A stretch of DNA of 64,000 nucleotides from a virus. Its lineage: Duplodnaviria; Caudoviricetes. A program made the position numbers and the translations under genes. Positions within the stretch are counted from its first letter, which is position 1, and each line of letters begins with the position of its first letter. The notes beneath the pieces are model-generated. The model was not told the origin of the DNA, did not search any database, and saw only the letters and a program-made list of their open reading frames with translations. The stretch lies in IMG/VR virus record IMGVR_UViG_3300028048_002144; one strand, given 5' to 3'. Positions 1 to 64,000 of this stretch are shown in pieces.

Positions 1-422
1 CCCCAATGTTCAAGATCCTCATGTGTAATATCAGCTACTACGAAATCTTCAGACTCATTTATCCATAAAATCTTATAGATAATTGGAATATCATAAAACA
101 TTCTATGTGGGATTAAGGCTAAATCCAAATTCCCATCACTCACAGTCATAATGATATTATTTTTAATACCATCAAAATTCTCTGATAATCTAACCATGTC
201 AATAAATTCAATAAGTTTACTGGTACAGTATTCAACAATATCTTCCTCTGAAATAGGCAAATTGTGACACGACATGAAAAATGATTCCATCATAAATGGC
301 TTATCAATACGATTTCCATTGTCATCTTTTGCATATATACAGTTATCATCAACTTCGAAACATCCAGGTCTTTCCTTTTTTAGTTCTTCTACAATTTTCT
401 TTTCAAAGCTTTTATAAGTCAT
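1..422 (-). CDS. Hypothetical protein, 3'-truncated by the window (DUF5688-like)
   Basis: Hand-translated open frame MTYKSFEKKIVEELKK...IPHRMFYDIPIIYKIL...ITHEDLEHWG; SD GAAAGGAG upstream. Family resemblance from memory only. Confidence 0.6.
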   Translation of the reverse strand, partial: MTYKSFEKKIVEELKKERPGCFEVDDNCIYAKDDNGNRIDKPFMMESFFMSCHNLPISEEDIVEYCTSKLIEFIDMVRLSENFDGIKNNIIMTVSDGNLDLALIPHRMFYDIPIIYKILWINESEDFVVADITHEDLEHW

Positions 423-610
423 ACATTCTCCTTTCTTTTTAAAAAGCTAATTAGAATATGAAAGATTTTTTAAACAAATTAAGCTAATTTAATTTTGCTC
501 GTGTTTCAAATAGCTTTTAGTAAACTAAAGGTTATTATCTATATTCTACGCTGTAAGAAAACATAAAAATACCCTCTTTACTTATTATTTTGTAAAGAGG
601 GTACTATTAT

Positions 611-1402
611 TTACTCTTCTGCATCTTCTGTAGCGTCAATCGTCTTTTTATAGTTTTTCAGGTATTCAGTTGCAAATGGGACAATTTCCATAGCATTGTC
701 TCTCCATTCGTATTCTTTACCACAATCTGGGCATGTAGTTCTTCTCGTGAAAGAACGGGCCTGTATATAACCATCAATAAGAATTTCAGCACCCTTCTGT
801 AAATGCTCCAGATCTTTATCTGCGTTTTTGCCATAAGATTTAACCCAAGGATAATCTGTATCGACATCATCATTCTGATTTTTAAGACGATATTTTCTCG
901 GTACAGCTATCTGATACTGACAAATACTACCTATCTTCTTATTGACGATTTTAACCTTTTCTGGTTCGGTACATAAGTCTCCAATAATTTTAATATTATT
1001 AGACACTTCTTTTAAAGAATGGAGCATATCAATTGCCTGATCTTTGGTCTTGCATGATTTGATTTTTAATATATTAATAGGCTCAATATATACAATCGTT
1101 CCAGGGGTTGAAAATTCTTTTCCGCATTCTGGGCAAATTGTAGTTTTATTGATTGTTTTAGTTACTAATACGCCCTTAATCTGGATAATATCATTTTCTT
1201 CTATTTCTGCAAGCTGGTTAACTATATCTGTATCCTTAGTCATTACTAACGGAGAGTCTAATCTATTCTTCTTATCATTATCTTCTACTTCTCTATCGCT
1301 TCTTATAACTAAAAGCTGTGTTGTGCCCATAGACATATCTTCTGCAATCCTTGGATCATGCATGTTTATACCCTGTAGAATAACATCATTAAATCTTGCC
1401 AT
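611..1402 (-). CDS. Tandem-OB-fold ssDNA-binding protein with two CxxC zinc ribbons
   Basis: Two SSB-like halves (NDVILQG / NNIKIIGDLC, DTDYPWVKSYGKNA, KGAEILIDGYIQAR), each with CPxCGK. Confidence 0.75.
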   Translation of the reverse strand: MARFNDVILQGINMHDPRIAEDMSMGTTQLLVIRSDREVEDNDKKNRLDSPLVMTKDTDIVNQLAEIEENDIIQIKGVLVTKTINKTTICPECGKEFSTPGTIVYIEPINILKIKSCKTKDQAIDMLHSLKEVSNNIKIIGDLCTEPEKVKIVNKKIGSICQYQIAVPRKYRLKNQNDDVDTDYPWVKSYGKNADKDLEHLQKGAEILIDGYIQARSFTRRTTCPDCGKEYEWRDNAMEIVPFATEYLKNYKKTIDATEDAEE

Positions 1403-1490
1403 TTTTATACCTCGTTAAAATGTATTATAAAATTACTTTCATCTATAAGAAATATGACAGATACCAATTTTTAGGTATCTGCCACACGAG

Positions 1491-2219
1491 TCATCTTACA
1501 TAGAAGTATTTTAAATCGTCTAATCTTAAACAACATAGTCTTCCTAATCCGTTCATTTTATGTGTTTTTTCAAAAGGTATCCTAGCACATCCACAATCTA
1601 TATTTATATAATGCCCTTTGCATCCATGAAACAGACATGTTTCTCTATGTGAATTAACTAAAGGACTTATAGAATGCCCTGCGATTACGGTTTGATGTTT
1701 TCGCTTTTTAAACGAATCAAAACAGCGAACTTCTGAGAAGGGATAATTTCTTTCCCAGAGAGCAGTATGTATATCATCACTATTTAAGTCTTTTATAGTT
1801 TTGATTTCATCATCTTCTATATCTATTGGTGATGAGTGGATTAAGTAATAATCTTTATTATTAACCGTTATTTTAGGAATCACAATCGGCATATTTTCGA
1901 TATAGTCTAAAACACATTCTTTAAGATTATCCGGTAAATCTTCATATTGATCCATAGTAGTTGTTCCACCATTAGATAACCAGAGCATAAAATCTTCTCC
2001 GAAGGCATAGACTTTATACATCATATATTCATGATTCCCCATTAAGCATGTGATATTTGAGAATTTCATTATATAAAGTAACATATCAATAGATTGTGGT
2101 CCCCTATCAATAACGTCACCTATGATATATAAAGTATCATTATTAGTGAAATTTATCGTTTTAAGCATTTTTTTAAATAACTCAAATTGTCCATGTATAT
2201 CTGACATTACATATACCAT
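1491..2219 (-). CDS. Calcineurin-like Ser/Thr protein phosphatase (metallophosphoesterase)
   Basis: SDIHG, GDVIDRG, GNHE, GH and IDCG motifs. Confidence 0.9.
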   Translation of the reverse strand: MVYVMSDIHGQFELFKKMLKTINFTNNDTLYIIGDVIDRGPQSIDMLLYIMKFSNITCLMGNHEYMMYKVYAFGEDFMLWLSNGGTTTMDQYEDLPDNLKECVLDYIENMPIVIPKITVNNKDYYLIHSSPIDIEDDEIKTIKDLNSDDIHTALWERNYPFSEVRCFDSFKKRKHQTVIAGHSISPLVNSHRETCLFHGCKGHYINIDCGCARIPFEKTHKMNGLGRLCCLRLDDLKYFYVR

Positions 2220-2231
2220 AGGAAGTCCTTT

Positions 2232-2597
2232 CTAAAATGTTTTGTCAGACATATGTAATTCTTCCAAATTACCCTGTCTAACAGTTATTGCTCGTGATAT
2301 AGCTTGATATGATAGTTTTAATGAAGATATTATATCGTTTACTGCATCTCTTTTATCCATAAGAATAGTTTTCTCTTCTTTATTTCCTAACCTTGCAGCT
2401 TCATGTACTTCTCTTCGTAAAAACATCAGCAAAGTATTCAGGTACTGATAATTTCTGGCACAAATTAGCATGACCTTTGCAGCTTCTTCAGCTTCCTCTA
2501 TAGTTTCTATATGTACAGGAATATTTACAGAGAATTCTTTAATAAGATATTCAAAGAAATCTATGTTATCCATATTAATTAATTTGTCCATTCTCAT
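2232..2597 (-). CDS. Hypothetical helical protein
   Basis: ORF; start moved to ATG 2597 behind AAGGAAGG, which avoids overlap with recD2. Confidence 0.6.
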   Translation of the reverse strand: MRMDKLINMDNIDFFEYLIKEFSVNIPVHIETIEEAEEAAKVMLICARNYQYLNTLLMFLRREVHEAARLGNKEEKTILMDKRDAVNDIISSLKLSYQAISRAITVRQGNLEELHMSDKTF

Positions 2598-2610
2598 ATA
2601 AACACCTTCC

Positions 2611-5064
2611 TTATACAGACATCTCTTGATAATCCTGGGCAATAGACAGATTAAGTGACGTATATCTGGTTCCACCATTTATGTTATTAATAGCAGTCTG
2701 GAAAGCCCATCTATTTCCGATCATATAACATTTTTCTTTTGCTCTTGTAATTCCCGTATAGAGAGTTTTCCTTGATAGCAATATAAAATCACTCTTTTCA
2801 AGTAAGCAAAATACACATTTGAACTGAGAGCCCTGGGACTTATGATATGTAAGAGCATAAGCTAAATCTAGCTGCTTAATCTCTTTCTTTGTGTAATTAA
2901 CTACCTTATCATCATCAAATTTAACGGTTGCATCTCCAGAGAAAGGATCTAAATATGTTATAGTTCCAGTTTCTCCATTAAAGGCATTAATATCATAGTT
3001 ATTTGTAGTCTGATATACTCTATCTCCAGTTCTTAACACTTTTCTATCAGCTATATTAATTAAATACTCACTCTTTTCTGGCGATTGTGGGTTTACAATT
3101 CTTTGTAATGTCTTATTTAAAGAAGCTACACCAGTTAAATTCTTCTTCATTGGAGTCAATATAATTATTTCTGATAATGGATAATTTTTTAGTGCTTCTT
3201 TATATAATTCTATAGTTTTTCGATAAGTAATATCTGGAGTGTAGCTCCACCATGTTTTGAAGTTATAGTCATTTGTAATAGCTTGTGTCTGCGCTCCTTC
3301 ATTTACTAATTTAGCATTCGCTTCAATAGAACCAAAATTTCTATGTGAAGTAATAAGTCTTGATGTAGGGATAACATCTGAATCAATCATGTCTTTTAAT
3401 ACTTCACCAGCACTTACTGAAGGTAACTGATCTGGATCTCCTACAAATACAAACTGCGCTTTTTTAGTTGAAGTTATAAGTTTAGTAAAATCTTTTAAAC
3501 CTACCATAGAAGTTTCATCTAAAATAATAATAGTATTGTCTGTAGTTAGAGTTCCACTTTTCTTTTTTAATTCAATCAAAAATCTAGCAACAGTATAAGC
3601 TTCATGGTTAGTCGCTTCTTTCATTCTTTTCGCAGCCTTACCAGTAGGTGCAAGCAAATATACATGAGAATCATCATCTTCCCATGCGTACAAAATAGCC
3701 TTAATAATAGATGTCTTTCCTCTTCCTGGGCCACCAGTAATAAGAGATATTCTATTATCTACAGATGTATATATAGCTTCTACTTGTTCTTTATCTAATT
3801 TTATAACTCTTCCGTCTACGCTTTCCTCTTCTTCTACTCGCTTGATAGCATTTTCGATTTTAGAGTCTTCTATATCTTTTAATTTTCCTTCTTCTAAAAG
3901 ATCTACGATAGTTATAGATACTCTGATTTCGCTTAAATAAAGACCCTTTTCATAAATACCTAAAGAACCATCATCAAATTTTCTAACAACAATTATTTTG
4001 TCTCGATTTTCTTCGGACATTAATTCATTTAATGTCGTTCTTATATTCTTATCTTCTGTAAAATAAGACTTCTCGTTAATGATTTTATTAAATATATTCT
4101 CAAATGAGTGTCTTTTTAAGATATACTGATTCAATGTTTCTATTTCTTCATCAGTAAATTTGTTTTCTTTGATATATTTATTTTTAGAAGTAGTGTTATC
4201 CCATTTGATAATAATATTAGACATCTTTCTTTTATGGTTTACTACAATATCTCTTAGAGTAGACTTATCCCATTCTGGAGTATCTGTAGGTACACCAGAA
4301 GCCTTGAAAACATCCATATACAAAATATCTTTTAAGGTCTGAGGAGCCAATATAATCTCTAATACTGCGTTTTTTAAGTCTTCTATAGTCATATAACAAC
4401 TACCATCTTGTTCAGAAGACTGTTTTAATACGTATGATGTTGCTGCTAAAATTCTTTCTGGAGAATCGTACTGCATACCAGCTTTTCTCGCTAAAGAATC
4501 AGCTTTTAAAAAACCAAATCTAGGTAAATCATATATAAGTTTATATGGGTTATCCTGTAAGATTTCTTGCGCTTTGTTTTTATATTTTGCGTAAATCGTT
4601 TCAGCCTGTTTTGTTGTGATATTACCTTTAGTTACGTAATATATTGGATATAAATTCTTATATTTATGGTACTCTTTTGTAATTCGTTCAGCCTGGGTTT
4701 CATTCAAACCGATCTTGGCATTAACAAGCATATCCTTATCTTTCATGAACTTATTGAAATTAAGTCCATATGCATCAATTAGCTTTCTAGCCGCAGTTTC
4801 TCCAATTCCAGAGAAGAAATCTGAACTAATAAAATTAATTACTGTATATCTCATATCTGAGGTATTAATAATAATTTTTAATGCTTCAAATTCTTTTTCT
4901 TCTTTATTGAATTCACCCTCAGCAACGAACTCAAAACCACAAACACAAGTAGGGAAAATACCCTTTACAGATATTTTCCCTATGCTTGTAGATGCATTTA
5001 CTATGGCATAATTTTTAGTACCCATATATGTTATTCTTGTGATAACACCAGTTATTTTTTCCAT
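2611..5064 (-). CDS. recD2: RecD2-like SF1B helicase
   Basis: GIGETAA HhH, NPY..GFLKAD, Walker A GGPGRGKT, DETSM, GDPDQLPSV, YALTYHKSQGSQF, YTGITRAK. Confidence 0.92.
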   Translation of the reverse strand: MEKITGVITRITYMGTKNYAIVNASTSIGKISVKGIFPTCVCGFEFVAEGEFNKEEKEFEALKIIINTSDMRYTVINFISSDFFSGIGETAARKLIDAYGLNFNKFMKDKDMLVNAKIGLNETQAERITKEYHKYKNLYPIYYVTKGNITTKQAETIYAKYKNKAQEILQDNPYKLIYDLPRFGFLKADSLARKAGMQYDSPERILAATSYVLKQSSEQDGSCYMTIEDLKNAVLEIILAPQTLKDILYMDVFKASGVPTDTPEWDKSTLRDIVVNHKRKMSNIIIKWDNTTSKNKYIKENKFTDEEIETLNQYILKRHSFENIFNKIINEKSYFTEDKNIRTTLNELMSEENRDKIIVVRKFDDGSLGIYEKGLYLSEIRVSITIVDLLEEGKLKDIEDSKIENAIKRVEEEESVDGRVIKLDKEQVEAIYTSVDNRISLITGGPGRGKTSIIKAILYAWEDDDSHVYLLAPTGKAAKRMKEATNHEAYTVARFLIELKKKSGTLTTDNTIIILDETSMVGLKDFTKLITSTKKAQFVFVGDPDQLPSVSAGEVLKDMIDSDVIPTSRLITSHRNFGSIEANAKLVNEGAQTQAITNDYNFKTWWSYTPDITYRKTIELYKEALKNYPLSEIIILTPMKKNLTGVASLNKTLQRIVNPQSPEKSEYLINIADRKVLRTGDRVYQTTNNYDINAFNGETGTITYLDPFSGDATVKFDDDKVVNYTKKEIKQLDLAYALTYHKSQGSQFKCVFCLLEKSDFILLSRKTLYTGITRAKEKCYMIGNRWAFQTAINNINGGTRYTSLNLSIAQDYQEMSV

Positions 5065-5138
5065 CTTTTATCATCCTTTCGAAGACAAATAATGTCCTAT
5101 ATATAATATGACTTGAGATAGACGTTTTTGGGCTTTTC

Positions 5139-7205
5139 TTATGCATTTTTTTCTAATAATTTTGAGAGATATGTATATCGTTTCTTTGGCATTGTTAAGA
5201 TAGCCTTTTTTAATAATCCTGGTGTTTCCATGATTATTACTTGCTTTTTTGCTCGTGTAACAGCAGTATATAATAACTGCTTATTTATCATATTTATTGA
5301 TTCTGGCGTTAATATAATTATCACGGAATCATATTCCTGACCTTGTGATTTATGTACAGTAATCGAATATGCTAGTTTAATATCTTTTAGATCCTTTTTG
5401 TTAATGAATAAGTCCTTGTTTAAGAACTTAACATATATACCATCATAATCTATAGACACAATCTTACCCATATCTCCATTTATATAGCCTACTGTATAAT
5501 TGTTTTCAGTGGCGATAATCATATCTCCTAGATGAAATTCGGTACTTCCAAAAGGAATACTGTCTGGGCATATCTTCTTAGTTTCTAACAATCTCTCCTG
5601 TATTATTTTATTGATATAGTTACAACCACTAATATGTTTATTTATAGGAGTAAGTATTTCTGAATTATCTGTATAAAATGAAGATGATAGTTCTACTATA
5701 CTGTTTGTATCCGGCATAGTATATACCTCAAAATCAGCGCAATTTGTAGGCAAATTCGTATCTCCGTTATTTATCTTATAACTTATATCTATAATATTAG
5801 AATCCTCTGTTTGCCTATATGTATGCGTTAATTTGTATACTTCCAAATCTGAAGAGATTAAGTCCTCTAGTATCTTCCCTGGTCCGATAGCTGGTAACTG
5901 GTCTACATCACCTATCAAAATAAGTGTAGAGTTATTTGGTATGCTGTTAAAAAGAACTTCGGCTAAATCAAGAGATAACATAGATGCTTCGTCTATAATA
6001 TATATCTTCTGATCTAGTTTTTGTGTAGCTAGAAGTTCATCATTATTTTCATACGGAATAATCTTTAATAATTTATTCAATGTATATGCTGGCAATCCAG
6101 TTTTAATAGACATATTCTGTGCAGCATTTCCCGTAGGAGATGCGAGGGCAATATCATCTAAAACATACCCAGTTCTTAAATAATAGTCTAATATAAGCTT
6201 TGTGATGGTTGTTTTGCCCGTTCCAGGGCCGCCAGTAATGACTTTTATGCCTTTTGAACTAATAGCCCCTAGAATAGCCGAATACTGGCTCTCAGAAGGT
6301 TTAAAATCGCCTATTACATTATTAAGAATATCTATGTTAATTTCTGTTTTTTCATTTTGTGACTTTAATCTATGGATATTTCTCGCAATAGACTTTTCCT
6401 TATAATAAGTCTTTTTAAAAAATATCTTATCATCAATGATTAGTACGTTTCTATCTAGTTCAGCACATGAGATAATAAACATATACATTCTATAATCAGA
6501 TACTCTTAAAGCTATATCTTTTAAAGTTATATATGTAGATCCAGACGATTCAGCTATATCTAATAGATTCCAAAGCATTCCTCGTGCTCGACATCTTCTA
6601 TATTTTGGTATATTAAACTGATTCGCTAAAGTTAATGCAATTTTGTAATCTACATAAGTAGATTTGCATACCGTAAAAGGATCTTTTTTTAATCTCTCTA
6701 TGGATTTTATTGAATATAGGTTATAGATTTTTTTAGTATCATAATAATTTCCACCAGCAGATGAAATTATGTCGTAAAGTTCTTTTTCGTGAAGTATGAA
6801 TTTTGCTTTCTTATAGATTTTGTGTATATCTTTATGGTATTTTTCATCTAGGTTATATAACAACTCTTTTTCACTAGAAGATGCGTTTATCAGTGAAACG
6901 ATATCTGGATAATCCGTGCATATATTAATACATGTATCGGTATCTAAAATGTCGAATGCAGCCATAAATTTTATAGCATTAGCAGAATCGTTATATAAAA
7001 TAGTATATTCGTTAAAAGCAAAGTATTCTTTACCATTTTTGTCTTTTTTATACGAACCGGTTAACTGTACAGGTGTTTTAGAGATTAAATCCTGGATTTT
7101 GCCTTTACAAAAAATTTTCCCAGAATTTGCACTCATATAAAACCCAGAAAATCCGGTTTCTGCATTTTCATATATCTTATGCTCAAAAAGACCTTCTAAC
7201 TTCAC
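5139..7205 (-). CDS. recD2: Second RecD2-like SF1B helicase
   Basis: GGPGTGKT, DEASM, GDVDQLPAIG, YSITVHKSQGQE, YTAVTRAK; GTG start with SD AAGGAG. Confidence 0.9.
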   Translation of the reverse strand: MKLEGLFEHKIYENAETGFSGFYMSANSGKIFCKGKIQDLISKTPVQLTGSYKKDKNGKEYFAFNEYTILYNDSANAIKFMAAFDILDTDTCINICTDYPDIVSLINASSSEKELLYNLDEKYHKDIHKIYKKAKFILHEKELYDIISSAGGNYYDTKKIYNLYSIKSIERLKKDPFTVCKSTYVDYKIALTLANQFNIPKYRRCRARGMLWNLLDIAESSGSTYITLKDIALRVSDYRMYMFIISCAELDRNVLIIDDKIFFKKTYYKEKSIARNIHRLKSQNEKTEINIDILNNVIGDFKPSESQYSAILGAISSKGIKVITGGPGTGKTTITKLILDYYLRTGYVLDDIALASPTGNAAQNMSIKTGLPAYTLNKLLKIIPYENNDELLATQKLDQKIYIIDEASMLSLDLAEVLFNSIPNNSTLILIGDVDQLPAIGPGKILEDLISSDLEVYKLTHTYRQTEDSNIIDISYKINNGDTNLPTNCADFEVYTMPDTNSIVELSSSFYTDNSEILTPINKHISGCNYINKIIQERLLETKKICPDSIPFGSTEFHLGDMIIATENNYTVGYINGDMGKIVSIDYDGIYVKFLNKDLFINKKDLKDIKLAYSITVHKSQGQEYDSVIIILTPESINMINKQLLYTAVTRAKKQVIIMETPGLLKKAILTMPKKRYTYLSKLLEKNA

Positions 7206-7295
7206 TTATATCTCCTTTAAAATAAAACTATGCATTTTTAATATGACTTGAACTGACTGTTTTTAAGAAGTTTGATGTATAAAATTTTATAAAAA

Positions 7296-7326
7296 ATAAC
7301 GCACCACATAAAGTGATGCGCTATTT
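7296..7326 (-). terminator. Intrinsic terminator after the ParM operon
   Basis: Imperfect hairpin aataacgca..tgcgctatt followed by a U-run on the minus strand. Confidence 0.55.
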
Positions 7327-7347
7327 GCAATATTTTAAATTCTTATA

Positions 7348-7722
7348 TTACTTATCCAGACCTTTTATATAATCTTCTGGATCTTCAATATTTAATGCAC
7401 TAAACATCTGCTCTTCGTGTTCAGATGGTAGAACGGTCTTGTAACCATTCAATACCTTAACGAATTCAGCAAACAGATTTGGTTTAATATCTTCTTTCAA
7501 AACGAAAGGAGATAACATATCATTTCTGAACCCAGCATATACATATTTAGGCTCTTTTCTTTGTTCCTCTTCATCTACCAACTCTTCGTCTACACAAACT
7601 GAAACAAAAAATGGCATTTTTGCTTTAATACAAGCCTTCTTTAGTTCAATCAGCGCAGGAAGTACATATGTATTGTAATCCTTTAGACGTTCTTTATTTG
7701 TAATATCTAACTTCTTACCCAT
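7348..7722 (-). CDS. Hypothetical protein
   Basis: ORF with SD, last gene of the ParM operon. Confidence 0.65.
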   Translation of the reverse strand: MGKKLDITNKERLKDYNTYVLPALIELKKACIKAKMPFFVSVCVDEELVDEEEQRKEPKYVYAGFRNDMLSPFVLKEDIKPNLFAEFVKVLNGYKTVLPSEHEEQMFSALNIEDPEDYIKGLDK

Positions 7723-7734
7723 TTATATTCCTTT

Positions 7735-8391
7735 CTAAAACATAGCATTTAATGAGTCTACACTACCAAATAAATCAAAATCATCATCATTTTCTTTTGG
7801 TTTAGGCATAACTGCAGCTTCCGTTACAGTAGGTTTTACTGGAGTTTCAACCTTTGCTTTTACTTTTGGTGATTCAGACTCTTTTTTCTGTTCTTTTTGC
7901 TCTTTTTGTTCTTTTAATTTTTTTAGCTCTTTATCTTCTTTTTTAGGAGTGATCTTCTTCTTTTTCTTATCAAACTTTTTCGGAATAGGTGGTTCCACCT
8001 TTATTTCTGTCTTGTCTGCTTCTGAATTTAGAATATCATTAACATTAGAATCAAGTTCTTTAAGACAAATAAAAGCATAATTCCCAACTAAAGATCCTCG
8101 TAATACAGATTTACAAAAAGCATTAAACATTTTAGGCTTAATGTTATCTAAAAAAGCAATTAGTTCTTTGTCTGTCTCTTCGTCTAAATATAAAAAACAC
8201 TGATATGCATATTTGAATTCGAAATTATTCATTTCTTTAGGGATATCTGGTGTTTTATATTTAATAGGCTGATTATTCATATAGGCATACAAAGAACGTT
8301 TAAGAGCCTTCTGAAAATTGAAATTTTTATTTTTATATAAGACCAATAAATCCATATCATGTCTTCTATAAAGTCGAATTGTCTTTTTCAT
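7735..8391 (-). CDS. Hypothetical protein, candidate ParM adaptor (ParR-like by position)
   Basis: Directly downstream of the ParM-like gene; basic N-terminus, low-complexity charged linker and acidic/aromatic tip (DDDFDLFGSVDSLNAMF). Function inferred from position. Confidence 0.5.
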   Translation of the reverse strand: MKKTIRLYRRHDMDLLVLYKNKNFNFQKALKRSLYAYMNNQPIKYKTPDIPKEMNNFEFKYAYQCFLYLDEETDKELIAFLDNIKPKMFNAFCKSVLRGSLVGNYAFICLKELDSNVNDILNSEADKTEIKVEPPIPKKFDKKKKKITPKKEDKELKKLKEQKEQKEQKKESESPKVKAKVETPVKPTVTEAAVMPKPKENDDDFDLFGSVDSLNAMF

Positions 8392-8424
8392 ATATACATA
8401 CCTCTAAAAAGAAGATAGGTTTCC

Positions 8425-9606
8425 CTACCCTCTCTTTTTTAAAGAGTCATTGAGGTTCATATAATAACCTCTTACATTTGAAAAGATAGCAGGAATCTGC
8501 GCATCCTTTCCCCAACTAGGAACAACCTTTAATGTTTCCATTCCTTTAAAGTATTCCTTAATATATGGATACCAAGCCTTACCAGTACCACCAGTTACAA
8601 TAAGATAATCCTGATCCTGCAAGTTATTGTAGAAGTTGCAAAGAGTATTCAAAGCTTCGCTACAAACTTCCTTGTTTGCTCTATCCAAGATAGGCTCAAT
8701 ATCAATACTCTTTACAGAACGTGTTTTATGATCAAACTTTGTCTTAAAAGTACCATCTTCTAATACTTTCTGCATCATAGGAATTGTAATATTAGTATCA
8801 TACTCTTCCTTAATGATTTCACAGGCCCTCTCAAGTACGTTTTTCATACCGAGATTATCCCATGTCTTTGAAGTATCAAGATAATGGTTCTTAATATCGA
8901 AAGTATCAAGAGTTCCGAAACCTGGATCAAAAATCAGTACATTTGATGAAAAATATTCTCTTGCGTTTTCATTTGCTCCACCATTATCGTTTGTGGCTAC
9001 AGAAATAAGTGTTCCCATTGGCTGAGGGATAACCTTAATATTATTTTCAGCATCAATATCAAACTCAAAATCAATCCAATCAGATGTTCCAAACTTAATC
9101 TGAAATTTGTGATGTCCAGCGAATACATCTACAATCTGTTCCTTATCTGTAGAAAGATATTCTGGTGGAAGTCCAGTCTGAATACATGGTGTTTTACCAG
9201 TAGGATCTCCATACTGATTTTTCATCATTCCAAGAGCAATTCCTACTCTCATGATTACTTTGAATTCTGGTGAATAATATCTTGAACGTGTATAAAGTGC
9301 TGCAGTAGAGCTATCACTTTCTCCAGTCTTCAATCTTGACTGTGCTGCATCACCTACGAAATACTCGTTATTTTCTTCATCACGATATGCGATAAAGTTC
9401 TTATCCAGTTTACCGATAGGATTATCTGCCATGCCAAAAGGCACTTTCTTAGCATAGCTAGGGAATGAAGCTACGATATTTGGACTATATGTTTTTACAG
9501 ATGAATATCCAATATCAATTGCTACTCCCCAATACTTAGGATTAAGTGGGTTCTGTCGTGTCAGAGTGAATGTTTTTGTTTTAAAATCTTTAGAATTAAC
9601 TGACAT
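8425..9606 (-). CDS. parM: ParM/StbA-family actin-like ATPase
   Basis: Actin-fold motifs IDIGYSSVK, TGLP, PQPMG, FDPGFGTLD, VTGGTG. Confidence 0.85.
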   Translation of the reverse strand: MSVNSKDFKTKTFTLTRQNPLNPKYWGVAIDIGYSSVKTYSPNIVASFPSYAKKVPFGMADNPIGKLDKNFIAYRDEENNEYFVGDAAQSRLKTGESDSSTAALYTRSRYYSPEFKVIMRVGIALGMMKNQYGDPTGKTPCIQTGLPPEYLSTDKEQIVDVFAGHHKFQIKFGTSDWIDFEFDIDAENNIKVIPQPMGTLISVATNDNGGANENAREYFSSNVLIFDPGFGTLDTFDIKNHYLDTSKTWDNLGMKNVLERACEIIKEEYDTNITIPMMQKVLEDGTFKTKFDHKTRSVKSIDIEPILDRANKEVCSEALNTLCNFYNNLQDQDYLIVTGGTGKAWYPYIKEYFKGMETLKVVPSWGKDAQIPAIFSNVRGYYMNLNDSLKKRG

Positions 9607-9621
9607 AAATTATTCCTTTCT

Positions 9622-10089
9622 TTATAAAAAATGGCTTCCCTTTACAGGAATAGATACTATGAATTTAACGTTAGAAATAGGTACACAACCATAATCTCTA
9701 CTATCTCGGCTATGATCTCTGTTATCTCCCATAAGATATACATGATCTTCGGGTACTGTAACACCATCATTTAGATTGCCAATAATAGTTGTTTTTATAT
9801 TTCTTTCTTCTTTTTGATCGTTGATATATAAATATCCAGATTTGATTCTTAGTTTATCTCCAGAAACTCCTACTACTCGCTTAATAACTAATTTGTTATA
9901 GTTAGTTTTTGCTACGACAATATCGCCTTTTTCAATTGTCTTTTTAATAGGATTTCTGAATACTAACTGGCTATCCTTTAATGTAGGATACATTGAATCA
10001 CCGGCTACCTGGCTAGGCCTAAAGAAATAGACTGCCAAGATTTCAACTAATAAGATAGCCGATATAACGATTATTCTTTTTTTCTTCAT
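9622..10089 (-). CDS. lepB: Signal peptidase I (S26)
   Basis: N-terminal TM; GDSMYPTL, IKRVVG, GDNRDHSRDSR. Confidence 0.9.
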   Translation of the reverse strand: MKKKRIIVISAILLVEILAVYFFRPSQVAGDSMYPTLKDSQLVFRNPIKKTIEKGDIVVAKTNYNKLVIKRVVGVSGDKLRIKSGYLYINDQKEERNIKTTIIGNLNDGVTVPEDHVYLMGDNRDHSRDSRDYGCVPISNVKFIVSIPVKGSHFL

Positions 10090-10097
10090 AGAAGCAC

Positions 10098-10454
10098 CTA
10101 TTTGTAAATCTTTCTGTTATAGATTATTAAGTCGATCCTATCTTCTGAATAAGATTTAACCTTTACATCAATAACCTTCTTTACTTTAAATTTCATTCCG
10201 GTGTAATCTTTGATATTGAAATTCTTCATATCTTCATCAATGATCTTAGAAAATGCTTCTACTACAGCTTCAGCATCAAAGAAATTTAATCGCATCGAGC
10301 ACATATGCTCATTTTCTGTTCGGTTCTCTTCATAATACTTAGGGCATGAATAAAAATTCGACATGTTCTCTGCGCCAGCATGCACGGTCATTTCTACTGG
10401 ATCATGATTATTTGCACAGAAAAAATGTATCTTTTTCCATAGATTTTTCTGCAT
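10098..10454 (-). CDS. Hypothetical protein with Cys/His metal-binding pattern
   Basis: CANNH...FYSCPKY...C; SD GAAAGG. Confidence 0.6.
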   Translation of the reverse strand: MQKNLWKKIHFFCANNHDPVEMTVHAGAENMSNFYSCPKYYEENRTENEHMCSMRLNFFDAEAVVEAFSKIIDEDMKNFNIKDYTGMKFKVKKVIDVKVKSYSEDRIDLIIYNRKIYK

Positions 10455-10592
10455 ATCTTTGCCTTTCTAATCATCTAATTAGTGGTAACTTTTATTATTA
10501 ATATGACAGATATAAGAACGTTTCTTGATTTTTGCATAAAAAAAGAGAAGTTCCAAAGAACCTCTCTTAAAATAAAATATAAACTTTACACA

Positions 10593-10747
10593 AAAACAAA
10601 AGCTCCTGGGTTATCCCAGGAGCTTATATCGGCAATCGTTCACCATTATTTTTTATACAGGGGAAGTGCCCGGTTCAGCCGATATGAATCCCTCAGCAAG
10701 TGAGCCTGTATTGATTTTTTATACGTAATTTACGTACAACAACTATG
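10593..10747 (-). ncRNA. Candidate structured small RNA (multi-stem junction + pseudoknot + terminator)
   Basis: Sigma-A-like promoter TAGACA-N17-TATATT (10782-10754); no credible ORF; nested helices; terminator AGCTCCTGGG/CCCAGGAGCT with U-run. Confidence 0.55.
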
Positions 10748-10779
10748 AAATATAATATACACTATGTTACAAAAAATGT

Positions 10780-10992
10780 CTAGTCTAATTTGTAATTAGA
10801 ATATTCTACGTCCATACTTGTACCATTTATATTTCTGCAATAAGGACAGATATCTTCACTTCTATCTCTGAATCCTGGTACTTGATCTTCCGTGAATTGC
10901 TTATATTTCTTATTACATTTCGGACAAGTAACAACATTACTAGACTCTCTGAAATACTCTAAATCCCCATCGCCATTGTAATATACTCCCAT
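10780..10992 (-). CDS. Small zinc-ribbon protein
   Basis: CPKC...CPYC; start set to ATG 10992 behind AAAGGAG. Confidence 0.65.
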   Translation of the reverse strand: MGVYYNGDGDLEYFRESSNVVTCPKCNKKYKQFTEDQVPGFRDRSEDICPYCRNINGTSMDVEYSNYKLD

Positions 10993-11017
10993 AGCATTTT
11001 CTCCTTTACTAACATAA

Positions 11018-11635
11018 TTAGTATTTAGGTTTCCCTTTTTGTATCTCACTTAAAAACTGGCATAAGATTTTAGGGCAAAAATTCTTTTCAACTAAATTTG
11101 CCATTTCTTTTAAAACATCAGCTTCGTTTTTCTGATCATGGTATGGTCTTTTATCCGTCATAGCATCAAATGTATCTGTTATACGCACTAGTTTAGCTAA
11201 CAATGGGATTTGTTCGCCCTTCAAACCATAATATCCAGATCCATCGAAATTTTCATGATGATACAATATTCCATTTACAACATCATCAGAAAAATATCCA
11301 CTTTGTTTTATTTCTTGAGCACCCCATTTAGGGTGGTTCTTTATGATTTCAAATTCTTCATTTGTAAGCTTACCTTTTTTATTTAAGATATTAATATCAA
11401 TATATTTTTTACCAATATCATGAAGTAAGGCTGCTTCGATTAATTTTTCCATCAAATCTTCATTTAATCCCATCTGGAATCCAGTATAAGCAGATTCAAC
11501 AGCTACATTTAAAGAATGATAATAAGTATATATATCATAGTCCTTTAAAATAGATAGTTCTTTTTTAATAAAATCGTTTTTGTTTAATGTTGCTTTTATA
11601 AGTTCAGTAACTATTTCAGATAAATTCTGTTCCAT
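11018..11635 (-). CDS. HD-GYP-type cyclic-dinucleotide phosphodiesterase (stand-alone domain)
   Basis: HSLNV, LHDIGK, HHENFDGSGYY (GYP variant), DTFDAMT.RPY. Confidence 0.85.
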   Translation of the reverse strand: MEQNLSEIVTELIKATLNKNDFIKKELSILKDYDIYTYYHSLNVAVESAYTGFQMGLNEDLMEKLIEAALLHDIGKKYIDINILNKKGKLTNEEFEIIKNHPKWGAQEIKQSGYFSDDVVNGILYHHENFDGSGYYGLKGEQIPLLAKLVRITDTFDAMTDKRPYHDQKNEADVLKEMANLVEKNFCPKILCQFLSEIQKGKPKY

Positions 11636-11648
11636 TATAGAGTCCTTT

Positions 11649-14054
11649 CTACGAGTTGAACTTGAATTTTAACATGCTTTTTTCTCCATTCTTTTCAAGG
11701 ACTAATCTTGCTTTGAATTTTTTACCGGCTTTAGAAACAAAACCACTTAATTCTTTTGTCTTTCCTTTTTCGATTGCATCTCTTAATTCGTCATTTGTTA
11801 ATCGTCTCTTACATACATTGGCCCAGAGCGTAAAATCACAAGAAGGGCAAGATACTTTATCACCTTGTCTTTGTAATTCTTCCATACAGTCAGGGCATTG
11901 AATTCCTATGTCTACTTTTTGAGCTTGTATAAAATCTAGTTTACCTTCAGTTGCATTAAATTTTAGTTTTTGCATCCAAGTTGCACTTTTATCTTTTTTA
12001 GTAAGCTTCTTCTCTACTGTATTGCCATTAAATAGATTAATAGCATCTTCTTTAGTGAATGTAGCTCCTAGAAAATTCTTAATTAGAGTATATTTACAGC
12101 CATCACTATAACCTAAACAATAGAAGTTTTTAGGGCCTTCCATAATATCTTTTCCACATGAAGGGCATGTCATGATTGGCTCTTTTTTATAATTATTTGC
12201 ATCACCATAATATGTTTTATTGACAAGTTTTATTTCATTAATCAGTTTAACGGTTTCTTCCTTCATTATCTCTTCGCCAGCAGCTAAGGATAACTCTCCG
12301 TTTCTGATTTTTAATAACATCTGCTCCCAATGTCCAGTAGTGTCTATATTACATAGGGATACATCATTTATAGTATGAATCATAAATGATCCAAAATCGG
12401 TTGGTACAAGATTATTCTTAACTCGCTTAATATATTTATCTTTTATAAGCTTTTCGATAATTCCAGCTCTGGTTGCTGGTGTACCGATACTTAAATCTTT
12501 AATATCTTCTTTAATAGTTTTATCAGTTAAGTATTTAGTAGGATTTTCCATAGCCGCAATAAGTGTACCATCAGTGAAACGTTTAGGCTTCTGGCTTATT
12601 TTTTCAACCTTATCGAAGCTACTAACTGAATATGTTTCTCCCTCATTAACGAGAGGAATCTCAATATCATTTACTTTTGTTTCAAGGAATTCAGTAAAAC
12701 CTTTATCTACTACTATTTTTCCAGATGATCTAAATAAATATTTATTACCGTTATAATCTTCTACTTCAGATATAACTGTAGTTTTATCCTGGATAAGAGG
12801 TAACTGGAATATGGCTAAAAACCTTTTTACGACCAGACTGTAGATATCTAATTCTTTATTAGATAACTGCTCAAGATCTGGCTTTTCTGTTGTAGGAATA
12901 ATAGCTGAATGTCCATGCTTTTTTAATTCTGCATCATTAACATATTTCTTAATGCTTTTTACATTAGAAATTCTTGTAGATGCAAATGCAACTTCTTTAG
13001 AAAATTCCATAAATGTTGCACAAGATGATAAAATACCTCTAAAATTCTCATTAGAAGATATAACTTCACAATCAGTTCTAGGGTAAGACAGTAAATGCTT
13101 TTCATACAGACTTTGGATAATCTCCAGAGTATCATTAGCTGAATAACCTAGTTTAGCTGCATCCATCTGTAGAGTTGCCAGTTTATATAATTTAGGGGCA
13201 AAAGATGTTGTTCTCTTTTTATCTACAGATATAATCTTACCGCTATCATTTAAAGTATCAATAAGATCTCTTACAGATTCCTCTGTATCGAATACTTTTA
13301 CTCCAATTTGATTATTAGTTTCTTCATCTGAAACCGTTTCTTTCTGATCTTCGTAAAGATATCCGCTTAATCCATTAGCATAATTTACATTTAATCCATA
13401 TGTAGTTTTAGGAATGAAATTTATAATTTCATCTTCTCTTTTTACAATAGTTGACTGAACCGCAGTCATTACTCTTCCAACTGCGATAGTATTTCCTTTA
13501 GCATATAATCTATTTCCTAATGCTCTTGAACCATTCATACCAAATCTGTAATCAGAATGCTGTCTAATTAAGGCAGCAGCCATAAGATTTTTGTACATAG
13601 GTTCATCATCGGATTTTAGATTCTTTAGAGCATTTATAATTCCATCTTGAGTTGTATCATTTGCCCAGAATCTTAGTACGGGAAGTTTATTATTAAATTG
13701 CTGTAATACTAGATTAACTAACAATTCACCTTCCTGGTCTGGATCTCCTGCATGTATAATTACATCATACTTACCAGAAGTGGCCATTTTCTTAATTTCT
13801 TCGTACTGTTTTTTGGTACTCTTTTTTACTTTGTACTGCCAGCCACCTTCATTCTCAGGCTCTATTGGTAGTAATTTTTCATCCCAGCTAACATAAATAG
13901 GATTCATTTCAGCTGGATCTTTTAACTCAATTAAATGTCCAAACTGCGCAGTAAAATCAATATCATATTCGATATCTTTTGCGCACTTTTTATATGCTCT
14001 TTGAATATCTCTCATTAGAGAGGGTTTTTCTGCTATTAATAAAGCTTTTTTCAT
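11649..14054 (-). CDS. topB: Type IA DNA topoisomerase (Topo III-like) with C-terminal Zn/Toprim_Crpt repeats
   Basis: AEKPS, DPDQEGEL, GRVMT, SYPRTD (catalytic Tyr), GTPATRA, GFVSKAGKKFKA. Confidence 0.92.
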   Translation of the reverse strand: MKKALLIAEKPSLMRDIQRAYKKCAKDIEYDIDFTAQFGHLIELKDPAEMNPIYVSWDEKLLPIEPENEGGWQYKVKKSTKKQYEEIKKMATSGKYDVIIHAGDPDQEGELLVNLVLQQFNNKLPVLRFWANDTTQDGIINALKNLKSDDEPMYKNLMAAALIRQHSDYRFGMNGSRALGNRLYAKGNTIAVGRVMTAVQSTIVKREDEIINFIPKTTYGLNVNYANGLSGYLYEDQKETVSDEETNNQIGVKVFDTEESVRDLIDTLNDSGKIISVDKKRTTSFAPKLYKLATLQMDAAKLGYSANDTLEIIQSLYEKHLLSYPRTDCEVISSNENFRGILSSCATFMEFSKEVAFASTRISNVKSIKKYVNDAELKKHGHSAIIPTTEKPDLEQLSNKELDIYSLVVKRFLAIFQLPLIQDKTTVISEVEDYNGNKYLFRSSGKIVVDKGFTEFLETKVNDIEIPLVNEGETYSVSSFDKVEKISQKPKRFTDGTLIAAMENPTKYLTDKTIKEDIKDLSIGTPATRAGIIEKLIKDKYIKRVKNNLVPTDFGSFMIHTINDVSLCNIDTTGHWEQMLLKIRNGELSLAAGEEIMKEETVKLINEIKLVNKTYYGDANNYKKEPIMTCPSCGKDIMEGPKNFYCLGYSDGCKYTLIKNFLGATFTKEDAINLFNGNTVEKKLTKKDKSATWMQKLKFNATEGKLDFIQAQKVDIGIQCPDCMEELQRQGDKVSCPSCDFTLWANVCKRRLTNDELRDAIEKGKTKELSGFVSKAGKKFKARLVLEKNGEKSMLKFKFNS

Positions 14055-14104
14055 AAGTTCTCCTTAAAATTCAGCTTTTCTATAAAAATATGACAGATTC
14101 GCTT

Positions 14105-14470
14105 TTATACGAACAGACTACAATGCTTTGGTAAAAATTCTCTGTTAAACTTTGTACCAATACGTTTTCCACCAAAGCTATTCATAATTTCTCCATTGAA
14201 AATCGGATAATATAAGAGGTTGATATCTTTATCTACAAAGTAAATAGAACTATTATGCTTCTGCGCATAATCCATAATTTCAGAGAACTCCGGATTCTCC
14301 CATAACAGAGTTTCATTAGGTTCATCATCTAAAACCAGAATAAACTTCGATTCTTCGTAATAACTATTAAATATATTTTCTCTAGTTATATCTTTTTTAC
14401 GAGTAATTAGATTTTCTATTACATCTTCGTAATTGTATTTTGAAAAGTTTTTTACACAGAATTTATTCAT
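14105..14470 (-). CDS. Hypothetical protein
   Basis: ORF with SD AAGGAG. Confidence 0.6.
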   Translation of the reverse strand: MNKFCVKNFSKYNYEDVIENLITRKKDITRENIFNSYYEESKFILVLDDEPNETLLWENPEFSEIMDYAQKHNSSIYFVDKDINLLYYPIFNGEIMNSFGGKRIGTKFNREFLPKHCSLFV

Positions 14471-14524
14471 AATGTTCTCCTTATGAAAATGTTGTCTATT
14501 ATGTTAAAGTGTACTCAAATGTGC

Positions 14525-15766
14525 TTACACTGCATTGTCAAACCAATATATCTTTGAATATTTCCAAAGTAGTTTGCATTTTTTGGCATTAACCTTTTTA
14601 CAATGTTTTGTAGGACTCTGAAAATTCAAAGCATTTAACTTTGGATAAAGTGCGGTTACGTAACCTCTATGAGTTTCACCATTTTTGAAGGTATATTCAA
14701 CTAAATCTCTATGTTTTATACTTAAAACGTTATCCGTTTTAGCTTTACTTTGCCTACGTATTGGTTTTATTATCCATTCTATAATATCTGTAGTATCTGG
14801 TTTTAGATCTGTTATACAGATAGCATCGTTCGAATGTGATTTTTCTATATCCCAGTCAATGCGTTTATTTGCAGTATCACCACCATTTGTTAAATGTAAA
14901 ATACCAAGTTCTGATAACTGTTTTCTCAACCAATTTTTACCTATCATTACATGACTTGCATAATTAAGATTTTTATTATCAGAAGAATTAAGCATATTAA
15001 AATAATGTTTCATATACTGTTCTTCTTTGCCTTCTGTCTTTTGGTGGCAATCACTACATAAAGTTATGAGATTATCTAATGTATTAGAACCGTTAAGTCT
15101 TCGTGGTTTTATATGATGTACTTCCAATACAGTATTAGATTTACCACATTCCATACATTTGTGGCCATCACGGAAAATAACTGCTTTACGAATATTCTCA
15201 TCTAAACGATTTGATTTTTGATATTGCCAATTATAAGGTTTATAACCATCTGTTAAGGCTCTTATATCAATAGCAACATCTTCGAGCCAATAATTGGTAA
15301 TATTAATCCATTTATTCAGATGGTATATTACTCGCATTGTAGCTTGTCGTTTTTGTAAAATACTTGGTGCTATTCTCCCGTTTCGTTTAGATGATTTACG
15401 ATTATAAAATCGTGCCTTACGATATCTTTTTTGATATCTGTGATATCTACGATAGCTTCTGCGAACATCCATAAGATGCTTTACGTCATTACGCTGTTCG
15501 ATTGTACCTTTAAATAAAACCTTATTCTTAGTTTGACATTTCTGCACTAGAGCTATACCTGCATGTAATCCACCATCATCAATACCAAGGCGAATTTCAT
15601 CTTTACAGATTTCATCATTAGGAATAACTCTATTGAGTTGTATTACCATAGGATATTTAGATACGAGTTTCGCTTTGCCTTTTCGTATCATATACCACGC
15701 TTTAGTTTCTTTCGTTGGGCTTAACTGCTTACCGTCAGCGTCCAACACAAAACTATAATTTGTCAT
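14525..15766 (-). CDS. iscB: IscB RNA-guided endonuclease (copy 1)
   Basis: PLMP-like N-terminus ([12 protein letters not shown]), RuvC-I GIDDG, Arg-rich bridge, RuvC-II WLED, HNH ([20 protein letters not shown]), RuvC-III SHSND. Confidence 0.9.
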
Positions 15767-15774
15767 TTCTGACC

Positions 15775-16082
15775 ACCTTCCTTTCGGAGAATTGTTCCTC
15801 GTGCCAATGACAGAAAGAAGTGTTTATGTTTCGCTGTTTGCACCACAGGACATTAGTGGTGTTTCTTGCTTGGCAATCACAGAGCAACGGACTGAGAATA
15901 CATCCGAGGGTGTGTCTTTAACTTATCTCTCTATCGTAGTTCATCATGCAGAGTAGCTTTCGCTATCAGCACTCACTTAGGCTCGAAACCTACTGTTAAA
16001 TTCATGGCTCAAAAAGCTTAATTGTGTCCACTTTTGAGTATGTTTAAACATATATTGCTATGTTTTTAATTACTTAACAGTT
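15775..16082 (-). ncRNA. omegaRNA (HEARO-like) of IscB copy 1; ends approximate
   Basis: About 300-nt structured non-coding leader directly upstream of iscB, with CTGTTAA/TTAACAG pairing and CTACG, GGATG..CAGTCC..GCTCTG and CATTGGC segments typical of omegaRNAs. Confidence 0.7.
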
Positions 16083-16087
16083 AGTCC

Positions 16088-16918
16088 TTATTCGTGAATA
16101 TAAACTGGCGTTCCTACATCTACATTTGCATATAGATTTTTCATTACAGAATATGGTGTATTAACACAGCCATGTGATCCGTTCCTATGATAGATATTGC
16201 CACCAAATGAACCTCGCCAGGTTGCGTCATGTATGCCTATTCCGCTTCCAGTTAATCGCATCCAATAATTTACCCAGCTACTATATCCAGGGCCTTTGAG
16301 AGTCTTCCCAGGCACTTTTGAAGTAATATAGTAAGCTCCTACAGGTGTTTTAGTTGTATCTTTACCCGTTACAACAGATGTTTCTATTACAGGGTTATAA
16401 ATATTGTTTTTATTTTTCTCGTATAGATACATTTTCTGGTTAGAAATAGATACTTCTATATATTTGTTAGCTGGATAATCGCTATATCTTATTGGTTCTC
16501 TATTAGCTAAAGATTCATGCTTTAAAAAACATTCTTTTAAATATTTAATCTCAGCCTTCTTATCTATATCTAATAGGGTGCCTTCGGTTATTAGCGAATC
16601 CTCACCAGACATTGTTTTAAAGGGTATAGGTTTCTTATCAAAATCTATTTTTTCTACTTGTTCATCTATAAATGATAAATCTGTATTTTTATAATCCTTT
16701 TCATTAAGAATCTCTGATTCCACTTTCGCCCCATTAGAATACTCACACACCCATTTGAAAAGTTTAGGTTTTTCTTCTGATTTATTCTTCTTGTCTAAAT
16801 TTTCAATATTATTAGTGTTTACGTATGGGCTAATATTTTTACTATGGAATCTATATACTTGTATAAGAATACCTAGCAATAACAAACCGATAATTATATA
16901 TTTGATATAATTTTTCAT
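16088..16918 (-). CDS. L,D-transpeptidase (YkuD) family protein
   Basis: N-terminal TM; IEVSISNQKM, VVTG..TPVG, IGIHDA, GSHGCVN. Confidence 0.9.
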   Translation of the reverse strand: MKNYIKYIIIGLLLLGILIQVYRFHSKNISPYVNTNNIENLDKKNKSEEKPKLFKWVCEYSNGAKVESEILNEKDYKNTDLSFIDEQVEKIDFDKKPIPFKTMSGEDSLITEGTLLDIDKKAEIKYLKECFLKHESLANREPIRYSDYPANKYIEVSISNQKMYLYEKNKNNIYNPVIETSVVTGKDTTKTPVGAYYITSKVPGKTLKGPGYSSWVNYWMRLTGSGIGIHDATWRGSFGGNIYHRNGSHGCVNTPYSVMKNLYANVDVGTPVYIHE

Positions 16919-16968
16919 CTATTTCTTAGCAGGATACCCTGGCTTTTATAAGCCGAGGATGAATGCGA

Positions 16969-18219
16969 TTAAGCACACTCCATGCTTCTCCTTTCCGTAA
17001 GATAACTATTAGGTGTATACAGATATTTTAATTTTTTATAACTGATATTACCCTTATTTACTTTTTCTCTCTGTAGATTTCTTATATCAAAAAATCCGCT
17101 AGTTCTTCTTCCAAAAACGAAATACTCTTTGTCATCAAAGCTTACCTTATCGAATAGCCTGAATCCTTTTACCTTATATTCAGCTTGATTATTCTTGCGT
17201 ATACCGCCTTTATTAATCTTATACTTATGTATCTGCCTGTTATGGCAGCGTATTTTCTTTTGATAATATACATATCCCAGAGGCTTAGCTAATGGGTTTT
17301 TGCTGATACATCTGGCATCTATATAGTGCTCTTTAGGAAGGTTATTTTTTATACGAGTATTTTTAGTTATATATCCGTATGTAAGACTTACATTCGGATA
17401 AGTCTCTTTTAACTTGTTGTAAAACGCCCATCTCATTATTCCCATAAAAGTAGCATCTTTAAAACTCATGCCACGTTTGATAGTCTTTGGTAGTTTTACG
17501 GTTCCTTTGTGGTACCCTTTATGACAAGTCTCACATAGAGTAATAAGGTTATTCGGTGCATTTCCTCCAGTTTTTCGGCTTTCGATATGATGTACATTAA
17601 GAATTTTATCCTTTGACTTTCCTTTGCAACACTGGCAAATGTGACCATCTCTGGAAAGCACATATTCTCTAACATTCCAAAAATCTAACTGTTCACCTTG
17701 TTGATACTCTGTTCCACTTATGGTGGGATTCTTAATCTTTTGAATGTCAAAAGACGCAACTTCTACGATTATTCTTGTGACAGGAAGTATTTTGTATACA
17801 TCCTCAACAACTTTTAGGTGAGTATCTACTTTTGCCTGTACTGAAGGTGCAAGCCATCTGTCAGATCTTTTACGGTTATTAAATTTTGGTTTTCTGTATC
17901 TTGTTTTACGATTTCGTCTTGTTCTGCGAGCTTCTCTGCGTGTAGAAAGTAAATTCACAATATCATTTCGTAGTTCTACATCTGCAGCATATAGTTCTTT
18001 ATCAGTAGTAGTTGCTGACACGCCTATATGTTTACTGCCTGCATCAATACCTAAAGATACATCCTGAGTATAAGTCGTACTCTTATACATTAATTGTATT
18101 GTAAACGGACATCTTTTAATTACTTTTGCTTTACCTTTGTTAAGTAATCTGCGTACTTTGCCACATCTATTTGTTGGCATTAATGGTTGTCCGTTTATAT
18201 CTAATACATATACCAACAT
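16969..18219 (-). CDS. iscB: IscB RNA-guided endonuclease (copy 2)
   Basis: VYVLDINGQPLMPT, GIDAGSK, RREARRTRR bridge, IVEVASFD, HNH (CQCC..NVHHI..NLITLCETCH), EHYIDA. Confidence 0.93.
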   Translation of the reverse strand: MLVYVLDINGQPLMPTNRCGKVRRLLNKGKAKVIKRCPFTIQLMYKSTTYTQDVSLGIDAGSKHIGVSATTTDKELYAADVELRNDIVNLLSTRREARRTRRNRKTRYRKPKFNNRKRSDRWLAPSVQAKVDTHLKVVEDVYKILPVTRIIVEVASFDIQKIKNPTISGTEYQQGEQLDFWNVREYVLSRDGHICQCCKGKSKDKILNVHHIESRKTGGNAPNNLITLCETCHKGYHKGTVKLPKTIKRGMSFKDATFMGIMRWAFYNKLKETYPNVSLTYGYITKNTRIKNNLPKEHYIDARCISKNPLAKPLGYVYYQKKIRCHNRQIHKYKINKGGIRKNNQAEYKVKGFRLFDKVSFDDKEYFVFGRRTSGFFDIRNLQREKVNKGNISYKKLKYLYTPNSYLTERRSMECA

Positions 18220-18229
18220 AGATTTGGCT

Positions 18230-18544
18230 CCTTTCTGTAAATTACTGATATGTTTATTGCTATAAGCCGGTACATATCAACCGTAATGCAGCCTTCGCCA
18301 ATGTTATTATGAGGTTTTTGTAAGCAACACCGTTCCTACCCATTAGAACTGTTTAATCACTTATCTTAGAGCTGCAGACTAGGCTGAACATCCACAGGTA
18401 ACTATACATAACAATGAAACTACTAATGTTTCATTGTATATTCTCACATAACGTAGTCAGTTAAGACTTAGGCTAGTCAACAAAGGCTTTTACAAGCCTC
18501 CACTTCAACAATTATAAAATAATCGCAAGTGGTGAGTTATTGAC
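18230..18544 (-). ncRNA. omegaRNA scaffold of IscB copy 2
   Basis: GTCAA..TTGAC terminal pairing, GACTAGCCTAAG, CTACGTT, GGATG..CTAGTCTG..GCTCT, AACATTGGCGAAGG. Confidence 0.8.
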
Positions 18545-20502
18545 CCTACTCGTAGGTTTTGATATACCGTTTTATCTTCAATATTTCTGATGAAGATATT
18601 TGCAGTTCCAGGAATGTATTCTCCGTGGAAAAGAATACTTCCAGGGACCATTAGATAGAGTCTTTTCTTTGCTCTAGTAATCGCTACATACCAGAGTCGC
18701 AAGGACTCTTGAAACTCGTCCTGTGATATAAAACTGCTTTCTCCAGGGAATATTCCGTCTATGCAGTTCTGGACAAAGACATGTTCAAACTCAAGACCTT
18801 TAGCAGAATGTATAGTGCTTATAGTTAATGCATTATCATCTTTCTTCTGATCCGGTGTTCTGTCTAGGGTAAATGCATCTAACATTGATTTAATGCTTGT
18901 ATAGTCATTTGCAATTTCTAATAAAACCTTTATAGTCTTCTTATCATTTTTAATTGCATCAATCTGCTTTTCTTTACTGCTCTCACTTGATCTTGAAAGA
19001 TTTACTTTTTCTTCGGCCATTGAGAAATAGAATTCCTTTATTTTATTAAGCTGGGTTTTGTAATCAGAGTCTTTTAATTCAATATAAAAATTATGAAGAT
19101 CGTTTAAATATGGTTTAATACTATTAAGATGTGAATATGGATTATCAATAATAAAATTATCTCTTTTACAATCACAGGCAATTACTTTAGAACGTTTAGT
19201 TCCTATTTTAGGTAGAACGTCTAATACACTAAACCAAGCAAGTTCATCATATGGATTAACAATAATCTTACAGAAGTTTAGGAAATCAATTACGCATTTA
19301 TGCTCTAAAAATTTGAGTCCACCTAGCTTTTTATATGGAATTCCTTCTTTGTCCAAAAGGAGTTCTAGCTTATAACTTTCTTTTGATGTACGACTTAAAA
19401 CAGCTATATCTTTTACTGTATTATTTGCGTAGAAGTAATCTTTGATGAAGTTGAATTCGTATTCTAATTCATCTCTATCAGTGTCTAATAACACACACTT
19501 TGGCTTACTCTCGTTATCTGTATATGTGCCGATCATTTCTTTATCAAAGTTATTAATATTACTAGAATTAAATGACTGATTAGCAAACTCTACAATTTCA
19601 TTTGATGAACGATAATTCGTTTTTAGAACTGTAGTAATACATTCTGGGAAAGTATCCTGGAATGATAAGATGTTTCTTACATCAGCTCCTCTAAATGCAT
19701 AGATACTCTGCGCATCGTCACCTACTACAGTAATATTCCTATTCTTACTACCAATAAGCTTTATGATTTTAGCTTGTAGTATATTAGTATCCTGGTACTC
19801 ATCTACCATAATGAACTTATATCGAGTAGCTATTTTATTTAATACTTCTTCGTTCTGAAGTAATTCATAGAACTTTACCAGCAGATCATCATAATCAAGC
19901 ATTCTATTTTCTTTTTTATATTCATCATATTTAGTTTTTAACTGTTTTATGTATGCAATGACTTCTGGGTAAATGTCTTCATAAGAGTTAGAAACCTTTT
20001 TAGGAATAATTTCCTCGAAAGTTCTTTCTGTATTTATATGCTCAGAAATACAAGCTATGATCTTATTAGTATTTAATCCTTTAATCTTGTTTCTATCGCC
20101 AAAATCTTCTTTTATAAAAGACATCGCTGTTACAGTTTCTGGTGGTGTTAGAATAGAAAAATTACTCGAAACACCAATAAAGCGTCCATATTTTCTTAAC
20201 ATAAGCGCACAAAAAGAATGATAAGTACAGGCAGTGATTTGCTCTGTATTATCACCCTCATAATTTTCTAGGTTCTTCTTTATTCTTTCCTTCATTTCAT
20301 TAGCAGCTGCATTTGTAAAAGTAAGAAGTAATATTTCTTTTGGTGTAGCTACTTTTTCTGAAAGTAAATACGATACTCTTGTAGTAAGAGTGTGTGTTTT
20401 TCCAGAACCAGCTCCGGCTAATATTAAAAGTGGTCCATATGTATGTGTAGCAGCTTTATACTGCTCTTTATTTAATCTTGATAACGTTTCTTTTATGTTC
20501 AT
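18505..20502 (-). CDS. uvrD: UvrD/PcrA/Rep SF1A helicase (last ~12 codons supplied by the IscB element)
   Basis: AGAGSGKT, TFTNAAA, VDEYQDTN, VGDDAQSIYAFRGA, NYRS, TIHSAKGLEF, YVAITRAK. Confidence 0.92.
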   Translation of the reverse strand: MNIKETLSRLNKEQYKAATHTYGPLLILAGAGSGKTHTLTTRVSYLLSEKVATPKEILLLTFTNAAANEMKERIKKNLENYEGDNTEQITACTYHSFCALMLRKYGRFIGVSSNFSILTPPETVTAMSFIKEDFGDRNKIKGLNTNKIIACISEHINTERTFEEIIPKKVSNSYEDIYPEVIAYIKQLKTKYDEYKKENRMLDYDDLLVKFYELLQNEEVLNKIATRYKFIMVDEYQDTNILQAKIIKLIGSKNRNITVVGDDAQSIYAFRGADVRNILSFQDTFPECITTVLKTNYRSSNEIVEFANQSFNSSNINNFDKEMIGTYTDNESKPKCVLLDTDRDELEYEFNFIKDYFYANNTVKDIAVLSRTSKESYKLELLLDKEGIPYKKLGGLKFLEHKCVIDFLNFCKIIVNPYDELAWFSVLDVLPKIGTKRSKVIACDCKRDNFIIDNPYSHLNSIKPYLNDLHNFYIELKDSDYKTQLNKIKEFYFSMAEEKVNLSRSSESSKEKQIDAIKNDKKTIKVLLEIANDYTSIKSMLDAFTLDRTPDQKKDDNALTISTIHSAKGLEFEHVFVQNCIDGIFPGESSFISQDEFQESLRLWYVAITRAKKRLYLMVPGSILFHGEYIPGTANIFIRNIEDKTVYQNLRVGSITHHLRLFYNC

Positions 20503-20617
20503 TTATTTACCTCTATATTGGTGACTAATCTATTATTAATATGACAGTTTTGGCATTGTTTTACGGTTTTTGTACAAAAACATTGTTTCTGTCATATTTT
20601 AAATAGGAGATTTTATA

Positions 20618-20965
20618 ATGCTTTTGTTAGAAAGTAGGTTATTTATGCATTGCGAAGATAATGTAAAAATATCTAAACATGCATCCAAACGATTAAAAGA
20701 ACGTCAAGGTTTTAAAAAACGTAGTAATACAAGAATGATAGAAAAAGTTTTAAATGAAGGTTATGATCTCGATGAAACTAAAGGAGTTTTGAATAACTAT
20801 TTAAGAAATAAAAAAGATAATTATAAAGAACTGGGAGAATTTATTTATAGAGTATATGGAGAGTATGTTTATATATTTAATGAAAACGAAGTTTTAGTTA
20901 CTTCTATTCTCTTACCGCCTTATATTAAAAAGAATCTTAAAAAATTAGTATTTAAGAAAATATAA
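20618..20965 (+). CDS. Hypothetical protein (SKHAxxRxxER pattern, possibly RelE-like RNase fold)
   Basis: Own GTCATATT motif (20591) and SD AGGAG; fold guess is weak. Confidence 0.6.
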   Translation: MLLLESRLFMHCEDNVKISKHASKRLKERQGFKKRSNTRMIEKVLNEGYDLDETKGVLNNYLRNKKDNYKELGEFIYRVYGEYVYIFNENEVLVTSILLPPYIKKNLKKLVFKKI

Positions 20966-21030
20966 TCGATTTTAAAAAGAAAAGCCTTACTACAAATGTA
21001 GTAAGACTTTTTTAATTGTTAAAAATCATA

Positions 21031-21420
21031 TTACAAGCATGCACATCTATCCATTCGATCGAACAAAACTTTTACATCATGTTCCAGATTATTGAATGAT
21101 GTAAAATGATTTGAACCACCCTTATAATCTGTAGAGTTTTTAGCTGTTCTATAAAGAACCCCGTTCATACATGATGATTCTGAAAAATCATGGTATCCAC
21201 GGAATCGATCCATACCAGAACTAATGTAGATATATTTATCATCCTTTTTAATGAACCCAGAGGTATCATAATGATTAGCTTTGAATCCAATAATTTCTGC
21301 ATCTGGGAAAGTTCGCTCCAGGTAATGTCTGAGAGCTTTGCAAAACTGCTTATACTCTCCACTGCATGTAGAACCATTGTCTGTAATGTGCTTCTTATCC
21401 CACTTTCTAAATATCTTCAT
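21031..21420 (-). CDS. Hypothetical protein
   Basis: Motif + SD cassette upstream. Confidence 0.65.
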   Translation of the reverse strand: MKIFRKWDKKHITDNGSTCSGEYKQFCKALRHYLERTFPDAEIIGFKANHYDTSGFIKKDDKYIYISSGMDRFRGYHDFSESSCMNGVLYRTAKNSTDYKGGSNHFTSFNNLEHDVKVLFDRMDRCACL

Positions 21421-21524
21421 TTCGTTTCTCCTTTCATACTTTAAAAATTCTATTTAAAATATGAAAGATTTTTGCATAAAAATAGATGGACACGGTTAAT
21501 ACCATGCCCATCCATTTATTATTT

Positions 21525-23600
21525 TTACAGCTCTAAATCATCAATAATGTTATCTTTAATAGCTTCGCCAATTTCTTCTTTAGATATATCAGATAACTCT
21601 TTAACATCCTTCTTTAAGGCTTCAATATTCTTAATATCTATACCCTTAATATCACATCTGAGTTCTTTATTCTCTAATATGTTATCTAATTTCTTTGCCA
21701 GATCATAATCATTAGTGATATACGTCTTAGTATTTATACCTTCTAGCTCATTATTAAAGGATATTAGATTATTAGATAATTCTGTATCTAATCCTAACTG
21801 AGCGTCACCGTATACGTTTACTACATAAAGCATTTCATCTTTATCACCCAGAACTAAATCACCCTTTTGAATATCTTCAATAATTTCGTTTCCGACATAT
21901 TCAGTCATTAGCATATCAGATACTTCTTCTATCGGTGCAGCTTCTAAGGCTTCTTCGTATTTAGCATAATTTGCAGTTAGTTCAGTAACTTTATCTAATT
22001 TCTGATCAGTTACTGCAGCTATATACTCTTCTAATTTGTCCGGTTCAGTCTGAATGATATTTTCAATTTCTGGATCCAAAGTACGTCTAACTGATTCATC
22101 ATGTAATGTATACACGATAGCTTCAGCCATAGCCTTTTCGCCATCTTCTTGATTGAATACCATTTCAAGAGACTCTTTATCCAGGTTATTATCTAATCCA
22201 AATTTAAGAGCAGATAACTTCTTCTCGCTCATATCCTCTGGGAATTTCTCTACGTTATCTTTAACGATACCCCGTTCCTTTAAAGTATCGAGGATTGCTG
22301 TTTTATCCATTTCAGATACTTTGGTTACATCTGGTAATTCGATACCCATTCTAGCATTGTCTCTTCTTAAACTAGCAATATCTTTTTCGATATTCGCCAT
22401 TTTACTTAATGTAGCTACCTTTTCTTTTTCAAGTTCTTTTAATTCTAAAGAATAAGGTCTCTTCATTCTCTGATGATGAGTAATTTCCTTATCAATACGA
22501 GCCTGATTTTCTTTGATAACATCCATCTTACGTTCAGCTTTATCTTTTACATAAACCTTTTCGGCAACTCTTCCAAAATCTATAGCATGTCTTTGGGCCT
22601 TACGGTTTTGATGTATTAATCTTGTTTCTTCAATTTTAGCTGAAATCGAAGTTTTTGTATCTCTGAACTTAGTCATTAAAGTATCATTTAATGATCTCTG
22701 ATATAATCTCTTTGCTTCGAGTTTATATGTCTGCTCATTGATCTTATTAATCTTTTCCTGGGCACGAGCAAATTGCCACTCTTTTACTTTAATTTCAATA
22801 GAGTTAACTTTTGCAAGTACCTTATTCTTTGTTTTAACAAGAGTGTTATTAAGCTGATCTCTATAAGCTTTACCCTTCTCCTGCATCTTTTCGTAGCTTT
22901 CTTTTGTTCTAGTAGTAAGTCTTTCTTTTACACTTAAAAGGAATTCATCTCTACGTTTAAAATGCTCTTCTAATGCTGTATTAAGTTTATTAGCCTGATT
23001 AACTATAGCATCTTTCATAGCTTTAAGTGGGCTTAATGTAAACTCTGCCGCTTTCTTCATATTGTGAGGAAGACTCTGAACCTTTTCAGCAGCTTTTCTA
23101 TAGATATCACTAATATTGATTGCACGTTCGTTAATGCCTATAGCATCTTCATAAATACCCTTTAACATCTTATAGTTCACAAGGAAACTCTTAAAGTCTT
23201 TACTATCAAGATTTCCTACTGGATCTGGTACATCCCCTTCACCAATTAACAGATGATAATTATCCTGGAGGATAGAACGAGGAATCTGAAGCTGTTTAAC
23301 TATATTGTCTAAACTTAAAAAGCCTTCCTGCTGCGAGAATTCATCAAAGAACTCATTTAAGTCTGGGTACTTATCAATGATTTCATCAATACTTTTTATG
23401 CTTTTGATCTTTGAAATTTGTTTTAATGCAGAATTAATTGTATTTACTGTGTCCTTTCTTTTTGTGTCCATAATATCCTGGACTACAGATAAAGTATCGT
23501 TAGCGCCTGTAGAAAGGTCTGTATTTTGATCCGTTAAAAAACTTACTGTTTCTTTCAAATTTGTCATTTCTTTTGTTATTTGTCCATTAAAATCGTTCAT
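21525..23600 (-). CDS. Large coiled-coil hypothetical protein
   Basis: 691 aa, K/E/Q-rich heptads, acidic C-terminus. Confidence 0.7.
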   Translation of the reverse strand: MNDFNGQITKEMTNLKETVSFLTDQNTDLSTGANDTLSVVQDIMDTKRKDTVNTINSALKQISKIKSIKSIDEIIDKYPDLNEFFDEFSQQEGFLSLDNIVKQLQIPRSILQDNYHLLIGEGDVPDPVGNLDSKDFKSFLVNYKMLKGIYEDAIGINERAINISDIYRKAAEKVQSLPHNMKKAAEFTLSPLKAMKDAIVNQANKLNTALEEHFKRRDEFLLSVKERLTTRTKESYEKMQEKGKAYRDQLNNTLVKTKNKVLAKVNSIEIKVKEWQFARAQEKINKINEQTYKLEAKRLYQRSLNDTLMTKFRDTKTSISAKIEETRLIHQNRKAQRHAIDFGRVAEKVYVKDKAERKMDVIKENQARIDKEITHHQRMKRPYSLELKELEKEKVATLSKMANIEKDIASLRRDNARMGIELPDVTKVSEMDKTAILDTLKERGIVKDNVEKFPEDMSEKKLSALKFGLDNNLDKESLEMVFNQEDGEKAMAEAIVYTLHDESVRRTLDPEIENIIQTEPDKLEEYIAAVTDQKLDKVTELTANYAKYEEALEAAPIEEVSDMLMTEYVGNEIIEDIQKGDLVLGDKDEMLYVVNVYGDAQLGLDTELSNNLISFNNELEGINTKTYITNDYDLAKKLDNILENKELRCDIKGIDIKNIEALKKDVKELSDISKEEIGEAIKDNIIDDLEL

Positions 23601-23710
23601 AACATACGCTCCTTATTTAAAAAATGAGTTAATAATACAAAAAAGAGAAGATATATAAATCTTCTCTTTAAATAATATGACTAAAAAATATTTAATTTTT
23701 AAGATTACTT

Positions 23711-25498
23711 TTATAAGAATATTCCATGATAATAATATTCAACATCAGAAAGTTCACATTGCAAATCTTTTTTTACTTGTTTCGTAAGACGATCATATCT
23801 CATATATAAAGGTTTATTAGTGTCTAACATAAGTGATGGCACAAAAGCATCATCAGTTGAATTAGTTAATGTAGGAACTGCCTGGTTAAAATACTCCGTA
23901 TACTGCTCTTTATTATTAAAATCTTTTATATCTTTATACACTGATTTCATATGAGAATAAATAATATTCCATATAAAAAGTATTTCTTCATCAGACAATT
24001 CTTCATATTTCGGTAATTTATATCCTGGGAAAATATATTCCAGAGAATATGCTCTAAAAAATCCAGTAATATAAGCTACATAATATAAAGTATTATGAAT
24101 ATCTTCGCTATTATTTTTGTCAAGAACATTATTGATTAGATTATTAGCAATGTCAAATTCTTCAACATAATTCTTGAAGCAATACTTGAGATTTATACCC
24201 CTACCATACAAATTGCAAGTACCTCTAAGTGAAGATGTATCCCAATTATCTTCTACGCCATAAATTGCTTTGTATGGATCGTTATCAAATTCTTCATCAG
24301 AAAAAATAATTCCTTCGGCTTTAGCTTCTCTTTTTAAAGCTTCAAGATATTTAGAATTATCACTTGATACAGGGATACCAGTAATTAGTGTTCTAAATAA
24401 AATTGAAGAGCCACCAAGATAAAACCCATCTCTAAGCGAGCCAGTTGCACGAAGTAGCTTAATACGGTTAAGATATACTATATCATCATAATAATATACA
24501 TGATTCCAATGTAAATTGTCTTCCATCATATCTCCGGTTCCGGATCCAACCTGGCAAGGTCTTACAAAAGAATATACATCTAATTCTTTAAAACGTTTTC
24601 TTACTTCATCAGAATTAGTGTTATTAATCATATTGCTTATGCAGCTTTCCCCATCTTCAAGTGCATAATATCCAGGATGTAAATTTGAGCGTGTTAAACA
24701 CATATCATTAGGTTTACCGTCTACAGAAGGATATTTACACATATTCTGAAATTTTTCATAATCTAATTCAGAATATTTTTCATCGTCATATTGTTTTTTT
24801 AATATAGGATAAAAATTCCCTTTAAATTCAAAAATACTTCTAAAAAACTGTTCTGCATAATACGTTGGACTAACATATTTGTCTGAAAATGATTTTTCAA
24901 TACGGTGAAAACCGTGGTTGAATCTCTCTACAAATCCATTTCTTAAGCAATCTACAAAGCCACCTTTTACTGGATCGCTGCACTTAATTGCTTCTGGATT
25001 CTCATGGTAGAAATTGCTGATATAACAAGCACGGTTATACATTTCTTCCCAACGAGGATACATATCTTCTGCAGATACTTCCTTTGTAAGAAGACGCATT
25101 TTTTCTCTATTCTCACAAGTATCTTCTGGGAGAATAGGTGTATAATCATCAAATTCCTTTTTGTTCTCTTCTGACTTAAACTGCTTACCAGGGAAAAGAA
25201 ATCCTTCTTTGTATGAATCAACAGTTACTTTAGAATAAAGCTCATCTTTAACTTCAAAAGTATCCATATTGCTATGTGTACATGGATGTAAAATTCCCTT
25301 TTTAGCATATGCTGTCAAAATAGGGTGTTTAAGATCACAAATATCGCCACCAATAGCGTCAATAAGTTTTTCGCCAGCTTTCGGATCCTTGCACTCATCT
25401 TTTAAGATATATGTTCCATATTTACGAAATTCTCTTATATGCTTTTCGTAACGTGACATTTTCTTTTTTGGTTTAATTAGTTTCTTAAAAAGTCCCAT
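23711..25498 (-). CDS. Hypothetical protein
   Basis: 595-aa ORF with SD AAGGAG; no family recognised. Confidence 0.7.
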   Translation of the reverse strand: MGLFKKLIKPKKKMSRYEKHIREFRKYGTYILKDECKDPKAGEKLIDAIGGDICDLKHPILTAYAKKGILHPCTHSNMDTFEVKDELYSKVTVDSYKEGFLFPGKQFKSEENKKEFDDYTPILPEDTCENREKMRLLTKEVSAEDMYPRWEEMYNRACYISNFYHENPEAIKCSDPVKGGFVDCLRNGFVERFNHGFHRIEKSFSDKYVSPTYYAEQFFRSIFEFKGNFYPILKKQYDDEKYSELDYEKFQNMCKYPSVDGKPNDMCLTRSNLHPGYYALEDGESCISNMINNTNSDEVRKRFKELDVYSFVRPCQVGSGTGDMMEDNLHWNHVYYYDDIVYLNRIKLLRATGSLRDGFYLGGSSILFRTLITGIPVSSDNSKYLEALKREAKAEGIIFSDEEFDNDPYKAIYGVEDNWDTSSLRGTCNLYGRGINLKYCFKNYVEEFDIANNLINNVLDKNNSEDIHNTLYYVAYITGFFRAYSLEYIFPGYKLPKYEELSDEEILFIWNIIYSHMKSVYKDIKDFNNKEQYTEYFNQAVPTLTNSTDDAFVPSLMLDTNKPLYMRYDRLTKQVKKDLQCELSDVEYYYHGIFL

Positions 25499-25663
25499 TT
25501 TTTTATCTCCTTAATGAATCGTACTTTATGATAATATGGTTATTTTCTATTAGTATATTATCATATATTTGGTATTTTTCTATATATAATATGACATGAT
25601 TTAGTGTTATTTCGTCATTTTTTGTACTATTTATCTTTTTAGAGATTTCTTGCTTATGGTGTG

Positions 25664-26812
25664 TTAAAAATTTACCTTCTGGAATCTATATGTCCAGAGA
25701 TTAGCTTTAAAATCACCAACCTCATCTGCAGTAGATACTAAAATAGCTCTTTCTGCTAGATTACCAGCACCATCTCTTATAAAACATCCATTGTGGTTTC
25801 TATTATGCCCTGTATTACCTGGACCAATAGCAGCCACTCTATTCCATCCAACACCTTGTAAGTCTCCTAAATCACCATTCCAAGACGTTACATAGATACT
25901 CTGGGTCTGGGAAATATTAGATAATGCACCAGCAGGGAACATGTAATTCACATGTGTATCACAAGTCATATATAATTCATCACCACTAACAGCAAAATCT
26001 GCATTACTGATAAAATCTCCACCCATATTTCTTACTGTTACTGGTTGAGATAGATTTACACTAGTTAGATCATTAGATATAAGTTCTCTACATAGAGTAG
26101 AAGTAAGTGAAGTAGTTCCTCTTGTATAGAAGAGAAATGTCTTACCATTTTTAGTTAAAAGTGAAGGTTGACCTACGCCCCAACCACCTTCAGTTCCAAC
26201 TACTCTTCCTACTTTTGTCCAGTTGTAAAGGTCATTTGATACTGCAAAGCCTATTTCATTATTTGTACAGTCATAAGTTCTACATCCAAGATATGCCATC
26301 AGATAAGAGTAATTACTTCCCTGGAATGAAAAGTTCCCAGATATTACTGATGGATCACAAACCTGTACACTATCCCATGCTCCAGGTGTTGTAGTAAGAA
26401 CTCTTCTACCATTTAAACTAATACCATCTTTTATCTCTCCAGGAGTAGCTTCGTTAGAGCAATAAAGAACTGTTCCATTTATAACTGTAGGACAATATTT
26501 ATACACATATCGCTCTACTTTTTGATTAACCGAAGGAGTTCTTGTATTAGTCTTTCTAAATGTAATCCTTTTAGAAGGCGTACTTTTACTTACTTCTTTT
26601 ACTTCTGCTATAGGTTTAGCATCTTTTAAAAGTGGATTTTCTTTTTTACTTACCTTTTCTTTAACAGAGGGTTTATTTGTAGATTCTGTCTTTGTTTCTA
26701 TTTTTTTATTACTACGTTGGTTTGTTTTAACAACAAAAACAGATAATGTAGATATTCCTATAATTATTAATAGTAACTTGATTAGATTTTTGCGGCATAA
26801 AAAATTCTTCAT
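25664..26812 (-). CDS. Membrane-anchored beta-propeller glycoside-hydrolase-like protein (GH43/32/130-type fold)
   Basis: N-terminal TM, K-rich linker, WD..VCDPSV, AVSNDLYNW, GVGQPSLL. Confidence 0.55.
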   Translation of the reverse strand: MKNFLCRKNLIKLLLIIIGISTLSVFVVKTNQRSNKKIETKTESTNKPSVKEKVSKKENPLLKDAKPIAEVKEVSKSTPSKRITFRKTNTRTPSVNQKVERYVYKYCPTVINGTVLYCSNEATPGEIKDGISLNGRRVLTTTPGAWDSVQVCDPSVISGNFSFQGSNYSYLMAYLGCRTYDCTNNEIGFAVSNDLYNWTKVGRVVGTEGGWGVGQPSLLTKNGKTFLFYTRGTTSLTSTLCRELISNDLTSVNLSQPVTVRNMGGDFISNADFAVSGDELYMTCDTHVNYMFPAGALSNISQTQSIYVTSWNGDLGDLQGVGWNRVAAIGPGNTGHNRNHNGCFIRDGAGNLAERAILVSTADEVGDFKANLWTYRFQKVNF

Positions 26813-27058
26813 ATCTTGTATTCCTCCTATTATTTGCCTATCTTTAATATGACAACTTGGGAATTCTACAAAATACGAAGAATGAGATAATTACGATATA
26901 TTAGTGCTTCTATTGCCGAAATTAATGGAGTTCCTATCTTAACGTTTATAAAGAGAAAATATTAGTAGATTATATTAGACTTTAATTTTAATGATAAAAG
27001 AGATAAGATTAGAAATAGATTATTATAATCTAAAGATTTTAATATAGGGAGAATAGAA

Positions 27059-27664
27059 ATGGATGCTACTTTCTTAATTAAGAAAATATACCAAGATTAT
27101 GAATGCTCAGAATATTTAGTGAATGGTGCCATTAAATATACTTTAAATTATAATGAGCATCCTGTAACAATAATGTATTCAAAAGACAATAATTTAAGTA
27201 ATGCATTACGAATAATTATAACCGTAGATAGAACAGATTATTTATTGATAGAATATATTTATAAAAATGATGATAATTTTGAAATAAATACTTTCATTGA
27301 TAATGAAGTATATAATGAACTACAATTTTCCTTTTTTCAATTAAAAAATAAAAAGTGCCCAACAGAACCTTTTTTCGATAAAATTAAAGATCATATTATT
27401 AATAACGAACCTGTAATAACGCCTGAACCAGAACGACATTATTATCAGCGTCATAACAATAATTTTTTGCCTTATTTCGAGACAGTAGTTAGACATAAAA
27501 TGTCAAATATAATGAGACAAAGAATTACTCATTCATACCCAAAAGATCTAGCATATAAAATATTAGAGTATTGCAAAAATACTTATACGCTGCGATTTAC
27601 TGAAGATGAGAATAGAGCAAAAGATATTGTTATTGCTTTAGACCTAAATAAATTAAATGATTGA
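27059..27664 (+). CDS. Hypothetical protein (counter-oriented, very AT-rich)
   Basis: 201-aa ORF with SD GGGAG. Confidence 0.65.
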   Translation: MDATFLIKKIYQDYECSEYLVNGAIKYTLNYNEHPVTIMYSKDNNLSNALRIIITVDRTDYLLIEYIYKNDDNFEINTFIDNEVYNELQFSFFQLKNKKCPTEPFFDKIKDHIINNEPVITPEPERHYYQRHNNNFLPYFETVVRHKMSNIMRQRITHSYPKDLAYKILEYCKNTYTLRFTEDENRAKDIVIALDLNKLND

Positions 27665-27871
27665 AATGCTAGAAATATCATCTATTGGTAATGATGTTTT
27701 CCCATATCTTTCCGAGCTAATATTATCGTTTGGCATTTGTTCTAAGGATATATATCCGGCAAGTTTTGAATCTTCAATTATAACCTCAGAATTGAAGACA
27801 ATACCGAAATATTTATTGTTATCATTTGTGCAAATAATTGCTTTTTTATTTTTTAATCGTTGAATATTCAT
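27653..27871 (-). CDS. Small hypothetical protein
   Basis: SD GAAAGGA. Confidence 0.55.
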   Translation of the reverse strand: MNIQRLKNKKAIICTNDNNKYFGIVFNSEVIIEDSKLAGYISLEQMPNDNISSERYGKTSLPIDDISSISII

Positions 27872-27898
27872 AAAGTATTCCTTTCAAACTTATTGTAA

Positions 27899-28123
27899 CT
27901 AGTTAGATATTTTTCTTCCGCAAAATGGGCAAAAAAGTATATCAACATTAATTTCTGAAACACATTGGTCGTTTTTAAATGCCTGTGTAACAAAAGTGTC
28001 ACCAACGACAAAAGAAAGACTATAGTCATTTTCAGATGCTTGGTGACTTGTTTTCCATTTTAAAAGATTTTTATCTTTTTCTCTTAGGCAATATTTACAT
28101 CCATTTTTGTTATTCATATACAC
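27899..28123 (-). CDS. Small zinc-binding protein
   Basis: CKYC...FCPFCGRKI. Confidence 0.65.
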   Translation of the reverse strand: MYMNNKNGCKYCLREKDKNLLKWKTSHQASENDYSLSFVVGDTFVTQAFKNDQCVSEINVDILFCPFCGRKISN

Positions 28124-28132
28124 GTTCCTTTC

Positions 28133-28477
28133 TTACAAAACATACATTTCGTGTGCTGAAATATGCTTGTACGGTGCGAATTTATCGTAATTAATGATTA
28201 TAAATTTTCTAGCATCTGGTACTGTGATATTAGAAGGCTCACCCGTTTCGTCCCAAATAGTAGCGTCAATCAGCTTATATGGTACTTCACATTTAATAGT
28301 AAAACCTTCTTGTTTGTCTATATACAAAACACAGTCTGTAGTATCTGTTTTCTCGTCTCCGAATTCTATGTTTATACTTACTTGTGGTTGATATAATTTG
28401 GAGCCAAATTTAATAAGGTCTTTTCTTGATTCATGTTTACCTAGTATCAAATATCCTAAAATTGTCGTTTCACTCAT
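28133..28477 (-). CDS. Hypothetical protein
   Basis: ORF with SD. Confidence 0.6.
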   Translation of the reverse strand: MSETTILGYLILGKHESRKDLIKFGSKLYQPQVSINIEFGDEKTDTTDCVLYIDKQEGFTIKCEVPYKLIDATIWDETGEPSNITVPDARKFIIINYDKFAPYKHISAHEMYVL

Positions 28478-28620
28478 TTTAAAATCCTTTACTAAATTAC
28501 TATAATGCCAGTATTTTGTTTATGAACTTATTTCATATACAATATGACAGAACATACAAAAAGAGGTTTCGCAATGAAACCTCTTTATATATTACTCGTA
28601 TATTACATTTCATTCACACA

Positions 28621-29304
28621 CTACATTTCAAGTGTTACATTTTCATCTAAAGTTACATTCTCAGATACTTTTGTCTTGCTGTTATAACCAGATACATAAT
28701 CATAAAACTCTGCACAAGCAAGAGCCATGTATGGCATAGTGAAGAAAAGATTAAGAATATTAAGTGTAAACATACCAAGGATTGCCCAGCCAATGAATGA
28801 TAACTCAAGTACGAAAAGATGCCACTTATTTCCATGCATCATCTGTCTGGACTCTGTAATTACTTCTTTCCAATTCTTATTTGGATCCTCTGCTAAAATA
28901 TAAGGAACCATTGCATATGAGAAACATTTTACATATGCTGGAATAATAAGAAGTGACCAAAGGAGATAAAAAAGACCTGTCATGAACATTGTAAAAGTAA
29001 TGTTAAGCCATTCCTTACCCTTGAAATAAGCAAATAGTTCTTTCTTTGTTACTTCGATTCCTCTGTTCTTCTTCATAATGTATGAAACCATACCAACACC
29101 CATTGGACAACCAATAAAGATTGAACACAGTGATAAGATCGAAAGAATTGGAACAATACTTCCAAGAATTCCTGCAACAGTACCAACGATCGCACCACCT
29201 ATCATACTAACTACAAGCCCTAGCATGATAACTCCGACAATCTGGAGACCACATTCCTTTCTAACAGATTTTGCTTTGTTTTTAATTGCTTTTCTCGAAT
29301 ACAT
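28621..29304 (-). CDS. DUF975-family integral membrane protein
   Basis: Multiple TMs; SYAMVPYILAEDP..ESRQMMHGNKWHLFVLELSFIGW..PY. Confidence 0.85.
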   Translation of the reverse strand: MYSRKAIKNKAKSVRKECGLQIVGVIMLGLVVSMIGGAIVGTVAGILGSIVPILSILSLCSIFIGCPMGVGMVSYIMKKNRGIEVTKKELFAYFKGKEWLNITFTMFMTGLFYLLWSLLIIPAYVKCFSYAMVPYILAEDPNKNWKEVITESRQMMHGNKWHLFVLELSFIGWAILGMFTLNILNLFFTMPYMALACAEFYDYVSGYNSKTKVSENVTLDENVTLEM

Positions 29305-29705
29305 AATAATTTCCTCTCTAGTTTTAATTATTTTAGTGAAGTTATTGAAATATATGTATTTACTTCATAAATTTATATTTCGTTTATAATATGACAGAAC
29401 AAAAAAGAACGCAGCTATTAACTGCGCTCTTACATGTAAATAATTGTTTTTTTTGGATAGGATTGCCTTAGAACAAAGGCGTAAGACAATAATTTTTGTT
29501 TATTAGTGAGCATATTTATTATAATAAATATTAATTATAAAAGTCAAGAAGAATTGAGAAAATTCTATTCTAAATACAACAGTCTCAGATTAAATGTAAC
29601 TGAAATATACTATGTTGCATTTAATTTGAGAATAAATAAAATAAGTTCGAAGAAAAGATTCTCAATTATATGGAGAGAAAATTCTCATAAACACAAAAAA
29701 AGTGG

Positions 29706-30341
29706 TTAGTTGCCACTTCTTTTTGTTACTTTATAACTATTTGCAATCCCTTCTAATAGTCTATAGTTACAGTGATACCTTTTTATAACACCAGTAACTA
29801 CTTGTTTATTATATATAGTATCTGCTTTTTGCTCTATTTCTTTAATTATTCTTCTACAAAAAAGATACTCTTTTCTCATCAGAATACGTCTTTTTTCTTC
29901 ATCGGAATCTTTAGAAGGCTGGTCTAAATCAATAATCGTATAAACTCCATCTATAACAGGGAACATCTTTTTTATCTCTAAAACAGAAAGTAATCGCTTT
30001 TGATAAAACTGTCGCTCTTCCTCTGGCACTTCCATTTTATCAAGTTTAAACTCACCAACAGACAATAAAATATCGTTCTCATCAACTGGTGTATTCCTAA
30101 TATCAATAATTTCATATACCCTAAAATTTGTCGGGCCTACATCCTTCCAATTCCTGTGTTTTTCTTTTGCAGATGTCAAGGGAATTACATATTGATAACC
30201 ATCGTTATTTACCAAAATCCCTAAATGTGGCTTTTTATTATAGTTTCCCTCCGGATCATACATAACTTCTTTATCTGCATCGTGCAATGTTGCCAGATAG
30301 TTTATATCGATATAAACCATCTTAAAATCTGTTAAATTCAT
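29706..30341 (-). CDS. toxN: Type III TA toxin, ToxN/AbiQ family endoribonuclease
   Basis: VYIDINYL..D..V, KPHLGIL, YVIPLTSAK, KKMFPV. Start set to ATG 30341 (SD AGGGGAG), downstream of a repeat array and terminator. Confidence 0.85.
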   Translation of the reverse strand: MNLTDFKMVYIDINYLATLHDADKEVMYDPEGNYNKKPHLGILVNNDGYQYVIPLTSAKEKHRNWKDVGPTNFRVYEIIDIRNTPVDENDILLSVGEFKLDKMEVPEEERQFYQKRLLSVLEIKKMFPVIDGVYTIIDLDQPSKDSDEEKRRILMRKEYLFCRRIIKEIEQKADTIYNKQVVTGVIKRYHCNYRLLEGIANSYKVTKRSGN

Positions 30342-30356
30342 AATTCTCCCCTTTGC

Positions 30357-30390
30357 AAAAAATATGGGAAGCCTCAAGAAGCTTCCCATA
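30357..30390 (-). terminator. Terminator between antitoxin repeats and toxin
   Basis: TATGGGAAGC/GCTTCCCATA hairpin with U-run; canonical type III TA layout. Confidence 0.85.
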
Positions 30391-30504
30391 AAACATTATC
30401 GTTCCTCGCTTTCTGGTGGAGGTTCACCAAACATTATCGTTCCTCGCTTTCTGGTGGAGGTTCACCAAACATTATCGTTCCTCGCTTTCTGGTGGAGGTT
30501 CACC
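30391..30504 (-). ncRNA. toxI: Type III antitoxin RNA (ToxI-like), 3 identical 38-nt repeats
   Basis: Unit GGUGAACCUCCACCAGAAAGCGAGGAACGAUAAUGUUU; H-type pseudoknot GGUG/CACC + CCUC/GAGG. Confidence 0.85.
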
Positions 30505-30573
30505 AAAACTATATAAATATGTCAACACATATTTAGTTCTTATTTGTTTATGTGAAATATACACGCAGGTATT

Positions 30574-30602
30574 ATATTAATCTTTTATAGAAAAATTGTC
30601 AA
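30574..30602 (-). promoter_or_regulatory. Sigma-A-like promoter of toxIN
   Basis: TTGACA-N17-TAATAT. Confidence 0.6.
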
Positions 30603-30848
30603 CACATTTTTTGTTACTAATAATATATCACTATATTATAGGGAATGCAAGTGTTTTCATTATTTATATCGGATAATATGACGTATTTATTATATTTGAG
30701 AAGTACCTCTTTCTTATATTTTTAAAATTTAATCTAAATATAAAAGTAGGTACTTCTCTTATTTCGTTTTATTAAATATTTTATTAATGTCAATATCTTT
30801 TATTATACGATAAGCTGATATGATGATAAAAGTAATATGGTTAAAGAA

Positions 30849-32804
30849 TTAGTGATTAAGATAATACAAAGGTAAGTGTAATGCTGTCGAGTAATAAGTT
30901 TTTACTTTCCCTGTTCTAATTGCTTCCTCAAGAGTTGCTGGGAAATCATTTATCATATTGCCTTCTTCTCCATACCACAATTCATTTCTTTCTCTCTGAT
31001 ATTCTGCTTCGTTTTTAATGGCATATTCAGCCTGATTATGAGAATATGCATTAGGAAGAATACTTCTTGCTCCCATATGTTTTGAAGGAACATCACCATA
31101 ATGAAGAATTTCTTCTGTTCCATCCTGGTAAATGATTTTTATATCATTATATGGATCATTTCTGTTAGTATTATATTTTGAGCAAGCTGCTGAACCCCAT
31201 TTATAATTAGGCCAATCTTCATTAATTAATGCTTCGTAATCACATTCACGGAACCAAGCTTCTTTATCAAAACCACTATTGTTACCATTATTTGCGTTAC
31301 CAGATTTGGCAGCCTTACCGCTCTTAGTACCCTTAGTACCCTTCGCACTCTTAGTAGCACCATTTGGTGTATTAGTATCAGTTGTAGCTTCTGTTGTAGG
31401 AGTCTCTACTGCACTATCCTTTGCAGTGATATATTCCTTAAACTTGTTTTCAAGTTCAGATGTAATATCATAAAGGGCCTTTACAGATGTATCCTTTGAG
31501 ATTACATTCTTTTTAGTTTCGCCAAACTTACCGTCAAGGCTATTGATAGTCTTAGTCATAGCATCATCAAAGTATGTATTATCGTTGTCATACTTTGCAT
31601 GCCAGTAATCCTTAAACAGACGTTTACGTTCATCATCTGCCTTGTCGACATCAGCCATGAGATCCTTCCTTACTGACTTCTGAAGATCACGAAGCTTATT
31701 CATTTCATCCTGAGTAAGAGAAAGCTTGATGTCCTTATTATTATGTGCTTCTGTTTCAGCAGATACATATTCATCAAGCTGGGCAAGGATTGGTTTCTTA
31801 TACTTATCGTCTCTAATAGAGTTGTTAAGCATTCTTCTGATATCCTTATTGATGCTAGTTACTTCCTTGTAAGTAACATCTTCTGCGGATACATCCTGCT
31901 CTACTCTATAATTGTGGTAAGTTACTCCACCACCTACAGCTCCACCAGCAACAGCAACTGTTACTACTCCAGCTGCAATCTTCGTTTTAAGTGCCATACC
32001 ACCAAGTTTGGTGATAACATTTCCAAAAATATTCATATATCTATCTCCTTTGTTTATGAATAAAATATTATTTTCTACACTATTAATATGACTTGAAAAC
32101 CCTATATTTTGTGAAAATGTGTGCAATTTTTTTATAATATTTACTTCATTTGGTATTTTACAGGCTTTGATCTCATCTGATATACCAAATAAAATAATAG
32201 GTGCGAATGATATAGAGTGTAGAGTTATTCTTTGCTTTTTCTCTATATTCTGTATCTTATCTCGTAGAGTTTTCTTTGCTCTACTCAAATCACTTTTAAT
32301 AGTACCCTCTGGAACGTTATATAATGCCGACATAGCCTTTATATTATATTCACCATAATAATATCCAATAATATATTTCTGCTGGTTTTTAGGCAGTTCT
32401 CGAATAGTCTGGGTTATAATCTTTCTAGTCTCTTCATGCTCTAAGATATTCTCTGGGAAAAGATAATCAACTTCTTTCTTCCCCAGGTTCTCATCTTCTG
32501 TAGCCACTTCTTTTATATTCTTACGAATATATGTACCCTTCTGGTTAGCAGCTATTCTTTTAATCCATTTTAGACCAGCTTTTTCGTCTTTTAATGTATC
32601 AATATTATTATATACAGCCAGATACGTTTCCTGCATTATATCTTCGGCTTCTTCATTATCCATGCCATCAAATACTAATGAATACCAGACATAATTTTTA
32701 GAGTAATTATATATGTCTTCAAATGCAGATTCGTTTCCGCTTTTAAATGATATTATTGCTTCGGCTATTTTTTCGACATCATTTTTGTTTTTATTTGTTA
32801 TCAT
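30849..32804 (-). CDS. ECF sigma factor fused to a TM segment and extracytoplasmic domain
   Basis: Region 2 (AEDIMQETYL..WIKRIAAN), region 4 (LP..Q..YY..VPEGTIKSDLSRAKK), then KIAAGVVTVAVAGGAVGGGV TM. Confidence 0.85.
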   Translation of the reverse strand: MITNKNKNDVEKIAEAIISFKSGNESAFEDIYNYSKNYVWYSLVFDGMDNEEAEDIMQETYLAVYNNIDTLKDEKAGLKWIKRIAANQKGTYIRKNIKEVATEDENLGKKEVDYLFPENILEHEETRKIITQTIRELPKNQQKYIIGYYYGEYNIKAMSALYNVPEGTIKSDLSRAKKTLRDKIQNIEKKQRITLHSISFAPIILFGISDEIKACKIPNEVNIIKKLHTFSQNIGFSSHINSVENNILFINKGDRYMNIFGNVITKLGGMALKTKIAAGVVTVAVAGGAVGGGVTYHNYRVEQDVSAEDVTYKEVTSINKDIRRMLNNSIRDDKYKKPILAQLDEYVSAETEAHNNKDIKLSLTQDEMNKLRDLQKSVRKDLMADVDKADDERKRLFKDYWHAKYDNDNTYFDDAMTKTINSLDGKFGETKKNVISKDTSVKALYDITSELENKFKEYITAKDSAVETPTTEATTDTNTPNGATKSAKGTKGTKSGKAAKSGNANNGNNSGFDKEAWFRECDYEALINEDWPNYKWGSAACSKYNTNRNDPYNDIKIIYQDGTEEILHYGDVPSKHMGARSILPNAYSHNQAEYAIKNEAEYQRERNELWYGEEGNMINDFPATLEEAIRTGKVKTYYSTALHLPLYYLNH

Positions 32805-32962
32805 AATTTTCTATCCCATAATAAATCTCCTTTTTAAAATTATGCTTTTCTATATATAGGTAGCACATAAGATTAAAAAGGTTGCAATTTTTTGATTATT
32901 TTTTAAAATATTTTTCTACTCAAAATAATAAGGGAGATAAACTCCCTTATTATCATAACTCA

Positions 32963-33361
32963 TTATACCATATATTTCGACAAAGTGATAAGATCTGCCA
33001 TTTCACGTTTAATATCATTAACTGAATATATAGGGCAAGTATCTGTTCTGGATTTTACATTCTTTCCGAACATCTTATATATTTTTGCATTTTCGACTAC
33101 TTGATTTGTTAGGCATTTTACACTGTCTCGTGTTATCATATCTTCATTATTATGCTGTAATTTTTCTGTTAGTGTTTCTATCATATCGTATATCTTTTTG
33201 AATGCATCGTCCATTTCTGGTGTAGTATCAGAGTCTTCCCAGAGTGTCATTACTTCGAACTGAAGCTGATGTAATAATGGCCCAATTCCTTCATTTTTCA
33301 TAAGTTCTCCTCCTTTCTGCATATTTCTCTGGTTATTTTTGTCGTTAATAAAATCTTTCAT
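32963..33361 (-). CDS. Hypothetical protein
   Basis: ORF with SD; alternative start at MKNEG. Confidence 0.55.
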   Translation of the reverse strand: MKDFINDKNNQRNMQKGGELMKNEGIGPLLHQLQFEVMTLWEDSDTTPEMDDAFKKIYDMIETLTEKLQHNNEDMITRDSVKCLTNQVVENAKIYKMFGKNVKSRTDTCPIYSVNDIKREMADLITLSKYMV

Positions 33362-33558
33362 AACAACTTCCTTTCTGTAAAAATATTTTTCTCTTCACTA
33401 TACATTTGGGGTGAATCTTTGCTGATTACTAAAAAAATGAGAAGAATTTATATTCTTTTTATTTTTATATGCAATTAAAATAATTACTTATCTCACCCTT
33501 TTAATATACATATAGGTCGTGTTGATGCTAAATCTGCAGAAATTTTTTGAGAAATATA

Positions 33559-33596
33559 AAAAAAGCCTACCAACAAATAAATGTTAGTAGGCTTTT
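33559..33596 (-). terminator. Terminator after nrdD
   Basis: AAAAGCCTAC..GTAGGCTTTT hairpin. Confidence 0.7.
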
Positions 33597-33602
33597 GCAG
33601 CA

Positions 33603-36600
33603 TTATTTCTCCGAATTACTCTTCAAAGAAGTGTTTTCGATTTTAGGAATAGCTACATGCACATATCTATCCTGGATTTCCTGGGTTCTACCCTGGTTCC
33701 AGAACTGAGATCCAATATCCTTTATACCCTCGGTTTCCCGATACTTAGGGGAATTTATACCCTCGGCTTCCCGATATTTAGGGGAGTAGACTATACAATC
33801 AAAATATTATTCTATATTTAAAATTAAGTGGAAATTATAGTCGTTGAGCGTCATCCCTACGCAATGCTTTAAGGGAGTTTCGTTGCGTTTGATTACCCAA
33901 TCCTTAATGATTTTACCTTACCGATTCCGTTACTAATCGCCACATATATATTTCTATATATGCTTGGTTATTAAGGCTCTAAGGGAGTTCCCGCAGTTTA
34001 TTCCATTTAACGTGGCCCTATTGAGGCTAAGCCACATGTACGTCTTGATACATGCATTTTACTCTGATCACGATTCTTGCAATTTGGACATTCCCAAACT
34101 AATTTGTTATGCTCATCCTTAACAATACGAATTTCACCGTCATATCCACATACTTCACACAAATCTGACTTTGTGTTTAATTCTGCGTACAGAATTGTAT
34201 TATAGATATGCTGCATGATTGCAATTACTGCATCAATATTATTCTGCATGTTAGGGATTTCAACGTAACTAATTGCTCCACCAGGTGAAAGTTCCTGGAA
34301 TTCAGCTTCTTTTGTTAACTTGCTAAAGGCATCAATCTTTTCCATTACGTTTACATGATATGAATTAGTAATATAATTCTTGTCTGTAACGTGTGGGATA
34401 ATGCCAAATCTTCTTTGAAGATTCTTAGCAAATTTGTATGTAGTAGATTCGATAGGCGTTCCATAAAGAGAATAACTAATATTTTCTTCTTCTCTCCACT
34501 TTGCACACTTATCATTCATATACTGCATAACTTTAAGAGCGAATTCTTTTCCCTTTTCACTTGTATGTGATTCACCGATCATTCGATAGCACATTTCAGA
34601 TACTCCAGCATATCCTAGTGAAATAGTTGAATAATTTCCGTAAAGGAGTTTATCAATTGTTTCACCTGGCTTTAGTCTAGCTAAAGCTCCATCCTGCCAA
34701 AGAATAGGTGCTACATCTGATGGCGTTCCTAGCAATCTTTCATGTCTTATACGCAATGCCCTATGGCAAAGTTCTAATCGTTCATCGAAAATCTTCCAGA
34801 ATTCTTCCATATCTCCATTAGATGAACATGCTACATCAACTAGGTTGATGGTTACGACACCCTGATTAACGCATAAAGCAGACTATCTCTTCTATATAAT
34901 TATTTATATAGCGATGCGCTTGGAATCAGGCGATAAACTCTGATCCTACTGAGCTACACTCATCACTCATAGTCGTTACACCGTTTTCTTAATTAAAGAA
35001 ACTTGGCACGGTATTGGCAGCTACCCTTATTAAGGGCCTTAGCGTCTCTTACGAAGCGTATTCGCACAGATCGTAACTTCTGTCTTATTTAACTTCTACC
35101 GTTAGCAATATAAGATTAATTTTATATCACACCGTTTATCAAACGTTCACATCGTTTAAGGACGACCTAATCAGGCAACGTTTGTCAATCGTCCATAATA
35201 TTTATGTTCACCTTCTTTGAAATTCAATGCATTTGCTTTATTGTCAGCATTGCATAGATTTTCTCTATTCTTTTCATTATCTGCTGTAAGGAAGGATCTG
35301 CAACCCCAAATATGTTCACATGATTCGCAACATCATGCAGTTCCCTTATGAACTTCTCTATGTCGCCATAGACGAGATATGAATTTCACATATCCAGGAC
35401 AAAATATAAAAATTTGTCGTTCAGACTATATCACGCTCTGGATTTCTCCAGTAGTCCTATCTTTTCGCTTTATCATTTGCTTATAAAGCTACTCTACTCA
35501 CTTCGTGTCATTTCTGACCTTATTTTCATGCTATTTTTCAAGCCTTGTAGCTTTCGATAGTCGTTAGACTTTTACAATTTTATATGAAATTGATTTAGTA
35601 CGGTAAGTTATCTTATATAAGACTTACTCCGTTTAGATAGGTTTGCTAATATTGTCACCAATATTAGGCACAGGTTTTGTTTATGCACGGATAAACATCT
35701 CCATCCTTTAATTCCTTCATCTTCTTTTCTGAAATATAATCCGGAACCATTCTTTTTGCAGTACATTTGGCTGCTAGTTTTGTGAGATAAAAATACGGGC
35801 TGTCTTCTGTAATGTTGTTTTCAGAAAGCACATAGATTAATTTAGGGAAAGCTGGAGTAACATAATTGCCACTTCTATCTTTTACACCTAAAATTCTCTG
35901 CTTTAACATTGTTTCAATAATTAAAGCCAAATCCTTTTTCGCATTCTCATCTTTAACTTCATTTAGATACATGAATACAGTTACAAATGGTGCTTGCGTT
36001 TTCTTAGTATGATTGATGTATCACGCTAAGGCTGACTATTTCTTGCTTGATGATTAACATCAAACCAATGCGTTTCCGCAGTCGCTTGCACAGCTGCGTA
36101 CGGTATAAAACCTAGTCGATACAATTACAGGTTAATGAATCGTTAAGTTATGGGCTTCTGGATTATTTTTTATCCAGCGAGCCAATGTAGCACGGGAAAC
36201 TTTCAGATATTTTGCCAGTGATGTCATTGTCGTGAAGCGTTTTCCGTCACATAGAATATAGTCAGTGAATAATTTTCTTTGTCTTGAATGCGTTGGCTTG
36301 CCATCTTTAAGCGTCCGATAATAATGAACGTTATTTTCAGATGGTGTTACCCATTCAAGGTTATCGACCATATTATTATGCTTGTTACCGTCTTTATGAT
36401 TAACAACGGTAAGCGATGCATCATGTGGAAGGAATGTCTGGGCAACGATGCGATGGAGTAATAATGTCCTTGATTTGCGTGTGGCATCGTTTTTCGTTAG
36501 AGATATACGTACGTATCCATCCTTACTATCCCATGCTTTCTTGAGGTAATAGGCTTTGTATTGTCTCGAATATGATCGTATTCGCCCTTTATTAGATACT

Positions 36601-39356
36601 TCATAGTCTTCATATCCAAGTATCGGTTTCCATATTTCCCCATCAATAGTGTCATAGTTATATTGGCGATGACTATTATTCTTCTTGTCATTTATAGCTT
36701 GTCTAGCACGAGCGTGTCTGCGGTTTGCCTTCTCTTGGTTGGCTTTATATAGCGCAGGATCACGTTGTATATATATCTGATCGATTTGTGCCTTTGTCGT
36801 TCCTATTTTGTCAGCAATCTGTTGTGATGTTGCATCATTGTTCAGCATAGTGATTATCGTTTGTCTGTGCTTATTTACAAATTTTTGCTGAGATGGCGAC
36901 AAGTGCGTTTGATGTTTAGGTTTCGGTGTCTGCCATTCTCTTAGCTTTCGTGATATCACATATCTTTGAATGTGAAACAGACGTGATAAATAGGCGATTG
37001 ATTTTCCTTCCTTTGTATAAAGATATTCTATTTGTTCTTTGAGAAGCTGGCACTTCTCATATTGATTCATTGAATTAAGCATTTGTGTGTGCTCCTTTCC
37101 TGTAGTCACGAGATTATCTTTGATATTGAGATTTCTCTCATATCAGGATTTTCCTCGTTAGCCTCGTCATATAAGCGAGACCCCGCCTCTGGCGGTTAAC
37201 ATTGTTTTAGAACGGCCTAGCGATAACTGAACCGTTCGTTGATTGTAGTGTGATAAGCTGGTACTGAATAGTCTGACATCCAGCTTCAATTTCTTTCTTT
37301 ACTTCCATTTCGATAAGTTCATTAAACTTCTCTTTAGGAATAGAAATATTTAACTTCGTCAATTCATTTGTCATTCTCTTTTTGATTTTTTCTCTTGATC
37401 TTTCTACGAAAGGTGCAAGATGAGAAAGAGTGAATGTTTGTCCCAATTTAGGAATTTAATATGTAAGTTTTTGTGCTACACATAAATTAGACTATTTCTT
37501 GTTGACATTTGTATGTGCCAACCAATGCGTTTCGATTATAGCTATCTATAATCTACAATTAGTCGTTACAATTATTTATTATTAATTTGATATCGTGTTT
37601 TTCTGGGTGATCTAAGTATCTTCGAGTTTGTGTTTCTGACTTGTTTAAGAATCGTGCAAATGCTGCTACGGTTTTGAATTTATATTTATCTTTATATAAT
37701 ATGTAATCGAATTTATATCTTTTTTTATTAACTATGTTTCTTTTATTACTTCTGTAAGCATGAAGATTATTATCAGCTTGTGTTGACCACTCTAAATTTG
37801 TTGCTTTATTATTCAATACATTTCCGTCTTTATGATTTATAGTATTCTTCTCTTCACTATATCCTTTAACAAAAGCATGTCCTACAAGTCTTGATACCTG
37901 TAAGTTTTTATTTTTTACCCTTACATATAATCTATTGTTATTTTTATTAGGATAAGGTTTTAATAAAGCGTATTTTTTATATCTTTTTTTATAGCTTTTA
38001 ACTCTTCCATAATTAGAAATATAATAGTTTGGATATCCTAATATAGGTTTCCATATCTCATCATCAAAATTTTCAAAATCATAATCTAACGATGAGTTTT
38101 CTAATTTATTAAATAAATTATCTTTTGTTCTAATTTTTCTTCTATTGATATAATCTTCATAAGTTTTGTTTAATACATCATCATTTTTTATGTAAGTATA
38201 TACTAATGATTTTATAGATATTTTTAACTCTTTTGATATTTTATTAAGTGATATATCTCTATCTAATCGAGATTTAATATAATCTCTGTTCCTATTAATA
38301 AACTTCCTAGTAGATGGAGTTATATGTCTTTTTGAATTAGATGGTTTTATTTTCCATACATTCTTTAATTTATCACTTACAGTCTTTCGATTTATTTTTA
38401 GTAATCTACTAATATATGATATCGAACGACCTTCTTTGTTATATAAAAACACGATTGTTTCTTTTAATAATTCTGCTTTTTCCGAACTTCTCATGAGCAT
38501 TCCACTCCTTTAATAATAAATAATCACGAGATCAGCTTTTCCAACCTACCTCGTTAGCCTTGCTAATTAAAGCAAAACCCTATTGTGATAGTTAACATTG
38601 TTTTTATACGGCAGACTTTAAACCGTACTGTGACGAAGCTACCTGAGCTACAATCTGTGATGTGACTGTACATGCTGTTAAGAAACTATGTGGCTTATCA
38701 ATTTTCGTTCCAGAAATTGTTGTTCCGTTCTGGAGCATATCTTCCAGATTGACCAAACAACAATTACTCATATGATTGGCGAAGTAATCGCTGTCGTGGA
38801 ACTGAATGATTCCTTCTTTATGTGCTTCTTTGATCTCTTCTGGTAAGATGTACTTATCTACAAAGTGTCTTGACCATTCACCAGCCATATAGTCTCTCTG
38901 AACAGAAAGTATTGTAGGATTCTTATTTGAATTCTCCTGCTTTACTTCTTCGTTCTTAATTGCTACATGACCATCTTTTTCAACTGTCACATCAATAATG
39001 TTCTGGATCTTTCTATCTATATCTGACATGTTTCGCTTTTCATTGTGCTTATATCTATACACAATGTACTTCTCAGCTAATTCTGCATGCTGCAAATAGA
39101 TAATTTCTTTGATTACAAGATCCTGAATTTCTTCTACAGAATATGCTCGATTTGCATTTATTACTGTTCTAGTAATATTCTCTGTAATTTCATTAATCTC
39201 TTTTGAAGTTAGTTTTTCGATTCCTCGAACTTCATTGTTTGCTTTGCCTATCGCAATCTTAATTTTATTTGGTTCATACTCAGCCTGAGTACCGTCTCTT
39301 TTGATTACATAGACATTGCTTGTTTGATTTGCTTCTTTGATATTCTCATTAAACAT
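33603..39356 (-). CDS. nrdD: Anaerobic (class III) ribonucleotide reductase with 6 exons: 39356-38622, 37443-37231, 35996-35683, 35306-35188, 34869-34030, 33718-33603 (2337 nt, 778 aa)
   Basis: ATP cone (VIKRDG). Splicing restores SQYG|GQ, TNG|QAPF, YPCM|GCRSF, YGRF|NQGVV and RTCGY|IG; exon lengths sum in frame. Confidence 0.92.
33719..34029 (-). ncRNA. Group I intron 5 of nrdD (311 nt, no ORF)
   Basis: P1 AUGUGGCU/GGCCACGU ending in U.G; CAACGACU..AUAGUC core; terminal G. Confidence 0.85.
34870..35187 (-). ncRNA. Group I intron 4 of nrdD (318 nt, no ORF)
   Basis: P1 GGACGAU/GUCGUCC; GUAACGACU..AUAGUC; terminal G. Confidence 0.85.
35307..35682 (-). ncRNA. Group I intron 3 of nrdD (376 nt, no ORF)
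   Basis: P1 GCAU/GUGC; UAACGACU..AUAGUC; terminal G. Confidence 0.85.
35997..37230 (-). mobile_element. Group I intron 2 of nrdD with homing endonuclease (1234 nt)
   Basis: P1 GAACGGU/GCCGUUC; AUCGACU..AUAGUC; terminal G. Confidence 0.88.
36132..37082 (-). CDS. Intron-encoded NUMOD4-HNH homing endonuclease
   Basis: EIWKPILGYEDYEVSNKGRIRS; HRIVA..VNHKDGNKHNN..NLEW..EN; start set behind SD AAAGGAG. Confidence 0.88.
   Translation of the reverse strand: MLNSMNQYEKCQLLKEQIEYLYTKEGKSIAYLSRLFHIQRYVISRKLREWQTPKPKHQTHLSPSQQKFVNKHRQTIITMLNNDATSQQIADKIGTTKAQIDQIYIQRDPALYKANQEKANRRHARARQAINDKKNNSHRQYNYDTIDGEIWKPILGYEDYEVSNKGRIRSYSRQYKAYYLKKAWDSKDGYVRISLTKNDATRKSRTLLLHRIVAQTFLPHDASLTVVNHKDGNKHNNMVDNLEWVTPSENNVHYYRTLKDGKPTHSRQRKLFTDYILCDGKRFTTMTSLAKYLKVSRATLARWIKNNPEAHNLTIH
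37444..38621 (-). mobile_element. Group I intron 1 of nrdD with homing endonuclease (1178 nt)
   Basis: P1 UACGGU/GCCGUA; GUAACGACU..AUAGUC; terminal G. Confidence 0.88.
37559..38500 (-). CDS. Intron-encoded NUMOD4-HNH homing endonuclease
   Basis: EIWKPILGYPNYYISNYGRVKS; INHKDGNVLNN..NLEW..DN. Confidence 0.88.
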   Translation of the reverse strand: MLMRSSEKAELLKETIVFLYNKEGRSISYISRLLKINRKTVSDKLKNVWKIKPSNSKRHITPSTRKFINRNRDYIKSRLDRDISLNKISKELKISIKSLVYTYIKNDDVLNKTYEDYINRRKIRTKDNLFNKLENSSLDYDFENFDDEIWKPILGYPNYYISNYGRVKSYKKRYKKYALLKPYPNKNNNRLYVRVKNKNLQVSRLVGHAFVKGYSEEKNTINHKDGNVLNNKATNLEWSTQADNNLHAYRSNKRNIVNKKRYKFDYILYKDKYKFKTVAAFARFLNKSETQTRRYLDHPEKHDIKLIINNCND

Positions 39357-39471
39357 TTGTATACCTCCTTCGCTCATAAAAATATCTACGTATAATATGA
39401 AAGATTAATATTAAAAAAATACCTAGATAAAAATATCTAGGTATTTGTATGATATTTACTTCTCTTATGGC

Positions 39472-40137
39472 TTATGGAAGGTCTACAGTATATTCCCATT
39501 TTTCAATTATAAATTCATCTAGTATATCAGCAGCAATATCATTAAGGATTTCATCTACTGGATTATTCTTAAGATATTCCCTGATCTGCTTATTTGTGGT
39601 AAGGCCTTTATCTTTTAATACTTTCTCAAATCCTTGTTTGTCTTTCTTATACAGAACTGAAAATAGTTTTCTTAAATCCTTTTCTGTATTATCGTTAGTA
39701 TTTTCCAAGAAAGAATAAATATCCTTATCATCACCCCAGTATCCTATTACGTACTTATCTTTAAACTCAGAATCATTTGTAACGTAAATTCCCATATTAG
39801 GTTCTTCAGATGTACAAGTAATACTCATGGTATATCCAAGTTTGTCAACTAGAGCCTGCCACATCTTGTTCATCGGTCCCCAGGCAGTATGTGTATTAAT
39901 CATAAGTTCATTGTCGTTCGCAAGTTCTACTTCATCAATACAACCTCTACAAGGATATTTCCCACTCAAAGGATCTGATTTTAGTCCCTTTTCTACTATC
40001 AATCCTAGCCAATCATTATTCCAGCTGTTCTCGATAGTTGTTCCTTCTTTCTGCCAGCTAATAATGAGATTGTATAGTTTCTTCGCCTCATTATTCATTG
40101 AGTTAAAATTCAGATAATTATAGCACCAATTTGGCAT
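39472..40137 (-). CDS. MPNWC-family (DUF1281/YubB ferredoxin-like) protein, paralog A
   Basis: MPNWCYN start, TAWGP, EEPNMG. Confidence 0.7.
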   Translation of the reverse strand: MPNWCYNYLNFNSMNNEAKKLYNLIISWQKEGTTIENSWNNDWLGLIVEKGLKSDPLSGKYPCRGCIDEVELANDNELMINTHTAWGPMNKMWQALVDKLGYTMSITCTSEEPNMGIYVTNDSEFKDKYVIGYWGDDKDIYSFLENTNDNTEKDLRKLFSVLYKKDKQGFEKVLKDKGLTTNKQIREYLKNNPVDEILNDIAADILDEFIIEKWEYTVDLP

Positions 40138-40238
40138 ATCTTTTCTCCTTTCAATCTTTACAAGTTATAATGTTAATATGAATAATTTTTTTGTATAAAA
40201 AATACCTAGGTAGTTTTTTGACTACCTAGATATTATCT

Positions 40239-40916
40239 TTAAGCAATAAGTTCTTTAAATTCCCACTTGCGAATTTTTATATTACTAACAGGAACAATTT
40301 CGCTCATAATTTCAAATAATCGTTCAATTTTTCCTTTTCTAAAGTATGTCTTAATCTGCGTAAGGGTAGAAGCTTTAGAATAATACTTTCTCATATATTT
40401 TTTCGCTTGTTTAAATCTTTCAGGATAGTTCTCTTTTGCTTTTATATACGTATCAAACAAAAATGTTCTCACATACTTTTCTTCCGCTTTATAGTCGCTA
40501 TCATATTCGGAGTCAAAACTATCAATGATATAGGCATTCTTTAATTCTGGTTCGTTTGTTTGATAGATTCCTATATTCTGTTCTATAGAAGTGTATATGA
40601 TATTTGCTCCTGGGATATATTTATCTACAAGCATTAACCACATTTCATGCATAGGCTTCCAAGCTGTATTTACTGAAACAAATAATTTATTATCACAATC
40701 TAGTTCAAGATTGCTTATCCAACCTATGCATTCAATTTCTTCTGATAAAGGGTCCATTTCTAATCCTTTTTCTACAACTAGCCCTAACCAGTTATTATCC
40801 CATGAATGTTTTATAATAGTGCCTTCTTCCTGCCATTTCTCAAGTAAGTTAAATAACTTTTTAGCACCCTTATCTTCTGTTTTAATTGTGTATCGTGTAT
40901 AACACCAATTTGGCAT
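40239..40916 (-). CDS. MPNWC-family protein, paralog B
   Basis: MPNWCYT, WLGLVVEKGL, TAWKP; clearly similar to its neighbour. Confidence 0.7.
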   Translation of the reverse strand: MPNWCYTRYTIKTEDKGAKKLFNLLEKWQEEGTIIKHSWDNNWLGLVVEKGLEMDPLSEEIECIGWISNLELDCDNKLFVSVNTAWKPMHEMWLMLVDKYIPGANIIYTSIEQNIGIYQTNEPELKNAYIIDSFDSEYDSDYKAEEKYVRTFLFDTYIKAKENYPERFKQAKKYMRKYYSKASTLTQIKTYFRKGKIERLFEIMSEIVPVSNIKIRKWEFKELIA

Positions 40917-41066
40917 AGTTAATTCTCCTTTCTTATATCAAAATCTAATAACAATATGAACAATTTTTTATATAAAAAATAACCCGAAGAATTAAACTTC
41001 GGGTTATTTCGTATTACTGTATACTTTCTAAATAATCAAATAAATTTATCTGAGAACCTAATTTCA

Positions 41067-41822
41067 TTACTGGTTTTCAGGTCCTTCTGTTGCATCCCAG
41101 TATCTTCCAAGATTTCGGATATCACCTAAATCACCAAAGATTGGATCCGTTCTAAACCTTTTCATAGGTCTTTCCATTTTATTCTGCAAGTCAATGAGTT
41201 TATCCCAATATTCCGGCATATACTTCCAGATATTATGGAGTTCTTTCTGGTTCTTATTACAACAGCACCAGCATGAAACTCTATCTAATAAAGTATATAA
41301 GTCTGGTCTATTCTCATCTTCTGTCCAATGGATTTCATGTTCCCAACAATAATTTAGAGCTTCGGATTCTATAACGCCCCATTCTGCTAATGGTGCTCTT
41401 TTATAGTCTTCCATTCGCTCTAATCTTTTTGGCTCATCAGCTGCGATTCCAATATATACAATAGCATCATTCTCTTTAGCATATCTATCTAGTGCAGTTA
41501 ATTTATCTCTAGTTCCCCAGCGACAAAGACCTCCGCACCAACCATAGCCAAGATGATCGCCTTTCTGCTTTGAATGTACTGGTTTTTCAAGCATATCATA
41601 CATAAATGGTCTTTCTGGTTTTAACTCAATATACTTAATGTTATGTTCTTCAAGTATCGGTAGAATCTGATCACGCACATGATAGATAGCGTTAAATTCA
41701 ACGCCAGTATCATAGTACATAACTTCATCAAGTGGATACCCTTTCTCAATTAACATAAGTAACATTGCTACTGAATCTTTTCCAAATGATACACTTGCTA
41801 CATATTTAGTTTTGTTTGTCAT
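41067..41822 (-). CDS. PAPS-reductase-like (adenine nucleotide alpha-hydrolase) protein
   Basis: PP-loop SFGKDS, WCGGLC, GIAADE.KR, RVSCWCC. Confidence 0.85.
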   Translation of the reverse strand: MTNKTKYVASVSFGKDSVAMLLMLIEKGYPLDEVMYYDTGVEFNAIYHVRDQILPILEEHNIKYIELKPERPFMYDMLEKPVHSKQKGDHLGYGWCGGLCRWGTRDKLTALDRYAKENDAIVYIGIAADEPKRLERMEDYKRAPLAEWGVIESEALNYCWEHEIHWTEDENRPDLYTLLDRVSCWCCCNKNQKELHNIWKYMPEYWDKLIDLQNKMERPMKRFRTDPIFGDLGDIRNLGRYWDATEGPENQ

Positions 41823-42050
41823 AACACACCACTACACAAATACTGCGTAAGTGGATAGTTTAGGGATTGCTCTTATACGAATAGGATCATTTCTGGATTC
41901 CTATCCTTATAGCCACGATGCGCTTAACTACATACAGTTATAATCTCGTGTTATCCGTCTTTCGACACCAAATTATAATTAAGTAGTTAAGGACTACTTT
42001 ACGAACCTTCATCGTATTCTCCAAGGCTCAACCTGGTTTACCAGGATTCG
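41823..42050 (-). promoter_or_regulatory. Structured 230-nt leader of the PAPS-reductase-like gene
   Basis: Several nested inverted repeats capped by a GAAA tetraloop; no canonical SD at the start codon. Confidence 0.5.
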
Positions 42051-42052
42051 TG

Positions 42053-42484
42053 TTATTCCTTTCTTTTATCCTTTATTGTTTTATCCTTCTCTGGTTTTGA
42101 AATAATACCATTATCAATCAATTCGTTTAGATATTTGATAAATTTAACCTGAATATCTAAATCGTCCTTGTTTTCAATCTCTTTTGGATCATAAAACTTA
42201 TTGAACTTATAACCGCACATTCCTTCATGACTAGAGAAATTAAAATCTATTTTGCCATCTTCATAAAATCCAACCCAAAATTCATCTTCATAGTCGTAAC
42301 ACATCATAGTACAAGAATGTTCCGTATGGCACCAACATGGTTTGTGCATAGCTTTATTGAACCATGTTTTCTTTTTTAATTTTTCCCAATCTAATACTTT
42401 CAGTGTCTTGATATTCTTCGGTGTAAGATTATATTTGTTAGGATATTGTTCAATTAAGTCAAAATTCATATATCTTTTGGACAT
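42053..42484 (-). CDS. Hypothetical protein
   Basis: ORF with SD. Confidence 0.65.
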   Translation of the reverse strand: MSKRYMNFDLIEQYPNKYNLTPKNIKTLKVLDWEKLKKKTWFNKAMHKPCWCHTEHSCTMMCYDYEDEFWVGFYEDGKIDFNFSSHEGMCGYKFNKFYDPKEIENKDDLDIQVKFIKYLNELIDNGIISKPEKDKTIKDKRKE

Positions 42485-42588
42485 ATAATTAACTTTTCCT
42501 TTCTGTTTGTTTTATTTTCTACTTTTTCATATACTTTTATTTCTTTTTTGATATGATATGAGATTAATAGTTAATAGCTTCTCATTTA

Positions 42589-43353
42589 TTAAACAAAGAG
42601 ATTAAAAGCTTCTTGTTCATTAATAAAAAAATGAATTCCTTCTGCACATTCGTCAAAACGGTCTTCACAAAAGTTTGGTTCTTCTACTATTTTGCCAACT
42701 TGATAAACAAATGAGTTGTCATAGATTGAATATGCCTTTTTATAACTTTTTTCACCATTTAACGATTTAATTTCAAGAACCTTTGCTTTATTGCAGCGAC
42801 ATTTTCTATTGGTACCACTAGAGCGTTTAGCATCTTCTGGAATTTCTAATTTGACCATACATTCTGTTAATCCAAACCCTCTTTCTTTGCAATAAGCTTT
42901 TTTCCAGCCGATAAAAGAACCTTCTTCTGGGCAGACCATTGGGATATAGGGTATGTTTTTAGTTGTACATAATACCGCACCATGTACGTCTGCGTTACGT
43001 AACTCAGCATAATGCAAGTCAGCATAACTAAGGTTTGCACAACATAAGTCTGCCCCACGCAATATAGCGTAAGTCAAGTCTGTAGCACGCAAGTCTGCAC
43101 AACACAAGATAGCGCCTCGAAAGTCAACAGCACGTAAATCCGCATTACGCAAATCCGCATTACACAAGTCTGTACCTCGCAAGTCTGCACCATACAAAAT
43201 AACTTCCCGTAAATCTGCCTCACGCAAATTGTAGTTGCGTAAGTTAAGCTGATGTAAGTCCTCACCACGCAGATTAGCACGTTCACCGTCTTTGTTACCA
43301 CGTATCCACTTTTTGTGTTTTTTCATAATTTCATTTAATGTCTTTTGATCCAT
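42589..43353 (-). CDS. Pentapeptide-repeat protein with DUF5758-like C-terminus
   Basis: A(D/N)Lxx repeats; CPEEGSFIGWKK, IPEDAKRSS..RKCR, CAEGIHFF. Confidence 0.88.
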   Translation of the reverse strand: MDQKTLNEIMKKHKKWIRGNKDGERANLRGEDLHQLNLRNYNLREADLREVILYGADLRGTDLCNADLRNADLRAVDFRGAILCCADLRATDLTYAILRGADLCCANLSYADLHYAELRNADVHGAVLCTTKNIPYIPMVCPEEGSFIGWKKAYCKERGFGLTECMVKLEIPEDAKRSSGTNRKCRCNKAKVLEIKSLNGEKSYKKAYSIYDNSFVYQVGKIVEEPNFCEDRFDECAEGIHFFINEQEAFNLFV

Positions 43354-43569
43354 ATTTATTACACTTTCTATTCTTCTTAATAATTAGGTTTATAATTATC
43401 TTTTATAATTTTTACTGTTCACACCATGTTGTAGCTGCTGTAACTACCATCTTCATTTCTTCGTCTGTTAATGGTTTTAGCGTACACATAGTAGAACAAT
43501 TTATATCAATTGCTCCGACTCTATAAAGTCGAAGTGTAAGTTTTGCCTTCTCTTTAATACAAATAGCTA

Positions 43570-44463
43570 CTATATCATCTCTTCCTTAGCAATTTGTTCA
43601 AAATCTTCCCATGTTAGTTCTTTTAACTTTTCATCAAGAACTTTATTAGCGTATTCATTATCGTCTTCGCAGCAGATTTCAATATCTGTAAAACGCTCTT
43701 TGCGAACAGTATCATCCATAATATATTCACGTAGCTGTTCAATATACTGCTTTCCTACTGCACTCGAACAAACACGATTCTTATCGTTACTTAATTTTTC
43801 TTCAAAAACTCTATACGAATCTGGGAAATATTTGCCATATTTCTCAAAGAATTGTTTTTGTTTATTAGTAGATTCACCAAGCATTGCCTTTTCAAATATA
43901 AAATTATTGTTCTTTTTAATTGTTTTTCCATCAAATGTAAAAACATCAATATGTGTAGAGGTATCTGGGTGATAAATATTATCAGATAAGCCACATTCAG
44001 GCTCATATTTGTATTCAATCTTTATATGCAATTCGTTATCAATTTTACAATATGATGTTTTTGTAATAATAGCAGACGGTTCTATGCCACCACCTTCTAG
44101 CTCATCAATTTCGTGCTGAAGTTTGAAAGCTTTTATTGCTATATAATGCATTTTGCTTATAGGATATTCTTTATACTTACTCTTTTTAGTCTGCTTATTA
44201 TTGATTTCTTCCACGATATAGTAATGTTTTGCACCGTATCGTCCATGACTCATTGCATATTTATCACGTTGTGATCCTGCAGCCCATATTGAAACGAAAG
44301 ATACATCTGCATCAATAACGTCTCGTTTTAAGGCTTTTCGAATAACTACATTCTTTCCTTCAAAAAACTTATTTACCGCTTCATTCATTGTTTTTGCTTC
44401 TATAACAATGACATCAGGACAATAAGTTTCTTTTCCATGGAACTCTAATTCATACTTATTCAT
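43570..44463 (-). CDS. Hypothetical protein
   Basis: ORF with SD AAAGGAG. Confidence 0.65.
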   Translation of the reverse strand: MNKYELEFHGKETYCPDVIVIEAKTMNEAVNKFFEGKNVVIRKALKRDVIDADVSFVSIWAAGSQRDKYAMSHGRYGAKHYYIVEEINNKQTKKSKYKEYPISKMHYIAIKAFKLQHEIDELEGGGIEPSAIITKTSYCKIDNELHIKIEYKYEPECGLSDNIYHPDTSTHIDVFTFDGKTIKKNNNFIFEKAMLGESTNKQKQFFEKYGKYFPDSYRVFEEKLSNDKNRVCSSAVGKQYIEQLREYIMDDTVRKERFTDIEICCEDDNEYANKVLDEKLKELTWEDFEQIAKEEMI

Positions 44464-44478
44464 TTATATCTCCTTTAA

Positions 44479-44901
44479 TTAAAGCTCACTATAAAGATTG
44501 TGGCCAAATAAATCATGGCATTCTGAACACAACACATCTTTATTCGCCCCTTCTGCAACTGTTCCACAATATTTACAGAAATGACGATCCTTCGCTTCTG
44601 CAATCTGGATTCGCTTTAAATTCGAATATTCCGAATCTAGTGCCTCTCGAATCTCATTCTCGGATTCAGCTTCCCAATTCTCCCATTCAATTGTCTGTCC
44701 ATTCTGTTTCGTAATTGATACGATATAATCTGTAGTGCGCAAAAACTGATCATACAGAGGCTGAGCCTTTGTAATAAATTCGTCTAAATTCGCATCACTT
44801 AATCGAGATAGCTTTGATTTCGGAATCTTCTTTCCATTCTTTTTTGCTATAAAATTCTCGTGAATGAATCGTATCTTTGTTGCTCTATTATTTCTTCTCA
44901 T
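44479..44901 (-). CDS. Hypothetical protein with C-terminal zinc finger
   Basis: CKYC...CSEC. Confidence 0.65.
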   Translation of the reverse strand: MRRNNRATKIRFIHENFIAKKNGKKIPKSKLSRLSDANLDEFITKAQPLYDQFLRTTDYIVSITKQNGQTIEWENWEAESENEIREALDSEYSNLKRIQIAEAKDRHFCKYCGTVAEGANKDVLCSECHDLFGHNLYSEL

Positions 44902-45016
44902 TTATATTCTCCTTTCTTATCTATAAAAATCTATCTTTAATATGAATTATTTTTTGCACGAAAAAACCACCCAGATTACTCTGAGTGGTTTTATAATTCT
45001 TATATGAACTTACAAC

Positions 45017-45418
45017 TTATGCGAATGGGATTTCTTCTGTTACTCCTTCTGGAATATCAGTGAATTCTTCCTTTGCATCTTCCGCAGCCTTTTCTGTATT
45101 ATCAGAACTATGGTTCTTTCTCTCGCAGAATTCAAACGATTCTCCAAGGATTGAATTGCCATAGATCTTCTGGCCTTCCTTATTTGTGTAGTTGTTGTTT
45201 CTAAGGCTACCCTCAATAAGGATCTTTGAACCCTTCTTAAAATACTTAACTGCGTTTTCAGCAGCCTTACCGAAGAATGCAACTGTAAAGAAATCAGCTC
45301 CTTCTCCTCGAAGTCTTGGAACGATCAATGTTACGTTCGCAACAGCTGTATCCTTTCCAGTGTGTCTAAGTTCAAGCTTCTCTTCCTTTACGTATCCAGT
45401 TAACTGTACTCTGTTCAT
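45017..45418 (-). CDS. ssb: Single-stranded DNA-binding protein
   Basis: MNRVQLTG, ADFF..FGKAAE, KGSKILIEGSL, acidic tail ending EEIPFA. Confidence 0.92.
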   Translation of the reverse strand: MNRVQLTGYVKEEKLELRHTGKDTAVANVTLIVPRLRGEGADFFTVAFFGKAAENAVKYFKKGSKILIEGSLRNNNYTNKEGQKIYGNSILGESFEFCERKNHSSDNTEKAAEDAKEEFTDIPEGVTEEIPFA

Positions 45419-45477
45419 AATAATATGATTCCTTTCTGTTATTAAATATTATTGACTAGTTTTTATATGACAGAAAA

Positions 45478-45663
45478 TTATTCAAAAATTTCTGCCATTC
45501 TTTTGTACTTTTCTTCCTTCTTTTTATTTACAGCTTTAAAGTTCTTTCTAGGCTTGTACTTTTTACAGTTCTTACAAACCTTTTTCATGTCACTGGTCTT
45601 ACCCTTCTGACATGTTTCTCCAAAAGCTGTGTAATAAATACAAGGTGCTAATCTATCTTTCAT
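45478..45663 (-). CDS. Small Cys-rich basic protein
   Basis: CIYY..C..CKNC; SD GGAGG. Confidence 0.6.
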   Translation of the reverse strand: MKDRLAPCIYYTAFGETCQKGKTSDMKKVCKNCKKYKPRKNFKAVNKKKEEKYKRMAEIFE

Positions 45664-45732
45664 AACAAGTCCTCCGTCTAGTGTTTTTACATTATTAATA
45701 TGACTGATAATGCTTACTATTAGTGAAAATTA

Positions 45733-46629
45733 TTACGATTTTTCTAATCCTAACCATTCAGCAATTGTCATTTGCCTATATTCACTAGGATTATCTTCTT
45801 TTTCTTTTAAAGTGAGTTCTTTTACTATCTGATCTCTTTCAGCTAATGTCTGTTTAGAAAAACAATTCCATTTTGGATATGCAAGATTAGGTGTTTTCTC
45901 AAGTGCTACATATTCATTCCAAATATTAGGCATCTTTTCATATATCATTCTATGCTCACATAATTTAGCGTTAGGGCAGAACCAACATCCATCTCTCGTT
46001 ACTCCTGGTAATGTATATTGTGGTGATACCATATCGTATTTTTCACATAACCTATATGCATCTTTCTCTGTATATCCATACTTGTCTAACAAAGAAAACG
46101 TATTAGGCTGTTTATACAAGGATTCGAGGCGTTTTGGTTCATCTAATGCTATTCCTACGTATTGGATACTATTGTTTTTGATATTAGCTTTTTCCCAGTC
46201 TTTTATTGGCTTTAATTTGCAATCTCTTTTGATTGCGCACATACCACTAGGGACAAATCCCCATGTTTTTCCAACTCTTTCTGGATCTGGGCTTCTAGAT
46301 AGTTTATGGTAGAAATTACTTAAAAAGTCTTTTTTAGCTCGTAGAATTTTTACTTCATATCCCCATGATTCAAATACTTTTTTCTTTTCATATATGAACT
46401 TTATTATATCTGGATTATGTCCAGATATATTTCTCTTTAAGTCATACATTACTTCAGCAAAAAGTATTGTTACTTTATCACCAGGATTCATTAGTTCTTT
46501 CTCATGCTCATGGAACAATATTACTGTGGCAGTAGAATCCTTGCCACCGGACCATGAAATAACATGATTAACAGGTTCTGAATTAAGATGTGAGTTTTTA
46601 GTAGCTTCAAATGTCTGTAACATGTACAA
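45733..46629 (-). CDS. Second PAPS-reductase-like protein (start uncertain)
   Basis: SWSGGKDS, C..DCK, GIALDEPKR, RDGCWFC. Confidence 0.85.
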   Translation of the reverse strand: MYMLQTFEATKNSHLNSEPVNHVISWSGGKDSTATVILFHEHEKELMNPGDKVTILFAEVMYDLKRNISGHNPDIIKFIYEKKKVFESWGYEVKILRAKKDFLSNFYHKLSRSPDPERVGKTWGFVPSGMCAIKRDCKLKPIKDWEKANIKNNSIQYVGIALDEPKRLESLYKQPNTFSLLDKYGYTEKDAYRLCEKYDMVSPQYTLPGVTRDGCWFCPNAKLCEHRMIYEKMPNIWNEYVALEKTPNLAYPKWNCFSKQTLAERDQIVKELTLKEKEDNPSEYRQMTIAEWLGLEKS

Positions 46630-46724
46630 ACATTCAATCGCATATATAGAAGCGTGGATGATAGGCTACTCAACAAGTTCTTTCATCCTTAATGCTTACT
46701 ATTCCTCACCTTAAACAATCTTTC

Positions 46725-47078
46725 CTATATGGCGATTGCTACCTCCTCATTAGTATTTTTTAACATCTTAATTCTCTGTCGAACTATACGTAGTTCTACT
46801 ACACTTTTCTGTCTTCTTTTACGATCCATTCGTAAGGACTCTTTATCAAAACCTACCAGGCTTCGATTCTGATCTAGCTGCAAATCAATGATAGTATCAT
46901 AATCTGCAATACTCTCTACTAATTCCTCTTCTAATGAACACAGTTCATCATAATTCATCGTAGAAATATCTTTTGTCTCATTTCCGCATGCAAATTCTTC
47001 ATCTGTGAAAATCATTACATTTTTATCTGATTCGTCAAATGGAATTAACACCGGATTTTTCTTTTTATGTTTCTTCAT
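46725..47078 (-). CDS. Hypothetical protein
   Basis: Motif + SD cassette upstream. Confidence 0.65.
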   Translation of the reverse strand: MKKHKKKNPVLIPFDESDKNVMIFTDEEFACGNETKDISTMNYDELCSLEEELVESIADYDTIIDLQLDQNRSLVGFDKESLRMDRKRRQKSVVELRIVRQRIKMLKNTNEEVAIAI

Positions 47079-47264
47079 TTCGTTCTCCTTTCTAACTTAA
47101 ATAGTTATTTTTAATATGAATTATTTTTAGCAATAAAAAACCAGGTACAGATTAAATGTGTCTAGTTTAAATATTGTCTTTCGAGATTATTGTGTTGAAT
47201 GAATTTACGAATTTTTCATCTGTCATATTAAATACGTTTGAAATCGAAAGAATTGGAGTACAAA

Positions 47265-47453
47265 ATGGAAAATGCTAGTTTTAATTTCGTATTGACGTTA
47301 GATGCTTATTTAAAAAATGGTCATGTTGTGACGTTTTCTCCTAATAAGTCTCTTTGTAGAATTATAGAGATCTTATGGGATAAAAAAGAATTAGTTTTAT
47401 TAGATCAGAGAGGAAAATTATTTTTATCTCATTTCTCTAATATTTCTTTATAG
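47265..47453 (+). CDS. Small hypothetical protein
   Basis: GTCATATT at 47222 and GGAG before ATG 47265. Confidence 0.5.
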   Translation: MENASFNFVLTLDAYLKNGHVVTFSPNKSLCRIIEILWDKKELVLLDQRGKLFLSHFSNISL

Positions 47454-47591
47454 GCAGCAGCGTGTATACGAAAAATAAAAGACTACCTTCCAGGTATTCC
47501 TGGTTGGTAGTCTTTTTTAGATTGTTCTTTTAGGTTTTCAGGGAATTATTGTTACTTTTATTATATAGATAAAACACAAATTCTAAAAGTA

Positions 47592-47798
47592 TTACTTTTT
47601 TGTATTTAGTTCATGCAGCTCATCTGCAATGATTGATAATGACTCCCCAATATTAAGAAGTGCTTCTAGCATCGGATCTCCTGCACTACTTCGTACATTT
47701 CTCGCAAACTTAATTGTTTTATCGTGCATAGAAACATATTCCTTTTGTTCTCGCTTCTCTTTCCCGATTGTATGAGTTTTTCTTTTATTAGTTTCCAT
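47592..47798 (-). CDS. Small hypothetical protein
   Basis: Coupled to the upstream ORF. Confidence 0.55.
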   Translation of the reverse strand: METNKRKTHTIGKEKREQKEYVSMHDKTIKFARNVRSSAGDPMLEALLNIGESLSIIADELHELNTKK

Positions 47799-47802
47799 TT
47801 TT

Positions 47803-48354
47803 CTATACCTTTTCTAAATCTCTGTCGCATACAGTTGTTTGGTTATATTTATTTTCAGATACTTTATAGACAATACCGCTCCTCGTTACCGAAACTTCGT
47901 CTACAGTGTATTTTCGTTCTGGATCATATTTTAGTCTTACAGAATCTCCAGGTAAAAATCTGCAGGACAAATGCTGTTTTAATGATGATTCATCGTTATT
48001 TTTGGCATTTCTTTTGTTTACCTTTGTTGGCTCTGCCACTTTTTCTACTGTTTTCTTTGGCTTTGCTGCATCGTCTTTATTTTTAGTATTCGTAGTTTTC
48101 TCTTTTGTTTTAGTGGCTGATTTAACTGCCTTAACTTCCGGTTTATTACTTGCTGACTTAGTTTCCTTTTTGTCAGTTTCCTTTTTACCTCTTCTTTTCC
48201 TTTCTTTTTCGGTAATCTTGTTATTATCATCAATAAACAGCCTTACAATTTTATCTTCAAGTTCTATTCTGGCAGTATCATCTTCTATTTCAAATTTAAG
48301 TGCATTAACATAATTTTTTTCAATATATTTTTTGAGCCATGTTTCTTTTTTCAT
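47803..48354 (-). CDS. Lys-rich protein with C-terminal SH3/KOW-like segment
   Basis: Start moved to MKKETW behind GAAAGGA; FLPGDSVRLK. Confidence 0.55.
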   Translation of the reverse strand: MKKETWLKKYIEKNYVNALKFEIEDDTARIELEDKIVRLFIDDNNKITEKERKRRGKKETDKKETKSASNKPEVKAVKSATKTKEKTTNTKNKDDAAKPKKTVEKVAEPTKVNKRNAKNNDESSLKQHLSCRFLPGDSVRLKYDPERKYTVDEVSVTRSGIVYKVSENKYNQTTVCDRDLEKV

Positions 48355-48358
48355 ATAA

Positions 48359-48532
48359 TTATCCTTTCGAAAATTTGAGTTCACATCTATACGAGCAAAA
48401 TATAGGGCTAATCCCATGTTTGTATTTATTATTCATCTCTTTCGATGACAATGCAAATTTTTGTTTACAACAAGGGCAAGTTAAGATTTCTCCTGTCCCT
48501 GTATAATTTTTAGGATGTAAAATTATGTCCAT
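48359..48532 (-). CDS. 57-aa zinc-finger microprotein (not in the ORF track)
   Basis: MDIILHPKNYTGTGEILTCPCCKQKF...PIFCSYRCELKFSKG; fills the gap between its neighbours. Confidence 0.6.
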   Translation of the reverse strand: MDIILHPKNYTGTGEILTCPCCKQKFALSSKEMNNKYKHGISPIFCSYRCELKFSKG

Positions 48533-48544
48533 ACGTTTTCTCTC

Positions 48545-49549
48545 TTAATTTTCTAGAATTGTAATGTTATAAAACTCGGGTAACATTAAATCTATTTTTT
48601 TCTTATCTTTTAAAGTTACTACCACTGGTCTCAATACATTTTCAGCTCGGTTTTTTACAACTCTGGCCTCTTCTCCAGTTGATAATTTAACTGTGGTTCC
48701 TACTGGGTATACAACAACATATTTAATGAATGTTTCTACTACGTCAAAATTAAACATGATTCCGCAATTACCCATTAAGTATTCAATAGACTCTTTAGCA
48801 TCGTATTTCTCTTTATACGCCCTTTTAGAACATAAAGCGTCATATACGTCTGCTACATGTATTATTTTGGCTACAAGAGGAATTTTAAGGCCTTTGAGTT
48901 TATTAGGATATCCACTACCATCTTCATTCTCGTGGTGGCACAGAACGCCTGCTCTTGAAGATGCATTGATAAGAGTATTATCATACAGCATGTTATATCC
49001 TAATTCTGGGTGGGTATTGATAATTGCTCGTTCTTCTGGTGTTAATCTACCAGGCTTATCTAAAATATCTTTTGATATTGCAGTTTTACCTATATCATGG
49101 AATAACGATCCAATAGCTAATTCATTTAACTCTTTATTATTAAGTCCCATACCTATTCCACATGCTATAGCCAACATACATACATTAACACTATGCTCAT
49201 ATGTATTCTGATGATAATTTTGGATAGTATTCATATCTAGCAAAATTTCATCTTCTTTCATCATTTTATCTACAATATCATTAGCTAAAAATATTACCTT
49301 ATCTATTGATAAACTCTGTAATGCGTTGACCAGTTCATGTCGCTTTTCATCTGAGATAATATCTTTTAATTCTTCATATTCCGAAAATTCATCGAATACA
49401 TATATCCCAGAAATCTTGTTCTTTTTTAACTGCTTAATTAATGATGTAGTAAGTTTTTTGTTTGCTGCTAATAACAGCTTATCTTTATGATACAGTGATT
49501 TTACACTAATCATATTTGGTTTTAGTTCGTCTATTCTTACAAATCGCAT
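48545..49549 (-). CDS. HD-GYP domain cyclic-dinucleotide phosphodiesterase
   Basis: HSVNV, HDIGK, HHENEDGSGYP, ADVYDAL..R.YK, YPVGT.V.LSTGE. Confidence 0.92.
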   Translation of the reverse strand: MRFVRIDELKPNMISVKSLYHKDKLLLAANKKLTTSLIKQLKKNKISGIYVFDEFSEYEELKDIISDEKRHELVNALQSLSIDKVIFLANDIVDKMMKEDEILLDMNTIQNYHQNTYEHSVNVCMLAIACGIGMGLNNKELNELAIGSLFHDIGKTAISKDILDKPGRLTPEERAIINTHPELGYNMLYDNTLINASSRAGVLCHHENEDGSGYPNKLKGLKIPLVAKIIHVADVYDALCSKRAYKEKYDAKESIEYLMGNCGIMFNFDVVETFIKYVVVYPVGTTVKLSTGEEARVVKNRAENVLRPVVVTLKDKKKIDLMLPEFYNITILEN

Positions 49550-49564
49550 AGATATTACCTTACT

Positions 49565-49822
49565 TTATCTATGTTGTCTTTTTCGGTTATTATACTGGGC
49601 ATGTAACATAGAAAATAATCTTCTTTCATTTTCCTTTTTAATTTTTTCGGCTTTTACCTGTTCGAGTTCTTTTTGCTTGTTCTCTATCTTCTTTCTTTTC
49701 TCATCAGGATATACTTCTAAAGCCTTTCGCTCGATGATATATTTCCCTACCGAACTAGATAGAGTTTTATGATTGTCTTTTGACAATTCTCGTATTAATT
49801 CATTTCGTCTATCATTGTTCAT
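49565..49822 (-). CDS. Hypothetical protein
   Basis: First gene after the motif at 49864. Confidence 0.55.
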   Translation of the reverse strand: MNNDRRNELIRELSKDNHKTLSSSVGKYIIERKALEVYPDEKRKKIENKQKELEQVKAEKIKKENERRLFSMLHAQYNNRKRQHR

Positions 49823-49940
49823 AAATACCTCAAAAAATTAATAAATCATAAAGTTTCAATATTAATATGACAGTTAGCAAAGTATATCCTGCCTTTTTTC
49901 GCACAAAAAACGAGGAGATTTCTCTCCTCGCTTTTCTTTT

Positions 49941-50084
49941 TTACATGTTATATGCTTTTTTATATTCTTCCCAGGCTTTATTTTCTTCTTCTGTCTGGGT
50001 ATATGTGTTTTCTCCAATTTTACCAGTCTTGCAAACCTTGTCTTCTTCTAAGACCTTTTCAATGTCCTTTTCTAAAACTTTCAT
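49941..50084 (-). CDS. 47-aa hypothetical protein (not in the ORF track)
   Basis: MKVLEKDIEKVLEEDKVCK...AYNM; own motif (50139), SD GAAAGGT and terminator. Confidence 0.55.
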   Translation of the reverse strand: MKVLEKDIEKVLEEDKVCKTGKIGENTYTQTEEENKAWEEYKKAYNM

Positions 50085-50165
50085 GTCTAAGTTACCTTTC
50101 TAGTTATTTATTGGTTTATTATTGAAGTCTTCACTATTAATATGAAAGATTAATGAAACTACGTT

Positions 50166-50357
50166 TTACTCTTTAATATCAATAAGTAATCCATACTTGT
50201 CTGCGATAGTTTTATTGACTATAATTCTATCTTTTTCAAGCGTTACAATTGCTTCTTCTGTGCCAAAGTATTTCCTGCCGCTTTTCCGAATTAGTAATTC
50301 TTTAGAATCAAATGTAACTCCAACTAAATCTTTTACAATTTTTGTTGTCTGTAGCAT
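50166..50357 (-). CDS. Small hypothetical protein
   Basis: Coupled to ligA. Confidence 0.55.
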   Translation of the reverse strand: MLQTTKIVKDLVGVTFDSKELLIRKSGRKYFGTEEAIVTLEKDRIIVNKTIADKYGLLIDIKE

Positions 50358-50359
50358 AT

Positions 50360-52606
50360 TTATTCTCCCTTTTTCACCATTTTCACTAATTCATCTTCAG
50401 TAATAATAGGAATACCAAGTTCTTTTGCTTTCTTGTTTTTACTAGAAGTAGAATTTACATCATTGTTAACAAGATAAGATGTTTTCTTTGATACTGAACT
50501 TGTTGTCTTACCACCAAGTCCCTCAATCCAGGCATAGAGCGCATCTCGATTGTTAAATCTGATTACAGAACCAGTACAGCAGAAGGTTAATCCTTCAAAA
50601 GGCATTTCATTACTACTTTTATTTTCTTCTACAGTAAATGGCTCAATTTCAAGTTCTTCGTATAAACCCTTGAATGTTTCGTTATATCCGCTATCAATAT
50701 CAAAAATAGCCGGTAGAGATTCGCTGATCCAATTCTTTAGATTAGTTACAATAACTGGTCCAAAACCTTCGATACTTGAGAAATCATAGCCGCAATCATA
50801 CATATTCATTAAAACTTTGAAATAATCAAAACCATTAGGCTCATTATGTCCAGTTTTTTCAACAGCATGTCTTGTTACTGATTCAATTTCTTTCTTTAAG
50901 AGTTTTACCTGACCATGACCAATATTAGGAATACCCTGTGCCACTAGAATACGCTCAAAGGTCGTTTTACGACTCTTATTAATAGCATCTACCATTTTCT
51001 TGGCTGATGTTTTACCCCAGCCTTCCTGGGCTTCTAGCGACTCTCCCCAGATGTTTGCGATATGCCCTTTGTTGATATATTCGTTCGCCATAAAGTATAG
51101 TTCTTCTGGGCCATCTCCTTCAATGAAATCATTTTCCATTAGGAAACGAATCATCTCTACAGATACACCATCAATATTCATCTGGTTTCTACCACAGAAA
51201 TATTCAAACTGATGCAGCTTTCTTTCCGAACAATCATTATTACTACAGAAATAATCTACTGATCCATGATTCTCGATTGGTTCTCCGCAGAATGGACAAG
51301 TATTTGGTACCTCATATACAGCCTTTGGTTCACGATAAATAGTATCTGTAAGCTTAGGAATAATTTCCCCAGACTTAATAATTCCATATACTCCACCAAT
51401 TCCAATATGGTGTTCACGAATATAATCCATATTATTAAGTGTTACACGATTTACTTCAGTTCCACAAATCTGTAGTGGCTTACCGGTTTCATCATCACAT
51501 ACAACTCCTGTAAATGATAATTTTCCTGTTCTTCCAATACCTACTTCAACATCCATTAAACGTGCTCTTTTTTCACTCTGTGGATACTTATATGCAATAT
51601 GCCCAGCACTGTACTTTGATGTGCCTTTGAAATCTTCCTGGTATGTTTTCTGATCAATCTTAACTACTGCTCCATCAATATCATAAGATAACTTATCTCT
51701 TGTTGATTCAATGAAGTTAATAATTGTATCAATGTCTTCAAAGTCTTTACCATACTGGCAATTAACAATAGGGAATCCACATTCCTTCAATGCAAGCAAT
51801 CCGTTTATCTGTGATTTTGTAAGAATATCATTACTAGCTCCTTCAACTTTCTGTACATTAAAAATGAACATTGAAAGGCCTCGTTCTCTTACAAGTGTTG
51901 CATCTTTCTGGCGTAAAGTTCCTGCTGCTAAATTTCTAGGGTTTGCAGCTGGCTTATCTGGGTGTGCCTTATTGTAGCGTTCGAAGTTTTCTTTAGACAT
52001 GTATACTTCTCCACGAACCTGAAACTCATCTCCAAGTACATCATGTGGTAAAGCGCCTCCAATTCTATCATTATGTGAAAAAATAATAACAGGAGGGATA
52101 TCTTCTATCTGAAGATTTTCAGTAACGTCTTCACCAATAAAACCATTACCTCGTGTTTCAGCAAGCACCAAGCGATACTGATCCTGGTACATTTCATCTG
52201 GGTCTCCAAGCACGGGCGTTTCTACATACTGATAACGAAGGGTGCAGGATAACCCATCAATTTTATGTTCAACTGAAAATTCAGCATCTGGGTGAACCGC
52301 CTTTACAGCTTCTACCCATTCCTTTACACTTTCCTTATCGAATACATCTTCAATAGATAGCATAGGCACATCATGTTCTACTTTCGCAAATTTAGATGAT
52401 GCTGTGCCACCTATTTTCTGAGTAATAGAATTGTCTGTTACCCATTCTGGATGTTCTTTTTCAGCTAACTTAATTTTTCTCATAAGCTGATCGTATTCAA
52501 AATCTGATACTAACGGTGCATCCTGGTTATAATACGCATCTGCGTATTTATCCGCTTTTTTTAGCATTTCCTTATAATCGTTTTTTGTTAGTTCTGTCTT
52601 TGACAT
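50360..52606 (-). CDS. ligA: NAD-dependent DNA ligase
   Basis: YY..D.EYD, PMLS, EHKIDG, TRGNG..GEDVT, ANPRNLAAG, C4 zinc finger, BRCT (SVSKKTSYLV). Confidence 0.95.
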   Translation of the reverse strand: MSKTELTKNDYKEMLKKADKYADAYYNQDAPLVSDFEYDQLMRKIKLAEKEHPEWVTDNSITQKIGGTASSKFAKVEHDVPMLSIEDVFDKESVKEWVEAVKAVHPDAEFSVEHKIDGLSCTLRYQYVETPVLGDPDEMYQDQYRLVLAETRGNGFIGEDVTENLQIEDIPPVIIFSHNDRIGGALPHDVLGDEFQVRGEVYMSKENFERYNKAHPDKPAANPRNLAAGTLRQKDATLVRERGLSMFIFNVQKVEGASNDILTKSQINGLLALKECGFPIVNCQYGKDFEDIDTIINFIESTRDKLSYDIDGAVVKIDQKTYQEDFKGTSKYSAGHIAYKYPQSEKRARLMDVEVGIGRTGKLSFTGVVCDDETGKPLQICGTEVNRVTLNNMDYIREHHIGIGGVYGIIKSGEIIPKLTDTIYREPKAVYEVPNTCPFCGEPIENHGSVDYFCSNNDCSERKLHQFEYFCGRNQMNIDGVSVEMIRFLMENDFIEGDGPEELYFMANEYINKGHIANIWGESLEAQEGWGKTSAKKMVDAINKSRKTTFERILVAQGIPNIGHGQVKLLKKEIESVTRHAVEKTGHNEPNGFDYFKVLMNMYDCGYDFSSIEGFGPVIVTNLKNWISESLPAIFDIDSGYNETFKGLYEELEIEPFTVEENKSSNEMPFEGLTFCCTGSVIRFNNRDALYAWIEGLGGKTTSSVSKKTSYLVNNDVNSTSSKNKKAKELGIPIITEDELVKMVKKGE

Positions 52607-52700
52607 ATGTTTCTCCTTTCATACTTTAAAACTACTATTAATATGAATTATTTTTAAACATAAAAAAGCTAGGTACTAACTATACCTAGCTTTATAATCC

Positions 52701-53205
52701 TTATATAAAATTTGATACAGACATTCCTGGTGCATTCCACGGTGATGATGGGCCATAATCTCCACTTGTTGCTGATGTATACTCATGCACATCTTCTTCA
52801 TCTTCAATTTCGGCTACTCGCACAAACTCAATCAAGCCTGGAATTACATAGCCACAATCTAAAGTGACATATTCATCGTATTCCTTGAGCGTTTCGTCAA
52901 GTTCGTTCTCTGGAATAGCTCCCATGATCTGATATACAACATCTGCGAAATGCTTTTCATCACATCTATCCTTAATGTCATGGAAAACACCTTCTAACAA
53001 TGCTGAAATATCATCTGAGTCAATATCGTCTTTACCGATTTCGACAATATGTGCATATGGCATTACTCCATCATTTGTTGTATGATACTGCATAAGTGCT
53101 ATATTCTGAAAAATTTCTACCTCAGAATTACTAATAGGGTAATACCTATCTCTCGCAACCTTTTTTGAATGATTCGATCTGTTCTGTATTTGTAACTCTA
53201 TCCAT
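52701..53205 (-). pseudogene. Hypothetical gene frameshifted at an A6 run
   Basis: SD + ATG at 53205 stops after 19 codons; removing one A at 53161-53166 joins it to ORF 52701..53093. Confidence 0.6.
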
Positions 53206-53280
53206 TCTATTCTCCTTTCAGTTATTAGATATCTAGCTAAAATATGAATGATTTTTTATAACAAAAAACTACCTAGATAA

Positions 53281-53424
53281 CTAGGTAGTTTTGGGCTTGT
53301 AATCAGATTTTACAATCGTATCCATTTTCTTTATTTCCATTATAGCATGCAACATTTTGTTAGCAGTATTTTTCGATACATTAAATTCTTTTGATAATAG
53401 TTCTTTCCATTCGTTATTTGTCAT
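53281..53424 (-). CDS. Small hypothetical protein
   Basis: MTNNEWKELL behind AAGGAGG. Confidence 0.55.
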   Translation of the reverse strand: MTNNEWKELLSKEFNVSKNTANKMLHAIMEIKKMDTIVKSDYKPKTT

Positions 53425-53438
53425 AAGGATTTCCTCCT

Positions 53439-54227
53439 TTAATAGATAACCATCGCTCTTCTTCCCATAGCATTCCATACATTCTCAAACGTACCACGGT
53501 TAATAGTCTGCTTACCGTAAATAGGATCTGTAGTATATACATTATTATCATCAAATCCAGATAGTACAATACAATGTAGATTTGAATATCTTCCATTTCT
53601 TGCATATCTTGGTGACTGATAACGAAGTGTAATCCATACAACTACAGGATTTCCGTTTCGAATCTGATTATATAATGCACTTACATCTGATCCAGATAGA
53701 TTCTGTGTACTAATTCCCGTAGCATTTGAAGCATTATAATTATTTACTGTCTGCTGCAATACTGGAGCAAAACAATACCATCCAGTATTATCTCGTGGGT
53801 TTCCTATAAATATACTATTAGGATCTCCCTGACCTTTAGGTAGGTAATAATCAGCCATCGTACACTTATCTACGCCATAACCTTTATAGTTCATTACTTC
53901 TGTAAGAGAAGTTACCTCACATCCATTAGGAAGTTCTGGGTTCTGCATGATTAGTGGTACTGGCAAATTATAACTTTCTGTTACTGGTGCAGGAGCCTGG
54001 GCCTGAGTTCTTACTGCAGCAGTTCTTCTTCTCGTAGCCTGAGTAGTAATCTTTTTAGCTTCTTCTGCCTTCTTTAACTCTTCAGCTTTCTTTACTTCCT
54101 CGGCCTGTTTTGCCTCTGCAACAGTCTGAATGTTTTTATTTGCAGTCTGTAACATTGTGTTGTTACTTGTACTTACGATCATTGTTACTGCTAATGTCAA
54201 TAATGTTTTAATTAATATTTTTGTCAT
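53439..54227 (-). CDS. Secreted C39-like (YvpB-type) cysteine peptidase
   Basis: Signal peptide; QNPELPNGCEVTSL, HCIVLSGFD, TDP; own motif and SD at 54227 (frame stays open to 54509). Confidence 0.85.
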   Translation of the reverse strand: MTKILIKTLLTLAVTMIVSTSNNTMLQTANKNIQTVAEAKQAEEVKKAEELKKAEEAKKITTQATRRRTAAVRTQAQAPAPVTESYNLPVPLIMQNPELPNGCEVTSLTEVMNYKGYGVDKCTMADYYLPKGQGDPNSIFIGNPRDNTGWYCFAPVLQQTVNNYNASNATGISTQNLSGSDVSALYNQIRNGNPVVVWITLRYQSPRYARNGRYSNLHCIVLSGFDDNNVYTTDPIYGKQTINRGTFENVWNAMGRRAMVIY

Positions 54228-54648
54228 GTCATTCTCCTTTCTCTTAAAACATCTAATTTCAATATGAAAGAAAAATGTGCAATTTTGCTTTTTAAATATT
54301 AATTTTTTATAAATAAAATATATAAGACAAAATAGCCCTATAAGACATAATATTTTTACGTTAGGATCCACAGATTCTATGAACATTTTTATTTGTGGGA
54401 TAATTAAAAACATAGAATAGACTGTATCTACGATAGCTTTTATATCTTCTATAATGTCTTTTATTTTTGAGATAAATTTTATGGTTTCTATAATTTTGTT
54501 TATAATCATGCTGGGTTACCTCCATAATTCTTTTTGCGGGCCTATCCCCTCTATAAGTAATTATGGTAAAAACTCAGCAAGGCACGAAAAAACTCCCATC
54601 ACGTATATCAGAATTGATATATGATGAGAGTTTTTAGATTATGCTTTA

Positions 54649-55494
54649 TTATTCAAAATGTGCGCCATCTAATAAATCAGCATATTCTTCGTCTAACAAT
54701 TTAACGTATTCTTTAGACTCAACATAGTCTTTAAAGATTTGTCGTAAAAATTTCTTCTTTTCTTCTTCGTCTTCTGGCATTGAATCAGTTTTATAACCCT
54801 TCTTTGAAAGATAATCAGGAAGGTTCTCCAAAAAATTAAAATATTCACTTTTAATATAAATCTCTGAATTAGGAGCCAAGTATTTTGTTATAATACCTGT
54901 TAAGTGCCAATCGAACCAATTAGATTCTTCATACACTTTTCTATTTATAATATCTCTGAGTTCAACCCATACAATAGTATGATATCTGTTGTGCTTATGA
55001 ACCATGTTATACCTATAATCATCATAAGTTACCACTTCAACAGCATAACATATAACTGCTAATACAATAATCAAAATTATTATACTTGCAATAATCTCAT
55101 TTGTTGCTGCTATTGGCATAATGAAGAACAATAATGCTAAAAGCAAAAAGTGTATTGCGCAAGAAATAAGTGTAGTATAAAAACTAACCTTATTGTCTAT
55201 ATTTTCTTCCTCATCCATATTGTATCTATAGAAAATTTGAGACTCACCTGAGTTAAAGCAAATTGTGCCAATTTCCATAATTTTAGGTTTACATGATGCT
55301 GCTTTTTCGATACATACCTTTATTGGCATAATTAGAATAAATGCAATTAAGCCAACTGCTAAAACGCCAGCCAGGATCAGACTCACAAGAATTGCCTGCC
55401 AGTATAAAGCTTCTCCATAGTTTGATGTATTTAATGTTTTAATATTTTCTAAGTGTCTTACGCTATCCTGTAGCCAGTTAATATACTGTTCCAT
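54649..55494 (-). CDS. Membrane protein
   Basis: Three hydrophobic segments. Confidence 0.65.
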   Translation of the reverse strand: MEQYINWLQDSVRHLENIKTLNTSNYGEALYWQAILVSLILAGVLAVGLIAFILIMPIKVCIEKAASCKPKIMEIGTICFNSGESQIFYRYNMDEEENIDNKVSFYTTLISCAIHFLLLALLFFIMPIAATNEIIASIIILIIVLAVICYAVEVVTYDDYRYNMVHKHNRYHTIVWVELRDIINRKVYEESNWFDWHLTGIITKYLAPNSEIYIKSEYFNFLENLPDYLSKKGYKTDSMPEDEEEKKKFLRQIFKDYVESKEYVKLLDEEYADLLDGAHFE

Positions 55495-55514
55495 ATTTTT
55501 CTCCTCTATTTTTA

Positions 55515-56102
55515 TTATTTTCTGTACTTATTATTGTCTGTTACATACTCGTAAAGTTTCTGCTTATCAATATCCTTAATCGCTCTATATGTGTGATATA
55601 ACTCAAACATAATGCGATTTACGATATTGTTTGTATCTAATCCAGCAGCAGATACAACGTCATTTACTTTACCGATAGGAAACTTTACGTCTTTGCATAC
55701 TGCGTAGACGATTTTATTTTTGAATTCGTCTCTTTCAACATAAATAACAATAGTTCCATTATCATATGCTTCTTTTACTTCATCTTCTGTTAACTTCTGC
55801 ACGTTTGCCTGGAAGTAAATTCTTTCTGCGATCTCTGAAAGCTGCTTGAATAAAGTGGAGTCATCTTTAATTGCATAAATATCATCCCAATCTCTCGGTG
55901 TGATTGCCTGGTAAGAATTGCCAGTATCAAACTCTAAGCAATTAATACACATCCATTTGATATCTGCTCCAAAATCTAAATACTCATGCTTAACTTCATA
56001 AGCATGCTTTGTATCTAAAGAATTTAGAAGAGATATTAAAGCAAACAGTTTTCTTTTCATAAACTCATTTTCAGTTGTACTTTCGTTTAATTCTCTATTC
56101 AT
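55515..56102 (-). CDS. Hypothetical protein
   Basis: ORF with SD. Confidence 0.65.
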   Translation of the reverse strand: MNRELNESTTENEFMKRKLFALISLLNSLDTKHAYEVKHEYLDFGADIKWMCINCLEFDTGNSYQAITPRDWDDIYAIKDDSTLFKQLSEIAERIYFQANVQKLTEDEVKEAYDNGTIVIYVERDEFKNKIVYAVCKDVKFPIGKVNDVVSAAGLDTNNIVNRIMFELYHTYRAIKDIDKQKLYEYVTDNNKYRK

Positions 56103-56159
56103 AGTTTTCTCCTAAAAAATAACACCCTAGATCATTACTCTAGGGTGTTTCTCCAATTA

Positions 56160-56981
56160 TTACATTGCTAAAAAATCAATGTTAGTTACGTTTACTACTT
56201 TTAAGATCTTTTGACCTACTGGTCCGATTTTTCTTGCTGAATAATTCCAATCAAGAATAAATTCGACTACAGAACCATCACCTTGAAAATTAAGATCTCG
56301 TACTTCTACGTTCCTATTTCCCGTATCAGTACCAAGAACAAAGTTTTCTCCAGTGTCTACATCTACTAATCTTGTTTCCATACCGCCTACATGATATCTA
56401 TGGCTGCTATCTGTATGTCTATCAGATTTTAAATCTCCAACTATACACTTTAAAATAGTACCATCTTCATATAGGACATCAATCTTATCTCCTACGTTCT
56501 TTGCGTAGCCAGTACCTACTGCAATTAGATATCTATCACCTAGTTTTACATAACCGTTAGGATCAGTATAAATACCAGGATTTAATAGCTGCTGATACTG
56601 CGCTGATGTTTTCTTTGTGATATTCTGTCTGTACTCATAGGAAAATGCATCTGAACGACAAAGAGCTTCGTTATTAGGCACGTTATAAGCTGAAGACATT
56701 ACATAATTTGTTTCATTCTCTTCGGCTTTCTTTGCTCTCATTTTATTTACAACTTCGTCACTTGCCATATATGTACCAACCTTTACGATACCTTCTGTAT
56801 CTATAGAAGGTTCATTTGTAGGTGTTAGATGAAATGTTACTCCAGCTCTTGTGTTGTGATGTATCTTATTGGTTACTCCTGCGGTAGGAGCATTGAGTTT
56901 CTCTGTAGCATTTACATTTAGCATATTCATATTCGTTAGTATAGTTAAAGACAAAAATAATATTACTTTATTTCTTTTCAT
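56160..56981 (-). CDS. Secreted hypothetical protein (possible cell-wall-acting domain)
   Basis: Signal peptide; RYLIAVGT..VGDKIDV..CIVGDLK. Confidence 0.6.
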   Translation of the reverse strand: MKRNKVILFLSLTILTNMNMLNVNATEKLNAPTAGVTNKIHHNTRAGVTFHLTPTNEPSIDTEGIVKVGTYMASDEVVNKMRAKKAEENETNYVMSSAYNVPNNEALCRSDAFSYEYRQNITKKTSAQYQQLLNPGIYTDPNGYVKLGDRYLIAVGTGYAKNVGDKIDVLYEDGTILKCIVGDLKSDRHTDSSHRYHVGGMETRLVDVDTGENFVLGTDTGNRNVEVRDLNFQGDGSVVEFILDWNYSARKIGPVGQKILKVVNVTNIDFLAM

Positions 56982-57163
56982 AAATTCCTCTTATTACTTT
57001 CTTGTTGCTTTTTTGTAGTTGCATATTAAATATGACAGAATTGTTAAATTGTTACATTTGTATTTCTTTCTACTCCTTTCATTCTTTGGAAAATCATATT
57101 TAATATGAACGATTTTTAAGATAAAAAAATACCCTGGAATGATACCCAGGGTATTTGCTATAA

Positions 57164-58046
57164 CTACTGATTGCTTCTCATATCTACAATTGGTGATGAG
57201 TCTCCACTAACTTTAGGAAGTACACCATCCCATTTCTCGATATACTGCTTCTTGATGACATTGTCTGACAGGCTCTGATTAAGTTTTGTATTTGCTTCTG
57301 CTTCAGCATCTGCTTCAATCTTAATCTTATTAGCCTTTGCCTTAGCTTTAATTTCTGTTGCCTTTGCATCAGCTTCAGCCTTATCTACATTTGTCTTATT
57401 CTCAATTGCCTGCTGCTCAGCCTTCTGCTGTGCTTTGATCTTATTATTAATTGCTTTCTCTGTCTGCGCATCTACATCAATATTGATAAGTGATACATTA
57501 GAAACTCTAATTCCATATGAATCAAATTTTTTCTCAAGATACTTTGTAAGTTCCTTATTTACATCAGCTCTCTTTGTACCACGCATATCAGCTACTGGGT
57601 ATTTTGCAATTACTTCCTTTGACCAAGAAACGATATTCGGCTTAATGAATGTATCTTTAATCTGTTCACCGCTTCTACCTTTGAACCTAGTGAACACATC
57701 TGTTACCTGGTCAGCGTCATACTGGTATGTAAAAGTCAAATCAATTGATACTGTCTTTCCTTCTGAAGATGATGCAGTAAAACGTTCATTTTTTTTCTGA
57801 ATCGCCACGATCATTCTTAGTAAGATAAGACTGCTCAATACCAATTGTATATTTTGTTACATGCTTTGTTGGTGCAATTAAATGCCAGCCCTGTGAAAGA
57901 GGTCTCTTTTCTACACCACCATTCATGTTATACACGATTCCTACATAACCAGCTGGGATCTTTACTGTACAAATCATTAGCATGATTATACAAAATACAA
58001 TTCCTACGCCTGCAACAATAGCTCCAATTAAACCTTTTGTCGCCAT
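57164..58046 (-). pseudogene. SPFH/prohibitin (band 7) protein split by a frameshift at an A8 run
   Basis: KIPAGYVGIVY..GWH in one frame, SSEGK..IDL..AE.EAEAN..KWDG.LP in the next; break at 57789-57796. Confidence 0.85.
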
Positions 58047-58104
58047 AAAGCATTTCCTTTCTAGTAAGGTAAGTTTTTACTATTCATACCAATTTAGAAA
58101 AAGT

Positions 58105-58497
58105 CTACATGAAAAATAAAAAGGTCAAAATGCCTATTAGAACAATTTCTACAATAGGTCTAATTACTAAATTCTTCTTTCTCTTTTTAGCATATTTAAG
58201 CAGCTCTACATTTTTATTGTTTCCAGCATCTACACTATAACAAACTTTAACTTCATCGCCCTTTTTATATGGGATAGTATCGTATACGGTATATTTCTCT
58301 GTATTGTTTACGAGAATATCAATCGTATAGATTGTGTAGTTTATCTTTTTGTACTCTACACCCTTCTTACAAGCGGCAACTTTACCCACTACTTCTTTAC
58401 CGTTTTTATAACGCATATATCCTTTATAATGGTTATAAAGTTTTAGTGTGTTTATAAACAAAAAGAATGTTACAATCGCTTCAATTATATATGCCAT
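58105..58497 (-). CDS. Two-TM membrane protein
   Basis: N- and C-terminal TMs. Confidence 0.6.
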   Translation of the reverse strand: MAYIIEAIVTFFLFINTLKLYNHYKGYMRYKNGKEVVGKVAACKKGVEYKKINYTIYTIDILVNNTEKYTVYDTIPYKKGDEVKVCYSVDAGNNKNVELLKYAKKRKKNLVIRPIVEIVLIGILTFLFFM

Positions 58498-58544
58498 AAA
58501 AATTCCTCTCTTTTTACATTATTTTTCTCTATTTTGTTTGGGAG

Positions 58545-59366
58545 TTAGTTACTGAATGTTTTACAAGGCTGTTCTATTACTTGATACGTTTTACCTACGG
58601 TATCAGCTACAACATAGCTGCAATCCCCGTATTTGCTCTTATTTCGGTGTGTAGAATGAGTATCGCAAATTATCATTGTAGAATTGTTTTTATCGTTATT
58701 TAGTTTAAGAACATGTCTTTGTGGAGTATGACCGACTATCTGGTATGTATTTGGTAATAAAAATTTCGTATATCTATCATCTTCTACTCTGATCCAAATA
58801 GGTGAAATATCATCCCACAATTCCTTTGATCTACATTTATTGATTCTGTCTACAATGTGATCAATATCTATGTTTGGAATTTTATATGTTTTATCTGGGT
58901 TAGATAGTACATTTGAATACCACTCAACAACTATATCATCCAGACCATTAAAATATATGAATGGGATACTAACACCAGCATGCGAGAAAAGAATATTATC
59001 TATCTTATTTACGAAATTCATATTTTCACCAAGCAAGTGTTTTAACACCCTTAATTTCTCTCTTATTAACTTTTCTACCTGGATACTATCTGATGTTCCA
59101 GACTGCCATTTATGCCATATATAAGAGATATCATGATTTCCAATACAGAAATATACACTATGTGACTCTTTATATTCTTTACAGAAGTTAATTAGAGAAT
59201 TTAATGTTTCTTCATACAGTTTAATATTTCTTTGTTCTCCAAAATCATCTACTATATCACCCAAGAATACAATTCCATCTATATCTGGAGTCGTGTCTAA
59301 GATATTTCTAGCATCTTCTATCATATATGGTTTTAGATGTATATCCGGAATTACTAATACTTTCAT
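58545..59366 (-). CDS. Metallophosphoesterase
   Basis: PDIH, LGDIVD, GNHD, SHAG, GHTP. Confidence 0.88.
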   Translation of the reverse strand: MKVLVIPDIHLKPYMIEDARNILDTTPDIDGIVFLGDIVDDFGEQRNIKLYEETLNSLINFCKEYKESHSVYFCIGNHDISYIWHKWQSGTSDSIQVEKLIREKLRVLKHLLGENMNFVNKIDNILFSHAGVSIPFIYFNGLDDIVVEWYSNVLSNPDKTYKIPNIDIDHIVDRINKCRSKELWDDISPIWIRVEDDRYTKFLLPNTYQIVGHTPQRHVLKLNNDKNNSTMIICDTHSTHRNKSKYGDCSYVVADTVGKTYQVIEQPCKTFSN

Positions 59367-59386
59367 GTATTTTCCTCTCCTATTAT

Positions 59387-59599
59387 CTAGTTATTATTTT
59401 CTTCATCAAAAAGTCCTAAAAAGTAAAATATAATTTTCATAGAAACCAAAACTATATCGAATCTCACAATAAAAAGAGCAACATTAGAAAGTAGGGAGCC
59501 GGTATATAAAAATATTACAAGCAAAGATGTGATGATTGCTTTAACACTATCAGCCAGCATTTCTTTCTCAAAATCACTAAAGTCCTTAAAATTAAGCAT
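59387..59599 (-). CDS. Small membrane protein
   Basis: Hydrophobic ORF. Confidence 0.5.
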   Translation of the reverse strand: MLNFKDFSDFEKEMLADSVKAIITSLLVIFLYTGSLLSNVALFIVRFDIVLVSMKIIFYFLGLFDEENNN

Positions 59600-59639
59600 A
59601 CTTTTGTATCTCTTTCTGTTACTTATTTCCCATTGAGTC

Positions 59640-59858
59640 CTATTCTCTTTCTATGCTTTCTTTTATTGCTTCCAAACAATTTATCAAACAAGAGAGCAAT
59701 CCAATTTTTTTATTTTTTCGAGCTATGTGCGTTTCACTTGAAAGATCTGAAATTTTAGGTCCTAGAAACGCTATTAGAAGTGTAGAAATTACACATATAA
59801 GTAACATAAGTAAAAATGAATATGGAGTTCCAGGTATCAACATCGTAGTATCTATCAT
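59640..59858 (-). CDS. Small membrane protein
   Basis: Hydrophobic ORF. Confidence 0.5.
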   Translation of the reverse strand: MIDTTMLIPGTPYSFLLMLLICVISTLLIAFLGPKISDLSSETHIARKNKKIGLLSCLINCLEAIKESIERE

Positions 59859-59879
59859 AATATTGCCTCTTAATCTTCA

Positions 59880-60323
59880 TCAAAAATATTTCTTAACTTC
59901 ATCGAAAGTTATTTCTTTACTTTCTCTTTCTGGATCACCTTTTATACAGCGTTCGTCAATGGTCTCAAAATCTTCATCGTTATCACCAAATTCCTCATCT
60001 TCAATTTCGACTAATTTATCAAATATAAATTTTACTATTTCTTCTTTGCATCTTTTTCTTGTCATGTTTTTTGCATCTATTTGACGAAGATAATTTTTAA
60101 TTTCTTTAGGCGTATCTATAGCGATGTAAATATTTCCTACCTGGGAATCTTCGTTGTTTGGATCTATATTCCCAAATGTTCCAGTAACACCGATCCCGTA
60201 ATCAGTTCCATAGAATTTTTTACAAGCTTTTGCCATTTCTACAGCTGTTGCAGATGAATATACTCCATACTTTTCTATTACATCTTTTGGTACACCATTT
60301 TTAATCTTTGCTTCATTAGGCTC
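59880..60323 (-). pseudogene. cinA: 5'-truncated CinA/PncC (NMN deamidase) gene
   Basis: NEAKIKNGVPKDVIEKYGVYS..AVEMA..GIGVTG; an in-frame TGA precedes it and the N-terminal ES(C/I)TGG part is absent. Confidence 0.7.
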
Positions 60324-60448
60324 TCATAAAATACGCCCATAAAAAGCATTATGGCAGTACCAATATAAAAAATAGCAATTTCAATACCTATTACATTTTC
60401 AGAAAAGACTGTTTTATTGATTTTCTTTTTTTCAGTTTTTGAGATCAT
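60278..60448 (-). CDS. 56-aa membrane ORF running out of frame into the cinA remnant
   Basis: SD AAGGAG; MISKTEKKK..IAIFYIGTAIMLFMGVF.. Confidence 0.5.
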   Translation of the reverse strand: MISKTEKKKINKTVFSENVIGIEIAIFYIGTAIMLFMGVFYESLMKQRLKMVYQKM

Positions 60449-60458
60449 GTTTAACTCC

Positions 60459-60959
60459 TTATTCTTTAACTATATTTGCTAATGGTTTCGTTCCGTTATA
60501 ATATTCCAAAGTTGGCTTACTTGGTATATCTACATCTTCTGCTATATAGTAGATTACATATCCATCTTTAATATCTTTTAATGAGTATTTATTATGCTTA
60601 CTTTTATCCTTAGTAACCTTTTCTTTTACCCGAGCATTTATTTCTTTAGTAGAATTATCCGATTCCTTAAATTTCATAATGACTTTTTTATTATTTGTAT
60701 TTACAGCGTTAACACTTACCAGATTATTTTTATTGTTAGCTGCATAATCATTTGCGCAAGACTTATTAACAGGAGGAAAACCAACCATAAGAACTCCATA
60801 AAGTATGGCAAACATTGATATTGTGGTAATTTTGTTATCTCCTTCAATCATTGATTTAATAAGAAAATAAATTCCTATCATACCAAAAACTAAACCTATT
60901 AGTCCAATCTCAAACATTTCATTTTTAGTTATTGTTCCATTTAATAATGCGTTTAACAT
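60459..60959 (-). CDS. Membrane protein
   Basis: Two N-terminal TMs. Confidence 0.6.
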   Translation of the reverse strand: MLNALLNGTITKNEMFEIGLIGLVFGMIGIYFLIKSMIEGDNKITTISMFAILYGVLMVGFPPVNKSCANDYAANNKNNLVSVNAVNTNNKKVIMKFKESDNSTKEINARVKEKVTKDKSKHNKYSLKDIKDGYVIYYIAEDVDIPSKPTLEYYNGTKPLANIVKE

Positions 60960-61062
60960 ATGTACTTTTTAACCTTCCTATACTGCCATTTTTACTTTGC
61001 CCTATTATTAATATGACTTGATATATCTTAATTATTTTGTTTTTGCTTAAATTTTTGCATTG

Positions 61063-64000: not shown

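What the first reader, a model, noticed from the sequence alone, without database searches (positions are those of the whole stretch)
33603..39356. nrdD interrupted by five group I introns, two at catalytic motifs
Seen: all five junctions have an exon-terminal U in a U.G-closed P1, a terminal G and ACGACU/AUAGUC-type core elements. Splicing gives an uninterrupted 778-aa NrdD. Intron 3 splits the Met codon of CMGCR (the active-site Cys loop). Intron 5 splits the Tyr codon right after the glycyl-radical Gly (RTCGY). About 59% of the locus is intron. Known: RNR genes are intron hotspots and splicing needs a guanosine cofactor; five introns in one bacterial or phage gene is high to my knowledge. 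Inference: dNTP supply depends on five splicing events, a possible regulatory checkpoint.
Basis: partly seen in the sequence, partly recalled or inferred. Interest (0 to 1): 0.75.

Follow-up and report, generated by a model that had tools for sequence, protein, structure and literature searches.

The report
Phage nrdD split by five introns
On a large phage-like element from the cow gut, the gene for the oxygen-sensitive enzyme that makes DNA building blocks is cut into six pieces by five self-splicing (group I) introns, which is an extreme example of a well-known habit of phage genes and not a new mechanism.

Summary
On the minus strand, 39356-33603, six exons join into one 2337-nt frame encoding a 778-aa NrdD. 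The ATP-cone, NRDD and glycyl-radical domains are collinear and every catalytic residue of T4 NrdD is kept. The five insertions (1178, 1234, 376, 318 and 311 nt) make up 59.4% of the locus.

Each insertion follows an exon-terminal U paired to G in a P1 helix and ends in G. Each has a P10 helix and complementary P3, P4, P6, P7 and P8 helices, and the same R/S core as the T4 td, nrdB and nrdD introns. Introns 1 and 2 carry I-HmuI-like HNH endonuclease genes in the P6 loop.

Independent support:
- DNA contigs of related strains lack intron 3 or intron 4 exactly at my boundaries.
- Homologous introns sit at the intron 1 site in Lactococcus phage P1048 and at the intron 5 site in Enterocloster phage CB457P1. 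Their guide sequences covary with synonymous exon changes.

Splicing itself is not shown, and Rfam's general model scores below threshold.

The regulatory-checkpoint idea has no support: most relatives have no intron, and introns 3 and 4 are polymorphic. Multi-intron phage genes, nrdD included, are published, and this scan noted a five-intron nrdD before on other DNA. This is a new member of a known kind.

The parts
39417..39446 (-). Intrinsic terminator of the upstream gene
39387..39401 (-). Copy of the element-wide promoter-like motif, just upstream of the nrdD ribosome-binding site. There is no other copy inside the locus.
   Evidence: 31 copies in the window against 4 expected by chance
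38622..39356 (-). nrdD exon 1 (735 nt; ATP-cone and start of the NRDD domain)
37444..38621 (-). Intron 1 (1178 nt, 25% GC), group I, phase 0 after G245. It is the counterpart of the intron at the same site in Lactococcus phage P1048 nrdD.
37559..38500 (-). Homing-endonuclease ORF of intron 1 (313 aa, NUMOD4 + HNH_3), lying in the P6 loop. Its last codons overlap P6' and P7.
   Evidence: 45% identical to the P1048 intron ORF
37231..37443 (-). nrdD exon 2 (213 nt)
35997..37230 (-). Intron 2 (1234 nt), group I, phase 0 after G316, paralogue of intron 1
36132..37082 (-). Homing-endonuclease ORF of intron 2 (316 aa from the ATG behind a Shine-Dalgarno; 325 aa if the upstream GTG at 37109 is used), NUMOD4 + HNH_3
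   Evidence: (I-HmuI, PDB 1U3E, E 3e-13)
35683..35996 (-). nrdD exon 3 (314 nt)
35307..35682 (-). Intron 3 (376 nt, no ORF), T4 td-like group IA intron inside the Met421 codon. A related strain lacks it precisely.
35188..35306 (-). nrdD exon 4 (119 nt; holds the catalytic Cys423)
34870..35187 (-). Intron 4 (318 nt, no ORF), group IA, inside the Phe461 codon next to Asn462. A related strain lacks it precisely.
34030..34869 (-). nrdD exon 5 (840 nt; core barrel, zinc-ribbon cysteines, radical Gly740)
33719..34029 (-). Intron 5 (311 nt, no ORF), group I with an extended P5 arm, inside the Tyr741 codon. Homologues occupy the same site in Enterocloster phage CB457P1 and in IMG/VR contigs L013, L014 and L023.
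33721..33785 (-). Tandem duplication (2 x 33 nt, 93% alike) of the P9 to 3'-splice-site region of intron 5. Only the distal copy ends in G.
33603..33718 (-). nrdD exon 6 (116 nt including the stop)
33561..33596 (-). Intrinsic terminator directly after the nrdD stop codon

Best explanation
nrdD of this large phage or phage-plasmid is one transcription unit: promoter motif, ribosome-binding site, 5.75 kb of gene, terminator. Its pre-mRNA carries five group I ribozymes. Each intron folds its internal guide sequence onto the last 4-7 exon bases (P1, with a U-G wobble at the cleavage site) and onto the first bases of the next exon (P10). An external guanosine bound at P7 attacks the 5' splice site, the terminal G of the intron replaces it, and the exons are ligated. 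Five such events restore a 778-aa class III ribonucleotide reductase. Shown here: the anatomy, the reading frame, conservation and covariation of the helices, and mobility at the DNA level. Inferred: the chemistry itself. The introns are selfish homing elements of three lineages. Introns 1 and 2 are paralogues that carry I-HmuI-like HNH endonucleases, and intron 4 shares their core build. Intron 3 is T4 td-like. Intron 5 belongs to a family widespread in Firmicute phages. They collect at the most conserved codons because homing endonucleases and guide sequences need invariant targets.
For: The frame and domains are restored exactly and all T4 NrdD catalytic residues are kept. All P1, P3, P4, P6, P7 and P8 helices, and four of the five P10 helices, are fully complementary, with exon-terminal U and intron-terminal G at all five junctions. 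The R/S core motif and its spacing match the three experimentally proven T4 introns, and five of its six occurrences in the window fall in the introns. Intron 5: bases 32-151 are 77% identical to an AR9 intron that Rfam RF00028 scores at 69 bits, and intron 5 itself aligns end to end with RF00028 at 18 bits, E 0.018. A 73%-identical intron sits at the same codon in CB457P1, whose NrdD is only 50% identical. The exon base at -2 is C, G or A in the three homologues, and the guide base opposite it is G, C or U. P10, P3, P5, P5a, P5c and P7 also show compensatory changes. Intron 1: an orthologue with a 45%-identical endonuclease lies at the same site in Lactococcus phage P1048, with compensated P3, P6, P8 and peripheral hairpins. 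Intron 2: an ORF-less homologue occupies the same site in L051, with compensated P3 and P4. DNA contigs from other studies skip exactly 318 nt (intron 4) and 376 nt (intron 3, with a synonymous Cys codon change at the joint). Contigs from three other runs cross all exon-intron borders, so this is not an assembly artefact.
Against: There is no direct evidence of splicing. The one metatranscriptome run gave only short contigs. Two stop exactly at the exon 6 border, one lies wholly inside intron 3, and no clean spliced joint was listed. Rfam RF00028 finds nothing at its gathering score, and in a 7-kb search nothing even at E up to 10. As a control, the same model misses the T4 nrdB intron and scores T4 td below threshold. 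Minimum-free-energy z-scores are unremarkable for introns 4 and 5 (-0.4 and +0.1; intron 3 gives -3.0). P1 of intron 3 has only 4 pairs, and P10 of intron 2 has one mismatch. Introns 1, 2 and 4 have two hairpins between P3 and the junction to P4, which I cannot match to a described subgroup. No NrdG activase was seen in the 64-kb window.
Confidence: 0.9

Rival explanations
1. Regulatory checkpoint: the five ribozymes are retained because they gate NrdD synthesis, and so dNTP supply, on guanosine nucleotide level or on translation state.
For: Group I splicing needs a guanosine cofactor (established knowledge). [quoted passage not shown] I did not read that paper. Five serial events would multiply any such dependence.
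Against: About 45 of 80 related nrdD genes have no insertion and none has more than three. Introns 3 and 4 are missing from strains about 95% identical. In relatives the same or neighbouring codons carry unrelated introns or inteins. Two introns still carry intact endonuclease genes. All of this is the signature of selfish turnover, not of a selected regulator.
Confidence: 0.06
2. Decaying pseudogene: nrdD has been broken by insertions that no longer splice, and the element relies on the host's reductase.
For: Splicing is not shown. No nrdG was found in the window. Rfam scores are below threshold. Introns 3-5 have lost any endonuclease gene.
Against: There are no frameshifts or stops in 2337 nt of exon, and all catalytic residues are intact. 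Guide sequences still match both flanking exons at every junction and covary with exon wobble positions in homologues. The gene has its own promoter motif, a strong ribosome-binding site and a terminator.
Confidence: 0.04
3. The insertions are another kind of element: inteins, group II introns, IStrons, or an assembly chimera.
For: Intron 4 is a multiple of three (318 nt). Relatives do carry inteins one codon away from the intron 3 site.
Against: All five insertions contain in-frame stops within a few codons of the junction. They have no reverse transcriptase or transposase, and they are small (311-376 nt without an ORF). They have group I helices and the R/S core. Contigs from runs of other studies cover the junctions.
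Confidence: 0.01

Closest known systems
Phage T4 nrdD (sunY) group I intron with I-TevII
   Same: A self-splicing group IA intron in a phage nrdD, with the same R/S core. The R-P7.1-P7.2 stretch of intron 4 is 76% identical to it, with a compensated P7.1.
   Different: T4 has a single intron, 11 codons upstream of our intron 2 site (after T4 residue 179 = our 305). It carries a GIY-YIG endonuclease, not an HNH one. It lacks the two extra hairpins after P3.
Phage T4 td intron (subgroup IA2)
   Same: Intron 3 shares the P3-J3/4-P4 stretch, the R and S elements, a P2 hairpin and a P7.2 hairpin before P3'.
   Different: Intron 3 has no ORF, sits in a different gene, and has a larger region between P7 and P3'.
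Intron in nrdD of Lactococcus phage P1048 (MN552145, not annotated as an intron)
   Same: Same insertion site as intron 1 and the same core build, including the two hairpins after P3. The HNH endonuclease lies in the P6 loop and is 45% identical.
   Different: That gene has only this one intron in the part I examined. The helices differ in sequence by compensatory changes.
Intron in nrdD of Enterocloster phage CB457P1 (OP172753, not annotated)
   Same: Same codon position as intron 5, 73% identical over 77% of the intron, with the same P5 extension.
   Different: It is the only intron in that gene. It has a longer P8 and no tandem duplication at the 3' end.
Jug (jumbo gut) phages, nrdD interrupted by group I introns (PMC12880540)
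   Same: Gut phages whose nrdD is fragmented in 95 of 104 genomes, by group I introns and by insertions that often encode endonucleases or intein domains. Splicing is supported by metatranscriptome reads.
   Different: The published example has four fragments, against six here. The host phylum is different (Bacteroides).
Bacillus phage AR9 g189 (virion RNA polymerase beta)
   Same: A phage coding sequence annotated as six joined pieces, that is five introns. One of its introns is homologous to the 5' half of intron 5.
   Different: A different gene. Rfam RF00028 recognises the AR9 introns well.
I-HmuI of Bacillus phage SPO1 (PDB 1U3E)
   Same: The HNH homing-endonuclease core of the intron 2 ORF matches it at E 3e-13. 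Both intron ORFs have NUMOD4 + HNH_3.
   Different: Our ORFs are about 140 residues longer at the N terminus and have helix-turn-helix-like segments. Their activity is untested.

Membership tests
Group I intron | The 5' splice site follows a U that forms a U-G wobble in P1 with an internal guide sequence | tested here: met
   All five junctions; P1 has 4-7 pairs
Group I intron | The intron ends in G (omega G) | tested here: met
   All five
Group I intron | P10: the guide sequence just 5' of its P1 strand pairs with the start of the 3' exon | tested here: met
   4-8 pairs; perfect in four introns, 4 of 5 pairs in intron 2. It covaries with the exon in intron 5 homologues.
Group I intron | Core of P3-P8 and P4-P6 domains with the P7 pseudoknot, in the canonical 5'-to-3' order | tested here: met
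   All helices are complementary in all five introns. Compensatory changes are seen against P1048, L051, CB457P1 and L013. Caveat: introns 1, 2 and 4 have two extra hairpins between P3 and P4.
Group I intron | Conserved R and S sequence elements forming P7 (the guanosine-binding helix) | tested here: met
   Same motif, with comparable spacing (56-141 nt against 71-81 nt in T4), as in T4 td, nrdB and nrdD
Group I intron | Score at or above the gathering threshold of Rfam RF00028 | tested here: not met
   No hit in two searches. Intron 5 searched alone gives 18.3 bits against the threshold of 50. Control: the model misses T4 nrdB and scores T4 td at 40 bits, so this is a weak test for phage IA introns.
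Group I intron | Guanosine-dependent self-splicing with exon ligation | not testable with these tools
   RNA contigs from one metatranscriptome were inconclusive
Group I intron (mobile) | Precise presence or absence of the intron between otherwise similar alleles | tested here: met
   Contigs lacking intron 3 and contigs lacking intron 4 in DNA runs X3 and X2. Most IMG/VR relatives are uninterrupted.
Subgroup IA2 (T4-type) | P7.1/P7.2 hairpins between P7 and P3' | tested here: inconclusive
   Intron 4 has both. I could place only P7.2 in intron 3, where a candidate P7.1 overlaps it by 3 nt. Introns 1 and 2 have one hairpin there. Intron 5 has none and instead has a branched P5 extension. The five introns therefore do not belong to one subgroup.
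HNH homing endonuclease (I-HmuI-like) | HNH_3 catalytic domain with NUMOD4, encoded inside the intron | tested here: met
   Both ORFs score above the Pfam cut-offs. PDB 1U3E matches. PHROG 59 and 959 match. Cleavage activity was not tested.
Class III ribonucleotide reductase NrdD | NRDD and glycyl-radical domains, the radical Gly, the thiyl Cys loop, and four zinc-ribbon Cys | tested here: met
   Pfam domains collinear across the exons. T4 NrdD structure matched at E 9e-46. C79, C290, N311, C543, C546, C561, C564 and G580 of T4 are all conserved.

The most novel reading that the evidence does not exclude
The five serial ribozymes act as a splicing-level gate that ties production of the anaerobic reductase to the guanosine-nucleotide or translation state of the infected cell. 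A more modest alternative: introns 1, 2 and 4, together with the P1048 intron, define an undescribed structural variant of group IA introns with a two-hairpin insertion between P3 and P4. In that reading intron 2 arose when the intron 1 lineage moved to a second site whose exon ends in the same four bases.
Probability: 0.07. Interest if true: 0.6.

Novelty: new member of a known kind. Interest (0 to 1): 0.35.

Why it matters
This is one of the most heavily invaded phage genes on record: five introns, all at the most conserved codons of an essential-type enzyme, drawn from three intron lineages. Natural alleles lacking intron 3 or intron 4 exist in the same habitat. Relatives carry inteins at or next to two catalytic cysteines, and unrelated introns at some of the same sites. 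Together these make a compact natural system for studying homing-site choice, intron gain and loss, and the retargeting of an intron and its endonuclease to a second site. There is also a practical point. Annotation pipelines miss such introns: the nrdD genes of two cultured phages (CB457P1 and P1048) are deposited as truncated or split genes, and Rfam's general model does not flag these introns.

Tried and rejected
- Rfam on the whole window and on the 7-kb locus gave no group I hit. Nine related loci also gave none. The T4 and AR9 controls show that the model is insensitive for this intron type.
- Minimum-free-energy z-scores were informative only for intron 3.
- An exact-pattern scan of IMG/VR for the conserved 5' stretch of introns 1 and 2 found nothing.
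- A word-based search of IMG/VR for relatives of the intron 2 endonuclease found nothing.
- blastn of the intron 2 ribozyme 5' part against 50,697 phage records found nothing.
- No whole genome is held for this window, so nrdG could not be sought outside it.
- RNA run X8 covered only parts of the locus with short contigs. The 33718-to-34131 joint in it most likely comes from a relative without intron 5, and I do not count it as evidence of splicing. Parts of the locus without RNA cover are not evidence of anything.
- The sixth R...S motif, at 42296-42228, lies inside an uninterrupted ORF with no family match, and I take it as chance.
The same check was then done by coordinates.
- A literature search for a named hairpin between P3 and P4 found nothing relevant.
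Full report
**What is there.** The locus lies on the minus strand. ORF listing and reading of the sequence show NrdD-like pieces separated by stop-rich stretches. I fixed the borders by homology and frame and checked them by script. The exons are 39356-38622, 37443-37231, 35996-35683, 35306-35188, 34869-34030 and 33718-33603. Joined, they give 2337 nt, 778 codons and a single terminal stop. The introns measure 1178, 1234, 376, 318 and 311 nt, which is 59.4% of the 5754-nt locus.

Pfam finds ATP-cone and NRDD in exon 1, NRDD in exons 2 and 3, and NRDD plus the glycine-radical domain in exon 5, with profile positions running on from exon to exon. Exon 5 matches the solved T4 NrdD structure at E 9e-46.

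I rebuilt T4 NrdD from its genome record (605 aa, intron 1033 nt, as published) and aligned it to the joined product. All catalytic residues are kept: T4 C79, C290, N311, the four zinc-ribbon cysteines and G580.

The intron positions are:
- Intron 1: after G245.
- Intron 2: after G316.
- Intron 3: inside the M421 codon, two residues before the thiyl-radical Cys.
- Intron 4: inside the F461 codon, next to the active-site Asn.
- Intron 5: inside the Y741 codon, right after the radical Gly.

Intron 4 is a third intron at a catalytic motif.

**Transcription unit and setting.** The upstream gene ends in a terminator at 39446-39417. A copy of the element-wide promoter-like motif follows at 39401-39387; the window holds 31 copies against about 4 expected by chance. 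Then come a strong ribosome-binding site and the ATG at 39356. A 15-pair terminator, 33596-33561, follows the stop codon, and there is no promoter motif inside the locus. All six exons are therefore made as one RNA.

Nearly all genes of the window are on the same strand and match phage replication proteins. The DNA comes from a bovine gut metagenome, and no whole genome is held. Earlier notes of this scan call the element a roughly 205-kb phage-plasmid of gut or rumen Firmicutes. I did not test that.

**Are the insertions group I introns?** By coordinates, every intron has the following:
- an exon-terminal U paired to G in a P1 helix of 4-7 pairs;
- a P10 helix of 4-8 pairs formed by the bases just 5' of the P1 guide strand (one mismatch in intron 2);
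- a terminal G;
- fully complementary P3, P4, P6, P7 and P8 helices in the canonical order, with P3 and P7 forming the usual pseudoknot.

The R and S core elements are the same as in the three experimentally proven T4 introns (td, nrdB, nrdD), and their spacing (56-141 nt) spans the 71-81 nt seen in T4. The paired motif occurs six times on the minus strand of the whole window, five of them in the five introns, and never on the plus strand.

The five introns are not of one type:
- Intron 3 is td-like: a P2 hairpin, the same P3-J3/4-P4 stretch, and a P7.2 hairpin before P3' (a candidate P7.1 overlaps it by 3 nt, so I could not place P7.1). Unconstrained folding recovers most of its helices, with z = -3.0.
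- Intron 4 shares 76% identity with the T4 nrdD intron over R-P7.1-P7.2, with a compensated P7.1.
- Introns 1 and 2 are collinear paralogues. Each carries a NUMOD4 + HNH_3 ORF (36% identical to each other) looped out of P6. Each ORF has its own ribosome-binding site, and the ORF of intron 1 runs into P6' and P7 at its 3' end.
- Intron 5 has no P7.1 or P7.2 but has a branched P5 extension.

**Comparative support.**

*Intron 5.* Bases 32-151 are 77% identical to an intron of the AR9 virion RNA polymerase gene, which Rfam RF00028 scores at 69 bits. 220 phage records, mostly Staphylococcus, Enterococcus, Listeria and Bacillus phages, share this stretch. The best match is nrdD of Enterocloster phage CB457P1. 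There a 73%-identical, unannotated intron sits in the same Tyr codon, although the proteins are only 50% identical. Across our intron, CB457P1 and IMG/VR contig L013, the third base of the Gly codon is C, G or A, and the guide base facing it is G, C or U. P10 follows the synonymous changes of the next two codons. P3, P5, P5a, P5c and P7 change by compensation.

*Intron 1.* Lactococcus phage P1048 has an unannotated intron at the same Gly|Gly site, with the same architecture and a 45%-identical endonuclease. P3, P6, P8 and the peripheral hairpins all differ by compensatory changes.

*Intron 2.* Contig L051 has an ORF-less homologue at the same site, with compensated P3 and P4.

*Introns 3 and 4.* A DNA contig from run X2 joins 34868/9 to 35187/8, skipping 318 nt. 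A DNA contig from run X3 skips 35307-35685 and puts three letters in their place. This amounts to loss of the 376-nt intron plus a synonymous change in the Cys codon at the joint. These are intron-less alleles in strains about 95% identical, and they fix the borders of both introns to the base. Contigs of X2, X3 and X6 also cross the exon-intron borders of the other introns, which rules out an assembly chimera.

**What speaks against, and what is missing.**
- Rfam's general model gives no hit at its threshold, and in a 7-kb search none even at E up to 10. Searched alone, intron 5 aligns end to end at 18.3 bits, E 0.018.
- The controls weaken this negative result. The same model scores T4 nrdD at 105 bits, T4 td at only 40 bits (below its cut-off of 50), and T4 nrdB not at all. 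It also finds nothing in nine related loci or in the CB457P1 intron.
- Folding energies of introns 4 and 5 are no better than those of shuffled sequences. This is common for pseudoknotted ribozymes, but it gives no support.
- Direct evidence of splicing is lacking. The only RNA run held short contigs. Two end exactly at the first base of exon 6, one (310 nt, no mismatch) lies inside intron 3, and no clean exon-exon joint was listed.
- Introns 1, 2 and 4, and also the P1048 and L051 introns, have two hairpins between the 5' strand of P3 and the junction leading to P4. T4 nrdD, nrdB and td lack them, and I found no description of them. The hairpins are conserved by compensation, so they are real, but I leave their naming open.
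- No ORF of 90 aa or more in the window has the radical-SAM cysteine motif of NrdG.

**Occupancy in relatives.** I fetched 80 IMG/VR loci encoding NrdD 63-76% identical in exon 5. About 45 are uninterrupted. The others are:
- L004: a different group I intron at the intron 1 site, with the same P1.
- L051: the intron 2 homologue, an intein just before the catalytic Cys, and an intron two codons from the intron 5 site.
- L013, L014 and L023: the intron 5 homologue.
- L039, L052 and L078: inteins just before the catalytic Cys. Pfam finds Intein_splicing with a PF14528 endonuclease domain in L052 and L051, and a GIY-YIG domain with a HINT domain in L039.
- About 20 loci: an in-frame insertion just before the Cys that corresponds to T4 C79. 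It is probably an intein, but it has no Pfam match.

None has the intron 4 site occupied, and none has more than three insertions. T4's own intron lies 11 codons upstream of the intron 2 site.

**Mechanism and origin.** The best reading is ordinary group I self-splicing repeated five times on one pre-mRNA. The introns persist as selfish homing elements. The two HNH enzymes are related to I-HmuI, which by my own knowledge nicks one strand near the insertion site.

The exons at the intron 1 and intron 2 sites end in the same four bases, and the guide sequences share their complement. From this I infer that the intron 2 lineage arose when an intron 1-type element moved to a second site with a matching P1. 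This could have happened by reverse splicing or by relaxed endonuclease specificity. It is an inference, not a shown result.

Introns 3-5 have no ORF. They presumably spread with help in trans, or are relics.

**Comparison with what is known; verdict.**
- RNR genes are the classic intron and intein hot spot of phages, and nrdD was the most often split RNR gene in a survey of phage genomes (PMC3653736).
- Insertion at conserved sites is documented (PMC2814812; the paper was found in the search, not read).
- Jug phages have nrdD fragmented in 95 of 104 genomes, with up to four pieces in the published example and splicing seen in metatranscriptomes (PMC12880540).
- AR9 has a gene in six pieces.
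- This scan already recorded a gut-phage nrdD with five introns plus an intein on other DNA (unchecked by me).

The finding is real and cleanly documented, and it sits at the upper end of known intron load. It is a new member of a known kind. The checkpoint hypothesis is not excluded, but nothing here favours it.

Noticed in passing
window 33721-33785 (-): The last 65 nt of intron 5 are a tandem duplication (2 x 33 nt, 93% alike) of the P9 to 3'-splice-site region. Only the distal copy ends in G. Homologues in CB457P1 and L013 have a single copy. A related strain in run X2 seems to keep the duplication: its contig shows no gaps across this stretch.
   Followed up: partly
L001 4994-5286 (OP172753) and L085 1028-2253 (MN552145): Two cultured phages have unannotated group I introns in nrdD. 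In Enterocloster phage CB457P1 the coding sequence is cut short at the intron. In Lactococcus phage P1048 the 5' exon and the intron ORF are both labelled hypothetical proteins.
   Followed up: yes
window 38591-38560, 37195-37163, 35145-35108; L085 1080-1112: Introns 1, 2 and 4 and the P1048 intron share two hairpins between the 5' strand of P3 and the junction to P4. The T4 introns lack them. They are conserved by compensatory changes, and I could not match them to a named peripheral element.
   Followed up: partly
L013 8842-9116, L023 8836-9110, L051 6139-6482: These related introns leave only about 10-17 nt between P3' and the 3' strand of P7. They therefore seem to lack a P8 hairpin, yet they sit in otherwise intact nrdD genes.
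   Followed up: no
L039 7053-7895: The in-frame insertion just before the catalytic Cys of this related NrdD combines a HINT-type match with a GIY-YIG nuclease domain. It starts with Ala, not Cys. This would be an unusual pairing of intein and endonuclease.
   Followed up: no
window 1-64000: No ORF of 90 aa or more carries the radical-SAM cysteine motif expected of the NrdG activase, so the partner of this NrdD lies elsewhere on the element or is supplied by the host.
   Followed up: partly
window 18283-18544 (-), with ORFs 16969-18219 and 14525-15766: A HEARO RNA (Rfam, 114 bits) lies next to one of two long HNH-nuclease ORFs of the IscB type. Earlier notes of the scan already cover the copy at 14478-16091.
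   Followed up: no
window 39472-40137 and 40239-40916 (-): Directly upstream of nrdD are two paralogous ORFs (221 and 225 aa) with similar N termini. Each has its own promoter motif, and the one I scanned (39472-40137) has no Pfam match; neither has a PHROG match.
   Followed up: no
L051 11003-11080 (-): A RAGATH-18 RNA (Rfam, 60.5 bits) lies on a related viral contig.
   Followed up: no
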